Counted from the whole stretch's first letter, positions 1 to 62,392 are shown. The stretch: 62,392 nucleotides of DNA, filler included, from 9 parts of 9 records of this genome joined end to end with filler, not necessarily neighbours in it, one strand, 5' to 3'. Notes: generated by a model from the sequence alone, not told the origin. Numbers and translations are program-made.

Positions 1-52
1 CAAACAGGAATATCATTCTGTGAGCGACTTACAAAATAAAAAGGAGATAAAT

Positions 53-907
53 ATGTTTGAACCCACAATGAAGAAATACAAAGGCGACGGAATTCAAATC
101 AACGCGGCTGTCTGGGAAGGAACGGGCAAGACCATTATATGCATTCACGGCATAACTGCCAATTGTCGTACCTGGGATGTCATGGTCTCTCCACTGGTCT
201 CCAAACACCGCGTGATTGCCGTTGATATCCGAGGAAGAGGCCGCTCGGACAAACCGGCTTCCGGGTATTCCCTTGACCGTCATGTACGGGATCTTGCCTG
301 TGTAATGGACGATATAGGAATCGAACGAGCCGTGATTATGGGACATTCCCTGGGCGCCTACATATCTTTGTATTTTGCCGCCAAACACCCGGAGCGAACC
401 GAAAAGCTTATACTTGTTGACGGGGGCGGGCGGATTGTGTCAGAAGAACGGGCCAACGCCGTATTAACGGCCCTCGCGCCTATTCATAATCGTTTATTGA
501 CAACCTTCCCCTCGCCCGATGCCTATATCGAAGCCATCAAAGAAAATCCGCACTTTCTTCCCTGGTCGCCGGCCGTTGAAGCGTATTTCCGTTACGAAAT
601 AATGGATACGGAGGGCGGTGTGAAAGGCAACATTGACCCGGTCAACATCCAGGAGGAAAAGGATAACCTACTAAAAGAGAAGCCGGAAGATTTGTACGGC
701 ATAATAAAGTGCGACACCTTGATCCTCCGGGCCACGGAAGGGATTTTTAGCCCCGACGATTTGGTGCTGACTGAAGATGTTACGGAAGAGATGGTAATGG
801 GTATACCCCATTCACGCCGCCTGGATCTGAAAGGAAATCATTTTGGAGTGATTTTTTGGAAGAACGAGGTGCGGGACCGGGCGGTTTTATCATTTATAGA
901 GAAATGA
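53..907 (+). CDS. Alpha/beta fold hydrolase
   Basis: HG oxyanion motif (CIHGIT), GHSLG nucleophile elbow, C-terminal His (GNHF); AGGAG RBS before ATG 53. Confidence 0.9.
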   Translation: MFEPTMKKYKGDGIQINAAVWEGTGKTIICIHGITANCRTWDVMVSPLVSKHRVIAVDIRGRGRSDKPASGYSLDRHVRDLACVMDDIGIERAVIMGHSLGAYISLYFAAKHPERTEKLILVDGGGRIVSEERANAVLTALAPIHNRLLTTFPSPDAYIEAIKENPHFLPWSPAVEAYFRYEIMDTEGGVKGNIDPVNIQEEKDNLLKEKPEDLYGIIKCDTLILRATEGIFSPDDLVLTEDVTEEMVMGIPHSRRLDLKGNHFGVIFWKNEVRDRAVLSFIEK

Positions 908-1032
908 CAGCCAAGGCTACGTTCTGAACACATGTCCCGTTAAGCCAACTGGCTAAGGAATCATCCCGGAATATCCCGGCACAGATATCAATACTTATAT
1001 AGGTGAAACTAAACACCTCAAGGAGAACCAAT

Positions 1033-1398
1033 ATGTTTGATGGAAGTATCGTAACTATAGGAAAGACTGAAGCACTATCTCACACTTTCGCACCCAAGGT
1101 TACCCCGAAATCCGGCAACCCCCTGGAAAATATCTGGTTATATTTTCAGCATGCGTCCGAAAATTTCAAAGTCGGTATATGGGACTGCACGGCAGGAAGT
1201 TGGGAACACAATCATCCCGCTCTAGAATTCTGCTATATATTGCAGGGTAGCGTTAAAATTATTGAAAAAGACGGCCCCGCCCATGCTTTCAAGGAAGGCG
1301 ACTCTTTTGTAGTTCCTAAGGGAACTCCCGTAACTTGGGTCGTAGAGGACTATGTCAAAAAGGTCTTTGTTGCCGTAGTTAACATAGAAAATGAGTAG
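1033..1398 (+). CDS. Cupin-domain protein (Cupin_3/DUF861-like)
   Basis: GIWDCTAG..EFCYILQG..GDSFVVPKG..W motif; AGGAG RBS before ATG 1033. Confidence 0.85.
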   Translation: MFDGSIVTIGKTEALSHTFAPKVTPKSGNPLENIWLYFQHASENFKVGIWDCTAGSWEHNHPALEFCYILQGSVKIIEKDGPAHAFKEGDSFVVPKGTPVTWVVEDYVKKVFVAVVNIENE

Positions 1399-1632
1399 CA
1401 ATATCAGTGAAATGTATTTCCTGTCGCGGTCCCGTCGCCTAGGGAGAGTAGATTTGTGAGAATGTTTGAGCAGGCTTTGTATTTGACCACTGATCGGATT
1501 CCGGAGGCCGACATGGAATCTCTGCGAATTTACGAATGGCAGGACAATATCTGCTTAAACTAATAGAAAAAGGCTATGAAAAAATTCGGTCGTGAGGCCT
1601 AATTAATACACTTTTTTGGCAGAGTAAAAAAA

Positions 1633-3186
1633 ATGAACAATAATACGACGGAATCATCTTCATTTGACGTGTTGATCAAAAACGGCACGGTGTATGACGG
1701 AACAGGAAGCGACGGATTTAAGGTCGATATCGGCATTACGGGCGAAAGAATTGCGGCTGTCGGCAATCTTGTCGGCCAGGCGGGAACAGTTATAGATGCG
1801 GAAGGACTGATCGTCACGCCGGGATTTATCGATGTTCACACCCACTGCGATATGAATTATCTGCTGGTCTACGCAGAAAACCCTGACAGCTACCGGGAAA
1901 TTGACAATTACATCTACCAGGGCGTAACCACTGTCGTGGCCGGGAACTGCGGATACGGGTACACGGATGCAAACCAATGGCTGGACATGGTCGAAGACCT
2001 GGGATTCGGCACAAATGTCTATCACCTGGCGCCGCACGGCATGATCCGTCAGGAATTGTTCGGCGCGGACCAACCGGTCATGCTCTCCGCCTCCCAATTG
2101 GACGCATTTAAATCCCGGGTTGCCGAGGAACTGGAAAAGGGCGCCGTGGGCTTGTCCACCGGGTTGGAATACGCGCCCGGGCTTCTGGCCTCTACGGATG
2201 AAATAATTGAACTATGCAAAGTCGTCGCCCGAAAAGGCGGGGTGCATGCTTCTCATATCAGGGACCTAACCGGTAAAATTTATCCTGACGGAAGCATCGG
2301 GGTGGTCAGAGCCATTGAAGAAATGCTTGAAATCAGCAGGCAGTCCGAAGTGTCGACCCAAATAGCCCACCTGATCATAGTGAAGCCTTTCAAAAATATC
2401 CAGGCTGAATGGCTGCTCGATCCTATTGAAGCGGCCATTGACGAAGGACTGGATGTAATGGCGGATCAGCATCCTTACTCGGCCGGTTCCACTTACTTGA
2501 CCCATGTCATTCCTAATCGCTTTAAAGACATGCTGGGGATAAAGGATGAGTATAGAAACTCGAAAGGCAAAAAAGAGATAAAACAGGCGGTGGAGTCTGT
2601 TTTTACCTACTTGGACCCTGAAAAAATGTTGATATCCATGTATATTAACAAACCAGAATACAACGGCCTTACCGTGGCCGAAATCGCTGCTCGGGAAAAT
2701 ATCGATCCGGCCGATGCTTACGTGGAAATGGTCTGCGATGGGCCGGCGCCCGTGACGGTTTTCTTTTTTTTGGACGGGGAGGCCCGGCGGGAAATCATCA
2801 CTAGGGATTACATAATCACCTCTTCAGATGGTTGGACTATTCCCAAGGGCGCTTCCGCCATACATCCCCGGGCATATGGAACATTTACCAAAAAGTTGAA
2901 ACAATTCAGCCTGGATGAAAAACTGGTCAGCCTACCGATGAGCATTCGTTCCATGACTTCACTCCCGGCCGGAAAATTCAAGATGGAAGGCCGGGGAATC
3001 ATTGCCCCGGAATTCCATGCGGACTTAAACGTAATAGATTTGGCCTCACTTAACGCCCCGTCGACATACCTGGATCCGCACCAGTATTCGGAGGGCGTAG
3101 TCCACCAATGGGTAAACGGCGTATATTCCATTAAAAACGGTAAGGCCACCGGGAATAAAGGCGGGCGAGGACTTCGGAAATCATAG
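1633..3186 (+). CDS. N-acyl-D-amino-acid deacylase family amidohydrolase
   Basis: PGFIDVHTH, QGVTTVVAGNCG, GLSTGLEYAPG, SSDG, HPRAYGTF motifs. Confidence 0.9.
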   Translation: MNNNTTESSSFDVLIKNGTVYDGTGSDGFKVDIGITGERIAAVGNLVGQAGTVIDAEGLIVTPGFIDVHTHCDMNYLLVYAENPDSYREIDNYIYQGVTTVVAGNCGYGYTDANQWLDMVEDLGFGTNVYHLAPHGMIRQELFGADQPVMLSASQLDAFKSRVAEELEKGAVGLSTGLEYAPGLLASTDEIIELCKVVARKGGVHASHIRDLTGKIYPDGSIGVVRAIEEMLEISRQSEVSTQIAHLIIVKPFKNIQAEWLLDPIEAAIDEGLDVMADQHPYSAGSTYLTHVIPNRFKDMLGIKDEYRNSKGKKEIKQAVESVFTYLDPEKMLISMYINKPEYNGLTVAEIAARENIDPADAYVEMVCDGPAPVTVFFFLDGEARREIITRDYIITSSDGWTIPKGASAIHPRAYGTFTKKLKQFSLDEKLVSLPMSIRSMTSLPAGKFKMEGRGIIAPEFHADLNVIDLASLNAPSTYLDPHQYSEGVVHQWVNGVYSIKNGKATGNKGGRGLRKS

Positions 3187-3216
3187 AGTGGAATTACACC
3201 TGTTTTTTTGTGCAGT

Positions 3217-3895
3217 AAAGGGGCGCCGCAAGGCGGAGTGATCAGCCCTCTACTTGCCAACCTCTTTCTACATTATGCATTCGACGTGTGGATGTGGAGA
3301 AATCAGCCTCACATCCCGTTTTAACGTTTTACTGATGATGTGATTTGCCACTGCAAGAGTAAAAAACAGGCCAAGTGGCTAATGGCGGCCATTGAACGCC
3401 GCATGGCTGAATGCGGTCTGGAGTTTCATCCGCACAAGACAAAGATTGTCTACTGCAAGGATGACGATCGGCGTGGAAGTTATCCACAGGAGAAATTTGA
3501 TTTCTTCGGCTTTACGTTTAGGCCCGGGAGGTCAAAGAATCGGTGGGGGAAATCCTTCGTCAACTTCAGTCCGTCCGCGAGCAATAAAGCGCTCAAATCA
3601 ATGCGTCAAACCATGAGGGCCTGGCGTTTGCACTTATGTAGCGACAAATCCCTGGGTGACCTATCGCATGTTCAACCCGGTAATTCGGAGTTGGATAAAC
3701 TACTACAGTCGGTTTTACATGTCGGGGCTTTACCCGACCTTCCGACACCTGGACCGTACTTTGGCAAGGTGGGCGTCACGGAAATACAAACGGCTGAGGA
3801 GGCATAGCCGGCGGGCCGATCAGCAAAGCCTATCGCGAAGGCAGCCTGGCTTATTTGCCCACTGGCGTTTTCTTCAGTCTGAAGCTGGACAATAG
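3217..3895 (+). pseudogene. Group II intron reverse transcriptase/maturase remnant (inner intron)
   Basis: [22 protein letters not shown]; in-frame TAA at 3322-3324; YADD degenerated to FTDD; FDFFGFTF; frameshift near 3660 into NPVIRSWINYY (domain X); 5' part missing. Confidence 0.9.
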
Positions 3896-3968
3896 GAGAC
3901 GGATGAGCTGAGAGGTTCACGTCCGATTCTGTGAGAGGCCGGGGGGAGGTTCCCCCGGTCGATTCGAC
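3896..3968 (+). ncRNA. Group II intron domains V-VI (3' end of inner intron), catalytic triad apparently mutated
   Basis: GAGACGGATGAGCTGAGAGGTTCACGTCCGATTC (DV-like; AGA instead of AGC), GC-rich DVI hairpin CCGGGGG..CCCCCGG, ends TTCGAC. Confidence 0.85.
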
Positions 3969-4145
3969 TTGTAATCGGCTGCGAACATGAAGAGGATGCC
4001 GAAGCCTTGTTTAAGAAACTGGACGAACGGCTGAAGTCCTATAAGCTAGGCCTTAACGGTGATAAAACCAAGCTCATTCGTTTCGGCAAGAAGTGGGGAG
4101 GCCCGGGTTCTGGAACTATCGATTTCCTGGATTTCACCTATAGAC
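3969..4145 (+). pseudogene. Second (outer) group II intron RT fragment beginning directly after the YADD position
   Basis: Frame from 3971 reads VIGCEHEEDAEALFKKLDERLKSYKLGLNGDKTKLIRFG...IDFLDFTY (RT5-RT7 region); domain X appears deleted. Confidence 0.8.
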
Positions 4146-4222
4146 GGTCTTCGTGCTTCCTCACCCAAGGATCACCCTCCTGGAAAGCCGGCGCTCGGTT
4201 AATCCGGGTTACCTGCCCGGAA

Positions 4223-4293
4223 GAGCCGGATGCGGTAACTCCCCACGTCCGGATCTGTGAGGGTGAAATCAAGTAATGAATGAACTACTCGAC
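4223..4293 (+). ncRNA. Group II intron domains V-VI (3' end of outer intron)
   Basis: GAGCCGGATGCGGTAACTCCCCACGTCCGGATC DV hairpin with AGC triad; ends CTACTCGAC. Confidence 0.85.
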
Positions 4294-4398
4294 TAAGTCA
4301 ATGACATTGGGTGAGCATAAGTATGCATTCAACGAATGTGGCGACCTTTACCAAGGGAAACCTTTTTAAAAAGGGTTTCCCTTGAAAAAAACATCGAC

Positions 4399-5802
4399 TC
4401 AAGTCTTAGGATCGATGGGCGTTTTGGCGCCTATCCCGGCTGCTTCTATGTTTTCAGCGATATCCAGGCAGGTAAAATCGCTCCACATGGGTCCGGTAAC
4501 CAGTACGCCGACCGGCAGGCCGTCCACAAAACCGGCGGGCACGGCAGCCGAGGGCAGGCCCAGCACATTGGCCGGCATGACCGGGCGAATCAGTTCCAAA
4601 GTGCCTCCACTGGCCTCAGGTGAACTGATGTCCCAACCGTGTTCGAAGGGCGGTTGCGTCCAGACAGGCGTCAGCACGGCGTCATACTCGGTGAAAAACC
4701 GCGCCCATTCCCTTTGTAGGGAATTCCGCACCATCCAGGCCTGGAGGTATGAATCCATGGTGGTGGGTTCGATAATTTCATCAGCGTTGTTCAGGAATTT
4801 GTTGGCGTCGTCGCCCAGCAGCGGTCTCAACATCGGCAGCATGGCCCGGACGTCGGCAATGACCAGAGTCGTCCAGATCTGCACGGCTTCCTCATACCTG
4901 GGCGGTTCGACTTCCTCGACAATTAAACCGGCGTTTTCCAGGGCCTGGCCCGCGGCCTTGGCGACTTCGGCCACGCGCGGATCGGTCTCACCGGCCGGCG
5001 GATTGGCCAGCAGGGCCACTTTACCGGTGGGCAGGCTAGGCGGTTCAAGAGGCATTGGCATGGACCGGGGGTCCCGGACGTGCGCGCCGGACAGAATAGA
5101 CAGGCCGAGCCGGACGTCGGCCACACGACGAGCCATCGGCCCTTCCACATTCAGATGCTGGAAAACGATTCCATCATCTTCCGCCGGAATCATGTTGGCG
5201 TGGGGCACGCGCCCCGTGGTCGGTTTGATCGAGGTTATGCCGCAGCATGAAGCAGGGTTGCGCAACGATCCGCCCAGGTCGTTGCCTAGTCCGATCGGAG
5301 TCATGCCCGAGGCCAGAGAGGAAGCCTCCCCGCCTGAACTGCCCCCGGCCGTGCGATCCGGGTTCCAGGGGTTGCGCGTCAGTCCGTGGAGGGCGCTGTC
5401 CGTATGCAGCCGCAGAGCCACGTCCGGCATGTTGGTCCGGCCGATAGGCACGCCGCCCGCCGCCTTCATACGCTCGACCACCGGCGCGTCGAAAGGCGCA
5501 ACCGCCTCGGCCAGCCCGGTTAGGCCGTTGGTGGTCGGGAGACCGGCGAAATCGATATTCTCCTTGACCGTGAAAGGAACTCCGGCCAGAGGTCCGGGAT
5601 TTTCGCCTTTGGCCAGGTCCGCGTCTACCTCGGCCGCACGGGCCAGTGCCTGGTCGCCGAGCACTTTGACCACGGCGTTCAACGAACCGTTCACCGCCTC
5701 GATTCGCGCCAGGTGCGCCTCAACCGTCTCCACCGAGGAAACCTCGCCCTTGATAATCATTTCAGCCAACTCACCCACACCACGTTTCCAGAGTTCCGTC
5801 AT
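4399..5802 (-). CDS. Amidase signature family protein
   Basis: GVPFTVKEN, GGSSGGEA, GNDLGGSLRNPA (Lys-cisSer-Ser triad). Confidence 0.92.
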   Translation of the reverse strand: MTELWKRGVGELAEMIIKGEVSSVETVEAHLARIEAVNGSLNAVVKVLGDQALARAAEVDADLAKGENPGPLAGVPFTVKENIDFAGLPTTNGLTGLAEAVAPFDAPVVERMKAAGGVPIGRTNMPDVALRLHTDSALHGLTRNPWNPDRTAGGSSGGEASSLASGMTPIGLGNDLGGSLRNPASCCGITSIKPTTGRVPHANMIPAEDDGIVFQHLNVEGPMARRVADVRLGLSILSGAHVRDPRSMPMPLEPPSLPTGKVALLANPPAGETDPRVAEVAKAAGQALENAGLIVEEVEPPRYEEAVQIWTTLVIADVRAMLPMLRPLLGDDANKFLNNADEIIEPTTMDSYLQAWMVRNSLQREWARFFTEYDAVLTPVWTQPPFEHGWDISSPEASGGTLELIRPVMPANVLGLPSAAVPAGFVDGLPVGVLVTGPMWSDFTCLDIAENIEAAGIGAKTPIDPKT

Positions 5803-6495
5803 ACTCACACTTCCCTTTCAGGCCTTGGCAGGCCGGTTATTAATCAGGTTGTTCGAAAATTACATCGACAGACTGTTTTTCATTATAATCTCGAATTATG
5901 CAACAAGCGCCGTAATTTCCTTGTTTTTAGCCATTTGTAGAGGTATTGAGTTTTGCAGTATGGCTTGAGCCTCATCCCCATGAGGCTATTTTTCGTTTAA
6001 TCTTACGTATCCAACCATATGTTCAAAAAAGGGGCATCGTATTCTCCCTTACTATTCATTATGTGCAGTTGTTTGTGTAAGCGTCAGATATCCCGTGAAT
6101 GTTTCAGCCTCAAGGCCATGCCATTCGGCCGATTCGGGTGAGATAGTATTTAAAAATATTCTCATAGCTACAAGACAGCATGAAAAGAAATCTTGCTTAC
6201 TTCCGGCTATGCCGGGTTAGGGCGCAACGAGTTTCTACCTCCTTATTACACTTACAATGTCTACTTGGCAGTCGCCGATTTTCCGGTTATTAGTTTCGAA
6301 ATCGTGAGAAGGCCGGAGATTCCATCGAAACAAGCGTTGGAAAAAAGCATTCAAGTTACAACAGATTCCTATGGCACGATCCGCGTTTAATCCGGATCCT
6401 GCCGGCGGAATCTTTGCGAAGCCAATAAAACAAGAGCAAAATAAAATAATAAGCCAAGGCGCATGCCGCAGTAGATTCCAACTATTCGATCATGG

Positions 6496-7258
6496 TTAAA
6501 GCGCCCATGTTGAAATCCATGGTATGAAGGCGATCATAAGCACAGTCGCCAACATTGCGAATACAAAAGGGACCGCCTTGGCGGCGATCCGTGTAATCGG
6601 TTCGCCGGTCAGTCCCGAAACCACGAAAAGATTGAGCCCCAAGGGAGGCGTGATGAAGCCGATGCCCAGACTGGTGACCATGAAGATGCAGAAATGGATT
6701 TGATTCATGTCTATGCTTTGCGCCACCGGGAGCATGAGCGGCGATAGTATAAGGATGTTCGGCGTGGTTTCCATGACGCAGCCGGCCATCAGAAACAAAC
6801 TCATCATCAACAGGATGATGAAGGTGGGATTGGCGGTAATGTTGCCGATGGATTCCACAATGAGGGCCGGGACGTCGAGGACGGAGAGGGCCTGAGCCAA
6901 CAGCAGGGCTATCCCGATAATGGGGGCGATGACGCCGTTAACTTCGGCGCTGCGCTCCATCATGCTTGGGATGTCCTCAAGTTTAATCTTTTTCGTGATG
7001 AAGCCTATTATAATGACGGTAACCACCGCCACCGAGGCCGACTCGGTGGGCGTGAAGACGCCCGAATAAATCCCGCCCAGAATGATGAGAGGAGCCATCA
7101 CGGCGTAGCGGGCGTCCCAAAATGCCCTTATGAAGTTGCCCAACGAGAGGCGTGTTTTGCTGTCCTCGTATCCATGAATCCGATTGACTATGATGTTGGT
7201 TAAAATGATGGTGCCCAGCACCATGGCTCCTGGCAGGGCCGCGGCCTTGAAAAGCGTC
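6496..7258 (-). CDS. TRAP transporter large permease DctM, 5'-truncated
   Basis: GGIYSGVFTPTESA, GFITPPLGLNLFV; runs into contig edge. Confidence 0.9.
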
Positions 7259-7358
7259 NNNNNNNNNNNNNNNNNNNNNNNNNNNNNNNNNNNNNNNNNN
7301 NNTTAATTAATTAANNNNNNNNNNNNNNNNNNNNNNNNNNNNNNNNNNNNNNNNNNNN
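7259..7358. other. Artificial contig linker (same linker at 15335-15434, 22181-22280, 29029-29128, 36493-36592, 42672-42771, 48358-48457, 56923-57022)
   Basis: Identical 100-nt N-TTAATTAATTAA-N block with stops in all six frames; GC content and gene content change across the linkers and ORFs are truncated at them. Confidence 0.98.
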
Positions 7359-7359
7359 C

Positions 7360-8013
7360 AACTGCTACTGGCCGATGCCGTTCCGCAAGGCTGCCAAGAT
7401 CACCATCGAGAATCAGCGGTTCGAGGACATCGACCTGTTCTTCTATCAAATCACGTGGGAAGAAGCCGAGGTGCCGGATGACGCCGCGTACTTCCACGCA
7501 CAATGGCGTCGATCGGTGACGCCGCGTGAGAATCCCGATCATGTCATCCTGGACGGCATCCAGGGTGTCGGGCATTACGCGGGGACCTACCTCGCGTGGA
7601 CGCAGCTCTGCGACGGTTGGTGGGGCGAGGGCGAGATCAAGTTCTTCATGGATGGGGACAAAGAGTACCCCACCATCTGCGGAACGGGGACCGAGGATTA
7701 CTTCGGCGGCGCGTGGGGATTCGCCGCTCCAAGCGAGCGGGAGACGGAGTTTTCGACGCCATACCTGGGGATGCCGCTGGTTCAGCAGGAGCCGAACAAG
7801 GTGCCGAAGTACGGACTCTATCGCTGGCACGTGATGGACCCGATCCGTTTTCAGCAGGATCTCCGCGTGACGATCCAGGCGCTGGGTCACTGGCCGGGTT
7901 CGAAGTATCAGCCGTTGCAGGAAGATATTGCCTCGACAGCGTACTGGTACCAGGTCGAGCCGCATGGTGCGTTCCCGGAATTACCGGAAGCGAAGTGGCG
8001 CCGGGCGAGATAA
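7360..8013 (+). CDS. DUF2961 / GH172-family protein, C-terminal part
   Basis: NCYWPMPF, GWWGEGE, GTGTEDYFGGAW, YRWHVMDPIRF, DIASTAYWYQ. Confidence 0.85.
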   Translation, partial: NCYWPMPFRKAAKITIENQRFEDIDLFFYQITWEEAEVPDDAAYFHAQWRRSVTPRENPDHVILDGIQGVGHYAGTYLAWTQLCDGWWGEGEIKFFMDGDKEYPTICGTGTEDYFGGAWGFAAPSERETEFSTPYLGMPLVQQEPNKVPKYGLYRWHVMDPIRFQQDLRVTIQALGHWPGSKYQPLQEDIASTAYWYQVEPHGAFPELPEAKWRRAR

Positions 8014-8180
8014 CCACCTGTCAGGCTGGAGTTTGACAAGGAATTACAACAGGTTGCTTTCACGTAAGGACGCGAAATGCGTCCTTTTCTTATGGGGTAA
8101 GGTGTAAGAAATGCTGATTCTGCCATAATATGAAGTGGTTGGGTTTGCCGGAATTTTTTATCTTCAGAGAGGAAATTTAC

Positions 8181-9686
8181 ATGTCGGAGCAGTTTGTTGA
8201 GCAGAAACCCCGGAAGCGGAAGCGGCGCTGGGTGAAGAGAGCGTTCGTGTTGCTGGTCGTGCTGGTTGTCGGTTTTGTCGGGTGGTGGCAGGCTGGCAAG
8301 TATTCCGCGCGGTCCGAATGGGAGAAAACCTGCGAAACGCTGAAGGGACACGGCCATCCGTATACGCTTGCGCAGCTGGATGAATATCGCGCGGAAGTTC
8401 CGGACGAACTCAACGGTGCGAAGGTCATCGATGGGCTGCGTGACGAGCTGGAGGATGTTGCATCGACCGGACGCGTGATGTTCTTTGAGGTAGAGGAGGA
8501 GAAGACAAAGGGACGTCGCATGCTTGAATATGCCTACTGGGGGATCGATCCGGAAATGCTGTCGCAGTCGAAAGCATTCTTGGAACAGTACACCGATATT
8601 CTGGCAGAACTGGCTCGCCTGGAGGACAAGCCGACCGGTCGTCGGAGCAAGTCGTATACTCAGTTCGCGGACGATCCGCTCAATATGATGCTTCCAGGAG
8701 TCAGTGCATTTCGCATGTCAGTCAAACTCCTGGCTCTTCAGGCTCTGTTGGAACAGTGTGATGGCAAGGTTGATCAGGCCTTTGAGTCGACTCGTTTGAT
8801 GTTCCATGCCAACGGCGCTCTGAATAACGAGTTGAGTCTTGTGGAGTTCCTGGTTCAGCTTGCAAATTATGCTTTTGGGACTCAGGTCCAGGAAAACCTT
8901 CTTTGTGCGACGGAACTCAACGCGAACCAACTGGCGGAATTGCAGCAGATTCTCCACGCTGCGCAGGAAACGTTCAGTCCATTGAATGGATTGCGTGGAG
9001 AAATGGTCGCGAATTTGCAGGTATGCGAGGGAATGATCAATGGAACCACTCGCTATGGCGATTTTGGTCCTGCCAGCGGTGAGGGATTTGTTCCGGAGAT
9101 CGTAAGGGAAAGTCTTCTGTCGGAAGAAACGATACGGAAAAGCCAGGTCATCATCGCCGGGAAATTCCTGCCTGTACTCAATGCAGCAGCAGAAAAGAAG
9201 TGGAATTTGATGCGCGAGAAGGCTGCGGATATGGCCGAGTTCAAGAATAAACCTGTACGTTTTCCGCTGAGCGAATATGCGATTCCGAAAATTATGCTGG
9301 ATATTCAGTATGGCCGCGCTATGGAACTGTTTCTGCGTGTTCGCGGTGCGTTGCTTTGCGCGAAGACGGCGATGGCTGTCGAACGATATCGTCTGGACCA
9401 CGGGCGCTTTCCGGATTCGCTTGACGAACTGGTATCGAGGTACATGGAAACTGTGCCGGTGGATCCGTTTGATGGCAAGCCGCTTCGGTACATTCGGACG
9501 GACGAAGGGGTCGTGATCTATTTCGTCAGCGAGAATGGGGTTGATGATGGTGGCGTGATCGATGGTGTCTGGAATGAAAAGAAAAACCGATATGACCAGC
9601 CACTGGATGACGGCTTCCGGCTGTTGAATCCTGAAAACCGCAGGGTTCGGATCGTGGACACGCTGGGAGAACAAAAAGACGAGTAG
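8181..9686 (+). CDS. Membrane-anchored hypothetical protein, tandem paralog 1
   Basis: K/R-rich N-terminus plus one TM helix; C-terminal ERYRLDHGRFPDSLDELV..VPVDPFDGKPLRY..DDGG; GAGG RBS before ATG 8181. Confidence 0.85.
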   Translation: MSEQFVEQKPRKRKRRWVKRAFVLLVVLVVGFVGWWQAGKYSARSEWEKTCETLKGHGHPYTLAQLDEYRAEVPDELNGAKVIDGLRDELEDVASTGRVMFFEVEEEKTKGRRMLEYAYWGIDPEMLSQSKAFLEQYTDILAELARLEDKPTGRRSKSYTQFADDPLNMMLPGVSAFRMSVKLLALQALLEQCDGKVDQAFESTRLMFHANGALNNELSLVEFLVQLANYAFGTQVQENLLCATELNANQLAELQQILHAAQETFSPLNGLRGEMVANLQVCEGMINGTTRYGDFGPASGEGFVPEIVRESLLSEETIRKSQVIIAGKFLPVLNAAAEKKWNLMREKAADMAEFKNKPVRFPLSEYAIPKIMLDIQYGRAMELFLRVRGALLCAKTAMAVERYRLDHGRFPDSLDELVSRYMETVPVDPFDGKPLRYIRTDEGVVIYFVSENGVDDGGVIDGVWNEKKNRYDQPLDDGFRLLNPENRRVRIVDTLGEQKDE

Positions 9687-9704
9687 AAGCGAGGATCTCA
9701 TATC

Positions 9705-11222
9705 ATGGATGCCCAGGAAAGCAAAGCGGATCAGGACAGGCCGATCGTCAAGCGGAAGCGTCGCTGGTGGATGCGGGTGTTGATTGTACTGGTCGCGCTG
9801 GCTGTCGGTGTTGTGTCATGGTGGTATTCTGGACTCTATACATCGCGGTTGGCGTGGAATGATGTACGTGAAAGGCTTCAAGCCCACGGACACCCTGTTA
9901 CATATGAGCAGTTGGAAGCCCTGCGTGAGGATGTTCCGGATGAGGTCAATGGGGCGCGAATTCTTGAAGGACTGACCGAAAAAATGGAGGACGTAAAAAA
10001 AACAGGGCGTGTGATGTTCTTCGAAGAGGATTATGACGTTCGGTCCGGATCGTACGCGTACAGAGGAATCGATCCGGAGGTGCTTTCGCAGTCGAAAGCT
10101 TTCCTGGAAAAGAACCGGGATGTCATGGAAGAACTCGCTCGCCTGGTCGACCGGCCGACCGGACGCAAAAAGGAATCGTATACGCGTTTTGCAGAGGACC
10201 CTGTCCGAACCTTGCTCCCTTCTTTTCTGCCGTATCGAAATGGCGCCAAACTGCTGGCGATTCAGGTTATCTTGAATCTGCACGCGGGTGAGGTCCAACG
10301 GGCGTTCGAATCCAATCGCCTGATGTTTTATGTCGCCGGAGCGCTGAACAATGAAATGACATTAAACGATCACCTGGTCCAGACCAGCATACTCGAAATG
10401 AGTACCAGAACCCTGGAGGATGTTCTGTGCGCTACGGAGTTACACGAGGAACAACTGAAGGAGATGCAGCATATACTTCGTGATGCGATAAAAAACTCGT
10501 CGCCGTTAAATTCAATTCGCAGTGAAATGTTGTGCGGTATCATTGTTTGTGAAAATCTGATTGTTGGAAAGCTTCCTTTTTCTGAGATTGCCTCAATTTC
10601 TGCTTCTGAATCTTTTTTGCGGAAAACCATGTTTGAACATGTACCGGAACAGACGTTTCGCAGAAGCCAGGTCATCATCGCCGAAGGCATTCTTCCGGCC
10701 CTCGATGCGGCGTCAGCAGGACAGTGGCAACAGATGCGGGAAGGGCTCGAGCATCCCATAGACTCCAAGGTGTATATACGAATGGGGAATGGCCAGCTTT
10801 CCCCCTGGAGTGAGTATCGAATCCCTGCCATGTTGTATCCGAAGATATCTCGCCCGATCGATGTTTCTCTGCGTACACGCGGTCTGATGCTGGCCGCTGT
10901 GACGGCCTTAGCGGCAGAACAATATCAACTGGACCGCGGACGGTTCCCTGAATCACTGGATCAGCTTGTGCCGGATTATCTCGATGACGTTCCGCTTGAT
11001 CCGTTTGACGGAAAGCCGCTTCGGTACATGTCCACGGATGAAGGGGTTCTGTTCTACACCATTGGTGATGATGAGGTCGATGATGGCGGCTCGATCGACA
11101 GGATATGGAACGAAGAGAAGGAAAGATACGATCGTCCTCGCGATTACGGTTTCCGGCTGCTGAATCCTGAAAGCCGCGGTGTACGGATTCTGGAAACGTC
11201 GGAAGATCAGTCAGGCGAATAG
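9705..11222 (+). CDS. Membrane-anchored hypothetical protein, tandem paralog 2
   Basis: Same architecture and motifs as paralog 1 (GRVMFFE, QSKAFL, PTGR, SQVIIA, DPFDGKPLRY, DDGG, GFRLLNPE). Confidence 0.85.
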   Translation: MDAQESKADQDRPIVKRKRRWWMRVLIVLVALAVGVVSWWYSGLYTSRLAWNDVRERLQAHGHPVTYEQLEALREDVPDEVNGARILEGLTEKMEDVKKTGRVMFFEEDYDVRSGSYAYRGIDPEVLSQSKAFLEKNRDVMEELARLVDRPTGRKKESYTRFAEDPVRTLLPSFLPYRNGAKLLAIQVILNLHAGEVQRAFESNRLMFYVAGALNNEMTLNDHLVQTSILEMSTRTLEDVLCATELHEEQLKEMQHILRDAIKNSSPLNSIRSEMLCGIIVCENLIVGKLPFSEIASISASESFLRKTMFEHVPEQTFRRSQVIIAEGILPALDAASAGQWQQMREGLEHPIDSKVYIRMGNGQLSPWSEYRIPAMLYPKISRPIDVSLRTRGLMLAAVTALAAEQYQLDRGRFPESLDQLVPDYLDDVPLDPFDGKPLRYMSTDEGVLFYTIGDDEVDDGGSIDRIWNEEKERYDRPRDYGFRLLNPESRGVRILETSEDQSGE

Positions 11223-11258
11223 CCGAAACGGCCGCTGGGAAATGAAAGGGATAGATGT

Positions 11259-12767
11259 ATGTCAGAACAGGATAAACCAGTTGTCAAAAAGAAGCGTCGC
11301 TGGCTCAAGCGAGTCTTGTTTGTGCTTGTAGTGCTTGGGATCGGCGTAGCAGCGTGGTGGTATGCCGGGCTCTCTTCGGCACGGAAGGCGTGGGATGAAG
11401 CTCGTGAGAAGATCAAGGCCCACGGACATCCTGTAAATTTCCTGCAGCTGGAAGAACTTCGCGAGGACATGCCTGACAATGAAAACGGCTATCTGATCGT
11501 TGAAGGCCTGGATGACCGGATGTCGAAGATGAAGATCGGCGAGCGTGTCATGTTCTTTGAGAAGAATGATATCGGCAAGCCGGGCTTGTATGTGAGAAAC
11601 GGGATCGACCAGGACATGCTGGACCAGTCGAAAGCCTTTCTCGACCAACACCACGACATCCTGGAAGAACTGACCAGGCTGGAAGACCGGCCGTCCGGTC
11701 GACGGAAAATGTCGTATAAAAGTTGTACCGATGGCCCTCTTGAAATGATGCTCCCTTCGTTATCCTCGTTCCGGGCGTTTGCAAAAATGCTGGCACTTCA
11801 GTCCATCGTCGCTGTGCAGGCCGGGGATGTGGATACGGCAGTGGAGTCCAATCGTTTGATTCTTCGTGTTGGTTCAGCATTGGAAAACGAGATGACGCTG
11901 ATCGAGCACCTGGTCAGGATCGGTATACTCAACACGGGATCCCGATCCCTGGAAGAGATGCTTTGTGCGGCAGAGCTGAATACCGATCAACTGGAAAGCC
12001 TGCAACGTCAGTACCAGGGAGCGTTGAAAACGATTAACCCGCTGAACCCCTTTCGCTTCGAACTGTTGTGCCAGATCTTTGTCTGTGAAAACATGATCGG
12101 TGTAAAGTACAAGATTCCTGCTTATGGTACTTCAGATGAAACCGGTTCGTTTCTCAGGGAGGTGATGGAGGAGAACATGCCGGAAGAAACGCTCCGGAAA
12201 AGCCAGGTCATCATCGCGGACTCTTTTCTGCCCATCCTGGATGCGGCTTCAAACCAGCAATGGCAGCAGTTGATGGATGAGGTCGAACAACAGGAATCCG
12301 ACTGGATGAACTTTTCTATGGCCATTAAACGACGTCATCCCTGGAGTGAATATCGCATCCCGGGAATGCTGATGCCAGGTTTTTCCTATGCGACCGAGGT
12401 GACGCTGAGAGCTCGAGGTGTTGTTGAGTCCACGGTTGCAGCTCTGGCCGCAGAGCGATACCGGCTGGATTTCGGCCATTTCCCGAATTCACTGGATGAA
12501 CTGGTGCCGGACTACCTGGAGTCGGTTCCGGAAGATCCGTTTGACGATAAGCCCCTGCGGTATGCCCGGACGGATGAAGGCGTGGTGTTCTACACGATCG
12601 ACACGAACGAGGTGGATGATGGCGGTTCTATCGACAAGCTCTGGAATGAAAAGGAAGGCGAATACGATGATGCCCTGGATGTCGGCTTCCGGCTGCTGAA
12701 TCCCGAAAATCGCGGCGTACGGATTGTGGAACCACAACAGGAAGAAGAGCGTGATTCGTTTCAATGA
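11259..12767 (+). CDS. Membrane-anchored hypothetical protein, tandem paralog 3
   Basis: Same motifs as paralogs 1-2. Confidence 0.85.
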   Translation: MSEQDKPVVKKKRRWLKRVLFVLVVLGIGVAAWWYAGLSSARKAWDEAREKIKAHGHPVNFLQLEELREDMPDNENGYLIVEGLDDRMSKMKIGERVMFFEKNDIGKPGLYVRNGIDQDMLDQSKAFLDQHHDILEELTRLEDRPSGRRKMSYKSCTDGPLEMMLPSLSSFRAFAKMLALQSIVAVQAGDVDTAVESNRLILRVGSALENEMTLIEHLVRIGILNTGSRSLEEMLCAAELNTDQLESLQRQYQGALKTINPLNPFRFELLCQIFVCENMIGVKYKIPAYGTSDETGSFLREVMEENMPEETLRKSQVIIADSFLPILDAASNQQWQQLMDEVEQQESDWMNFSMAIKRRHPWSEYRIPGMLMPGFSYATEVTLRARGVVESTVAALAAERYRLDFGHFPNSLDELVPDYLESVPEDPFDDKPLRYARTDEGVVFYTIDTNEVDDGGSIDKLWNEKEGEYDDALDVGFRLLNPENRGVRIVEPQQEEERDSFQ

Positions 12768-12783
12768 GTAATGAAAGGAATGG

Positions 12784-14298
12784 GTGAAGGTGGCGGATCC
12801 AACATTAAATAAGACTCAGAGGAAATGGGAGAAGAGGAAGATAGCCCTTCTTGTGCTTGTTGTTCTCCTTGTCGGTTTTGCAGCCAGGTGGCAGATTGGA
12901 CTGTCCATGGCACGGAGCGACTGGCAGAATTTGCGTGAGAAAGTGCATACAGATGGTTATCCGGTGACGTTCGAGCAACTGGAAGAAATCCGTGAAGATG
13001 TTCCGCCGGATCGCAACAGTGCCCTGGTGATTGAGGATCTTTATGATGAACTGGATGCTATCGAAGATCGAGGACGAGTACTGTTCTTTGAAGAGGAAAA
13101 AGAGAGGGGGCGTTTATCTGGTACTGCTGTCCGTAAGGAAGTTGATGCTCAATGCTATTTTCAATCAAAAGCGTTTCTGGAGCAGCATCGGGAGATTGCT
13201 GATGCACTGACTCGATTATCCAGCCGTCCCACGGGCAGACCTCGCGAGTCATATCTGGCCTGCAAGGGAAATCCCTACAGCACGAGTGGGACGCCACTCG
13301 TGCCGTATCGTAAAGCTGCAAAACTTCTCTGGCTGCAAACGCTTCTCCGGTTTGTGGAAGAAGATTCAGGGGGAGCTCTTGAATCCAGCCACCTGATTTT
13401 TCAGGTTGCAGGAGCATTGGATAATGAATGGATGATTGTTCACCATCTTGTGCAACAGAGTATTCTGGCTATGGGGGTGGACTCTCTTGAAGCGACTTTG
13501 TCTGCTGGGCAGTGCGACGCGGATCAACTTGGCATGATGCAAGATCTCTTGCGGTTCAGGATTGAGCGACTCAATCCTCAGAAAGGCTTGAGTGGAGAGT
13601 TGCTTCATCAAGTTGCTGTTTTTGATCAGATGGTAATTGAAAAAGATTTGTTGAAAAACGTTCATTCGTTCGACGATCTGTCCTACGTGTTTACGCGTGA
13701 TCTATCTGTCTGGCAGGCGGAAGAAACTCTTCGCGAGAGCCAGATTGTCATGACAGAGAATCTTTATCCAATGCTGGAAGCTGCTGCTGATTGTCAGTGG
13801 GTAACGCTTCGTGACGAAAGCCGGAAGCTGGAAACCAGAATTGATCAGATGCAGGATGTCAGATTGCGATTCAATCCCTGGAATGAATATGTGTACCCTT
13901 CAACGAATTCTTCGTCTTTTCAGAGGACCGTGGAGCAGTTTCTGATGCTGCGTGGTAGAATGTTGTCAGCCGAGACCGCGATGGCGGTCGAACGATTCCG
14001 AATTGCAACCGGCAGCTTTCCTGATTCCCTGGATCTGCTTGTGCCGGATTATATTGCCGAAATCCCGGTTGATCCCTTTAACGAAGAACCTCTTCGATAC
14101 ATCAGGACGGATGAAGGGGTTGTTGTGTACTCTGTGAATCACAATGTTCAGGATGATGGCGGCGCGATTGATCCAATTTGGGTCGAAAAAGAAAAACGGC
14201 ACAAGTGGCCCCTGGATACGGGCTTCCGGCTGCTGAATCCCGAGGTTCGCGGAGTCCGGATTGTGGAACCGCCTCAGCAGGATGAGAACGAAGAGTAA
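12784..14298 (+). CDS. Membrane-anchored hypothetical protein, tandem paralog 4
   Basis: Same motifs, more diverged; GTG start. Confidence 0.85.
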   Translation: MKVADPTLNKTQRKWEKRKIALLVLVVLLVGFAARWQIGLSMARSDWQNLREKVHTDGYPVTFEQLEEIREDVPPDRNSALVIEDLYDELDAIEDRGRVLFFEEEKERGRLSGTAVRKEVDAQCYFQSKAFLEQHREIADALTRLSSRPTGRPRESYLACKGNPYSTSGTPLVPYRKAAKLLWLQTLLRFVEEDSGGALESSHLIFQVAGALDNEWMIVHHLVQQSILAMGVDSLEATLSAGQCDADQLGMMQDLLRFRIERLNPQKGLSGELLHQVAVFDQMVIEKDLLKNVHSFDDLSYVFTRDLSVWQAEETLRESQIVMTENLYPMLEAAADCQWVTLRDESRKLETRIDQMQDVRLRFNPWNEYVYPSTNSSSFQRTVEQFLMLRGRMLSAETAMAVERFRIATGSFPDSLDLLVPDYIAEIPVDPFNEEPLRYIRTDEGVVVYSVNHNVQDDGGAIDPIWVEKEKRHKWPLDTGFRLLNPEVRGVRIVEPPQQDENEE

Positions 14299-14331
14299 CA
14301 TTCCCCCGGAAGATGAAAGGAAGGATCGGAC

Positions 14332-15334
14332 ATGCCAGAGCTGCCTTTGCAGAACAAAACGTGGAAACAGCGGCTGTGGAGGACGATCAAGATCGGGCTG
14401 GTGGTCTTTTCTATTCTTGCGGTGGTGGTTGTCGTTCGCTGGCAGGCGGGGTTGTGGATGGCTCGTAGTGCGTGGAATAATGCCGTCAAAGAGTTTGCAA
14501 CTCATGGGCATCCCATGACCTTTACCGAACTCGAGGCGCTTCGCGACACGGTGTTTCCTGAAGAAAACGCGGCAGAGGTGATCGAGGAATATGCCAAAGA
14601 CTGGAATTTCCTGGTTGGGGGCAAGCGCGTGATGTACTTCGAAACGGAAACACGCCGGACGTCCGGATCCTATTTCTTTGCCGGAATCGAGCCCGATGCA
14701 TTGGCCGAGTCGAAAGCGTTTTACGAGAAGCACCGTGATCTTGCCGACAGATTCTCTCAACTGAAAGGCAGATACACAGGCAAGAGCAGCTTTTCCTATG
14801 ATTTCTCAGACGAAGAAGATATCACGCAGGTGTTGCTGCCGTCGTTGTCACCGTGCCGGGAGGCAAATAAATTCCTCCGCCTGCAGACCGCATTGCTGCT
14901 GGAGGAAGGAAAACGGCAGGAAGCGGTCGACTCCTGTGTTCTCCAGTTCAATTCGGCTGCTTCTCTGGATAATGATATGTCCATTATCAGTCACCTGGTC
15001 CAGGCGGCGTGCCTGAGGCTGTGTATCGGGACCGTGGAGGATATTCTGAGAACGGGGGATCTGACGCCCGATCAGGTCGAGCAACTGATCCATTCCGTCG
15101 ATCATGCCCTGGAGCATTGCATTCCATGGTATGGACTGTGTTTCGGATTATTATTCGCTACTGCGAGTTACGATCAGGCGACAGACAAAACCCTGTCCTG
15201 TATTAATTTCTCACTGTTCAATGCGTGGGATCTCAAGCCTTTTATTGAAAAAGCTTCCGAATGGCAGCCCGGGGAAACGATCATCCAGAGCAAGGTCGTG
15301 ATGCTGGAATGGATGCTACCGTTTCTGAATGCCG
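14332..15334 (+). CDS. Membrane-anchored hypothetical protein, tandem paralog 5, 3'-truncated
   Basis: TM helix, GHPMTF, RVMYFE, GIEP..ESKAFY; truncated by linker. Confidence 0.8.
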
Positions 15335-15434
15335 NNNNNNNNNNNNNNNNNNNNNNNNNNNNNNNNNNNNNNNNNNNNTTAATTAATTAANNNNNNNNNN
15401 NNNNNNNNNNNNNNNNNNNNNNNNNNNNNNNNNN

Positions 15435-16123
15435 ATGATTTTATAAATAACAAGTTTACCCGGTATGTCGATAATAGAAACCAGCCCCAAACAGACGATA
15501 TTTCCCATATGAGCCCGTATCTCCACTTTGGACAGATTTCGCCGCTCTCCATTGCCTTAAAGATTAAACAGGCCGACGACAGTCTTCAAACGGCCAGAGA
15601 ATCCTACCTGGAAGAGCTTATTGTCAGGCGCGAACTGGCCATGAATTTTGTCAACCATACGCTGAACTATGATTCCTATCACTGTCTGCCGAACTGGGCG
15701 CAAAAAACATTGGCCGAGCATGAAGACGACCCGAGGCAATACATATATTCCCGACAGGAGCTGGAAGACGCACAGACCCACGACCTATACTGGAACGCGG
15801 CCATGAAGGAAATGAAATACACCGGCTTCATGCATAATTACATGCGCATGTACTGGGGAAAGAAAATTCTTGAATGGTCTGAATCCCCCCGACAAGCATT
15901 TGAAACAATGCTGGCCGTTAACAACAAGTATTTTCTTGACGGCCGTGATCCCAATTCCTTTACCGGGGCCGCCTGGATTTTCGGAGTGCACGACCGGGCC
16001 TGGTTTGAACGTCCCATTTTCGGAAAAATTCGTTACATGGCCGCTTCCGGCCTGGAAAGAAAATGCGACATTAGAGGCTATGTGAGGAAGATAGACGATC
16101 TGGTTTCGAAGCTCGAAGCATAA
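15435..16123 (+). CDS. Class II CPD photolyase, C-terminal FAD-binding part (5'-truncated)
   Basis: SPYLHFGQIS, EELIVRRELA, MHNYMRMYWGKKILEW, LDGRDPN, IFGKIRYM. Confidence 0.92.
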
Positions 16124-16188
16124 ATATTCAGGCCTTGGCGATCCGACGCCGCGATTCTTGTTACCTGACTTTAGCCTCATTATGTTTT

Positions 16189-18126
16189 TCAGGAACGGCG
16201 GCCGCCCTGGGGATATTCATTCAAAGGCCGCAGCCCGGGGCCGTCCCATTTTTCATATTCCCCGTCCTTTTCCAGCGCGTCGCTGACATAACCCAGGCCC
16301 AGGGATTCCATGGTTTGCCTTACCGGGACGCCGGTTATGGGATCGTAGCCATGGACCCGGTAGTAGGCCCGGACGGATTCAAAATGATCCTGCAGTTCTT
16401 TCCTGCCTTCTTCGGAAAACTTTTTGTCGGGCTTTTGAGGCAGGCAGTCATGTTCAGCCTTAATCCCCTGCCTGATGTTAAAAGCCCTTTCGATTGCATT
16501 TATCCGGTCGGCCGTCTTTTCAATTTTTTCACTGTCGAATTCAATGCCCGTGGCCGCGCCGATCAAATCCGCCAATCCCTGCCAGATGGGATTCTTCCAG
16601 ATTAGCGGCACCGCGCAGGTCCATGTGTTTACCGCGCCCTTGCAGCGTCCTATGGAATCGGCCAGGGCGGCCGCCCTTTCGCCGATAATAACATCGCTTA
16701 TCTCATCTCCGGCCAGCAAGCTTTCATCCACCATTCTTTTTAAAATATCCTCGTCGGAATTATCGCCGGCCGCCCAGCTTCTGCCGCGGAGATGATCGGC
16801 CCCCCGCGTCGAAACCGCGTGGGCCAATGCGAACAACCCGGGCGGATGCGGCCCTCTGCTCAATCCCTTGACATGGTAGCAATAATCCATGGCCTTATCG
16901 CCAAGGGCCTTAGCCAATCCGAACAATCCTTCGGCGACCACGGCCCCGAATCCCTCTCTCATGACGGTTCTGTGGATGAGTTCGATCTGGGATTCGGCAT
17001 CTTCCCAGTCGAGGCGAATCCCGCCCGTATCGTTCTCATCTATAATGCCCCGGTTATATAAATCCTTGGCCAGGGCAATTGTGTTGCCCACGGCTATGAC
17101 ATCGACTCCATATTTATCGGACAGGTTTTCCATTTCCATTATAGCCACAGGGTCTTCAATGCCGCAGTTGACGCCCAGGCAGTATATGCACTCGTATTCA
17201 AGCGCCTCCCCGATTTCGCCCTTGCGTCTCCCTGACGGGATTTCATAGATATTCTTACACTTGACATGACAGCTCTTACAACCGGCCCGGCCTGTTTCAT
17301 ACTCTTTCCAGGCTTCCGGCCTTAACGCCTCGGGAACTTCTTCCGGCTCCAGCTCCTTTTGAAAATTTCTATAGCCCGGACGCCAGTTAACCATGCCGTA
17401 ATGGGAGCCGTAAACGGAAGCAACTTCTTTCTGCACCCTGTCTTCGCGCAGATATTTGTTATCCGCGCCGGCCAGGGCCGCATATGTTTTTCTATCAGCC
17501 GTCTTTATTTTTCCACTGCCTTTTACCGCAATGGCCTTGATCTTCTTGGCCCCCCAAACCGCGCCGCTGCCCCTGGCCGCGGATGCATATTTGTCCACCA
17601 TGGTCGACGCCTGCCGGACCAGGTTTTCTCCAGCCTGTCCAATGCAGGCCGCGCTTATGCCCGGTCCGTGTTTTTCAATCAGGCGATCAGTCGTCTCCCA
17701 GACGTCCAGCCCCCACAAATCTGATGCATCGAGCAGTTCAACCTTTTCATCTTCTATAAGCAAATATACCGGTTTTTCCGCTTCGCCCCTTATCACAACC
17801 TGGTCGTAACCGGCTTTCTTAATGCCATGGGCAATTGATCCGCCCACGTTGCCGTCTCCCAAAATACCGCTATACGGAGAAAGCGTACTCACATGTAGGC
17901 GTCCGGTCAATCCAAGCGGCGTTCCGGTCAAAAGCCCGGGCGCAAGGCAAAGAATGTTTTCCGGCCCCAAGGGGTCGGCGCCCGGCGGGATCTCGTCAAA
18001 AAGCCTTTTGGCGTTCAATCCCCTTCCGCCAAGAAACATTTCCGCTTCTTTCGGGTCGAGGTCTTCTTTGACTATTTCCATTTTGGTCAGGTCTATAATT
18101 AGAATCCGTCCATTCCAGGAATACAT
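16189..18126 (-). CDS. Aldehyde:ferredoxin oxidoreductase (W/Mo AOR) family protein
   Basis: LGGRGL, DPLGPEN, CIGQAGENLV, CxxCxxxC (CKSCHVKC), EYE, STRGADH. Confidence 0.88.
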   Translation of the reverse strand: MYSWNGRILIIDLTKMEIVKEDLDPKEAEMFLGGRGLNAKRLFDEIPPGADPLGPENILCLAPGLLTGTPLGLTGRLHVSTLSPYSGILGDGNVGGSIAHGIKKAGYDQVVIRGEAEKPVYLLIEDEKVELLDASDLWGLDVWETTDRLIEKHGPGISAACIGQAGENLVRQASTMVDKYASAARGSGAVWGAKKIKAIAVKGSGKIKTADRKTYAALAGADNKYLREDRVQKEVASVYGSHYGMVNWRPGYRNFQKELEPEEVPEALRPEAWKEYETGRAGCKSCHVKCKNIYEIPSGRRKGEIGEALEYECIYCLGVNCGIEDPVAIMEMENLSDKYGVDVIAVGNTIALAKDLYNRGIIDENDTGGIRLDWEDAESQIELIHRTVMREGFGAVVAEGLFGLAKALGDKAMDYCYHVKGLSRGPHPPGLFALAHAVSTRGADHLRGRSWAAGDNSDEDILKRMVDESLLAGDEISDVIIGERAAALADSIGRCKGAVNTWTCAVPLIWKNPIWQGLADLIGAATGIEFDSEKIEKTADRINAIERAFNIRQGIKAEHDCLPQKPDKKFSEEGRKELQDHFESVRAYYRVHGYDPITGVPVRQTMESLGLGYVSDALEKDGEYEKWDGPGLRPLNEYPQGGRRS

Positions 18127-18413
18127 AAATACTCTCCCGGTTGCTTAGTTGATTATTAGGCCGCGTATATAGAAAACAGTTCCGCCTATTCTTATTATTT
18201 TAAAGCTCTGACAGCCCGACCGCAATAAACATGGCCGATGTCCTTGATTACGAAAACATATTGACACCTTTCCGCTTGCTTCCTAATATCCGTGGTAATC
18301 CATGCCGCATTACGGCGGATTGAATTAATTGCATCTTCGCCCGCCTCGACACTGGAATAAGGCCAAATTCATGGACAGGCGCCGACTGATAGCAAGACAG
18401 GATTGACACCATT

Positions 18414-18815
18414 ATGGTCTCAAAAAAAAACATGTGGACAATAAGCCAGTTAGCCTCGGAATTTGACATCAGCACCAGAACCATTCGATTTTATGAGGAA
18501 AAAAATCTTCTCTGCCCTGAAAGAAGCCCCGGCGGACATCGTAAATATTCCAGGCGCGAAAGGGCGCGGCTCAAGTTGATATTGAGGGGCAAACGTTTCG
18601 GGCACAGTCTTGAGGAAATTGCGGAGATGATAGGTCTTGCCTCGGACAACATGGACGAGCGGGAACAGATAAAAAAGACCATGGCTTACGGCGATAGAAA
18701 CCTTGCTGAAATAAAAAGAAAAATAGAAGAATTGCAGCTTATGGAGGCGGAAATAACCAGCATGAAGCAAAGGCTGCTTGTTCGACTGGCCGAACTGGAT
18801 GCAGAGGAAGAATAA
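18414..18815 (+). CDS. MerR-family transcriptional regulator (LiuR-like)
   Basis: TISQLASEFDISTRTIRFYEE..RLKLILRGKRFG.SLEEI. Confidence 0.88.
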   Translation: MVSKKNMWTISQLASEFDISTRTIRFYEEKNLLCPERSPGGHRKYSRRERARLKLILRGKRFGHSLEEIAEMIGLASDNMDEREQIKKTMAYGDRNLAEIKRKIEELQLMEAEITSMKQRLLVRLAELDAEEE

Positions 18816-18837
18816 TCTGCTGCCGCATAAAAAATAT

Positions 18838-18867
18838 TTGACAATAACCCACTTGTCTCTATATAAT
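18838..18867 (+). promoter_or_regulatory. Sigma70 promoter of the Fur/PerR gene
   Basis: TTGACA (18838)-N18-TATAAT (18862). Confidence 0.6.
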
Positions 18868-18874
18868 TCCTATT

Positions 18875-18889
18875 TAAGAATAGTTCTTA
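18875..18889. promoter_or_regulatory. Candidate PerR/Fur operator
   Basis: TAAGAATAGTTCTTA, 7-1-7 near-palindrome; related copy upstream of rbr. Confidence 0.6.
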
Positions 18890-18901
18890 TTGGATGATTG
18901 C

Positions 18902-19354
18902 ATGCTGGACAGCCATAAAATTGTTACCGAGGAACAAATCGACCATTTTGAAGAGACCTGCCGTGAAGCAGGCCTCAAGATAACCCACCAACGTCTTGAA
19001 ATATTTAAAGAACTGGCTTCCAGAACCGACCATCCTTCAGCAGACATGGTCTACCGGAGCATCAAGGAAAAAATGCCCACCGTGGCCCTGGATACTGTGT
19101 ATAGAACCCTGGCCACATTCGAACATTATGGGTTGATCGCCAGAGTCATGGCCTTTGACGATCACGCCCGTTTTGACGCCGACCTTTATCCGCACCATCA
19201 CATGGTTTGCACCGAATGCGGAAGCATCATGGACTTTTGCTGGGAAAAACTCGATGGACTGGACACGCCCCCCGAAGCCGGCGCCTGGGGCAGCATCACT
19301 CACAGACACATTGTTTTAAGAGGCATCTGCCGCGACTGTATGTCGTGCCGTTAA
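18902..19354 (+). CDS. Fur-family regulator, PerR-like
   Basis: HPSAD, TVYRTL, HHHMVCTEC, CRDC. Confidence 0.88.
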   Translation: MLDSHKIVTEEQIDHFEETCREAGLKITHQRLEIFKELASRTDHPSADMVYRSIKEKMPTVALDTVYRTLATFEHYGLIARVMAFDDHARFDADLYPHHHMVCTECGSIMDFCWEKLDGLDTPPEAGAWGSITHRHIVLRGICRDCMSCR

Positions 19355-19407
19355 AATAATTCGCAACCTTGAAATATGGGAGGATAGAGTATAATCTTGC
19401 CAATAAA

Positions 19408-19422
19408 TAAGAATAATTCCTA
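19408..19422. promoter_or_regulatory. Candidate PerR/Fur operator upstream of rubrerythrin
   Basis: TAAGAATAATTCCTA, 13/15 identical to the 18875 box. Confidence 0.6.
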
Positions 19423-19482
19423 AATACAACTCAATGTCAAATAGACCAAAATATATATCAATTCAAATCAAAGGAGGAAAGA

Positions 19483-19977
19483 ATGTCTAAAACAGATCAG
19501 AATCTACAAGAAGCATTTGCCGGTGAATCACAAGCCAACAGGAAATATTTGGCCTTTGCCAAGGCCGCTGACAAAGAAGGCTACAAAAGAGCAGCCAAGC
19601 TGTTCAGGGCCGCGGCCGCGGCTGAAACAATTCACGCCCACGCCCACCTCAAGGTTCTGGGCGGCATCAGGTCGACCGAGGAAAACCTCAAGGAAGCCAT
19701 TGCCGGTGAAACCCACGAATTCAAATCCATGTACCCGGGCATGATTGAAGAAGCCCAGGCCGAAGGAAATAAAAAAGCCGAGCGTTCCTTTAATTACGCC
19801 AACGAAGTTGAAAAGGTCCATGCCGCCCTGTACCAGAAAGCCCTGGACAACCTGGGCTCTGATGAAGATACGGACTTTTGGGTATGTCCGCTGTGCGGGT
19901 ACACCTGTGAAGACGAGCCTCCGGACAACTGCCCGGTTTGCAAGGCCAAGAAGGATTCTTTTTTCAAGGTCGACTAA
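19483..19977 (+). CDS. rbr: Rubrerythrin
   Basis: AFAGESQANRKY, ETIHA, EKVHA, CPLC..CPVC. Confidence 0.93.
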   Translation: MSKTDQNLQEAFAGESQANRKYLAFAKAADKEGYKRAAKLFRAAAAAETIHAHAHLKVLGGIRSTEENLKEAIAGETHEFKSMYPGMIEEAQAEGNKKAERSFNYANEVEKVHAALYQKALDNLGSDEDTDFWVCPLCGYTCEDEPPDNCPVCKAKKDSFFKVD

Positions 19978-20082
19978 CCGATTAATAATTCACTCCCCGC
20001 GCCGTATCGCGGGGATAAATCTTTTATGAGGCATAACCGCCCCCTGTAGGGGGTGAGGAAACTCCAAGAAGGAGGACAATTA

Positions 20083-22059
20083 ATGGGCGACGAAAAAAAG
20101 AAAGACATTGAAATCAAGGAACTAAACTTAAAAGAAATAACAATTTGCGAATCCACGGCTCAGATGCTTAAAAAAGCTGAAAAAGACGGAGTGGAAACGG
20201 CTTTTCATCGGGCCGCCGCCATGAAGCCGTGCCCGATCGGCGCGGATTCAGCCTGTTGCAAGCATTGTTCCATGGGCCCCTGCCGCTTGAGCGCCAAGGA
20301 TCCTTATGGCAAGGTCGGCGTTTGCGGCGCCACCATAGACACCATACAAGCCCGTAACTTCGCCCGCATGGTGGCGACAGGCGCGGCCGCGCATACGGAC
20401 CACGGCATGAGCATGCTCGATATGTTCCGTGAAGTAGTCAACGGCAACATAACCGATTATCAGATCAAGGACCCGCTCAAGCTGCGCGAGGTCGCGACTG
20501 AACTGGATATCGAAACCGAAGACCGGGAAGACGCAGATATCGCCATGGATCTCTACCAATTACTGGAGCGCACCTACACCCAGGTGGAAGGCGAAATTCC
20601 GCTGGTAAAACGGGTTCCGGAAAAAACCCTGGAAACGTGGCGGAAGCACGGGGTTGTTCCCAGGGGCGCCATGCGCGAAGTCATGGACCTTTTACACCGT
20701 ACTCATCTTGGCGTGGACCAGGAATACAATAGCATCACCAACCAATGCACCAGGACAGCTCTTTCCGACGGCTGGGGGGGCTCCATGGTCGCAACCGAGA
20801 TTGCCGACATCCTGTTCGGCACGCCCTTTCCCACGCGCGCCGAAGTGGACATGGGCTGCCTGCAGGAAGATCACGTCAATATTATTATCCACGGCCACGA
20901 ACCCAACCTTTTTGAATCCGTGCTGGCTTCATGCAACGACCCGTCATTGGTCAAGGCGGCCAAGGACGCCGGCGCCGCCGGAATCAACCTGCTGGGCATG
21001 TGTTGTTCCGGCGCGGAAATGATGTCCCGTCACGGAATCCCGCACGCCGGAAACTTTATGTCCACGGAAACAATTCTGGTCACAGGCGCGGTGGACGCCA
21101 TGGGCGTGGATGTCCAGTGCATCAAGCAGGGCCTGGCCAAGGTGGCCGACTGCTATGGCACCAAGCTGTTCACCACAAACCCCAGGTGCCATATTGAAGG
21201 CGTTGAACACATAGAATTTCACGAACACACGCCCAGGGAATGCACGGACCAGATTGTGGAAAACGCCATTGTCCGCTTCCAGTCCCGCAAAATGCCCATT
21301 GAAATTCCCAGGATCAAAACCATGGGCATCCACGGCTTTTCGCATGAATCAATTAATTACATGCTTGGCGGAACGTTCAGAAGCTCCTACACCCCGCTCA
21401 ATGATAACATCATCAACGGCAGGATCAGGGGCGTGGCCGGCGTTGTCGGTTGCACCAACCCGCGCGTCAAGCAGGACTGGGTCCACGTGGAGCTGGTCAA
21501 GGAACTGATTAAAAACGACGTGCTGGTCGTGCAGACCGGATGCTCCCAGATAGCCCTGGCCAAATCCGGGCTCTACCAGCCCGAAGCCGCGGCCCTGGCC
21601 GGACCCGGACTCAGGGAAGTCTGCGAAACCGTGGGCATGCCTCCTGTTTTGGGCATGGGTTCCTGCGTTGACAACAGCCGTATTTTGATCGCCTGCTCCG
21701 AAATGGTTAAAGTCGGCGGATTAGGGCAGAGTCTCGCCGATCTGCCGGTTGCAGGCGCCGCGCCGGAATGGATGAGTGAAAAAGCCATTTCCATCGGCCA
21801 GTATTTTGTCGGTTCGGGCGTGTTCACCGTTTTCGGAGTCACCTACCCGATAATTGAAAACACCAAGTTCCACGACCTGTTGTTTAACGGGTTGGCGGAG
21901 CAGGGTTTCGGCAAATGGGGATTTACAGCCGACCCGTATGAAATGGCCCGCATGATGATCGATCATATTGATGAACGCCGCAAAGCCCTTGGCATAGACA
22001 AGGCCCGCGAGCGCGTTTTGATGGATATGGCCGATCGGCAGAAGCTGGACGCCGCTTAG
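20083..22059 (+). CDS. cooS: Anaerobic Ni,Fe carbon monoxide dehydrogenase catalytic subunit
   Basis: CCKHCSMGPC..VCGA (D/B clusters); HGHEP, CCSG, QCI, GCTNP, TGC, GSCVDN (C-cluster ligands); SEKA; GGAGG RBS. Confidence 0.93.
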   Translation: MGDEKKKDIEIKELNLKEITICESTAQMLKKAEKDGVETAFHRAAAMKPCPIGADSACCKHCSMGPCRLSAKDPYGKVGVCGATIDTIQARNFARMVATGAAAHTDHGMSMLDMFREVVNGNITDYQIKDPLKLREVATELDIETEDREDADIAMDLYQLLERTYTQVEGEIPLVKRVPEKTLETWRKHGVVPRGAMREVMDLLHRTHLGVDQEYNSITNQCTRTALSDGWGGSMVATEIADILFGTPFPTRAEVDMGCLQEDHVNIIIHGHEPNLFESVLASCNDPSLVKAAKDAGAAGINLLGMCCSGAEMMSRHGIPHAGNFMSTETILVTGAVDAMGVDVQCIKQGLAKVADCYGTKLFTTNPRCHIEGVEHIEFHEHTPRECTDQIVENAIVRFQSRKMPIEIPRIKTMGIHGFSHESINYMLGGTFRSSYTPLNDNIINGRIRGVAGVVGCTNPRVKQDWVHVELVKELIKNDVLVVQTGCSQIALAKSGLYQPEAAALAGPGLREVCETVGMPPVLGMGSCVDNSRILIACSEMVKVGGLGQSLADLPVAGAAPEWMSEKAISIGQYFVGSGVFTVFGVTYPIIENTKFHDLLFNGLAEQGFGKWGFTADPYEMARMMIDHIDERRKALGIDKARERVLMDMADRQKLDAA

Positions 22060-22082
22060 AACTTAATTACTATTACCCTTAT

Positions 22083-22117
22083 ACCGGCCGCATCCGATAG
22101 GGTGCGGCCGGTTTTTT
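22083..22117 (+). terminator. Rho-independent terminator after cooS
   Basis: ACCGGCCGCATCC-GATA-GGGTGCGGCCGGT followed by T-run. Confidence 0.85.
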
Positions 22118-22387
22118 ATTCTGAATGGCGCCGGATGCGGTGGTCAATGAAAAACTGTTCGGGAAGATCTTAACTTTTATNNNNNNNNNNNNNNNNNNNN
22201 NNNNNNNNNNNNNNNNNNNNNNNNTTAATTAATTAANNNNNNNNNNNNNNNNNNNNNNNNNNNNNNNNNNNNNNNNNNNNCAAGATACATTTTGCAGATG
22301 GGTTGAATCATTACCATATGCGAAAGAATTAATTATATTAGAAAAATAATTAATTAATATTGTAGAGTTTAAAGTTTGGGGGAGATT

Positions 22388-22888
22388 ATGAGTTTTAAAC
22401 ATCTTGAAAAAAAGATAATATTTAAAAATGATCTATTATGTATTAAAGAAGAATTACTCGAACTTCCAAATGGAAAGCAAGCAATATGGAATATGATTGT
22501 TGCCAGTGATGCAGTTGCAGTACTTGCCGAAACTGATAATAATGAAATACTATTTGTTGAGCAATATCGGCCTGCTATTAAAGAAAAACTTTTGGAAATC
22601 CCTTCCGGCATAATTGATGAAGGTGAATTCCCTGAAGCAGCAGCATTCAGAGAGTTGGAAGAAGAAACTGGTTATAAGGCTGAAAAACTAGAAAAACTGG
22701 GAACTTTTTATACTAGTCCGGGATTTTCACACAGCCAACTTCATTTATTTAGAGCATTTAATTTAACCAAAACACAACAGGATTTAGATGATGCTGAGTT
22801 TTTGGAAGTAGTTAAAATTAAAAAAGATAAACTTAAAGATTTAAAACTTAAGGATATTAAAACAAAATTAATATTATCATATTTATAA
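22388..22888 (+). CDS. NUDIX hydrolase (ADP-ribose pyrophosphatase-like)
   Basis: GIIDEGEFPEAAAFRELEEETG Nudix box, QYR, SPG. Confidence 0.9.
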   Translation: MSFKHLEKKIIFKNDLLCIKEELLELPNGKQAIWNMIVASDAVAVLAETDNNEILFVEQYRPAIKEKLLEIPSGIIDEGEFPEAAAFRELEEETGYKAEKLEKLGTFYTSPGFSHSQLHLFRAFNLTKTQQDLDDAEFLEVVKIKKDKLKDLKLKDIKTKLILSYL

Positions 22889-22925
22889 ATTAAAAGAGAG
22901 GATTTTTCCTCTCTTTTAATTTATA
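22884..22925. terminator. Bidirectional terminator between convergent genes
   Basis: Perfect 19-bp inverted repeat TATAAATTAAAAGAGAGGA / TCCTCTCTTTTAATTTATA. Confidence 0.85.
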
Positions 22926-22940
22926 CTCAAATTTTCTTTT

Positions 22941-23480
22941 CTACACTAGCTTTTTTAAAGCCTTATCAAAATCCTTATTTTCTCTAATCATTCTGGTATT
23001 TTTAAGAAACCAATCAAATTCACTTGAGCTTAATCCTAATTTTTCCTTTAAATAATCCTCTAATTTTGATCTCTCTTCAGGAAGAAGCATTTTTTTATTC
23101 TTACTATTAATTTGCTCAATTGTCCCAGCCCCTTTTATATAGCTAATCAGTTTTTTCCAATTTCTGATTAAAGGTGCCTTTCTAAGTAACATTATATTAG
23201 TATAATTTAATTCGGGAATTTCAGAAAATCCATTATCTTCCAAAAAATTCAAGACCTCTCTATTATTTCTTGATTCATATAATAACTCTCCAGCCTTTTT
23301 GGTATTCATAATTTTGGGAGTTTTACTCTTATAATCTCTCACTTTAAGGAACTTCGAAAGTGGGATATTTCTCGTTTCCAAGTAGAATTCAATAGCAAAA
23401 TCATTAAAAGTCTGTTTTTCTGGTATAGTTGTACCAGAAATGTACTCAATCAAGTTTTCAATTTTAGAAAAGTTAGTCAT
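22941..23480 (-). CDS. Hypothetical protein
   Basis: 179-aa ORF with GGAGG RBS; no motif recognised. Confidence 0.75.
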   Translation of the reverse strand: MTNFSKIENLIEYISGTTIPEKQTFNDFAIEFYLETRNIPLSKFLKVRDYKSKTPKIMNTKKAGELLYESRNNREVLNFLEDNGFSEIPELNYTNIMLLRKAPLIRNWKKLISYIKGAGTIEQINSKNKKMLLPEERSKLEDYLKEKLGLSSSEFDWFLKNTRMIRENKDFDKALKKLV

Positions 23481-23577
23481 GCAAATACACCTCCATATGT
23501 AAAAATAGCTAAATTACAGACCTATCTAATAAAAATTAATCCAACTAAAAACTAAGCTTATTTTATACTGAAATTAC

Positions 23578-23605
23578 ACTTAATATAATAGGGATTATCT
23601 TTATT
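23578..23605 (+). other. dif-like 11-6-11 recombination site candidate
   Basis: ACTTAATATAA-TAGGGA-TTATCTTTATT resembles the Firmicutes/Proteobacteria dif layout (..ATAA N6 TTAT..). Confidence 0.4.
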
Positions 23606-23737
23606 ATAACACTAAAGACTAATAAAATCAAGCATTAATTAAATTTTCAAGTAATTTAAATTCAAATAATAAAAGTATTAATAATTTTTATTTCAACTAA
23701 TAATATAAGTTGGATAAAAAAAGAGGATCAATATTTT

Positions 23738-24295
23738 TTATTGATCCTCAGGCCTGATATCAGGTTTTCCATTTTTCCAATTACCTTGATAGATTATTTC
23801 GGAATTCTCATAATAAATTCCTTGACCTTCAAGTATTCCGTTTTTAACTTCTCCACTATAAAAAATCTTACCATTGTGATAAAATTTCCCCTCTCCATGT
23901 GGAGTCCCTTCAACTACTTCACCTTCGTAGTAAATTATATTATTTTCATACAATTTTCCTTTACCGGAAATTTTTCCCTTCTTAGCTTCTCCACTGTATA
24001 GTAAGTTTCCATTTTCAGAATAAAATTTTCCCTGGCCATGCGGTAAATTTTTTTTAACTTCGCCTTCATAATATAATTTATTGTTTCGATATAACTTTCC
24101 AATACCGGTAGCGTTTCCTCGAATAAAATCACCACGATAAACTAATACTCCATCTTGTGAATAAAACTCCCCTTTTCCATGAGGAAAGGAGTGTTTTGTT
24201 TTCCCCTTATACATTAACTGCCCATTTCCATAATATATTTCTTCTGCTAAACTAAGCATAGAGATAAATAGAAAACAGATAATAAATTTTTTCAT
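23738..24295 (-). CDS. Secreted MORN-repeat protein
   Basis: Signal peptide; repeated YEGEVKxxxPHGxGKFY units. Confidence 0.85.
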   Translation of the reverse strand: MKKFIICFLFISMLSLAEEIYYGNGQLMYKGKTKHSFPHGKGEFYSQDGVLVYRGDFIRGNATGIGKLYRNNKLYYEGEVKKNLPHGQGKFYSENGNLLYSGEAKKGKISGKGKLYENNIIYYEGEVVEGTPHGEGKFYHNGKIFYSGEVKNGILEGQGIYYENSEIIYQGNWKNGKPDIRPEDQ

Positions 24296-24319
24296 TAACT
24301 GTCCTTTCAAATGAATCGA

Positions 24320-25297
24320 TTAATCAATAGAAGGTAATCTACTAATTGCACGTTTCTCTAGTATATTTTTTGCGTTAATATAAACTTCAGTAACTTTTGA
24401 ATCAGCATGACCTAAAAAATCTCTGATTTCCAAAATGTCGGCACCCTTTAATGATAACTCTGTAGCAACTGAATGTCGAATATTATGCGGACTTATTTGC
24501 TTTTCAATTGATTCACCAAGAGTACGTATGATTCTGTATAAATTATTATAAGTCATTTGCTTATTTTTTTCAAAGTTAGATGGGAAAAGATACCTTTCAG
24601 ACATATCCTTTTCATCTAACATATATAGCTTAACAATATAATCTGAGTATTTCATTATTTTTTTATGGCAATCATGATGTAAAGGTTTATATTGAACTTT
24701 TCCACTTTTGGTTTTCTCAAGCATTAATACTAATTCGCCATTTCGTTCAATTATATTTTTATACTTAAGATTTAATAATTCAGAACTTCTAACCCCGGTA
24801 TAAAAAAGAGTATAAAGTATTGTATAATTCCTAAGTGAAATATCATCTTCTATTTTCATATTATTAAGAATATGCTTTATCTCTTCAAAAGATACTTTTA
24901 GTATATTATCATAATTTTGTGTTGTTGCTTTTAGTGTTGGTATGAATTTAAAAGGATTATTAAATCCTTTTCTTTCCAATTCATTATATAAACTTTTCAA
25001 TGAAAATATGATTTTGTTTATTGATGTATTTTTTAACTTCTTTTCATTTATTAAATAATGTAAGTAATCCTCTATATCTTCAGTATCGATATTTATCATC
25101 ATATTGATAATTTCCTTTTGATTGCTCATATCCACATTATCATAAGTGTATGAGAGAAATTTATTTAGATAAAACATATAATCCTTTAATGTTTTTTCCG
25201 ATTTGTATATAGAGAAAATTGAAGCATCAAAATTTCGTTCTTTTTTCTTTTTTCTTTTTTTTTGTACAATTTCAAAATCTTTTTTAACTATTTCCAT
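24320..25297 (-). CDS. Tyrosine recombinase (XerC/D-like)
   Basis: YTGVRSSE, KTKSGK, HNIRH, LGH, TEVY: complete catalytic set. Confidence 0.9.
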   Translation of the reverse strand: MEIVKKDFEIVQKKRKKKKERNFDASIFSIYKSEKTLKDYMFYLNKFLSYTYDNVDMSNQKEIINMMINIDTEDIEDYLHYLINEKKLKNTSINKIIFSLKSLYNELERKGFNNPFKFIPTLKATTQNYDNILKVSFEEIKHILNNMKIEDDISLRNYTILYTLFYTGVRSSELLNLKYKNIIERNGELVLMLEKTKSGKVQYKPLHHDCHKKIMKYSDYIVKLYMLDEKDMSERYLFPSNFEKNKQMTYNNLYRIIRTLGESIEKQISPHNIRHSVATELSLKGADILEIRDFLGHADSKVTEVYINAKNILEKRAISRLPSID

Positions 25298-25533
25298 AAA
25301 TTACCTCCTCTATACATTATATCCCTTTTATCCTTAATATGCAATGAAAATCAAGTACATTATCTTTATATAAACATATTAATTTTATTGATAAATAGCT
25401 AAAAGATTATTAATTACATAAAGATATATTTGTAATATTTACAAATTTTGACCCATTAAAGTGATACAAAATTCCCATTCATTTTATATATTTAAACGAT
25501 ATATTATTTACATATGATTAATAATATTTATCA

Positions 25534-25562
25534 TTGACAACGTATTAATATAGTGATACAAT
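25534..25562 (+). promoter_or_regulatory. Sigma70 promoter of liv operon
   Basis: TTGACA-N17-TACAAT with extended TG. Confidence 0.65.
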
Positions 25563-25596
25563 AAAATAATCAAAAATGTGGAGGTGTTATATTATT

Positions 25597-26718
25597 ATGA
25601 AGAAAAATTTATTAGCTTTAGTAGCTTTCTTCGTTTTATGTGTTTTATCTTTTGGAAAGGAAATTAAAGTTGGAGTAATTATGCCATTATCTGGGCCAAT
25701 TGCAGTTTATGGACAAACTACTTACAACGGAATGAAACTTGCAATTCAAGAGATTAATGAAAATGGTGGAATTGATGGTAATATGATTAAACTTATCGTT
25801 GAAGATAACAAAGGAGATTCAGCGGAAAGTGTTACGGCATTCAAAAAATTAGCAAATGTTGATAAAATTGATGCTTTACTTGGACCAGTTGCAAGTTCAA
25901 ACTGTTTAGCAGTTGCACCTGTAGCTCAAGAATATGGTATTCCTATGATGACATCAAGTGGTACAAGTGTTAAAGTAACGCAAGTTGGAGATTTTATTTC
26001 AAGAGCATGTTTTATTGATCCATTCCAAGGTTCAGTAATGGCAAACTTTGCAAAAGATTCTTTAAATGCAAAAACTGCAATTATATTCAAAGATGTTAAC
26101 AGTGATTATAGTGAAGGTTTAACAAATGAATTCACTAAAACATTTACTAAAAGAGGCGGAGAAATTATTACTGTTGTTAACTATGTAGCTGGAGATATCG
26201 ATTTTTCATCTCAATTAACTAAAATCAGAAGAATGAAAGCTGACGTAGTTTTCGTACCTGGTTACTATAATGAAGCAGCATTAATCGTTAACCAAGCAAG
26301 AGATTTAAGAATAAACTCTACTTTCTTAGGTGCTGACGGATGGGATAATGGTAAATTATTCGAAATCGCTGGAGAAGCATTAAATGGAAGTTTCGTAAGT
26401 ACTCACTTCTCTTCTGAAAGTGAAGATGAAGTTGTTCAAAACTTTATTAATAACTATTTTGATGAATTCTTCGAAGATCCAAACGTATTATCTGCTTTAG
26501 GTTATGACGCAGCAAACATTATGGCAGAAGCTTTTGATAGAGCTAACTCAACTAATAAAGTAAAAGTTAAAAATGCAATTAATTCAACTAAAGATTTCAA
26601 AGGTGTTACAGGAATCATTACTTTAGATGAAAATAGAAATGCAAACAAATCTGCATTCGTAATGGAAGCTAAAAATGGAGCTTTTGTTTATAAAGCTACT
26701 GTAGATCCGGTAGAATAG
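25597..26718 (+). CDS. Branched-chain amino acid ABC transporter substrate-binding protein (LivJ/K family)
   Basis: IKVGVIMPLSG, RACFIDPFQG, GYDA, GVTG.ITLD; signal peptide; GGAGG RBS. Confidence 0.92.
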   Translation: MKKNLLALVAFFVLCVLSFGKEIKVGVIMPLSGPIAVYGQTTYNGMKLAIQEINENGGIDGNMIKLIVEDNKGDSAESVTAFKKLANVDKIDALLGPVASSNCLAVAPVAQEYGIPMMTSSGTSVKVTQVGDFISRACFIDPFQGSVMANFAKDSLNAKTAIIFKDVNSDYSEGLTNEFTKTFTKRGGEIITVVNYVAGDIDFSSQLTKIRRMKADVVFVPGYYNEAALIVNQARDLRINSTFLGADGWDNGKLFEIAGEALNGSFVSTHFSSESEDEVVQNFINNYFDEFFEDPNVLSALGYDAANIMAEAFDRANSTNKVKVKNAINSTKDFKGVTGIITLDENRNANKSAFVMEAKNGAFVYKATVDPVE

Positions 26719-26729
26719 TGTAAATTATC

Positions 26730-26769
26730 CAGCACCTACCTTTTGAAGTTAGGTGCTGTTTTATTTTTT
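26730..26769 (+). terminator. Intercistronic stem-loop after the binding-protein gene
   Basis: CAGCACCTA..TAGGTGCTG followed by T-rich tract. Confidence 0.6.
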
Positions 26770-26789
26770 GAAATTTAAGGAGGTAAAGG

Positions 26790-27899
26790 ATGTTTTTTCA
26801 ACAGTTAATTAATGGATTGTCTTTAGGTTCTATATACGCATTAATAGCCTTGGGTTATACAATGGTTTATGGAATTCTAAGATTAATAAATTTTGCTCAT
26901 GGTGAAATTTATATGTTAGGAGCGTATGTAGGGTATTATGGATTTAGGCTGACTTTTCTATTAGGTTTAGCTAAAAAATTCAATGTTAACAAAGAAATAG
27001 CAATGAATTTCTTGGACAAGACTAATATATTAGGGCAAAATCCAAAATTATTAATGAAGTATTTGGCCAAAAATTATGAAGCTTTTGGTATTGTTAAGGA
27101 TAAAGCTTTTAGAAAATCTATCCAAGCTGTAGCTGAAAAGCAGGTAGAAGGTTTAGTTAAAATGAATGAATTTCTTGAAGATTACTCGGTACTTATTTTC
27201 TTAGTAATTTTACTAGGTTCAATGTTTGTAACTGCTTTAATTGGTTTAGTTATTGAGAAATTAGCATATAAACCATTAAGAAATGCTACTAGAATTTCAG
27301 CTTTATTAACAGCATTAGGAGTTTCAATTTTCTTACAAAATGGAAGTATTAAAATATTTGGTGGAGATCCGAAGGCTTTCCCTCAATTAATTAAGTCTCA
27401 ATATTATGATATTACTGAGAATATCTTAGTCTCAAACCATCAGTTGATTATCATTTTCGTATCACTTTTACTTATGATTTTACTTGAAGTAATTGTACAT
27501 TATACTAAATCGGGTAAAGCAATGAGAGCAGTTGCTTTCGATAAGGATACGGCTCAACTTATGGGAATAGATGCAAATAAAGTTATATCATTTACTTTTG
27601 CAATTGGTTCAGCATTAGCTGCTGCTGCTGGTGTACTTATCGGAATGAGATTCAACAAAATTGATCCGTTAATGGGTGCTTTACCTGGATTAAAAGCATT
27701 CGTTGCTGCCGTTTTAGGTGGAATCGGAAGTATTCCTGGTGCCGTAATTGGTGGATTAATTATGGGTGTTTCGGAAGCATTAGTAGTTGGATATATATCG
27801 TCTACATATAGAGATGCTATTGCATTTGCTATACTTATAGTTATCCTACTGGTTAAACCAGCAGGAATTATGGGTAAAGCTGTTAGAGAAAAGGTATAG
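26790..27899 (+). CDS. livH: BCAA ABC permease LivH with internal insertion
   Basis: QQLINGLSLGSIYALIALGYTMVYG..INFAHG; GLKAFVAAVLGGIGSIPGA. Confidence 0.9.
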   Translation: MFFQQLINGLSLGSIYALIALGYTMVYGILRLINFAHGEIYMLGAYVGYYGFRLTFLLGLAKKFNVNKEIAMNFLDKTNILGQNPKLLMKYLAKNYEAFGIVKDKAFRKSIQAVAEKQVEGLVKMNEFLEDYSVLIFLVILLGSMFVTALIGLVIEKLAYKPLRNATRISALLTALGVSIFLQNGSIKIFGGDPKAFPQLIKSQYYDITENILVSNHQLIIIFVSLLLMILLEVIVHYTKSGKAMRAVAFDKDTAQLMGIDANKVISFTFAIGSALAAAAGVLIGMRFNKIDPLMGALPGLKAFVAAVLGGIGSIPGAVIGGLIMGVSEALVVGYISSTYRDAIAFAILIVILLVKPAGIMGKAVREKV

Positions 27900-27910
27900 G
27901 AGTGATATAA

Positions 27911-28768
27911 ATGGAACAATACATATTGTTAGTAGTATTATTCATATTGATAAACATAATTTTAGCTATTAGTCTTAACGTAGTAAATGGACTAATGGGT
28001 TATCTTTCATTAGGACATGCTGGTTTCATGGCTGTTGGAGCATATACATCTGCAATTTTAGCTACTAATTATGGAATTCCTATTCCAATTTCTGTAGTAT
28101 GTGGAGCTTGTCTAGCCGGATTAGCTGGTCTATTTATCGGTTTTCCGGTATTAAGATTAAAAGGTGATTACCTTGCAATCGTTACACTTGGATTTGGTGA
28201 AATTATTAGAATTGTTATTCTAAACATGACAATTACAGGTGGAGCAAAAGGTTTCCCTGGAGTTATTGGTTTAGGTGGAATTAGTGGATTGATTATTACA
28301 CTTTTCTTCACTATTGGAACTGTTTGGATTATTACAAACATTGCAACTTCGGCAGAAGGAAGAGCATTTTTATCAATTAGAGAAAATGAAATCGCTGCTG
28401 AATCAATGGGTGTTAACTTAACTAGATATAAAATGAAAGCATTTGTAATCGGAGCTTTCTTTGCTGGTGTTGCCGGTGGTTTATATGCACATGTATTCCA
28501 ATTTATTAAACCAGATAACTTCAACATGTATAAAACAGTTGATGTATTATTAATGGTTGTACTTGGAGGAAGTGGAAGTTTAACAGGATCAGTATTAGCT
28601 GCAATTACATTAACAATTGTATCTGAAAGTTTAAGAAAATTTGCAGAATACAGAATGATTGTTTATCCATTAATGCTTATATTATTAATGATTCTGAGAC
28701 CAAACGGTATATTAGGTAAAAAAGAGATTACAGATTTTATCTCTTTTAAGAAGAGAGGTGCTAAATAA
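27911..28768 (+). CDS. livM: BCAA ABC permease LivM
   Basis: SLGHAGFMAVGAY, LRLKGDYLAIVTLGFGEIIR. Confidence 0.9.
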   Translation: MEQYILLVVLFILINIILAISLNVVNGLMGYLSLGHAGFMAVGAYTSAILATNYGIPIPISVVCGACLAGLAGLFIGFPVLRLKGDYLAIVTLGFGEIIRIVILNMTITGGAKGFPGVIGLGGISGLIITLFFTIGTVWIITNIATSAEGRAFLSIRENEIAAESMGVNLTRYKMKAFVIGAFFAGVAGGLYAHVFQFIKPDNFNMYKTVDVLLMVVLGGSGSLTGSVLAAITLTIVSESLRKFAEYRMIVYPLMLILLMILRPNGILGKKEITDFISFKKRGAK

Positions 28769-29028
28769 TGTTATTAGAAGTACACGAGTTAACTAAACAA
28801 TTTGGTGGTCTTACTGCTGTAGATAACGTTACTTTAAATATAGGAAAAAATGAATTATTGGGTTTGATCGGTCCAAATGGTGCGGGAAAGACAACTTTCT
28901 TTAACTTACTTACTGGTGTTTATGAACCTACAAATGGATATGTAAAATTACTTGGTGAAGATATTACAGCTCAAAAGCCTCATAGAATCACAGAAAAAGG
29001 AATGGCTAGAACTTTCCAAAACATTAGA
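28768..29028 (+). CDS. livG: BCAA ABC ATPase LivG, 3'-truncated
   Basis: FGGLTAV, GPNGAGKTT, ARTFQNIR. Confidence 0.9.
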
Positions 29029-29128
29029 NNNNNNNNNNNNNNNNNNNNNNNNNNNNNNNNNNNNNNNNNNNNTTAATTAATTAANNNNNNNNNNNNNNNN
29101 NNNNNNNNNNNNNNNNNNNNNNNNNNNN

Positions 29129-29196
29129 AAAAGTTTTGGGATTCTTAAACCCTTTTTCCAAAAGGGGTTAAGGCCCCCGGAGGGCCGCCGGAGGCA
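29129..29196. repeat. REP-like palindromic intergenic element (partial)
   Basis: Hairpin CTTAAACCCTTTT/AAAAGGGGTTAAG followed by GC-rich GGCCCCCGGAGGGCCGCCGGAGGC at the contig edge. Confidence 0.5.
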
Positions 29197-29197
29197 A

Positions 29198-29548
29198 TCA
29201 TCCTACGCGCCCGAGTGGGTCTTCTTCCATTCTGGACTGGCAGGACACGCAAAATCTGGTGGTTGGTTTTGCCTTAATACGCGTGATGGTAATTTCCTCT
29301 CCGCAATCTTCGCAGATACCGAAATCCCAGCTGTCAACACGGCTCAGCGTATCTTCCATATCACTGATAAGATTACTTTCGCGCACATGCAGGGCAAGGT
29401 TGATTTTCTGTTCGCTGATTCGGGAAGCGTACTCGTTGTCATCTGCACAACTTTCAACTGCGGTGTCGCGGGACTGGCTTCGGTTAATGAGTTCTGCAAG
29501 TTTCTCTTCAAGGTGTTTCTTGATGCAGGCTCTCTGAGAAGAATTCAT
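29198..29548 (-). CDS. TraR/DksA C4-type zinc finger protein
   Basis: DDNE acidic tip; CEDC..CVSC. Confidence 0.88.
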   Translation of the reverse strand: MNSSQRACIKKHLEEKLAELINRSQSRDTAVESCADDNEYASRISEQKINLALHVRESNLISDMEDTLSRVDSWDFGICEDCGEEITITRIKAKPTTRFCVSCQSRMEEDPLGRVG

Positions 29549-29686
29549 AATAAACCTCCGGCTCCTGTTGTGGAATTGATTATTGATCCTTTGACTATGG
29601 GGTTTATACGCCTGCCTGTCCGGGAAAAAAACGCAATTCGGTTACGGAAGTGAAACGTTATTATGGATTTAGCTTGGTATTTTAAA

Positions 29687-29717
29687 AGGCGACTTTACGG
29701 GATTCATAAAGTCGCCT
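29687..29717. terminator. Stem-loop downstream of methyltransferase
   Basis: AGGCGACTTTA / TAAAGTCGCCT inverted repeat. Confidence 0.55.
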
Positions 29718-29758
29718 GAGAGCATAAGTCATAGATGATAATTATGAGGTTTTGGAGA

Positions 29759-30457
29759 TTAAATTTTGCTGCATTCAATAAACAAGAAGTTAGGTTTTGT
29801 TGAAAGTCTTTTGTAGGTTGCCGGGTTGAGGTTTTGTATTTCTTTTCGCGGTGTTCCTTCGTTCAAACCGGTAATACAAAGGCCTGTCTGGGTGATCGCG
29901 GCAAATAGCTCGGTAAGTGGCCGACGGTAAAATGATACTTCAACCGGATCGCCGATTACATCCCATTTTTCGGTGACCAGTTCTCGCTTAAAGTAGTCTC
30001 CAGAAACCGAGGCTTCAAAATCAAGCACCGGATGGTGTGTGGAGAAAATGAAAAATCCATTAGGCTTTAAAACCCGGCTGATATCGGCGAAGAGCTGGCT
30101 TAAGTCCTTAAGATAATGAATGGTTAGGGCACTGATTACAATGTCAAAGCTGGCATCCTGTTCTGCTGGCAAACCTTTGGAAATATCTTGCGCATAGCAC
30201 TTGAGATTTTCCGGGGATTGTTGTTGCAGCAGATCAATCATCTTTTGCGAAATGTCGATTGCGGTAACGTTGGCTCCTTGTTTCAACAAATGACGGGAAT
30301 GTTCGCCTGAGGCACATCCAAGGTCTAGCACGGTTTTACCGTTGAGATCAGGTAGCATGGCCTGTAGTGAAGGGCGCTCAAAAAGGGCGTTGTAAATATT
30401 ATTTTTGATTGCCTCACTGTATTCAAAGGCATGATCGGTATATAGTTTGTTTTTCAT
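29759..30457 (-). CDS. Class I SAM-dependent methyltransferase
   Basis: VLDLGCASG, AIDIS, RVLKPNG. Confidence 0.9.
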   Translation of the reverse strand: MKNKLYTDHAFEYSEAIKNNIYNALFERPSLQAMLPDLNGKTVLDLGCASGEHSRHLLKQGANVTAIDISQKMIDLLQQQSPENLKCYAQDISKGLPAEQDASFDIVISALTIHYLKDLSQLFADISRVLKPNGFFIFSTHHPVLDFEASVSGDYFKRELVTEKWDVIGDPVEVSFYRRPLTELFAAITQTGLCITGLNEGTPRKEIQNLNPATYKRLSTKPNFLFIECSKI

Positions 30458-30545
30458 TTTCTGTAACGGTTTGTTGAACTAAAAGGGAGCCTATGTCTCA
30501 TGATCTTTGAATTAATGTCAACAATGACCGGTAAGTATGTGTGGA

Positions 30546-32057
30546 TCAGTCAATTTTGCTTGTTCGGCCGAAAAGTTCTGTCATTTCGCCGAGTCTTTCA
30601 CGGATAAGCGGGGTCAACTGTCCGGGAGTAAGTTTCCAGCCCCAGTTGCCGTCAGCTTCTCCGGGAACGTTCATGCGCGCCTTACCGTCAAGGCTGAGCA
30701 AGTCCTGCACCTGAATGACGCATAAGCAACCTACGCTGGACATGAGCAGCCTGATCAGTTCCCATGATATCTTGGCGTCATCTATCCAGTTGTTGCCGAG
30801 ATAGGAAAGTAAATGCTTGCGGCTGACTTCGTCCGCATCTTCGAGGAACCAACCCCGGTTGGTATTGTTATCGTGGGTTCCGGTGTAGACCACGGAGTTG
30901 CGTTTGTGGTTGTGCAGGGCGTCGCCGCAATAGCCTATGTCATCCCCGAAGGAAAATTGCAGGATATTCATGCCCGGAAGCTGGAAGCGGTCCTTGAGCC
31001 AGATTACATCGGGTGTGATATGGCCGAGGTCTTCGGCAATAATTCGTAGGCAGCCCATTTCTTCGGTGAGTTTTTCAAAAAGTTGATGTCCGGGGGCAGG
31101 GACCCAATAGCCTTCCATGGCGGTCTCGGCCTCGGCGGGAACTTCCCAGTAGGCTGAAAACCCCCGGAAATGGTCAAGGCGTACCCAGTGATAAAGGCCG
31201 AGATTGTGCCTCATGCGGCTGATCCACCATCCGAAACCGTCCTTCTGGAGTACTTCCCAATTGTAAACCGGATTGCCCCAGAGCTGGCCTTTTTCGCTGA
31301 AGTAATCAGGTGGAACTCCGGCTACGCAATACGCTTCGCCTTGCTCGTCTAGCTTGAAAATATTGCGGTTGGCCCAGACATCGGAGCTGTCATGGGTGAC
31401 GTAGATAGGTACATCGCCGATAAGTTCCACCCCGAGTTCATCAAGATGGTCCTTAAGCTGGCCCCATTGGCGGAAGAAAATCCATTGGCAGAATTTTACA
31501 TACAGAATTTCGCGGTAGAGCTTTTCACCCCAATGACGCAAGCCGTCCTCGGTACGGTCACGGATGTCTTCCGGCCATGTAACCCAGCTTTCGCCTTTGA
31601 AATGTTTTTTCAGGGCAGTAAAGAGAGCAAAATCGTTGACCCAGTGCATATTATCCCAGATGAACTGGTTGAATATTACATCATCAAGAAGATTGTTGGC
31701 TACCCGTGCAAAGGCTTTGCGCAATAACTCTTCTTTGACTTGAGCGGCTGTTTCAAAGTCCGCATGATCAGAATCGGGCAGGGTGTGCTGAAGAATCTCT
31801 TCATATTCCAGCAGGTCGTATTCAACCATCAGTTCCGGGCTGATTAATAGAGGGTTGGCCGCAAAAGCTGAAAATCCGGAATATGGTGAATTACAGAGAT
31901 CCGGAGCAGTCGGTGTGATGGGCAGTACCTGCCAGAACCGTTGTCCGGCTTCGGCTAGAAAGTCTGCGAAATCATATGCCGCCGGCCCCAGATCGCCGAC
32001 ACCGAACCTGGAAGGCAGGGATGTGAAATGCAAAAGAATGCCGCTGGAACGTTTCAT
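30546..32057 (-). CDS. malQ: 4-alpha-glucanotransferase (GH77)
   Basis: GILLHFTSLP, GQLWGNP, RLDHFRGF, IAEDLG, YTGTHDN. Confidence 0.95.
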   Translation of the reverse strand: MKRSSGILLHFTSLPSRFGVGDLGPAAYDFADFLAEAGQRFWQVLPITPTAPDLCNSPYSGFSAFAANPLLISPELMVEYDLLEYEEILQHTLPDSDHADFETAAQVKEELLRKAFARVANNLLDDVIFNQFIWDNMHWVNDFALFTALKKHFKGESWVTWPEDIRDRTEDGLRHWGEKLYREILYVKFCQWIFFRQWGQLKDHLDELGVELIGDVPIYVTHDSSDVWANRNIFKLDEQGEAYCVAGVPPDYFSEKGQLWGNPVYNWEVLQKDGFGWWISRMRHNLGLYHWVRLDHFRGFSAYWEVPAEAETAMEGYWVPAPGHQLFEKLTEEMGCLRIIAEDLGHITPDVIWLKDRFQLPGMNILQFSFGDDIGYCGDALHNHKRNSVVYTGTHDNNTNRGWFLEDADEVSRKHLLSYLGNNWIDDAKISWELIRLLMSSVGCLCVIQVQDLLSLDGKARMNVPGEADGNWGWKLTPGQLTPLIRERLGEMTELFGRTSKID

Positions 32058-32157
32058 TATATATCTCCTTCTTGCTCTGCAAAATCTGCTGCAGCTACGC
32101 TGACCTTAACATTATCATATTGCAAGGCAAGGGGGGAGATGTCCACACGATATCTTT

Positions 32158-33951
32158 TTATCTGATTGAAATATCCTCAGACCTGACCATTAATTCAGAG
32201 TGAAGGAAAAGTGCGAAGGATTGTCCTGTGATTTTCACTTTCCCATCCGGAGGCAGAATTCCCGGCAGGGCTGCTGCGTTCCCGGCATAAGAGCTGGATG
32301 CGCTGTAAAGCTCTGTGGTCCAAACTCCTTCCGGGAGGTATCCGGCTATGCTGTTTTCTGTTTCAGTTTTAGTGAAGTTGAAGATCACTGCTGCGTATTT
32401 TTTGTCTCCGGATGTGGGGTTGCGGAAAATCAGGATTGTTCCCGGTGATATTTCCTGCACCTGACATCTGCTGCGGCAGGGTTCGTGGATGGTAGGGTGT
32501 TCCTGTCTAATTTTGAGTAGTTTGCGGTAAAGGGCGAGCATTGCACGTCCTTGATCGCTTTCAATATTCATCCAATCCAAACAGCACTCATTAGGGCAGT
32601 GTCCATTTTGCGAGTCATTAAAATAGTTGAAAGGTGCTCTTTCTCCATATTCTTCACCCATGAAAATCATTGGTACATAGGGTGAAAGCAGGGTCGCCCC
32701 GGCACTGAGCTTAGCAGCTTCAAATCCTGCTTTTTCAATGATCCGGCATCTTGATTCGTGACAGTCATTTTCTTCGTGACCTTGAGAATAGACGACGAAT
32801 TTGCAGCCGCTGAGTTCTGATTTGCTGCGACCCTGAAGTCTTAGGTAATGATTTGAAATTTCGCCCCTGTAGGCAAAACCGTACTGCATTGCCGAAACCA
32901 TGCGCTCCGGGTCGGAATAATCTTTGAAATGTCCTTCTTGACTTCCGGTTACCTGACTTTGCAGTGCACTATAAAAGTCATCATTATACAGGGCGTCCAG
33001 ACCATAGCCGCCTTGTTCCGGTGGCAAAACAGGGCGCAGGGCATTGCGCTTGTCTCCATTGATCAGCACGCATGTTCTGTTGTTCTGGCTGGCAAATTCC
33101 TTGATCCGGGTGGCCAGTTCTTCGAGAAAATGGATGGGGGTCTGGTCGAAAATTTGATCGGCATCTTTGATGCGTAATCCGTCAACACGATAGTCGCGCA
33201 ACCACGAAAGAGCGCATTGGATGTAAAAGTCACGGACTCCGTAGCTGTATTTTTCATCGAAATTTATAGCCCGTCCATTGTGAGCATTGTATTTTTTGCT
33301 GAAAAAAGGTGCGTAAGCAGGTTCAAGGCTCGCCACCGGAATCAGGCTGCCGAAAGATACATCCAGTATAACCGCAATACCATTCAAATGGCATCGTTTA
33401 ATCAGTGTCTTTAAATCATCAGGTTTTCCGTATGGCGGATGCACCGCATAAGGGTATGTGGTTTCGTATCCCCAGCCCTGCGTGCCAGCAAAACTGGACA
33501 CAGGCATGAGTTGCAGGGTGTTGATTCCCAGTTCACTAAGGTAATCCAGTCTGGATACGAGTCCCTGAAAATTTTTTTCAGGGCTGAACATGCCTACATG
33601 AGCTTCATAAATAATCATTTTGCTCATGGGCAGGCCGGAAAAATTGTCCCCTTCCCAGTCAAAAAAATGGTGGTCGACAACGGCGGAGGCATCTTTCAGT
33701 TCGGCAGGTTGCCACAAAGATGCCGGATCGGGGATGGCTGGACCATCATCTAATACATAAGAATAGAGCTCTCCGGGCTGGATCTCTTCTAAGGTTGTTT
33801 CATGAAAACCATAGCGAACCGGAGTTAAATTGTGAGTCTTGTTTTGTTGATTTTGTGTTTTTATTTTAACCTGTTGGGCATGCGGGGCGAAAATTCGAAA
33901 AGAACATTTCCCATCTTCCTGAAGCCGTGCTCCGAAGTATTTTTCATTCAT
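32158..33951 (-). CDS. TreZ-like GH13 protein (CBM48 + TIM barrel) with degenerate catalytic motifs
   Basis: PDPAS, IYEAHVG, LMPV..WGY, FMGEEYGE; regions I-IV read SFGS, RIKD, INGD, QGHE. Confidence 0.8.
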   Translation of the reverse strand: MNEKYFGARLQEDGKCSFRIFAPHAQQVKIKTQNQQNKTHNLTPVRYGFHETTLEEIQPGELYSYVLDDGPAIPDPASLWQPAELKDASAVVDHHFFDWEGDNFSGLPMSKMIIYEAHVGMFSPEKNFQGLVSRLDYLSELGINTLQLMPVSSFAGTQGWGYETTYPYAVHPPYGKPDDLKTLIKRCHLNGIAVILDVSFGSLIPVASLEPAYAPFFSKKYNAHNGRAINFDEKYSYGVRDFYIQCALSWLRDYRVDGLRIKDADQIFDQTPIHFLEELATRIKEFASQNNRTCVLINGDKRNALRPVLPPEQGGYGLDALYNDDFYSALQSQVTGSQEGHFKDYSDPERMVSAMQYGFAYRGEISNHYLRLQGRSKSELSGCKFVVYSQGHEENDCHESRCRIIEKAGFEAAKLSAGATLLSPYVPMIFMGEEYGERAPFNYFNDSQNGHCPNECCLDWMNIESDQGRAMLALYRKLLKIRQEHPTIHEPCRSRCQVQEISPGTILIFRNPTSGDKKYAAVIFNFTKTETENSIAGYLPEGVWTTELYSASSSYAGNAAALPGILPPDGKVKITGQSFALFLHSELMVRSEDISIR

Positions 33952-34077
33952 AAATGTGCCCGTAATAAAAATATTTTGTTTTTACGCAAATAATAATGTA
34001 TACTGATACCAACAGTCGGCTCGTCTTTTGCATGTGATTGAGTACTTGCATCTCGTAACAGCATTAGGAGGCAGACC

Positions 34078-34431
34078 ATGAATAATCATCAACATCGTGA
34101 AGCGTCTGAGGAACGGGTCAAGATTGCTGAAGTCATGGCCGGAGAAAGCGCAATACTCCATGAACTGGATTTTCAGGATGTAGCAATTTCCACCCACGCA
34201 GTACGTACCCTGCGGAAAGCTGCCGTTGCAGTGATGCAAAGATTTATGCCTGGTAGTCGCCCCGAGACATTGACCAATTCGCAAGCAATAGCCTTTTTCA
34301 TAGATCGTGTGTTTTGGGATCAGGATACAAAGGGGTTGATACTGTGTGCCGACGTTGACAAGCGCAGTTTCTGTATCCCAATCCCAAGGGATCATTGGCA
34401 TATGAAAGCCGATCTTGGAACTATTCAATAG
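34078..34431 (+). CDS. Hypothetical protein
   Basis: AGGAGG RBS, 117 aa, followed by terminator. Confidence 0.75.
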   Translation: MNNHQHREASEERVKIAEVMAGESAILHELDFQDVAISTHAVRTLRKAAVAVMQRFMPGSRPETLTNSQAIAFFIDRVFWDQDTKGLILCADVDKRSFCIPIPRDHWHMKADLGTIQ

Positions 34432-34462
34432 TTAAATTTAGAACGGTTGACAAGTAAAAAAT

Positions 34463-34491
34463 AAAAGCAGGCAGTTTTTGTCTGCTTTTTT
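34463..34491 (+). terminator. Rho-independent terminator
   Basis: AAAAGCAGGCA..TGTCTGCTTTTTT. Confidence 0.65.
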
Positions 34492-34628
34492 ATTTCTTAT
34501 AATATATAGAGTTATCTATTGTCGAGTGCGGAGAAGTAAAAAATGTAAAATATATGTAACTATAGAGTAACACACGTGAGCGCATGCCCGGCTATTGTTT
34601 ATGAAAATTTAATAGCAGGGAGTTGCCG

Positions 34629-36455
34629 ATGGTTCGTGAAACATGTTCTGATCTGTTCAGTTTAAAATCTCCGTTTGAGGACCCGCTCAGGGGAGCTTTG
34701 TTTTCCCTGATGGAAAAGCCTTTGTCACACCTTTTGTGCCTGCCCCGTTTGAATTCCCTATACAATCTGGTGCATGATGAAAGACATTGGGTTGAAAAGG
34801 ATCATGAGGATTTTGTCAGTAAGGCTCTTAATTTGTTAGGAGTTCGTGTAGAGCTGGATAGTAAAGGGCTGAAAGGTGTTTCGAAATGCGGCCCTTCTGT
34901 AGTCGTAGCCAATCATCCTTTCGGCATAGTTGAAGGTCTTGTCCTAATACAGATGCTTAAGGCTGTGCGTTCTGATGTCAAAATTATGGCCAATTTCATG
35001 CTTGGTCTTATTCCGGAAATGAAGGAACACCTTATTGCGGTGGACCCTTTTGGACGTAAAGATTCACATCTGGGTAATATCTCGGGTCTTAAGGAAGTGG
35101 TGAAATGGGTGCGGTCCGGGGGAATGCTGGCTGTATTCCCTGCCGGAGAGGTAGCCAGCCTGAATATCAAGGGAGCCAAGGTTGAAGACCCGGTCTGGAG
35201 TCCCACTGTGGGCGGGCTTATCAAGCGAACCGGAGCCAGCGCCACTCCCGTATTCTTCAACGGCTGTAATAGTTTTCTCTTCCAAGCTGCGGGTATGGTT
35301 CATCCCTCATTGCGAACTGTTCTGTTGCCTCGCGAAAATTTGAAAAAAAAAACAGGGCCCGTGGAATACGCTGTAGGCAATACAATCAGCGGCGACCGAC
35401 TGGCGTCCTTTGATAGTAAACAGGAATTAATGGAATATCTGCGTTTTCGCACTTACAGCCTGCGTTCACGCTTTAAAAAGAAAAAGATGGCCTTGCCTGT
35501 TTTTAAAAGAAAAGAAAAACCTATCAGTGACCAGACCGCACAGCGCAGGATCATTACTGAGCTGACTATGCTTGGACGGGAATCAATGCTGGTGGAGAAT
35601 AACGAGTTTGTAGTTCACGAGGTGCACGCAGCCGATTGTCCCTATATTCTGCACGAGATTGGACGTTTGCGTGAAAAGACCTTTCGGCAAGTGGGAGAGG
35701 GGACTGGGCTGGCTGTGGATGTGGATCGTTTTGACAATACCTTTATTCATCTAGTGCTCTGGCACAAGGAAAGCCGGGAAATTGTCGGGGCTTACCGAAT
35801 TGCCCGTGCAGATGAACAGATTGAGCGTTTCGGACTAAATGGGGTTTACAGCCATGCCTTTTTCCGTTTTGATCCCAAGTTTTTTGATAAGGTGAGTCCG
35901 GCCCTTGAGTTGGGCAGATCCTTTATTCGTCCCAGCTTTCAGAAAAATTTATATTCGTTGATGATGCTCTGGAAAGGAATTGCCGCTTATCTCGTGCGTA
36001 ATCCACAATACCGGTATTTGTTCGGTTGTGTGAGTATCTCCAATGACTATAAAAAAATATCCCGTGAATTGATTGCTGATTCGTTGCTGAAATACAAAAG
36101 TCGTTCCGATTTGGCGGGACTCATTTCCCCGGCTAGGCCATTGAAATTCAAGAAGCTCAAGGCATTGCAGAAAGCATTGCCCGGTGTGTCCTTCATTGAT
36201 GATTCTGATCTGGAGAAGGTGATACAGGATATTGAAGGGGGGGGAGGAGTCCCGGTTCTGTTGCGTCATTATTTGAAGATCGGCGGTAAGCTGGTTGGAT
36301 TCAACATTGATCCTGATTTTGGTAATGCCCTTGATGGGCTAATCGTGGTCGATCTGCTGAAAACATCAGAAAGAAGTCTGTTCAAGTTCATGGGTAAAGA
36401 ACAAGGACGTGAGTATCTAGAGTTTCACGGTGCGAAGCGTATTAAAAGGTTCTGA
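34629..36455 (+). CDS. Acyltransferase-GNAT fusion (OlsF-like ornithine/amino-lipid synthase)
   Basis: N-terminal ANHPFG..E and FPAGEV acyltransferase motifs; C-terminal EIGRLRE.TFR.VGEGTG, LELGRSF, FNIDPDF. Confidence 0.8.
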   Translation: MVRETCSDLFSLKSPFEDPLRGALFSLMEKPLSHLLCLPRLNSLYNLVHDERHWVEKDHEDFVSKALNLLGVRVELDSKGLKGVSKCGPSVVVANHPFGIVEGLVLIQMLKAVRSDVKIMANFMLGLIPEMKEHLIAVDPFGRKDSHLGNISGLKEVVKWVRSGGMLAVFPAGEVASLNIKGAKVEDPVWSPTVGGLIKRTGASATPVFFNGCNSFLFQAAGMVHPSLRTVLLPRENLKKKTGPVEYAVGNTISGDRLASFDSKQELMEYLRFRTYSLRSRFKKKKMALPVFKRKEKPISDQTAQRRIITELTMLGRESMLVENNEFVVHEVHAADCPYILHEIGRLREKTFRQVGEGTGLAVDVDRFDNTFIHLVLWHKESREIVGAYRIARADEQIERFGLNGVYSHAFFRFDPKFFDKVSPALELGRSFIRPSFQKNLYSLMMLWKGIAAYLVRNPQYRYLFGCVSISNDYKKISRELIADSLLKYKSRSDLAGLISPARPLKFKKLKALQKALPGVSFIDDSDLEKVIQDIEGGGGVPVLLRHYLKIGGKLVGFNIDPDFGNALDGLIVVDLLKTSERSLFKFMGKEQGREYLEFHGAKRIKRF

Positions 36456-36592
36456 AGGTGATGGCGTCTGGGGAAGGGGAAACTCTTGCAAGNNNNNNNN
36501 NNNNNNNNNNNNNNNNNNNNNNNNNNNNNNNNNNNNTTAATTAATTAANNNNNNNNNNNNNNNNNNNNNNNNNNNNNNNNNNNNNNNNNNNN

Positions 36593-37150
36593 AACAGTTG
36601 TTTCTTCGATATATTCACCAAGCTCTAACATAGCATTTGTAGAGTTAGCAGCTAAATAATCTTTTCTATATAAAGAAATCCCAACTGCTGCACTTTCTAA
36701 TACTTTTGAAGTAAGTCCTTCCTCAAAAAGTTCTTTACTTCCTTCAATTAATAAAGGTGCTGCAGCAACAGAAGAAACTGTAGCTTTTATTAAATCATTT
36801 TTTGTAAATCTTTCTGCAAGTAAAGCAGAACTAGCTCGAACAATTCCTTTTATGCTAGGGTCTTCATCACTAACACAAGAAACGCACACAGCTTCATTTT
36901 TACATGATTCTAATAAATCATCAAGAGTTAAATCTTTTAATCTCTTTTCTACTGTTTCTAAAACTTTAGAATCTTCAAAGTTAACAACAACACTTTTTGC
37001 TAACTTATTAACTCTTACACTTTCTACACCTTCTAATTTCTCTAAATCTTTTTTTAATATATTTTCATCAATATATTTATCATCTAGTAAAGAGTATTTG
37101 TATCTAACCCTTGAATTAGTTTGGTGTACTATTTTAAATTTATTACTCAT
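36593..37150 (-). CDS. Heavy-metal P1B-type ATPase N-terminus (P1B-6/FezB-like), truncated
   Basis: IVH...RVRY HMA-like domain without CxxC, VESVRVN, TM region ending MLELGEYIEE; catalytic domains lie beyond the contig edge. Confidence 0.7.
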
Positions 37151-37152
37151 AA

Positions 37153-37554
37153 CTATTGGTTTTGGTTTGCTTCCATTTGTGCTTTTGCATCTTCATATCG
37201 CTCTTTTAATTCTTCCATTCCAGCTTGAAATAGTTCAGTTCCTTTTGAAGCTGCTTTCATAATAGTCTCTTGAGCACCTTTATTTGTTAATAGAAAAGTT
37301 ACAGCTGCTCCAACTAAAGCACCTTTTACAAAATCAGAATTATTAAATAATCCTTGATTTTGTGGGTTTTGTTGAGGGTTTCCAAACTGTTGATTTTGAT
37401 TAATATATGGATTTTGATTTATATTCATAGAAGGAGTTGCTCCAACTCTTGTATTATCAATATTTGGGTCATACATATTTTGTTGATTCATATTATTCAT
37501 TTGATTTTGATTTACATTCATATTTTGTGGGTTTTGATTTCCATTTTGATTCAT
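37153..37554 (-). CDS. Small membrane protein with N/Q-rich N-terminus and GxxxG helix (Fez-like)
   Basis: ~70-aa N/Q/M-rich tract, FVKGALVGAAVTFLL, C-terminal GMEELKERYEDAKA. Confidence 0.75.
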   Translation of the reverse strand: MNQNGNQNPQNMNVNQNQMNNMNQQNMYDPNIDNTRVGATPSMNINQNPYINQNQQFGNPQQNPQNQGLFNNSDFVKGALVGAAVTFLLTNKGAQETIMKAASKGTELFQAGMEELKERYEDAKAQMEANQNQ

Positions 37555-37917
37555 CTATTGCTCCTTTGCAATTAATGTTGCTTCTTCACAACATTCATCT
37601 TCACTAGGTTTATTTAGTTTATCATCTAAAACTTCTAATGCATAAATTCCTGCCATTCCAATAGAAATAGTAGTCATTGCTTTAAAGAATCCACCCTTTT
37701 GAGATAAATAATCAGCAGTAGCAACAGCAGCTCCTGTTGCAATTGCTCCCTGAGAAGTTCTTTTTAAAGTATCTTTTACTGCTTCTTTTGTAGTAATTTC
37801 TTCATTTTTAACTTTTCTCATATTAATAGTACTTGATGCAACAGCTGAAGCGATTGCTCCAGTTATTACACTTCTTAAAACAGGATTTGATGGATTATTA
37901 ATTAAAGGTTGGTTCAT
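37555..37917 (-). CDS. Small membrane protein, MamC-like (Fez-like)
   Basis: Ala/Gly-rich helices flanking a KVKNEEITTKEAVKD loop. Confidence 0.65.
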   Translation of the reverse strand: MNQPLINNPSNPVLRSVITGAIASAVASSTINMRKVKNEEITTKEAVKDTLKRTSQGAIATGAAVATADYLSQKGGFFKAMTTISIGMAGIYALEVLDDKLNKPSEDECCEEATLIAKEQ

Positions 37918-38180
37918 TATTTAAAGTCCTCTTCTTTTTCTTTATTATTTTCTTTCTCTAACTTTTGCTGCTCTTTTTTCTCTTTAATACAAGCAGCTGT
38001 TGCGTTGATAGTATCTTTTACCTCATCAACAGTCTCTTTACTTTTTTCGATTGAAGTATTAGCTACATCCTTTGATTTTGAAAATAGTGATGTTGCTTTT
38101 TCTTTTAACTTATCTGATTTTGTAAAAGCATATACTGCCCCTGCTCCTACTGCTATTCCTAATACAAATGGTAAAGCCAT
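37917..38180 (-). CDS. Small YtxH-like/GxxxG membrane-anchored protein
   Basis: PFVLGIAVGAGAVYAF plus charged coiled tail. Confidence 0.7.
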   Translation of the reverse strand: MALPFVLGIAVGAGAVYAFTKSDKLKEKATSLFSKSKDVANTSIEKSKETVDEVKDTINATAACIKEKKEQQKLEKENNKEKEEDFK

Positions 38181-38183
38181 GAC

Positions 38184-38861
38184 TTACTCCTTATCTTTTT
38201 TATTCATGTAGTCATTAAAAAATGCAACCCCTGCTGCACCTAGTGCTGCTCCTGAAAGCATTGAAAGATTTAATTTAGAAAATAGGTTTGTTAATTTTGT
38301 TTCATCCATGTTTCCATTTAACATATCTTCTAATATCATTTGATACTCACCAATTTTTTCCATTACTTGTTCTTGGTTAAAACCTTGCACATCATTTGCT
38401 GTTGAGTAATGATTTAAAATACAGTTTCTAAAAGCTGGTAAATGATTGTTGTATGAGTGTGCTTGTAGTTGATAGAAAACATCTCTTATGTCTGCTTCTT
38501 GAACATGAGTTAAAAGATTATCATACATAGCGATATTTTGAATCTCACTTGCCACACCTAATTCACAAGCTTCAACAAAACTATTTGGTGCTTCAATTTT
38601 TAAATGCCAATCATTAACTGGCACTTCCACATTATACTTTTGTAATAAAAAGATTAAAGCTTGGTAATGCCTAGCTTCAGACTCTTTTATATGTACAAAA
38701 GGTTGAACTAAACCAAACTTCTCGATTATTCTTACATATGCTTCATATGCTTTACACTCATCATAAATTGCAATTCTAAGTGCTTGAGAAATTATTGGTT
38801 GAGGATCATTTACATCTATTCTTTGGCTTATTAATAAAGCCTCATCTAAATTTGCTGGCAA
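38184..38861 (-). CDS. Ferritin-like (DUF2202) protein with C-terminal GxxxG helix
   Basis: DECKA, ESEARH, EIQNIAMYD, SYNNHLPAF; SGAALGAAGVAFF. Confidence 0.8.
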   Translation of the reverse strand: MPANLDEALLISQRIDVNDPQPIISQALRIAIYDECKAYEAYVRIIEKFGLVQPFVHIKESEARHYQALIFLLQKYNVEVPVNDWHLKIEAPNSFVEACELGVASEIQNIAMYDNLLTHVQEADIRDVFYQLQAHSYNNHLPAFRNCILNHYSTANDVQGFNQEQVMEKIGEYQMILEDMLNGNMDETKLTNLFSKLNLSMLSGAALGAAGVAFFNDYMNKKDKE

Positions 38862-39176
38862 TTACACAACCTCCTTTGCTAAACTATTTATTAACTCTGT
38901 GATTTCACTTAAGTTTCTATTTGCTATTAAATCATCCCATAGATTAGGAGGAAAAACAGTTGGGTCATAAGTGATAGTTACAGAAGCAATTATTTTTTTA
39001 ATCTTAATACTGTTTATTCCATCAATCTTTTGTGGTAAGTTTTCAATATCTTCTAAAGTGATATTTCCACTCTCATTTTTAATCTTTGGATTTACTCTTA
39101 CTCTTAGTCTTCCAGGAGTATGAGCTATAACAGTAAAATAGCTAGCTATTTTAATAATATCTTCAGTACTTATCAT
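38862..39176 (-). CDS. Stand-alone HMA2-like domain protein (FezC-like)
   Basis: IAHTPGRLRVR, GINSIK, SVTITYDP. Confidence 0.75.
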   Translation of the reverse strand: MISTEDIIKIASYFTVIAHTPGRLRVRVNPKIKNESGNITLEDIENLPQKIDGINSIKIKKIIASVTITYDPTVFPPNLWDDLIANRNLSEITELINSLAKEVV

Positions 39177-39213
39177 TTAATTCCTTTTTGTAATTATTGT
39201 ATCTTATTCTTAA

Positions 39214-39246
39214 TAATAACTTATTATAAATTTAGAATCACTATCA
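39214..39246. promoter_or_regulatory. Candidate Fur boxes upstream of the fez-like operon
   Basis: TGATAGTGATTCTAA (minus strand, 39232-39246) and TAATAACTTATTATA (39214-39228). Confidence 0.55.
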
Positions 39247-39260
39247 ACAAATGTTATTTA

Positions 39261-41114
39261 TTAATAGAATACAACTTTATTTCTTCCTGTTTTTTTCGCC
39301 TCATATAAAGCTTCATCTGCTCTTTTATATACAGTTTCAAATTTTTCATCATATATGCATACTGTACATCCCATTGAAATAGTAACTTGAATCTTATGTT
39401 CATCTATTTCAAAAATCTCTTTTTCTACAACTTTTCTTACTCTGTTTGCTATTTTTATAATATTTACACTTGAAGTATCGTCAATTAAAAGTAAAAACTC
39501 TTCACCACCAAATCTTCCTAAAATATCATCTTTTGATATCTCTTTAGAGATAAGTTTTGCCAGCTCTTTTAAAATGCAATCTCCAACATAGTGCCCATAA
39601 GTATCATTGATTTTTTTAAAGTAGTCAATATCAAAGATAATCATAGAGAAGTCTTTATCTTCGAGCCATCTTTTTGCATAGTTAGTTATTGTTGCTTTAT
39701 TATAAACACTTGTTAGTTCATCTGTACTTGCTTTAAAAGTTAAGTGATTTATTTTATGATTTAGAGTTGATACATCATTCATACAAATTAAATACTTTCT
39801 AATATCTAACTTAGAAACTTGAAAAGTAAAGTACATCTCTTGGTCATCTATTAGTTTGAACTTCGCTGGCATATCTTTATTGTTGTACCTTTTTGCAACT
39901 GCCATAAAGTTTGCTTTTGTTTTATTATCTATTAATGCAATATTTTCTAAAAAATTGTCTGTATTAAAAAATATCTCTTTAAACTTTCTATTAACACTTT
40001 GTATCTCTTTTCCATCAGTTATCATAATAATATTTTGTTGGGTATCAAGAACAGACTGTAAGAAGTCTCTCTCTTTTTTTAAAGTTAAGTCTTGTTGAGC
40101 ATTTATCACACGGAACATCTCATTTATTTTTCTAATTAAATAAGAGATCTCATCATCATAGCTAACTCTTAACTGATATTTTAATGTCTCATTTAAAGAT
40201 ACTTTCTTTACAATATTTGCAATATAATTAATTCTATTTACAAAAAGTTTATTTATAAAAATAAAAAATACAATCATTGTTAAAAAGAACATAGCTAAAA
40301 ACAAAAATAGAATATATTTTAGCTCTACAATCATATTATTGTAAACATCTCTACTATTTTGGAATCTTATATAGAAGTTTTCTTTTTCTAAAACATCATA
40401 AAACTTTAAATAGTAAAATAGCTTTTCATCATCTTGAACTTTTATCTTATAATCAATTACATCATTTTCAAAACTTATTTTACTAAAATCATCTACTCCA
40501 TAATTGCTAACTAAACTTGCATAATCACCTATAGTATCACTTATTTTAGTCAAAAAAGAGGAATTAATAGCTCTACCTGTAAAGACATAACCAGCCACTT
40601 CATTATTAAGTAAAACCTTTTCAAAACTAAATAATACTTTTTCAAAATTTAAGGTTACATATCTATTTTTACTAGATAAAGAGAGTTCATCAAAACTTGT
40701 TTTATTTAAAAAAGAGAAAAGCTCTTCAGGAACAGCCATTTGCTCTTCTGAACTTAAGTCATAATATTTTGATATTAGTGTTTTTTTATTTTCATCAAGT
40801 AAAATAAAATACGATAGATTTAGTTTTTTCATAAAATCAGGTTTGTTTATAAAAAAACTATTTAATGATTGAGTATCATTGTTTTTTATATAGTTTAATA
40901 GTAAGTCATGAGTTGAATACTCATAGCTTATATTTTCTACTTTTTCATAATAATTGTTTAATATACTTTGAACTTTTTTTACATTGTTAATAGTGATTTT
41001 CTCTTCTATACTTTCAATATTTACAACCCTACTTTTAACAATAAAAGAGATTAGAACAAAAGAGAAAATAAAGATTATTATAAAAAGAAGTGAAACTTTT
41101 TTATTTATATTCAT
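39261..41114 (-). CDS. Membrane sensor diguanylate cyclase (CHASE4-like/HAMP/PAS/GGDEF)
   Basis: Two TM helices, DEIS HAMP-like segment, FDIDYFKKINDTYGH, RFGGEEF. Confidence 0.9.
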   Translation of the reverse strand: MNINKKVSLLFIIIFIFSFVLISFIVKSRVVNIESIEEKITINNVKKVQSILNNYYEKVENISYEYSTHDLLLNYIKNNDTQSLNSFFINKPDFMKKLNLSYFILLDENKKTLISKYYDLSSEEQMAVPEELFSFLNKTSFDELSLSSKNRYVTLNFEKVLFSFEKVLLNNEVAGYVFTGRAINSSFLTKISDTIGDYASLVSNYGVDDFSKISFENDVIDYKIKVQDDEKLFYYLKFYDVLEKENFYIRFQNSRDVYNNMIVELKYILFLFLAMFFLTMIVFFIFINKLFVNRINYIANIVKKVSLNETLKYQLRVSYDDEISYLIRKINEMFRVINAQQDLTLKKERDFLQSVLDTQQNIIMITDGKEIQSVNRKFKEIFFNTDNFLENIALIDNKTKANFMAVAKRYNNKDMPAKFKLIDDQEMYFTFQVSKLDIRKYLICMNDVSTLNHKINHLTFKASTDELTSVYNKATITNYAKRWLEDKDFSMIIFDIDYFKKINDTYGHYVGDCILKELAKLISKEISKDDILGRFGGEEFLLLIDDTSSVNIIKIANRVRKVVEKEIFEIDEHKIQVTISMGCTVCIYDEKFETVYKRADEALYEAKKTGRNKVVFY

Positions 41115-41123
41115 TTTTTATTT

Positions 41124-41573
41124 TTATTGACAATCTTCACACAGTCCATAAATTATCATTGCATGGTCTTTTAAAATAAAGTTATTATCTTTTGCAATTG
41201 ATTCTTGTTTTTCTTCAATAATATCATCAGAAAACTCAATAATTTTATGGCAAGAAGTACAAACTAAATGATCGTGGTGCTCTGAAATTTTAAGTTCATA
41301 TCTTTTTACACTATCACCTACATCTAAACTATCAATAATATTTAAGTCCTCAAAAAACTTTACTGTTCTATAAACAGTTGCAATTCCTACATCAATGTTA
41401 TACTCTTCTTTTACCTTAAATGCTATTTGCTCAGCAGTTAAATGTTCATCTGAGTAAAAAAGAATTTTTAAAATATAATCCTTTTGAATTGAGTTTTTAA
41501 ATCCTAATTTTGATACGTGTAGTTTGAAGTTCTTTAAAAATGCATCAAATGTCATTCCGTGTTTACTGTTCAT
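41124..41573 (-). CDS. fur: Ferric uptake regulator family protein
   Basis: HLTAE, GIATVYR, HHDHLVCTSC, CEDC. Confidence 0.88.
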   Translation of the reverse strand: MNSKHGMTFDAFLKNFKLHVSKLGFKNSIQKDYILKILFYSDEHLTAEQIAFKVKEEYNIDVGIATVYRTVKFFEDLNIIDSLDVGDSVKRYELKISEHHDHLVCTSCHKIIEFSDDIIEEKQESIAKDNNFILKDHAMIIYGLCEDCQ

Positions 41574-41575
41574 TC

Positions 41576-41698
41576 TTATCCTCTTATATATATAATTACA
41601 AAACTAACTACTAATGCTAGTGTATAAACTTTCCAAAGCCTACCATGAATTTTGATATTTTTTTTATGTAAATTTGATTCTTGATACTCTTTTTTCAT
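41576..41698 (-). CDS. 40-aa putative membrane peptide (not in ORF track)
   Basis: MKKEYQESNLHKKNIKIHGRLWKVYTLALVVSFVIIYIRG; AAGG RBS; stop 2 nt before fur ATG. Confidence 0.55.
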   Translation of the reverse strand: MKKEYQESNLHKKNIKIHGRLWKVYTLALVVSFVIIYIRG

Positions 41699-41707
41699 TT
41701 TCAACCT

Positions 41708-41824
41708 TAATAATCAGTATCAAAATACTATTCAAAATATTCTTAATTTTATATTAATGATAGTAATTATCATTTTAAACTACTTTTAAGACTTCTTGCC
41801 TTATAATTTTGATAGCTATTATCA
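41708..41824. promoter_or_regulatory. Three Fur boxes in the divergent intergenic region
   Basis: TAATAATCAGTATCA 41708, TGATAGTAATTATCA 41758, TGATAGCTATTATCA 41810. Confidence 0.75.
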
Positions 41825-41839
41825 AGTAAAGGATATAAA

Positions 41840-42229
41840 ATGATTGCACTACCTGCTATAAACACTCTTGCAAGCAATGCACTAGTTGGAACAATTGCTA
41901 CAAAGTTAATTGATTCAGTAATTAGTTCTAAGATTTCTCAAAAACAAGATAGTAAAAAGTGGTTAAGAGAAAAGAAACTTAATACATTTTCTGTATTAAG
42001 TGATGAAATCGTAACTATGACTTGTGAAAACTTATCAGAAAAAAAGGTAGCTATTAGGTCAATTATTTCTAAATTAGTATTGCTAACTAATGAAAAAGAA
42101 TTAATTAATACATTAAATAACTATATGTTTATCTTAGAAGAGTATGAGTGCTATAAAGATGAAATTGACATGAAGTCAATTAATACTCAACTTATAAATA
42201 CAATTAGAAAATCTATAAACAATTTATAA
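41840..42229 (+). CDS. Hypothetical protein, Fur box upstream
   Basis: 129 aa, AAGGA RBS. Confidence 0.7.
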   Translation: MIALPAINTLASNALVGTIATKLIDSVISSKISQKQDSKKWLREKKLNTFSVLSDEIVTMTCENLSEKKVAIRSIISKLVLLTNEKELINTLNNYMFILEEYECYKDEIDMKSINTQLINTIRKSINNL

Positions 42230-42232
42230 TAT

Positions 42233-42311
42233 TGATAAAGACTATCAATATTAAGTATGATTTAAGTGTAATTTTTTTAGAATACATCTTATTATTTGAT
42301 AACGACTATCA
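42233..42311. promoter_or_regulatory. Two Fur boxes upstream of imelysin
   Basis: TGATAAAGACTATCA 42233, TGATAACGACTATCA 42297. Confidence 0.75.
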
Positions 42312-42334
42312 TTTAGAAAACTAAAAGGAAAAAT

Positions 42335-42671
42335 ATGAACAAAACAAAATTATTAGCAGCAAGTATTAGTTTTGCAGCGGCGCTAGCATTTTCTGGTTGT
42401 GCAGCATCGAATGCAGATTCTAAAGCACATTCTCACCATCATATGGAAAAAGGTGATATCTTAAGTTCTTATGCAAAAATTGCACATGATAACTACAATG
42501 ATGCACTAAATGATGCAAAAGCATTACAAAATGCTATTAATAAATTTGCAGCAAATCCTACTGAAAAAACTTTACAAGCAGCAAAAGATGCTTGGTTAGT
42601 TTCAAGAGAATCTTATGGACAAACTGAAATCTTCAGACTTGCAAATGGTCCAATTGATGCAGAAGAAGGTT
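42335..42671 (+). CDS. Imelysin family iron-regulated lipoprotein, truncated
   Basis: Lipobox FSGC, His-rich linker, AKDAWLVSRESYGQTEIFR..GPID. Confidence 0.85.
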
Positions 42672-42771
42672 NNNNNNNNNNNNNNNNNNNNNNNNNNNNN
42701 NNNNNNNNNNNNNNNTTAATTAATTAANNNNNNNNNNNNNNNNNNNNNNNNNNNNNNNNNNNNNNNNNNNN

Positions 42772-44323
42772 GTGTTTGTGATTTTTTATCGAAAGCTCCA
42801 TATCTTTCTAACCCATAGTTGTGTAATGTTGAAGTAGTTAATTTTTTTCTGATAGTTAGAATTAACTGTTTAATTCCATTAGGAATACATTGCTTAATCT
42901 TATATCTAAAATTAGATTCATTAATACATTTTTCTACAATCCAGTCAGATTTTTCAAAATAGTCAGGAAAAAACTTATTTAATGCATATCGTTCAAAATT
43001 TTGCTTATATCTCCACTCTGAAGGTAATGAACTGAAAAAATCCATCATACCCTTTTCCCAAAAAGGCATATACCAATCAAATCCACAGTAGTTATATACG
43101 TTCAAAGAATTCATTATGAATTTACTTTGCCTTTCCCGCCAATCCCAAAATTCAAAAGCACTAATTAAATCATTATCAGTTTCTAATTTCATTGAGCTTA
43201 ATTCAGTTTCAATTCTTTTTGATATTTTTAATCGATCTTTTTTTAGAATATAGTGAAAAGAAAAATGCTTTTCCATAATAGCATCAAGGAGATTTATCAT
43301 AGATAATTTTTTTTTAATGAAAAGTGACTTTGGGATATGACCACCCGCAAGAAAATCCAAAGTATGTCCTGGTAAAAATAAATAACGACTATTTGCATCT
43401 GGAAAAAGATTCTTCACTGCAATAAAAAGCGTAACTGGAGGAATTACTGAGTACTCCGAAGAATACTTTATCAGTTCTTTTATCTCTCCTTTACAATACT
43501 CATAATTCCACTTCTCTTTAGTATAAGGTTCAAATAGCCATCTATATCCAAGACTGTCAGCAACTTCTTTACTTTTAACAACCTCTTCATGTCCAGGTGA
43601 ACCAAAAGTGAAGCAAACAGCATTATTGACATTTTGATGTTTAAGCATCACGGCCAACAATCTTGAATCCCTTCCACCGCTCAGTGGAATAACAGGAGTA
43701 ATGTTATTTTCAATAATATATGTTGATAATCTATTAAAAGAATTAGAAATCACATTCCAGTATGTATCCAACTTGTCTTCAATAACTGGATTTTTGTCAT
43801 TACAGCTAGGGAAATAACTAAAGTAGGATTCAACATTAAACTCTCTAATATTTTTATCAAACATTAGATATTTACCAGGTAACAAAATCTTAAGATCATT
43901 GTATAAAGTATCATTACCAATACAATATCCACTAAAGAAAAATTCTCTAATACCATTATCATTCTGATCTGAAAAATTAATTCTATTTTTTAATGCATTT
44001 ACAGTATCGGAAATAAAAATTTCGTTATTCTGTAAAACATAGAAGATAGGAAATGATCTTAACCTATCAACAATTACAAATAAAAAATCATTTTTTTCGA
44101 TAATTATTGAAAAAAATCCATCAATTTTACTCAAACATAAATCTAAGCTATGTTTTTTATCAAAATCAATCTTGTCAAAGTGATTCAATAAATCATTACT
44201 ATCTGCATGCTTGTTATTTATCAAAATATATGTACCTTGATAATATAAAGTGAAATTAATCCCATTAATGGTATACCATTTACTTTTTTCACCTGTTAAA
44301 AGTAAACTACAACTTTCAATCAT
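42772..44323 (-). CDS. Asparagine synthase-like amidotransferase (polysaccharide amidation), truncated
   Basis: DRLRSFPIFY, PLSGGRDSR, WRERQSKFI.NS. Confidence 0.8.
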
Positions 44324-44380
44324 AAATCCTCATTACCGTATTTCTATCATTGGGAAAATAGCATTAAATATTTATTTCAA

Positions 44381-45676
44381 TCATAAAATAGATTTGAATT
44401 TTGAAACTAAACCCCGATAATAATAATTTACAGTTTTTACTACTGTTTTAATGAATATACTGCTCCATATTATTCTCTTATATACAAAAACATTGTCCGT
44501 TAAAAAAATCTTTTTACTTAATTCAAATCTTTTAATTAGCTGTCTTCTCAGTTGCCGATTAGGTTCGATAGATTCTATCTCATTTAATAAAGAATCCTTG
44601 TAGGGACTCATCAATGACTTACTTTTTAAATATTTCATCATGGCTACAAACTGCGTTTTCAATCTTGAATCCACAGCTTGCCCTTTAAAAATTGAATCAA
44701 CACATAAAGACTCAATACTAATAACTCCATCTAAGGCAGCCTTCTTAATTAGTTCATTGCCTTTATCGGTTCTGGCAATAACGACGGTGTTACCATCTGA
44801 CTCATCTTTACCTTCAATACCCCAAGGATCACCCAATACTAAATCACAGTTGCCACACATCATATTGAAGCAAATCAAACAACGAGGGACTTCATAAACT
44901 GTTTTTAATTGATGCCGCTTCCTTCTACTCAGAACATAATTTTTCTTTTCTGTATAAACCTTAACATTTCCAGGCCAACCACCAGCTTCCTTATCTCTAA
45001 ATCTAAATCCAATTACATCTTTTTCGTTTGCATCGGAAGCTCTAATAAGAGCATCAATGTAATTACCAGAATACTGTCCAGCGCAAAAAAGTCCGATTAA
45101 GTACTCCGGTCGATTAAAACTTTTATCCTTCTCAGTTAAATGTTTAATACTCTCTGCCTGACAACCCAATACAACAGCTGCCATTTTTTTATTATTATTC
45201 TCAAGTATTGCCTTCACAACAGATGATTGCGAATAATATGATCCTGCTGATTGAATTATTCCCTCTCGCGTAGTTTGAAAAGTGGCTTCTGGTCTATTTA
45301 TTTTTTTATTAAATGTATTAACTACAGCACCATCTATCGATCCATTATCTATTAAATAACATAGAAGTGCGGTTGCAAGACCTCCGCTCTGAGATTTTCT
45401 CCTGATTTTTAAATTCGTTGCATATCCTACATAGCCCTCTTTATATACACCATGAAAAATATCAATAGAATTTTTGTTAATATAATTGTCTGAAACACTT
45501 GGGCATACAGAACAACATTTCCTACAATGTATACATTTCTCACAATCAATGATTGGCACTAGAAAGCCTGATAGATTGTAATTCATTTTTATTGCTTGAA
45601 CAGGACATGTTCCTTCACAAGCACCACAACCGATACATAACGCATTGCATACAACCGAATCAATATTTGAATACAT
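44381..45676 (-). CDS. Coenzyme F420 hydrogenase beta-subunit-like Fe-S protein
   Basis: Two CxxCxxCxxxCP motifs, SQSGG, GSYY, GLFC, GDPWG. Confidence 0.88.
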   Translation of the reverse strand: MYSNIDSVVCNALCIGCGACEGTCPVQAIKMNYNLSGFLVPIIDCEKCIHCRKCCSVCPSVSDNYINKNSIDIFHGVYKEGYVGYATNLKIRRKSQSGGLATALLCYLIDNGSIDGAVVNTFNKKINRPEATFQTTREGIIQSAGSYYSQSSVVKAILENNNKKMAAVVLGCQAESIKHLTEKDKSFNRPEYLIGLFCAGQYSGNYIDALIRASDANEKDVIGFRFRDKEAGGWPGNVKVYTEKKNYVLSRRKRHQLKTVYEVPRCLICFNMMCGNCDLVLGDPWGIEGKDESDGNTVVIARTDKGNELIKKAALDGVISIESLCVDSIFKGQAVDSRLKTQFVAMMKYLKSKSLMSPYKDSLLNEIESIEPNRQLRRQLIKRFELSKKIFLTDNVFVYKRIIWSSIFIKTVVKTVNYYYRGLVSKFKSIL

Positions 45677-45684
45677 GACAAACT

Positions 45685-46947
45685 CTATTTTTCTAGTATC
45701 ATTTTTAAAGTACCAATAATTTCATCTTCTACTTCAATCATTTTATTATTTATTTTCTTCTTTGCTATTTCTTTATTCATAACTAACTTATCAAACATGA
45801 TTGAAAGTGTTTCTAACTTGAAATGACTCAATGGTATCAGCCACTCCGATTGATCATATGCTGATAATAATTCCAGATATTTATAGTGCCAGCCAATAAC
45901 TAAAACTGGGACTCCCGATGATAGAGATGCAACACAAGAGTGATACCTGGAGCCAACTAACATTATTGAATTTGCAATTATATTTTTAACCTTTATGTTC
46001 GTAATTTTACTGGTATTAATCAGTTCAACTTTTTCGTTTGTTTCAAATTTTCTGTACAACTCCTGCGCTAACTTATAATCACAGAAGGGTCGATCAGGAT
46101 TTAACTCGTTTGGTAGTATTGTAATTCTATAATCAGTCTTCAATAGAACATGTTCAAAGAATCCTGTAATGATATCAACATATCCCTGCCAATCATTAAG
46201 TTGCCTGGCCAATTGATGACTAACTGAGAATGTAATATATTCATTCATTTTTGTAATCACCCTCTTATCATTAAACTTCATTAAATTAGCAACGTCATGT
46301 GTAACACATATAGTAGAAATACTATTTATCGCAGTATCCATTTTCTTTTTACTAAATTGTTCTCTTGCAATCATGCTGCTAAATAGTCTTTTATATGTGA
46401 ATTGAGCCTGTAGCGTTAAAGATTTACCTTCAATTGGTCCATAACTAGCTGGAAATTTAATAGTTTTAATTGATAGGAATTTGCTGATAGTAGCTATCTT
46501 AAATTTACTTACTGTACGTAAAACAGAATTAATATAATTCAATTCAACTGGTTCTATATTTTTACAAAAGCATATACCATATAAATCAATAACGAAATCC
46601 GAACTTCTTATATCATTAAACAATTCATACAGATCACTGTTTCTGTTTAGTAATTTTAATTTGTAGAGCAGAAAGTGTAGAAATAAACTTTTAATAGTTA
46701 CTTTAGGTATTTTTTTCACATCAATACCATACTCATTATTTTTAGATCTATTTTCAGAATCTGAGCTATAACACACAAAATCAACACTATTGAAAATTTT
46801 GCGAAGAGCATCAATGCTCCCATGCAACAATGAAGGTCCACCAAAATTATTCCTCAAATTGATATTACACAATAGTATTTTTTCAGGTGATTTATCATTA
46901 ACATATTTTCTTTTTACCTTATTCAAACTTAATTGTTTAATCTTCAA
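45685..46947 (-). CDS. Polysaccharide pyruvyl transferase family protein
   Basis: NNFG, SYGP, ARE..S, GSRYHS..LSSGVP..IGWHYKY. Confidence 0.85.
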   Translation of the reverse strand: MKIKQLSLNKVKRKYVNDKSPEKILLCNINLRNNFGGPSLLHGSIDALRKIFNSVDFVCYSSDSENRSKNNEYGIDVKKIPKVTIKSLFLHFLLYKLKLLNRNSDLYELFNDIRSSDFVIDLYGICFCKNIEPVELNYINSVLRTVSKFKIATISKFLSIKTIKFPASYGPIEGKSLTLQAQFTYKRLFSSMIAREQFSKKKMDTAINSISTICVTHDVANLMKFNDKRVITKMNEYITFSVSHQLARQLNDWQGYVDIITGFFEHVLLKTDYRITILPNELNPDRPFCDYKLAQELYRKFETNEKVELINTSKITNIKVKNIIANSIMLVGSRYHSCVASLSSGVPVLVIGWHYKYLELLSAYDQSEWLIPLSHFKLETLSIMFDKLVMNKEIAKKKINNKMIEVEDEIIGTLKMILEK

Positions 46948-47089
46948 TTACTAATCTCCAGTAAATTTACTTAGTTCAAGATTATCAATTCTCAATAAAT
47001 GCATTAATAACATTGTATCTATAATCAATTTATTAACAAATGAAAATTGTGACACTAAACATAAATCTTAAATAACAATATAAATAAAA

Positions 47090-48357
47090 TTATTTCATTT
47101 TATAATATCTAAAGAGTTTATCCTGAAACTGTTTGTACTGCATAAGAAACGCTTCTGGCTTATTATGCTTTCTCATTCCAGCAAACTTACTTTTCACCGG
47201 AATTTTTTTAAAAAAGTAAAAAAAACGATTCATTATTCCGCTGATTATCAGATATATATCAATTCCTTTAACTACTGGGTTATTTTCTTTCAATGAATTA
47301 TATATATGCTCTGCAACTTTAACAGAAGGCATGGAGTCAATATCCCCTATATACTTCCGGATAATCTCATTCCGAAATTCTTTTTTCCCCTCAAACTCAT
47401 CTATCTTTTTTCCATCAAGTATTTTATTCAAGTACATCAAATACTTTTCCTCAGTATCAGGAACCAATGAACCATTCCTTAATTCAATATATCCCAGTGA
47501 ATCATCATCATAAATAGTTTTCTTACCATCATAGAGACTTATAGTTGTCTTATTTGATAGCCATGAATCAATCAGTGTCGTTGAATCAAAGGCTACAACT
47601 AAATCAGATTTCAATAATAATTGATAAAATGGTATTTCATCTTTTAAAATTAAAACATTTCTATTTTCAGTAAAGCTACCAATTATTTCGCTATTCTCAG
47701 GATCAATAACACCTGGATGCTGCTTCAAAATAAATAAAGTATCAGGTAATGACTTTATAGCACTTTCTAAATACTGAATCACTCGCTGTCTATAGAATAC
47801 TACGTTTTCCTTCTTAGATCCATTAACTTGTTTTACTACCTTATCAAAACCCCATCCAGAATATAAAACAATCTTCTCATATTCTTTATAGTCTAATAAT
47901 ATGTTTTTAAAATCTTCCTTTTTAAATATTTTATATTTCTCATGAAGAGTGCTACCCGCAACATCAAGAACTTTCTTGAATTGCGGGTATTTATCTATAG
48001 CCCAACTATAGCTATCATCATTCCACAAATACCACTTATTAACTGTAGGGATGCGAGTCTCATTCCAACCGATAATTGCACTTTCAAGATTAGATTTTCG
48101 AATCATTCCTTCCCCATGGAGAGAAACAACGTATACACCCCTATCTTTTGCATATTTCGTCATTCTTGCTGTCTGAAATGAACCAGTGCAACCATTTGAC
48201 AATAAAATTTTAGGTTTATACAGATCAATAGCGATATGATCAAATTGATTTCTTACAATAACATTTAAACTATATTTTTCTCTAAGAAGAAATATAATGG
48301 GAATTAGTGCTTCAGGACCACGCCCTTTCATGCCCCACAATAGAACTAATACATCAC
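47090..48357 (-). CDS. Surface carbohydrate biosynthesis protein (GT-B-like), 5'-truncated
   Basis: HGEG, LKQHPG, DLVVAFDSTTLIDS; located in polysaccharide locus. Confidence 0.6.
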
Positions 48358-48457
48358 NNNNNNNNNNNNNNNNNNNNNNNNNNNNNNNNNNNNNNNNNNN
48401 NTTAATTAATTAANNNNNNNNNNNNNNNNNNNNNNNNNNNNNNNNNNNNNNNNNNNN

Positions 48458-49399
48458 GAATATTATGATTCGATCGAAAAAGTAATAAACTACATAGAGG
48501 AAAATCTGAAGGAAAACATGACTTTAAACAGTTTATCAAAAATTGCATGTATGTCTGAGTTTTATTTTCATAGGGTTTTTACATATGTGACCGGTGAAAC
48601 AGTGATGACATATGTAAGAAAAAGAAGATTGACTAGTGCGGCACATGAATTAGTGGATACAGATAGAGCAATAATTGAAATAGCATTTGATTATTGTTAT
48701 GAGAGTCAGGAAGCATTTACTCGTTCTTTCAAAGCTGTGTTTAATGAAACACCAAGAAAATTTAGACTAAATAAGAATAAATCATTTTTAAACTTATTCA
48801 AAAGTAAAATACAAATTGAAAATATTAAAATTAAAAGAGGAGATACTGAAATGGAATATAAAATTGTTGAAAGAGAAAATATGTTATTAGTAGGTTTGGA
48901 ATGTGTTACTACTATTAAGGAAAATGATGAGAAAAGTATAATTCCTAAAATGTGGGGAGACTTTATATCAAGGATAAATGAAATAGGAAACAGAGTAGAT
49001 TCAGAGGAAAACTTTGGTTTTTGCGGAGAGGTAAAAAATTATTCTCCCCAAACTATTATGAATGAAGATTTAGAGTTTAGATATTTATCAGGTATTCAGG
49101 TTAGTAGTATTGAATCAATTCCTGAAGGAATGAAAGCTATAGAAGTACCAAAGCAGAAATATATAGTCTTTACACATAAGGGTGCAATTGATAGATTAGG
49201 AGAAACTTACAAAGCTATTTATACTAAAGCTTTTCCTGAAAGTGGATTTATTCCTGATAAAGCTTTTGATTTTGAAGTATATGATGAAAGATTTATCGGG
49301 CCTATGGATGATAATAGTGAGATGGATATTTATATTCCAATTAAGGATAAAACAGTAGAAGATGATGGAGTTAGAGTTACTAGGGGAATTGAGAAGTAA
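48458..49399 (+). CDS. AraC-family regulator with GyrI-like effector domain (start codon just off contig)
   Basis: SEFYFHRVF, YESQEAFTRSFK, C-terminal YIVFTHKG..DFEVYD..IYIPI. Confidence 0.9.
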   Translation, partial: EYYDSIEKVINYIEENLKENMTLNSLSKIACMSEFYFHRVFTYVTGETVMTYVRKRRLTSAAHELVDTDRAIIEIAFDYCYESQEAFTRSFKAVFNETPRKFRLNKNKSFLNLFKSKIQIENIKIKRGDTEMEYKIVERENMLLVGLECVTTIKENDEKSIIPKMWGDFISRINEIGNRVDSEENFGFCGEVKNYSPQTIMNEDLEFRYLSGIQVSSIESIPEGMKAIEVPKQKYIVFTHKGAIDRLGETYKAIYTKAFPESGFIPDKAFDFEVYDERFIGPMDDNSEMDIYIPIKDKTVEDDGVRVTRGIEK

Positions 49400-49442
49400 C
49401 TAAGAAAAAAAGAGTAAAATATTTTCAATAAAATCAGAAAAA

Positions 49443-49494
49443 TTGAGCTTTGAATTACGAAACTAGAGTATCTAGTGTGTTATTCGAAGCTCAA
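49443..49494. terminator. Inverted repeat between convergent genes
   Basis: TTGAGCTTTGAAT..ATTCGAAGCTCAA. Confidence 0.55.
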
Positions 49495-49506
49495 AATTCT
49501 ATAGAA

Positions 49507-52500
49507 TTATATCAATCTATTTATTTCATTAAAAACTTGCAGAGCTTCCTCAAACTCATAATTTTCAATAAAATCCTTCAAAATTTCTACTTTCTCTCTA
49601 CCAGAAATTTGGAGTAAAGATTTATCAATAGTTTTAAATCTCGTAAATGATTCAGTATTATAATTCTCAAGGGCCTCTCCTAACTCAATCATTTTACTTT
49701 TTAATTCCTCTTTAGAAATTTCAACGCTTTTATCATTTCCCTCTTCTTCGTATTTATTATTAATCATTCTTAGAGTTTCTATTTCTTCTAAAATCTTGTA
49801 CAAGTGAGTAGAGAACTTCTCAAATTCCAACTTGTTAAAAATTTCTTCTAATTTACTGGAGTTTTTCATTAAAATTTCAACTTCTAAACTACTTTTATGG
49901 AGTTCATTTGCTCCAATATTTCCAGCTGTACCCTTCAAGGTATGAACAGCTCTAAAGGCAAAATCTTCGTCACTATTCTTAATAGCTTTCATTAATGTCT
50001 CCAAAAAATCAGTATATTCATTTTTGAATTTTAATAAAATATTTACATAAAGCTCTATATTTCCAGATAAACGTTTAAGAGACTCATCCACATCAAAAGA
50101 CTTCAGTGTATCCTTTAATAAAGATGAAGAGATTATGTTATTACTTATCAAGTTATCAGCTTTATAAGTATTTCGCTCTCCAGCTTCTACCCATTTAACA
50201 AGCACTTCAAACATTTTTTTCTTATCTATTGGTTTTGTTAAATAATCATTCATTCCAATAGTGAGAACTCTTTCTTTAGTTCCAAGCATTGCATCAGCAC
50301 TTAGAGCAATTATTGGTAGAGAATTAAAGCTATCATCTTTTCTAATTAATTTCGCCGCGCTGTAACCATCAAGAACAGGCATTTGAAGGTCAAGTAATAC
50401 GAGATCATATTTTTTATTATATATTCTTTCAAGGGCTTCTTGACCATTTTCAGCTAAATCTACCCAAAAGCCCTGACGCTCTAATACTTCCTTTGCAACT
50501 TGTTGATTGATTTTATTATCTTCAACTAAAAGTATTTTTGCTCCTCTTATTTTATCAAAACCAAATGGATACTCCTCTTCGTGAGTTTTAGAAACATAAT
50601 TACTTGTATTAGTTGAGAAGATTTCTAATATTACTTTTTGTAATTGATTTATTAACAAAGGTTTATATATGACATCTTTTATATCTATCTCACTTAATAA
50701 TTGGGCAATATTTTCATCTTTATATGGTGCTGTGATAACTAACGAAGGTAAACTTTTAAGGCTCTGAGTCTCTTTTAATTCTTGCCAAATATTTAACCCA
50801 TTTACTTTTAATAATTTATAGTCAAGAAATAGTAAATCATAGTTAGATTTCTTAATTTCTTCCATTACTTCATCTGAAGAAGCAACAACTTTCAAATGAC
50901 TACTTAGTCCACTTAATATAGAGGTAATCGCCTCTCTAGCAATATAGTTTTCATCTGCAGCTAAAATTTTGAGTTCTTTATTGAGTTTCATCTGCTGTGT
51001 ATCTTCAGTCACTTTTTCCTCTAGCATAGTAAAAGTAATGTTGAAGTAAAATCTAGCTCCTTTATTATAAGTACTGTCAACGTAGATCTCACCATCCATT
51101 AGCTCCACTAAAGATTTAGTTATGCATAAACCTAGACCGGTTCCACCATACTTTCTAGTTGTCGACTCATCAGCTTGTGAGAATGAGTCAAACAATTCCT
51201 CAACTTGCTCTGGCTTAATTCCAATCCCCGTATCAATAACATTAAAACGTAATGTAATAAACTCTTCTTGACGATTTACTTGCTTAATTCTAAGAATTAC
51301 ATTTCCTTTTTCAGTAAATTTTATTGCGTTAGATACTAAATTAAGAAGTATTTGATTTAATCTAAGAGGATCTCCAATAAGTTCATTTGGAATATTCATA
51401 TCCTTAATTATGATAAACTCCAACTTCTTTTTATGAGCTTTTAAGGCAGTCATATTTTTGAGTATTTCTAAAATATCTTCAAGTTCAAAATGAATATTCT
51501 CAATTTTTAATTTTCCAGCTTCTATTTTTGAAAAATCTAAGATATCATTTATTATTCCCAATAAGTTTTTAGCGGAAACAGAGATTTTATTTACATAATC
51601 TTGTTGCTTGATGTTTAAGTCAGTTGAGGATAATAGATCATTCAAGCCTATGATTCCATTCATAGGGGTTCTGATTTCATGACTCATGTTTGCTAAGAAA
51701 TTACTTTTTGCCTCTGTTGCTCTAATTGCAGCTTCTTTGGCTATTCGCATTTTGTCATTAATATCACGCTCGAGACTTATGTCAGAAGCAATATTTGCAA
51801 TATATTTAATTTCATTTGATTTATCAATGATTGGGAAAAACATCTCTTTTATGACTTTTTTTTCTTTATCACTTACATATATAGTTTTTTCAAATGTATA
51901 TTCTCCCGTTTTTAAAACATTTGGAATAATATGCTCCAATAACTCTTTTTTGAGATATTCATTATGAAGCACTTTGTAATCTCCATTATTTGCATTATCT
52001 TGGGAATAGTCTTTTTCCACTTCAACTAAAGAATCATTCACATATATTAAATTTCCTTTTAGATCAACAATACAGAAGCCCTGGGTTGCATTATCGATTA
52101 AATTTTTAAACATTAAAATACTTTCATAGAATTCATCGAGCTCTTTTGTCATATTTACAAAAGTTTCAGTGAATAATCCAATTTCGTCTGACGTAATTTC
52201 TATGTTCTTATTTTTTATTTTCTTGTTAACTCTGAACTCTTCAGTTAGGGATGATAATTGTGCAATTGGCTCAGTAACACTAAGGATAAATTTTCGAGAA
52301 AAAATCAAAAGAACTATAATAAATCCTGCTATAAGCAGCGATAAAGTCTTCTGAAGATTATTTATAGGAAGTAAAATATCATCAACTTTATAGCTAAGTA
52401 TTAAATACCAATTAATTTCAGGAAGAGCGCTTTTACTAACTGATAAGAGCATGTTATCTTTTGTTCTTATAAATCTGTCACCACTTAAAATTTTCTCAAG

Positions 52501-53304
52501 AATATTGGCCTCGTGATACTTCTGTAGGAACTTATAGTACTTACTTTGGTATATGATATTTCCACTATCAGTAAGAATAGTTATCTCTTTTTGTGCATCA
52601 AACTTTGACAATAGATTAATTTCATAAATAATTTCAAACACTGATAAGGATGTCTTAAGAACACCTAGAAAACTTCCCTTATCATCAGTTACACGATAAG
52701 CTATTGGGATTACATAAGTATCTACGTCTTGGTCAAACTCAATCTCCCCAATATATTTACCTTTATTTTTTGCCTCTAACCACCATTTTTTTTCGTGATG
52801 GAAATAATCATTTGTTTTAGAGGTAACGAGTATATTTGCCCCATAGCGATTTGTTATTATTATATTCTTAAATGAAGAGTATCCTCTTTTAGCAATTTGG
52901 CTTCCAATAAATACATTGTGCAAATCCTTACTTATATTTGTTTTAAGTTGTTTACTACTTATTTCATCGTCAACCTTGCTTTTCCATTTTTTTTCATTAA
53001 CTTTTAGATAATTCATAATGTTATTTTGATTTGAAAGTGCATCTAGATCATTTCTTAAGAACTCTCTTATTCTTAATGCTTTTGACCTACTCTCAAACTT
53101 CTCTATATTATTTCTAAGATTTGAGTCTATTTGAAGAATCATCTCTAAGGATAAATTTATTGTATTTGTCTTAACTGATTCCAATAAGGCGTTGCTACTA
53201 ATTCTAACAGAAATATAGCTTAAGATGATTAAAAATAGAGTTAAAAGTAATATAAATTTAAAAAGTTTATCTCTTATCAAACTGTTCTTTCTCAAAATAA
53301 TCAC
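49507..53304 (-). CDS. Hybrid sensor histidine kinase (Cache-HAMP-PAS-HisKA-HATPase-REC-REC-Hpt)
   Basis: FLANMSHEIRTPMNG, NAIKFT, DTGIG, GGTGLGL, LLDLQMP, HTLKG. Confidence 0.93.
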   Translation of the reverse strand: MIILRKNSLIRDKLFKFILLLTLFLIILSYISVRISSNALLESVKTNTINLSLEMILQIDSNLRNNIEKFESRSKALRIREFLRNDLDALSNQNNIMNYLKVNEKKWKSKVDDEISSKQLKTNISKDLHNVFIGSQIAKRGYSSFKNIIITNRYGANILVTSKTNDYFHHEKKWWLEAKNKGKYIGEIEFDQDVDTYVIPIAYRVTDDKGSFLGVLKTSLSVFEIIYEINLLSKFDAQKEITILTDSGNIIYQSKYYKFLQKYHEANILEKILSGDRFIRTKDNMLLSVSKSALPEINWYLILSYKVDDILLPINNLQKTLSLLIAGFIIVLLIFSRKFILSVTEPIAQLSSLTEEFRVNKKIKNKNIEITSDEIGLFTETFVNMTKELDEFYESILMFKNLIDNATQGFCIVDLKGNLIYVNDSLVEVEKDYSQDNANNGDYKVLHNEYLKKELLEHIIPNVLKTGEYTFEKTIYVSDKEKKVIKEMFFPIIDKSNEIKYIANIASDISLERDINDKMRIAKEAAIRATEAKSNFLANMSHEIRTPMNGIIGLNDLLSSTDLNIKQQDYVNKISVSAKNLLGIINDILDFSKIEAGKLKIENIHFELEDILEILKNMTALKAHKKKLEFIIIKDMNIPNELIGDPLRLNQILLNLVSNAIKFTEKGNVILRIKQVNRQEEFITLRFNVIDTGIGIKPEQVEELFDSFSQADESTTRKYGGTGLGLCITKSLVELMDGEIYVDSTYNKGARFYFNITFTMLEEKVTEDTQQMKLNKELKILAADENYIAREAITSILSGLSSHLKVVASSDEVMEEIKKSNYDLLFLDYKLLKVNGLNIWQELKETQSLKSLPSLVITAPYKDENIAQLLSEIDIKDVIYKPLLINQLQKVILEIFSTNTSNYVSKTHEEEYPFGFDKIRGAKILLVEDNKINQQVAKEVLERQGFWVDLAENGQEALERIYNKKYDLVLLDLQMPVLDGYSAAKLIRKDDSFNSLPIIALSADAMLGTKERVLTIGMNDYLTKPIDKKKMFEVLVKWVEAGERNTYKADNLISNNIISSSLLKDTLKSFDVDESLKRLSGNIELYVNILLKFKNEYTDFLETLMKAIKNSDEDFAFRAVHTLKGTAGNIGANELHKSSLEVEILMKNSSKLEEIFNKLEFEKFSTHLYKILEEIETLRMINNKYEEEGNDKSVEISKEELKSKMIELGEALENYNTESFTRFKTIDKSLLQISGREKVEILKDFIENYEFEEALQVFNEINRLI

Positions 53305-53310
53305 CCCAAA

Positions 53311-54396
53311 CTAAAATTCTATCTTCCCATCCTTAATGCTTGCGTGTTCCATATTATATGAAATCTCTCCAGAATCTGGTTCTGATGCTATAATTCCAAG
53401 TAATCCGGTATAAATATACTCTTCTCTCAATTTTTCAATCAATAAAGCCCTTTTTGGTTCAATGTCTTCCAATTTTTCTAGTGTTAGATTGACCACATCA
53501 TATGCTGTAGCGCCAAAGTGATTCAACTCTTTCCCAAACTTCTGTTCATATTTATTTTTTATTCCTTTTGCAAATATATAATTCTTATTATATATAGTTG
53601 GAGCACTAATAAAGGTTTCAAAACCGACTAAATCATTCATTATATCTGGATTTGTCATATTAGAAGTTCCCAAAATTTTACCTCTATAGTTTTTAGCTTT
53701 TATATATGAAACTACCTTTTTAACTTGAGGAGTAAAACCAATAATAATTATCCCATCAAAATTATTCATCTCAGAATTAAACTCCTTAAGCTCGATATTT
53801 TGATGAGTATAAGGGAAGTATTTATAGTTAATATTTAATTGATCTGCTTTCTCTTCTATGAGTTTTAAGTACCCTTGACCAAATACATCATCAACAATAA
53901 CTAAAGCAAGATTATTTAGATTATGCTCAATAATTGAATTAATCATTGGATTAACTTGAGTTTCGTTTGAAGGAGATAATCGAACACACCATTTATTCTG
54001 TTTAGTAAATTCATCTGAGGATACTGAAACACCAATGAGAGGAACACTATATTTTTCTGCCTTCTTTGCTAAACCAACAGATACAAAACTGAGTGTTGAG
54101 ATATAGAATAGTGGTTTCTCTTCCTTTTCAACTTTATCAAATAACTCGTTAGCTTTGCTAAGTGATGTCTCACTATCGTAAAATGATATTTCTAAATCTC
54201 TTCCCTTGATTCCACCATTTTTATTTACATTTTCTTCCAATAACTCTAGTGCATTTTTTGCATTTTCCCCAGTAACATACCCTGATCCTGTTAAACTAAG
54301 GATTGCTCCTACCTTTATTTTCTTTTTATCCTTTGAACATGATAAGGAAAGTAGCAGTAGCAAAACTAATACTGACTTTAGTATAACTTTATTCAT
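53311..54396 (-). CDS. LivJ-like periplasmic binding lipoprotein
   Basis: Lipobox LSLSC, IKVGAILSLTG, NKNGGIKGR, AYD. Confidence 0.85.
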   Translation of the reverse strand: MNKVILKSVLVLLLLLSLSCSKDKKKIKVGAILSLTGSGYVTGENAKNALELLEENVNKNGGIKGRDLEISFYDSETSLSKANELFDKVEKEEKPLFYISTLSFVSVGLAKKAEKYSVPLIGVSVSSDEFTKQNKWCVRLSPSNETQVNPMINSIIEHNLNNLALVIVDDVFGQGYLKLIEEKADQLNINYKYFPYTHQNIELKEFNSEMNNFDGIIIIGFTPQVKKVVSYIKAKNYRGKILGTSNMTNPDIMNDLVGFETFISAPTIYNKNYIFAKGIKNKYEQKFGKELNHFGATAYDVVNLTLEKLEDIEPKRALLIEKLREEYIYTGLLGIIASEPDSGEISYNMEHASIKDGKIEF

Positions 54397-54528
54397 TTTA
54401 ATCCCCTCACATTTCATTTTTTATGTCAGTCTCTTTAGTGATTCTACTTATAGTATACTTATTTTTTATCGGAACCCTTTATTTTAGAATTAAAATCTTT
54501 GTTCAAACAGTAAGCAGGTCAAAAACCA

Positions 54529-54560
54529 AAAAAATGACCGAAACCACTCGGTCATTTTTT
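54529..54560. terminator. Terminator after symporter gene
   Basis: AAAAAATGACCGA..TCGGTCATTTTTT. Confidence 0.8.
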
Positions 54561-54597
54561 ATATACAATCTTTTACACAAATCTATATATTAATATT

Positions 54598-55788
54598 CTA
54601 CGCTTTTGATTTAGATGGTTGAGCAGCTTTATCGTTTTTAAAGATTTTATCAACTAATAATGCAATTGCTCCATCTCCACTTACGTTAGTTGCAGTTCCG
54701 AAACTATCCTGTGCGAAGTGAATAGCGATCATTAATCCTTGTTGTCCGCTTGAAAACATGAACATTTTCTCTAATAATCCAAGAGTCGCATAAACTCCTC
54801 CACCAGGTATTCCAGGTGCTGCTACCATTGTAACACCAAGCATAAAGATGAAAGGTCCCATCATAGCAATAGTTGGAGTAGTTCCACTCATTAATAATAC
54901 TGCCATTGTAGCAAGTACTAATGTAATAGTATCTCCGGCTAAGTGAATAGTAGCTCCTAAAGGTACAACGAAATCAACGATCTCTTCTGAAATTTCATTT
55001 TTTCTTGCACATTCCATACTTACTGGGATAGTTGCAGCTGATGACTGAGTACCAAGTGCAGTAAAGTATGCAGGTAAGTAGTTTTTGATTAACTGAACAG
55101 GATTTTTACCAGTTACTGTTCCAGCGATCATATATTGAACTACCACATATAATGCTTGAAGTCCTAATAACATTACGAATACTGATGAGAAAGTTTTCAT
55201 TGTTGAGAAAATCTCTCCACTAGCTGTAATTTTAGCGAATATTCCAGCGATGTGTAAAGGAATAAACGGAATGATTATAGTGTTGACAGTTTTCTTAATT
55301 ATTGATTGAAAATCAGAAACAGTCTTATATAACGCATCACTATCAAGATGTGCCATTCCTATACCTAATAAGAATGCTAAAATCAGTGCTGTCATAATAC
55401 CCATCATTGGAGGCATATCAATAGAGAAGTAAGGTGCTAAATCTAACGATACTTTTTCTCCAAGTTCTGCTGCTTTAATAAAGTTAGGTAATACAGATTT
55501 TCCAATGAAAAATGCTGTAAAACCAGCAACAATTGTAGATGAATAAGCAATTAATGCTGTAATACCTAATAACTTACTAGCTTTATTTCCTAAATCAGCA
55601 ATTCCTGGTGCAACGAATGCAAGGATAATACAAGGAATGATGAATTTAAGGAAATTACCAAATATAGAACTAAATGTTGCCATAAGTTTAATAAGAATAT
55701 AATTACCCATACCATTACATAAGAATCCAATAGCTACCCCTGCTAAGATTCCGACAATCAGTTTACCTAATAGACCAAATTTTTTCAT
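54598..55788 (-). CDS. Dicarboxylate/amino acid:cation symporter (DAACS)
   Basis: TQSSAATIP, PLGATIHL, APGIPGG, DSFGTATNVSGD. Confidence 0.9.
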   Translation of the reverse strand: MKKFGLLGKLIVGILAGVAIGFLCNGMGNYILIKLMATFSSIFGNFLKFIIPCIILAFVAPGIADLGNKASKLLGITALIAYSSTIVAGFTAFFIGKSVLPNFIKAAELGEKVSLDLAPYFSIDMPPMMGIMTALILAFLLGIGMAHLDSDALYKTVSDFQSIIKKTVNTIIIPFIPLHIAGIFAKITASGEIFSTMKTFSSVFVMLLGLQALYVVVQYMIAGTVTGKNPVQLIKNYLPAYFTALGTQSSAATIPVSMECARKNEISEEIVDFVVPLGATIHLAGDTITLVLATMAVLLMSGTTPTIAMMGPFIFMLGVTMVAAPGIPGGGVYATLGLLEKMFMFSSGQQGLMIAIHFAQDSFGTATNVSGDGAIALLVDKIFKNDKAAQPSKSKA

Positions 55789-56143
55789 AATTTTTACCAC
55801 ACGCTCCTTAATTTAATATTGTATTTATCAACACAGACAATCTATACAATATATTTAAATAATATATAAAATATATCTAAGATAGTATAAAAGATATCAT
55901 ACATCATCACCGTAGTCAAGTGGTTTTTCCATTAATTTAGTAGCTGTGTAATAAAAATATGAACAAAACTTAAAAAATACTATTTTTTTGGACACGAAGA
56001 ATCTACTTGTCAAATAATTACTTAAAAAGTTTAACTATATACAAGTTGGGCTGGAAGTAAGAATTCTCAAGTATATTTGAGTATTTACGTGTACAATCTA
56101 TGAGAGATATGTTACCCATAAAAAAAATATATCGGATAGATGG

Positions 56144-56172
56144 TTGACAAAGTTTGACATAAAGTTTATAAT
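56144..56172 (+). promoter_or_regulatory. Consensus sigma70 promoter for TAXI gene
   Basis: TTGACA-N17-TATAAT; palindrome ACAGG..CCTGT at 56189-56213 is a possible operator. Confidence 0.75.
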
Positions 56173-56257
56173 TATTGTGTAATGTATAACAGGACATACT
56201 TAGGTATACCTGTGTATTGTTTGTGATTAATAAAAAAACTTGAGGAGGTTATTTACT

Positions 56258-56922
56258 ATGAAAAAAGGTATTTTGGCAACATTATTAACAGTAGTATTAT
56301 TAGCAGCGATGAGTACTGAGTCTTACGCATTATTCGGGTTCGGAAAGAAAAAGGATAAAAAACCTGCTAAAGCAAGAAAACAGTTCGTAACAATCGGAAC
56401 TGGAGGAGTTACTGGAGTTTACTACCCTACAGGTGGAGCAATCAGTAAAATGATTAACAAAAAAGATGAATATAATGTAAAAGCAACTGTTGAGTCGACA
56501 GGTGGATCAGTTTATAACATTAATGCAGTTATGACTGGAGATTTAGATTTCGGAATCGCTCAATCAGATAGACAGTATCAAGCATATAACGGTTCAGCTG
56601 GATCAGAATGGGAAGGAAAAGCTCAAAAAGATCTAAGAGCAGTATTTTCTATTCATCCTGAGTCAATCACATTAGTTGCATCAGCAGATGCTGGAATTGA
56701 TTCAGTAGCAGATTTAAAAGGTAAGAAAGTTAACTTAGGAAACGTTGGTTCAGGACAATTACAAAACGCTTTAGATGTTCTTGGAGCTTTAGGAATGTCA
56801 AAAGATGATGTTCAGGGAGAATATGTTAAAGCAGTAGAAGCACCGGGATTATTACAAGATGAAAGATTAGATGCTTTCTTCTATACTGTAGGACATCCAA
56901 GTGGAGCTATCAAAGAAGCAAC
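56258..56922 (+). CDS. TAXI family TRAP substrate-binding protein, truncated
   Basis: IGTGGVTGVYYPTG, STGGSVYN, GIAQSD. Confidence 0.92.
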
Positions 56923-57026
56923 NNNNNNNNNNNNNNNNNNNNNNNNNNNNNNNNNNNNNNNNNNNNTTAATTAATTAANNNNNNNNNNNNNNNNNNNNNN
57001 NNNNNNNNNNNNNNNNNNNNNNATTT

Positions 57027-57072
57027 CTCAGCAGCATGGCAGTGTGCCGCCTACGACGGGATGGTTGCACTG
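57027..57072 (+). repeat. 46-bp cassette-delimiting repeat, copy 1
   Basis: CTCAGCAGCATGGCAGTGTGCCGCCTACGACGGGATGGTTGCACTG. Confidence 0.85.
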
Positions 57073-57138
57073 CATTAAGCAAGGGTTTTTATTAAAGATA
57101 GCTTGACAAATCATGGATATGGACCTGATGTAAATTTT

Positions 57139-58119
57139 TCATTTTCCGGGAGGAACTATGTCATCAGGATAAAGATATGAAAGTCCAAGTCCAATGAGAA
57201 TAGGATATAAGAACATGAACATTCTGACCTCATACAAGATGCCAAATGTCACAAGGGGTAATACAAAAAACGGAATGGCTAAACTAAGGTTTTTGAGAAA
57301 TGGAGGTGCATTCTTATACCCTAGGAATGCAAATACCCAAAAGATTCCCACAAAAAGAGTAAGATGTGTAACTACTAATGTGAAACCAATTAATGAGCTG
57401 TCTATTGCCCATATTTGCTGAAATGATATGACTGGTCTTGCATTTCCCAATATAGTTCGGAGTCCTGCGTAGATCACTCCCCATATTAAAAGGTATAAAC
57501 AAAGCCATGAAACTGTATTGACAGGTATCTTTTTTGATTCTAAAATGTTCTTTATGTCAATACTTGTGAAAAAAAAGGCTACCGGTATAAATATTGAAGT
57601 CTCTCTGTTTAATGAAGCAACTATCATCAAGAGAGCGATTAATAGATGTTGCTGCTTGTATATCAATATCAATCCCAGTGTGAAAAGGCCGGTTTCAAGT
57701 AATGACCATGGTTGGTAGTTATGAAAATTGAATGCAAGAATTATAACAGTGGAAATGAATAAGATCCCAAACATAGAGTGTTCTTTTGTGAACCATATAG
57801 TTAAGAAATAATAGATGGTCAATAACAAAAAAAGAATTGCAATAAAGTCGTATATGGCATACGATAAATTAAATGAAATTTTATAGGAGAGAATCCTGGA
57901 AAACAGTTCAATGAAGACCTCATTCAAATATGGAACCAATACTCTATACCGATATGGATCAGCTGCCGTACCACTAATAATATGATCGTGAAGGACCATC
58001 CTGGTATTAATAGCGTCAAAATCTATCAGTCTGAAATATGTCAAAGATAGTGTAGCAGCTATCGATAAGATAATTGAATGATTTTTCCAGTCTGATTTAA
58101 TGGAAGATATGTACTTCAA
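57139..58119 (-). CDS. Polytopic membrane protein (possibly GT-C-like)
   Basis: About 8-9 hydrophobic segments; PYRYRVLVP and SLNRETS motifs. Confidence 0.7.
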   Translation of the reverse strand: MKYISSIKSDWKNHSIILSIAATLSLTYFRLIDFDAINTRMVLHDHIISGTAADPYRYRVLVPYLNEVFIELFSRILSYKISFNLSYAIYDFIAILFLLLTIYYFLTIWFTKEHSMFGILFISTVIILAFNFHNYQPWSLLETGLFTLGLILIYKQQHLLIALLMIVASLNRETSIFIPVAFFFTSIDIKNILESKKIPVNTVSWLCLYLLIWGVIYAGLRTILGNARPVISFQQIWAIDSSLIGFTLVVTHLTLFVGIFWVFAFLGYKNAPPFLKNLSLAIPFFVLPLVTFGILYEVRMFMFLYPILIGLGLSYLYPDDIVPPGK

Positions 58120-58380
58120 TTAGATTTCACTTCCTAAGAGTGTGAAGGGATATGTTCGTTTTTTGTGTTAGATTCGTACAAATATAAAGTTTTTTGTTTT
58201 GATTTTGTAGAATTATCAGAAACACATGGGCAAAGAAGACACTAAGTTTGAATAGTCGAAAGTCATGAATAACTATCATCATCCCGGAGGGTCCGGCGAA
58301 GCCCGCATGATCCGATAAAATGAAAAATAATCTGTTGCTTTCAACTCTTTTTCTGCATACCGGTACTTTAAAAATCGCTA

Positions 58381-58396
58381 TTTTTCTACAGAGCCA
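58381..58396 (-). mobile_element. Possible orphan IS terminal inverted repeat
   Basis: Minus strand GGCTCTGTAGAAAAA resembles, from memory, IS5-family ends in methanogens; no transposase present. Confidence 0.3.
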
Positions 58397-58744
58397 TATT
58401 ATTCATAATTCAAAAGGTATTTAGTAAAAAGTACAATATTCAATATGGTAGGTCCAGGCATTTGCTTCTTATATCAAACACCTTTCGAATTTATATATAT
58501 ATACTTCATAATGATTTAAGTACATGTGATGTATGATACATGGTATGTAGGTTAATGGGATATGTGCCAGAACGGTCAATGCAAAGGCCAGTCTTCAGAA
58601 GGAAAAAATATTTGTGCTGGATTTTGAGGACATAGGGAGTGTCCTGAGTAAGTTATATTGAATTTTTTTAGCTAAAACTATTCTGAACTATGTAGAGCAT
58701 AGTATGTTCATGCAAAATTTCATGCAGTATTCTACTTTTTACTT

Positions 58745-58790
58745 CTTAGCAGCACGGTAGTATGCCACCTTGGAAGAAATGGATTTTTAT
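58745..58790 (+). repeat. 46-bp repeat, copy 2 (degenerate)
   Basis: CTTAGCAGCACGGTAGTATGCCACCTTGGAAGAAATGG.. aligns without gaps to copy 1. Confidence 0.7.
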
Positions 58791-58830
58791 TATCTGGAAA
58801 ACGTTGTTTCTTTTAAAGCAAATTACTTAA

Positions 58831-59100
58831 TCATAAGAGCCATTTGTATCCATGTTCGCGGGAAAATATTTCAAGTATGTATACCACATCATCCTCAATG
58901 GCAAAAACCGCCCTGTAGTTACCTATACGCAAACGGTAAAGATCTTGTTTTCCTTTGCTACCTTTCAGTTTTTTAACATCCCCATCCAGAGGATTGTTTT
59001 CTGGTTTTCTCAGACCTTCAATAAGCCTGCTTTTTGTTTCTAAGTCCTGTGAACTCAGAAACTTCCTGACATGTGTATGTACAGTAATACTATATCCCAT
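58831..59100 (-). CDS. RelE/ParE family toxin
   Basis: DVKKLKG, LYRLRIGNYRAVF, IFSREHGY. Confidence 0.9.
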   Translation of the reverse strand: MGYSITVHTHVRKFLSSQDLETKSRLIEGLRKPENNPLDGDVKKLKGSKGKQDLYRLRIGNYRAVFAIEDDVVYILEIFSREHGYKWLL

Positions 59101-59111
59101 GCATCTCACTT

Positions 59112-59306
59112 TTAAATTTCATCAAGTGAAACGAACTGTTCTTTTTCCTCTAAACGCCTGTACATACGATCCATGAATTCCTCTTTGTCTACGGCATCCA
59201 TCAGGCGTTCAAGAATGTCGGTATAGGTATCTCCTTTCTGACCATAACTTTTCAGTCTGTTCCTCACTATTTTAGTAGTTGGGATAGTTGTTGTTTCTGC
59301 CATCAT
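59112..59306 (-). CDS. Putative antitoxin (archaeal RHH-like) paired with RelE
   Basis: TTTI..RNRLK..G.KGDTY.DILERL; acidic VSLDEI tail; directly upstream of toxin. Confidence 0.8.
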   Translation of the reverse strand: MMAETTTIPTTKIVRNRLKSYGQKGDTYTDILERLMDAVDKEEFMDRMYRRLEEKEQFVSLDEI

Positions 59307-59360
59307 TTCACCTTATTAAATGCAATGCGTTTTACATATAAACGGTTATTGGTTATTTAT

Positions 59361-59400
59361 AGTAACTTATAATAACTTATAATAGCTCATGATAACTTAT
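59361..59400. promoter_or_regulatory. Four tandem 10-bp units upstream of the TA operon (candidate operator)
   Basis: AGTAACTTAT AATAACTTAT AATAGCTCAT GATAACTTAT. Confidence 0.5.
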
Positions 59401-59482
59401 ACTCAATTCTCTCAAAAACAATAAGAAAAATAGCTTAATCTCTCAAGCTGAAGTAACAGGAAGAGATCTTTGTTTCTTACTC

Positions 59483-59528
59483 TTTAGCAGCATGTCAGTG
59501 TGCCGCCTGCGGTGGAGATGTTGTTTTA
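59483..59528 (+). repeat. 46-bp repeat, copy 3
   Basis: TTTAGCAGCATGTCAGTGTGCCGCCTGCGGTGGAGATGTTGTTTTA; overlaps the ATPase stop codon. Confidence 0.85.
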
Positions 59529-60944
59529 ATGTTTAAGCAAAATATCATCCATATCAAATAACATAACTCCTTTCTCTTTTAGAGTATCCTTGTTCTCTAT
59601 CGTTTTTGCAATGACTGCAAAGTATTCATTCCTTTCTTCGTTGTGCCACTTAACATATAATGCTTTTTTCCTGAGATCCCTTACTATTTTTCTTACGTCT
59701 TTAATTGCCAACGTTTTCCATTTACATTCAACGAACAGTATATTTTTTGAATCTTCATTTAATGCGACAAGGTCTATCTCATATGTATTTTTATTGTTTT
59801 GCTGTTCCCGGACCTTACCCCATTGCCTTCCAATCCTTTCAAAAGCAAAGGGTAATTTTTCAGTATTGTTGAGATCTATCAAGTATTGCCTGGATATGTC
59901 TTCGAAAACCGGGCCAAGATACCGATTGTAGGAATCATTTATTCTGGAGCCTATCATATTCCTGTTTACTTCCATCAGAGATCTTGAGGGGTATATGTAA
60001 GTATACCAGAATTTCATGAAGTTATCTGAAATAACGTAGATAGAACCTGTCTTTATATTCCTTGTACCTTTAAGGATTACAGGCCATTCCTTGTTTATGA
60101 AACCGAGACCAATGAGAACACGCAGATATTTTGGAATATTGTTTACAGGTATGTCAGTCCTTAGAGATATCTCAGAAACACGATTTTTACCCTCGGATAT
60201 GGCTTCAAGTATAAGTTCATATTTGGTTGGTTCCCTTAGCTCTTCTTTTAACAGGAAAGTAGCCTCATCATAAAGAAAAGTAGCTCTGTGCAGTATATTC
60301 TTATCGACGTTTTCCATGAAGGACAGGTCATTTTCGAATTTGTTCAGATAGGCAGGGACACCACCAAGACAGCCGTATATACGTACAAGTTCTTCCGCAT
60401 CTTTTTCAGGGAAAAATTGTGCCATGTGGATGAATTTCAAAGGTTCTACTTTGATCTGTCCGCTTCGACGACCATATAATGGAGATTTATAACCAAGAAC
60501 TTCATTCTCCATCATTCCTATACTTGAACCAAGAAGTATGAGCATGACATTGGCATCCTTAAGGTAGCTGTCCCATGCAGCCTGGAATGCTGACATCGAC
60601 GCTTTGCTACCCTCTATCAGATATGGTACTTCATCGATTATGATCACAGGCTTTTCACTGGTCTGCTGAGAAATAAATTTTAGTGCAGCATCCCATTTTG
60701 TTATCATTGGCTGATAGACAGCAAGCTGTTCAGATGCCTTTTCAAGGAAGTCCTCTACCTGATGTTCAAGATCAAGTTTTTGTGACAGGTAGTAAACAGA
60801 AGGCTTTTCGTCCCTGAATTTCAGTACAAGTTCTGTTTTCCCAACACGCCTTCTTCCATATATTACAATCAGTGACGAAGAATCACGAGAATATTCGGAT
60901 TCGAGGAATTCTAATTCTTCACTACGGTTGATAAACAGACTCAT
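59526..60944 (-). CDS. Archaeal ATPase (ATPase_2) with wHTH and C-terminal DUF234 PD-(D/E)XK-like domain
   Basis: FINRSEEL start, YGRRRVGKT, IIDE, SPLYGR, GGVPAYL, EIDLV..ECKW. Confidence 0.9.
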   Translation of the reverse strand: MSLFINRSEELEFLESEYSRDSSSLIVIYGRRRVGKTELVLKFRDEKPSVYYLSQKLDLEHQVEDFLEKASEQLAVYQPMITKWDAALKFISQQTSEKPVIIIDEVPYLIEGSKASMSAFQAAWDSYLKDANVMLILLGSSIGMMENEVLGYKSPLYGRRSGQIKVEPLKFIHMAQFFPEKDAEELVRIYGCLGGVPAYLNKFENDLSFMENVDKNILHRATFLYDEATFLLKEELREPTKYELILEAISEGKNRVSEISLRTDIPVNNIPKYLRVLIGLGFINKEWPVILKGTRNIKTGSIYVISDNFMKFWYTYIYPSRSLMEVNRNMIGSRINDSYNRYLGPVFEDISRQYLIDLNNTEKLPFAFERIGRQWGKVREQQNNKNTYEIDLVALNEDSKNILFVECKWKTLAIKDVRKIVRDLRKKALYVKWHNEERNEYFAVIAKTIENKDTLKEKGVMLFDMDDILLKH

Positions 60945-61119
60945 AATCCTAAGTATTACAAGTCTATAATATATAGATTTCTGCTGGTTGATATAGTAAC
61001 TTGTTGTTTTGCTGCAAGAGAGGTCAGCCTGAGTGAGATCGAAGCTGAGAACTGTTAGTATGGTCTTATTTTTTGCGTCAAATTCATAAAAGATTTTATG
61101 TAACTCTTTTCTTTTGCGG

Positions 61120-61165
61120 CTCAACAGTATGTCACAGTGCCGCCTTCGGCGGAACGGTTGCACTG
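61120..61165 (+). repeat. 46-bp repeat, copy 4
   Basis: CTCAACAGTATGTCACAGTGCCGCCTTCGGCGGAACGGTTGCACTG; 37/46 identical to copy 1 by hand count. Confidence 0.85.
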
Positions 61166-61203
61166 TCTTCCAGTGCAGTGATCTAAAATCACTTATAGTT
61201 CGT

Positions 61204-61428
61204 TCACTTGTGCAATTCAATGAATTCCTCAACAGTAAGTCCTGTTATCCTGATCAACTGCCTTAATAATCCCGGTTTTAATTCTTTGTGCTTCGGGACG
61301 GTCAAAGTGACCTTTGAACCTTATTTTCTTAGAACAACATGACTTCCAACCTGTCTGTGGGGGTACCATCCTTCTTTAGAGAAGGCTTTTATTGTCTTTA
61401 TCCCGGAAATGACAGGTAATTTTGACAT
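61204..61428 (-). pseudogene. hicA: HicA toxin with premature stop at codon 36 (not in ORF track)
   Basis: MSKLPVISG..GW...RQVGSHVVLRK*GSKVTLTVPKHKELKPGLLRQLI; TAA at 61321-61323; TAATG coupling to hicB. Confidence 0.85.
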
Positions 61429-61646
61429 TAAGCTATCACTTCGACTATTTTACAGGAAGGACTGACCATACATGTTTCCAGCTCATCCTCAGCAAGTGAT
61501 TCAAGACATGCCTGTATTGCCTCTTTGATGTTATCGAGGGCTTCTTCAACGGTATCACCCTGTGAAACACAGCCTGGTAATCCGGAACAGCTTACAATAT
61601 AACCGCCGGCTTCTTCATCTTCTTTAAGAATAACTCTGAACCGCAT
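61428..61646 (-). CDS. hicB: HicB antitoxin (short form)
   Basis: GGYIVSCSGLPGCVSQGDTVEEALDNIKEAI. Confidence 0.9.
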   Translation of the reverse strand: MRFRVILKEDEEAGGYIVSCSGLPGCVSQGDTVEEALDNIKEAIQACLESLAEDELETCMVSPSCKIVEVIA

Positions 61647-61786
61647 ATTTATGTTATTAGTTGCTCTTTGCCTAAATAGGTATAATGTAGCGCTGTATAG
61701 GGTCCTTTTACATTTTAGTGACAAACTACCTGCTTGATGGGTACTATATCAAAAGCAATCTTGATTTCGAGACTTGCTTTTTACAT

Positions 61787-61832
61787 CTCAGCAGCATGGC
61801 AACGCGCCGCCTGCGTCGGAGCAGTTGCTCTG
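61787..61832 (+). repeat. 46-bp repeat, copy 5
   Basis: CTCAGCAGCATGGCAACGCGCCGCCTGCGTCGGAGCAGTTGCTCTG; 36/46 identical to copy 1 by hand count. Confidence 0.85.
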
Positions 61833-61928
61833 CCTGAAATATCATTCAAAACCGATTTCATTTTGAATAGTCCTGCACGATATTTAATAATCATGATAAC
61901 CTATGTATGTGCAGTGAGCTGTCATATT

Positions 61929-62219
61929 ATGGTAGAGATGCAGATTGACAAATACAGAAAAACCATAGTTCCGATATTGCTGAAAAATGATGTAGATAAA
62001 GCTGGCATCTTTGGTTCCTTTGCAAGGAATGAGGCACAAAAGGATAGCGATATAGATATTCTTGTTCATTTCAAGAGCAGAAAGAGTCTTTTTGATCTTG
62101 TCAGATTAGAGTTGGAACTTGAAAAAGAAGCCCGAAGAAAGGTAGAAGTTATTACTTACAATTCTATAAATCCCCTTATAAAGAATCGAATTCTGGAAGA
62201 AGAAGTGAAGATATTATGA
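61929..62219 (+). CDS. Minimal nucleotidyltransferase (MntA-type antitoxin)
   Basis: FGSFARNEAQKDSDIDILV (GS-x10-DxD). Confidence 0.9.
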   Translation: MVEMQIDKYRKTIVPILLKNDVDKAGIFGSFARNEAQKDSDIDILVHFKSRKSLFDLVRLELELEKEARRKVEVITYNSINPLIKNRILEEEVKIL

Positions 62220-62392
62220 AAAATAATGAAGTTTTTATTGGACATATAGTCGATTCTATTGAGAAAATAGAGCACTTCACATGCAATAAAAGCAGAGATG
62301 ATTTTCTAGAGGATGTACAACTTCAGGATGCAACTATCAGAAGAATTGAGATTATCGGTGAAGCATCAAAAAATATCTCTGAAGAGTTTAAA
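62216..62392 (+). CDS. HEPN/DUF86 (HepT-type) toxin, truncated at window end
   Basis: ATGA overlap with MNT; ..QDATIRRIEIIGEASKNI. Confidence 0.88.
   Translation, partial: MKNNEVFIGHIVDSIEKIEHFTCNKSRDDFLEDVQLQDATIRRIEIIGEASKNISEEFK

Follow-up and report, generated by a model that had tools for sequence, protein, structure and literature searches.

Five copies of a 46-nt repeat (hereafter R), all in the same orientation and each separated from the next by a single module of toxin–antitoxin (TA), ATPase, or membrane-protein genes, raise the question of whether R is the dedicated recombination site of a cassette capture or shuffling system, as was proposed in a sequence-only reading of this locus. 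The window, which is the whole stretch of 62,392 nt that was analysed, consists of nine unrelated contigs (GC 0.24–0.58) stitched together with eight linkers of the N-TTAATTAATTAA-N type. The contig that bears the repeats is a Methanolobus-like piece of 5,898 nt, which stops 6 nt to the left of copy 1 and continues for 528 nt beyond the end of the window. The location of copy 1 at the contig edge is consistent with an assembly break at the repeat. The earlier remark that no recombinase is present on the contig carries little weight because this piece is so short and the remainder of the window belongs to other contigs. The assignment to a Methanosarcinaceae-like source was borne out by the ATPase, which shows 89% protein and 86% DNA identity to Methanolobus sp. 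WCC5, M. vulcani, and M. bombayensis.

A repeat search of the window recovered the five copies as one family of direct, ungapped repeats with 60–77% identity to copy 1 over 53 nt and a spacing of 667–1718 nt; 18 of 55 columns are invariant in the alignment of the five. A covariance model of R was built from 21 copies, comprising the five window copies and 16 from Methanolobus loci. In a 389-kb search, this model scored the window copies at 31.9–45.1 bits (E = 8e-9 to 4e-5), in agreement with the repeat search and with the same-orientation, gap-free copies first described, and the rest of the window, 57 kb, yielded no further copies. The window copies are bare 46-nt cores without terminal inverted repeats (TIRs), and the architecture of R comprises 13-nt arms and a 3-nt centre. 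The inner CCGCC-N3-GGCGG hairpin attributed to the repeat is perfect only in copy 4; it contains a single mismatch or wobble in each of copies 1, 3, and 5 and has degenerated in copy 2. Copies had been placed 0–70 bp past the last stop codon of the minus-strand modules, and the measured distances are 66 nt for copy 1, 40 nt for copy 2, and 38 nt for copy 4, with copy 3 overlapping the stop codon of the ATPase gene; this overlap recurs in the Methanolobus orthologues. Each interval holds one module with the contents originally listed, namely a membrane protein, RelE with an antitoxin, an ATPase, HicB–HicA, and MNT–HEPN, the HicA gene being interrupted by a stop codon (Table 1). The MqsA-like gene, of which a remnant is left in the window, is intact in M. 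bombayensis and in the genome G121, where it is followed by a copy of R.

Table 1. Coordinates of the repeats, genes, and other features of the repeat-bearing part of the window
Feature	Position	Strand	Remark
Artificial contig linker (N run, TTAATTAATTAA, N run)	56917..57023	.	Leftward sequence belongs to other contigs from other organisms
R copy 1	57027..57072	+	44.9 bits
Multi-pass membrane protein, 326 aa, no Pfam family	57139..58119	-	Gene 81% identical in DNA to G121 locus
Repeat of a second type: two small GC hairpins called "module A" (58262-58338), then one MITE terminal inverted repeat (58383-58395)	58262..58395	+	
R copy 2, most degenerate	58745..58790	+	31.9 bits
ParE/RelE-family toxin	58831..59109	-	PF05016, E 5.5e-8
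Putative antitoxin, DUF7557	59112..59306	-	E 1.8e-5, just under cut-off
10-bp tandem repeat, 4.5 units, just upstream of antitoxin start	59357..59401	.	
R copy 3, overlaps ATPase stop codon	59483..59528	+	45.1 bits
"Archaeal ATPase": ATPase_2 + wHTH + DUF234	59526..60947	-	Domain search
MqsA-like zinc-finger antitoxin gene, 3'-end remnant	61009..61058	+	
R copy 4, sole perfect inner stem of the five	61120..61165	+	40.1 bits
HicA toxin gene with in-frame TAA stop	61204..61429	-	89% DNA identity to intact G121 HicA
HicB-like antitoxin	61428..61646	-	Domain search
R copy 5, between divergent HicB and MNT starts	61787..61832	+	44.0 bits
MNT nucleotidyltransferase (antitoxin)	61929..62219	+	Domain search
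HepT/HEPN RNase toxin, truncated by window end	62216..62392	+	Domain search

Integron attC sites are about 57–141 nt long, carry the outer boxes R'' (RYYYAAC) and R' (GTTRRRY), and as single strands adopt an end-to-end fold in which some bases are extrahelical. The attC-like ends ascribed to copy 4 held up in part: GCTCAAC is present, but only in this copy, since copies 1, 2, 3, and 5 have CTCAGC or TTAGC instead, and the right-hand GTTGCAC deviates at one position. The right box is absent in copies 2 and 3. The repeats had been described as not obviously folding end to end, and among 10 single-strand DNA folds (five copies on two strands), with z from −1.50 to +0.73 against shuffles, none was significant.

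Of 101 genomes from the same family, 31 gave matches to the covariance model of R at E ≤ 1e-3. The complete genome G073 contains at least 136 copies (136 matches among 150 scored of 647 candidates), which are spread over 3.3 Mb in both orientations, with the same orientation in 75 of 135 neighbouring pairs, and a further 31 dispersed copies were found in G036. The 19 G073 copies that were sampled are all intergenic, with neighbours that include MCP, histidine kinase, ThiC, transporters, PfkB, and MoaE/MobB, and TA genes (HicA, ParE) occur at only two of these loci. Thirteen of the 19 are located shortly beyond the stop codon of a convergent gene, as are four of the five window copies. In 17–18 cases, the copy is embedded in a common composite of about 330 bp with inverted ends, corresponding to a non-coding, TIR-bounded, MITE-like element of 215–330 bp that is intergenic and present in high copy number. 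TIRs were found to bound this composite and a 180-bp element of the genome G001; only one TIR, at 58383-58395, was found in the window piece. G001 also carries dispersed copies of a related MITE that shares these ends but lacks R. Within the genus, R is located downstream of the fibrillarin gene, 30–60 nt from the stop codon, in 14 of 36 genomes and is absent from this site in the other 22. Clean empty sites exist, and comparison of filled with empty sites gave an insert of about 90–130 nt, in which no clear target-site duplication could be read; the R core is conserved between species in which the arms cannot be aligned. Such genome-wide dispersal beside mostly housekeeping genes is what the sequence-only reading had itself named as a refutation, and the claim that R is private to a cassette system and serves as its own recombination site is not supported. 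A description of R was not found in the searchable literature. Rfam gave no match to the window piece at E ≤ 1, and for the G073 composite it gave only a chance-level CD-box snoRNA hit at 16.9 bits (gathering score, 95).

Arrays in which each TA or ATPase module is accompanied by one R are also found in G001, G049, G121, and G003, and the expected clustering of copies in one orientation was confirmed in G001 (11/11 "+" and 9/9 "-"), G049 (8/8 and 7/7), and G121 (6/6 "+"), the count of 11/11 overstating the number of independent events because the first G001 array is largely segmentally duplicated. These G001 arrays, 11 "+" copies followed by nine "-" copies, account for 20 of the 33 R matches of this genome and fall within 60 kb. 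In G049, the "+" copies directly follow argG, most flanks are unique, and the arrays flank a polysaccharide cluster, as they do in G001. A TA pair or an ATPase fills each G049 interval, with genes on either strand, and the orientation of R is constant within an array regardless of gene strand. R lies within 700 bp of 9 of the 10 DUF234/DUF4143 ATPase genes of G001, and 7 of its 13 scattered copies abut ATPase or TA modules. The cassettes measure 0.6–1.7 kb, and R copies resemble each other more closely in the same genome than across genomes. The window copies and the arrays fit CALIN-type clustering, for which a survey of archaeal integrons (PMC9668308) asks for two or more co-oriented sites less than 4 kb apart, one for each cassette.

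A proposed check was whether module content and order differ between strains, with breakpoints inside the repeat. In a comparison of one genome per species, content and order do differ, and some of the breakpoints are located at R. Homology to the ATPase cassette starts inside copy 3 for three of four Methanolobus loci, whose left flanks differ, and in M. vulcani it begins just to the right of a degenerate copy of R. A ParE cassette shared by G001 and G116, which are 94–96% identical, starts at the 3' edge of R and differs between the two genomes in its left flank, and a 1.76-kb segment composed of an ATPase gene and a MITE is present or absent next to R. The modules that separate the membrane-protein gene from HicA are not the same in the window as in G121. 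Junctions without R were also found, namely ATPase/MNT in M. bombayensis, ParE/next cassette in G116, and HEPN–MNT/next module in G001, and the right edge of the ATPase homology is at 60992, 127 nt short of copy 4. Circular or alternative joints at R were not seen in the contigs of two runs.

The suggested linkage to a tyrosine recombinase or transposase was not observed: no PF00589, PF16795, or PF01797 gene is present in or beside the G001 and G049 arrays, and neither an archaeal integrase nor a Y1 transposase was found in or beside the arrays examined. PF00589 has no match in the 600–680 kb region of G001, the five matches of this genome being located at 26, 56, 407, 912, and 1393 kb, and none beside the G049 arrays. 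PF01797 (Y1/RAYT) has no match in G001, G036, and G056, which hold from 31 to at least 58 copies of R, and one clear match in G073, at 1.83 Mb, with no R among the matches listed within 20 kb. The only IS found next to R is an IS200/IS605 element in M. vulcani. The possibility that R is the end of such an element (PATE) was rejected, as the IS stops 4–9 nt before R and four of its four other copies have unrelated flanks.

R is the conserved GC-hairpin core of an undescribed family of short repeats that are dispersed between genes in Methanolobus and related Methanosarcinaceae, and with slightly better than even confidence it is considered to be a recombination joint in TA islands. In some species, it resides inside the 215–330-bp MITE-like element with TIRs, by the hundred and mostly at the 3' ends of ordinary genes, and in others, about 12–33 copies occur mostly in TA/ATPase islands with one co-oriented copy per inter-module gap, the window containing a 5.9-kb fragment of such an island. 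Whereas the family, its dispersal, the arrays, the breakpoints at R, and the absence of a linked recombinase are direct observations, the role of R as the substrate of the exchanges and the way in which it spreads are inferred. Exchange between one R and another would then insert, delete, duplicate, and reorder modules while the copies are kept in one direction, either by homologous recombination on the 45–50-nt core together with shared flanks or by an unlinked trans-acting enzyme. Several points weigh against this mechanism: 45–50 nt is short for efficient homologous recombination, several junctions lack R, the ATPase homology ends away from copy 4, the contigs of the two runs revealed no circular or alternative joints, a site-specific system equally predicts uniform orientation, and conservation of the R core at an orthologous site across species could signify a cis-acting function. 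In methanogens, few genes are as mobile or as poorly understood as those for TA systems and "archaeal ATPases" (DUF234/DUF4143). A single short repeat that is spread through the genus, lies at almost all module boundaries of their islands, and coincides with rearrangement breakpoints offers a testable handle on archaeal cassette turnover.

The same arrays could be produced by a true site-specific, integron-like system, in which a recombinase encoded elsewhere (XerA, another tyrosine recombinase, or a new enzyme) captures and excises circular TA/ATPase cassettes at R, and the dispersed copies are solitary sites or gene-less cassettes. One R per small module with unique flanks and the breakpoints exactly at the 3' edge of R between closely related genomes would fit such a system, as would a composite between two R copies in G121, which is circularly permuted (R–right part, then module A–left part–R), the order expected if a circle had integrated at R. 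The consensus also keeps an outer AAC...GTT pairing around the inner stem (84% of cells paired), but no compensatory change accompanies it (1 of 599 cells; 81 distinct copies). This system is nevertheless unlikely given the 46-nt length of R without a significant single-strand fold, the missing RYYYAAC box in four of the five window copies, the junctions without R, the arrays of G001 and G049 without a linked recombinase gene, and the mixed-orientation copies beside housekeeping genes and inside a TIR-bounded element in G073. It is likewise doubtful that Methanolobus and its relatives possess an integrase-unlinked cassette exchange at a 34–50-nt "mini-attC" hairpin with an outer AAC...GTT pairing. 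Here, a host or orphan recombinase would cleave the hairpin in trans, TA and "archaeal ATPase" modules would be stacked in co-oriented arrays next to surface-polysaccharide clusters, and gene-less MITE-like cassettes would seed the site chromosome-wide.

The arrays resemble CALINs, which are integrase-less arrays of integron cassettes, and Vibrio VCRs, an example of the species-specific attC repeats found in sedentary chromosomal integrons, in having one co-oriented short repeat per small, TA-rich module, module sets that differ between relatives, and repeats that are alike within a genome. Unlike those systems, R is short, mostly lacks the boxes and the end-to-end fold, has no IntI nearby and genes on either strand, and is also found as single copies next to housekeeping genes and within a MITE-like element. 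The findings call for caution before any array of co-oriented repeats is read as an integron. Xer-dependent pdif modules of Acinetobacter plasmids are likewise small and in many cases TA pairs; a short recombination site bounds each of them, and they occur in a variety of contexts. The pdif sites are 28 bp long (11-6-11), alternate in orientation, and are carried on plasmids; R differs from them in its 13-nt arms, 3-nt centre, direct orientation, and chromosomal location. TA-rich content is shared with bacterial and archaeal integrons (PMC9668308). The same survey lists Methanoperedens and ANME-1, whereas Methanolobus is not among the hosts named in its main text and appears in one supplement only as BLAST subjects (PMC9668308).

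Alternatively, R may act mainly in cis at gene ends, as a 3'-UTR or terminator hairpin, as an insulator between autoregulated TA operons, or as the site of a host DNA-binding protein, the arrays being rows of many short operons that each need one. Its frequent position past convergent stops and the conservation of the core at the fibrillarin 3' site amid unalignable intergenic DNA agree with such a role, as does the conservation of sequence beyond pairing, which is expected for a protein site. On the "+" strand of G073, the hairpin is followed by a T-run, but this T-run is conserved neither in the window nor in G001, and window genes read R antisense with no T-run after the hairpin. Moreover, R keeps a fixed direction per array whatever the gene strand, is missing from the fibrillarin site in most genomes of the genus, matches no Rfam family, and would leave the breakpoints at R unexplained, so that a primarily cis-acting element appears improbable. 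R may be an archaeal counterpart of REP elements: REP/BIME and REPIN–RAYT repeats of Proteobacteria are also short, GC-rich, imperfect, extragenic palindromes in tens to hundreds of copies, often past convergent stops. R differs from them in that no inverted doublets were seen among its copies and RAYT genes are absent from three R-rich genomes, and co-oriented arrays are not known as a REP trait.

That R represents inert MITE or IS-end remnants, enriched because TA islands tolerate insertions and without a role in rearrangements, is very improbable: the TIR-bounded G073 element, the R-less MITE with the same ends in G001, and the element at the 3' end of the membrane-protein gene, whose opposite orientations in the window and G121 indicate independent insertions, are in line with it, but random insertion would not yield 8/8, 7/7, 6/6, and 5/5 co-orientation with unique flanks, TIRs are absent from the window and G049 copies, the sole R-adjacent IS lacks R-like flanks elsewhere, and Y1 transposases are missing from the repeat-rich G001, G036, and G056. 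R is similar to prokaryotic MITEs in its G073 setting and in the related TIR elements of G001 and the window, and unlike them in the bare cores of the window. Neither a target-site duplication nor a parent transposase was identified, the IS elements encountered being of the DDE and IS200/IS605 types.

For R as a recombination joint, a possible parallel is found in the intergenic dRS3/RS mosaic elements and "minimal mobile elements" of Neisseria, where short repeats flank interchangeable modules lying between conserved genes and act as points of recombination or integration; R would be like dRS3/RS in this bracketing role and is unlike it in domain of life and sequence. R is not known to be used by a phage integrase.

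Two smaller features accompany the modules. The second repeat type of the window is multi-copy in the source organism, at about 17x summed contig depth, and the 10-bp tandem repeat upstream of the antitoxin gene is probably an operator.

The repeat search returned a single family, the roughly 46-nt repeat R, as five gap-free direct copies in the window, with 18 of 55 alignment columns invariant. A covariance model (R1), built from these copies and 16 copies from Methanolobus loci, scored the five at 31.9-45.1 bits and had no match in the other eight window pieces; search, alignment and model thus confirm the five co-oriented, gap-free copies of the sequence-only reading. Nine contigs, divided by eight linkers, make up the window, a pseudo-molecule (GC of the pieces 0.24 to 0.58), and any finding that spans a linker is an artefact. 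The whole finding on repeats and toxin-antitoxin (TA) genes is confined to the last piece, which matches at full identity a 5,898-nt contig of the sequencing run; the left end of this contig lies 6 nt before copy 1 and its right end 528 nt past the window. That no recombinase lies on this contig, as the same reading remarked, has very little weight, since the contig is short and stops at copy 1, a stop that also hints that R is multi-copy in its genome. Contigs of two DNA runs, one of them probably the source sample, contained repeat-induced pseudo-joints only, with R never joined cleanly to another R. In the first contig, which is unrelated, the group II intron domain model RF00029 matched twice.

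Coordinates of features in the window and in loci cut from related genomes
Feature	Sequence	Position	Strand	Remark
Linkers N-TTAATTAATTAA-N	window	7303, 15379, 22225, 29073, 36537, 42716, 48402, 56967		8 copies of TTAATTAATTAA set in N runs
RF00029 matches	window	3894-3968, 4221-4293	+	42.9 and 41.2 bits, 330 nt apart
Last window piece	window	57029-62392
R copies 1 to 5	window	57027, 58745, 59483, 61120, 61787
Module A and one MITE inverted-repeat end	window	58262-58395		two small GC hairpins
10-bp tandem repeat	window	59357-59401		4.5 units
ATPase gene	window	59526-60947	-	ATPase_2/DUF234
HicA toxin gene	window	61204-61429	-	in-frame TAA after codon 36; HicB intact
IS200/IS605 element	L002 (M. 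vulcani)	11845-13500		divergent tnpA and tnpB, matching end hairpins
86-88-bp unit arrays	L007, L008 (G001)	L007 8278-8841; L008 ~17150-18367		G001 628.3-628.9 kb and 657.2-658.4 kb
Facing R arrays	L006-L009 (G001), L034-L036 (G049)	G001 614-674 kb; G049 582-616 kb	+ and -
SAM synthetase-side block	L042 (G001)	1719-2109		G001 2.1455 Mb
tRNA gene	L042 (G001)	1992-2064		inside the SAM synthetase-side block

The module assigned to each interval (a membrane protein, RelE with its antitoxin, an archaeal ATPase, HicB-HicA and MNT-HEPN) was recovered with that content, except that HicA is broken; its orthologue in G121, a Methanosarcinaceae-type genome, is intact and 89% identical in DNA. Copies had been seen 0-70 bp past the stops of the minus-strand modules, with copy 3 overlapping, and the distances to the stop codons on their right agree (66 nt for copy 1, 40 nt for copy 2, an overlap for copy 3 and 38 nt for copy 4), while copy 5 lies between two divergent gene starts. 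The 10-bp tandem repeat that immediately precedes the DUF7557 antitoxin gene is likely the operator of the ParE/RelE pair.

No species-level relative was present among 177 family genomes, and scanning of an exact 21-base repeat pattern over genome contigs gave no match, after which relatives were found through the ATPase protein. Identity of the window ATPase to those of Methanolobus sp. WCC5 (G001, a complete genome), M. vulcani (G002) and M. bombayensis (G003) is 89% for the protein and 86% for DNA, and the next best match was the membrane-protein gene, at 81% identity in G121. The clustering of copies in arrays proposed from the window recurs in G001, G049, G121 and G003. In G001, 20 of the 33 R matches fall within 60 kb; with filters off, these comprise 11 plus-strand copies at 614.8-639.6 kb and nine minus-strand copies at 659.0-673.8 kb; a further match is weak and AT-rich. 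The two arrays, the first of which is in large part segmentally duplicated, flank a polysaccharide-synthesis cluster and contain HEPN-MNT, ParE, PIN, UPF0175, ATPase_2/DUF234, AAA_14/DUF4143, Fic-like and PD-(D/E)XK genes. The same architecture is found in G049, another genome of the family type, where eight plus-strand copies, beginning 100 nt after argG and with one TA pair per interval on either strand, are followed by a glycosylation cluster and then by seven minus-strand copies among ParE, RelB-ParE and DUF234 and DUF4143 ATPase genes. The flanks of the G049 copies are mostly unique, and co-orientation there is therefore no by-product of segmental duplication. G121 has six plus-strand copies in 4.6 kb (with MazE-PIN, MqsA-like, HicB, HicA and a decayed DUF234 ATPase), and G003 has two runs of five plus-strand copies each. 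R lies within 700 bp of nine of the ten DUF234/DUF4143 ATPase genes of G001; among its 13 scattered copies, seven abut such ATPases or a ParE pair, and four or five lie between housekeeping genes. In each of the two species G001 and G049, a plus-strand array and a minus-strand array thus face each other across a surface-polysaccharide/glycosyltransferase cluster of ~19 kb, whose genes are not DNA-alignable between the two genomes. Tandem arrays of an 86-88-bp palindromic unit (CGCAGAT-type words, 6 to ~14 units) adjoin several R copies in G001 and flank a DDE transposase gene, and a related TIR element of 180 bp has at least six further copies dispersed over that genome.

The ATPase cassette occurs in five different contexts. 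Its homology to the window begins inside the core of copy 3 (59497/59502) in three of four Methanolobus loci, the sequences left of this core differing in each ATPase locus; in M. vulcani, it begins just right of the repeat, of which a degenerate copy alone remains. The other edge of homology, 60992, falls within the promoter region and does not reach copy 4, which is 127 nt farther on. In M. bombayensis, the MNT-HEPN-MqsA module is next to the ATPase and no repeat separates the two; of the MqsA-like gene, the window retains no more than the final ~50 nt, followed by copy 4, and MNT-HEPN lies beyond copy 5. Between the membrane-protein gene and HicA, the window has RelE and the ATPase, whereas G121 has four or five other modules, and the repeat element at the 3' end of the membrane-protein gene is oppositely oriented in the two, so that these insertions were independent. 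The sharpest case is that of G001 and G116, which are 94-96% identical. In both, the ParE cassette starts exactly at the 3' edge of R, but the sequence left of R differs; the G001 left flank is joined in G116 via an R to something else, and a 1.76-kb ATPase and MITE segment next to the R joining that flank is present in G001 only. R at the right end of the ParE cassette is absent from G116. The idea that module content differs with breakpoints in the repeat therefore holds for content and for some edges (G001 against G116, the core of copy 3), but some junctions, in M. bombayensis and G116, are without R.

R itself is not restricted to such arrays. R1 matches at E<=1e-3 were found in 31 of 101 family genomes sampled, the counts per genome being lower bounds in several. 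The complete genome G073 has at least 136 copies (among the best 150 of 647 candidates scored), spread chromosome-wide in both orientations, with 75 of 135 neighbouring pairs of the copies listed in the same orientation. From 20 loci taken, 19 were examined: all 19 copies were intergenic, the 38 adjacent ORFs were mostly ordinary genes (chemotaxis receptor, histidine kinase, ThiC, symporter, ABC ATPase, peptidase U32, PfkB kinase, MoaE/MobB, PAPS reductase, FKBP), and TA genes adjoined R at two loci. A conserved composite of ~330 bp surrounds R, placed centrally, at 17-18 of these 19 loci: its left part (module A) has two small hairpins, and next comes a unit of ~215 bp with a ~14-nt word at one end and an inverted copy of this word at the other. 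Module A is also the left part of the composite in G121, and the window element containing it is present in the source run at a summed depth of ~17-fold. In G036, 31 copies lie dispersed; a replication-strand bias hinted by the partial list for this genome was gone in the full list and in G073. The view of R as a cassette-specific site was thus overturned, as copies are dispersed genome-wide beside housekeeping genes, including at the fibrillarin 3' end, the very outcome named beforehand as its refutation. These features fit an undescribed family of dispersed repeats that resembles REP elements in size and placement and that, in one species or more, is borne on a MITE-like element; no description of R was found in the literature searched.

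On balance, TA and ATPase modules are probably exchanged at R copies, which serve as their joints. Exchange of R by R could occur through circle integration, unequal crossing-over or the swap of an R-bounded segment after DNA uptake, and direct orientation would survive each of these. No linked integrase would then be needed for modules to have one co-oriented copy apiece. The exchange may be homologous or site-specific, which present data do not separate. A true trans-acting site-specific system at R, to which edges as exact as that of the ParE cassette might belong, is considered unlikely: in answer to the question of a linked recombinase or transposase, neither a tyrosine recombinase nor an archaeal SSV-type integrase nor a Y1 transposase was found in or beside the arrays of G001 and G049. 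One SSV-type integrase gene does occur by a weak R match (E 0.45), at a distance of 20 kb from the G001 array, and this link was rejected, as no such linkage occurs in G049, G073, G003 or G121. A RAYT link was also rejected, Y1 genes being absent from three repeat-rich genomes. The layout works like that of an integron cassette array without integrase (CALIN) or a chromosomal integron array, but R differs from integron attC sites in boxes, length, fold and integrase and from REP/RAYT in transposase. The five window copies have no MITE ends. In main-text passages and one supplement of a survey of archaeal integrons (PMC9668308), Methanolobus is not among the hosts and is named in the supplement as BLAST subjects only. 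An origin of R from an IS200/IS605 right end or TnpB guide RNA was rejected; the element abuts R in M. vulcani, but the flanks of four other copies are unrelated. This M. vulcani element has four further copies in M. bombayensis, and all begin with TTTATCAC and end with GTAGTTCAC.

A role chiefly in cis regulation or structure, with which placement past stop codons would agree, is similarly doubtful. The proposed inner hairpin has a perfect 5-bp stem in copy 4 but is imperfect in the four others, and none of ten single-strand folds of window copies was more than 1.5 sd better than shuffled sequence. No covariation was detected in the hairpin: pairing occurs in 89.5% of cells against 89.4% in shuffles, with one double-sided change in 599 cells, so that sequence rather than pairing is conserved. 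R has no Rfam match, and a C/D-box sRNA reading of a G001 variant was dropped on sequence inspection, as other genomes have not retained the motif. Such conservation of sequence is what copy-and-paste spread, gene conversion or a protein site would give; it lends no support to RNA structure. That the copies are inert remnants is very improbable. At the fibrillarin 3' end, R is present in 14 and absent in 22 of 36 genus genomes, and alignment of 15 sites revealed clean empty sites (spacer ~25 nt in G057 and G003), filled sites being ~90-130 nt longer, with a conserved R core and a left arm unalignable between species. A block beside the SAM synthetase gene, 80-90% conserved in 34 of the 36 genomes, adjoins fibrillarin in G001 and G116 and lies ~30 kb from it in most other genomes with both on one contig; this change of distance is a rearrangement, and an R copy is close to one of its ends.
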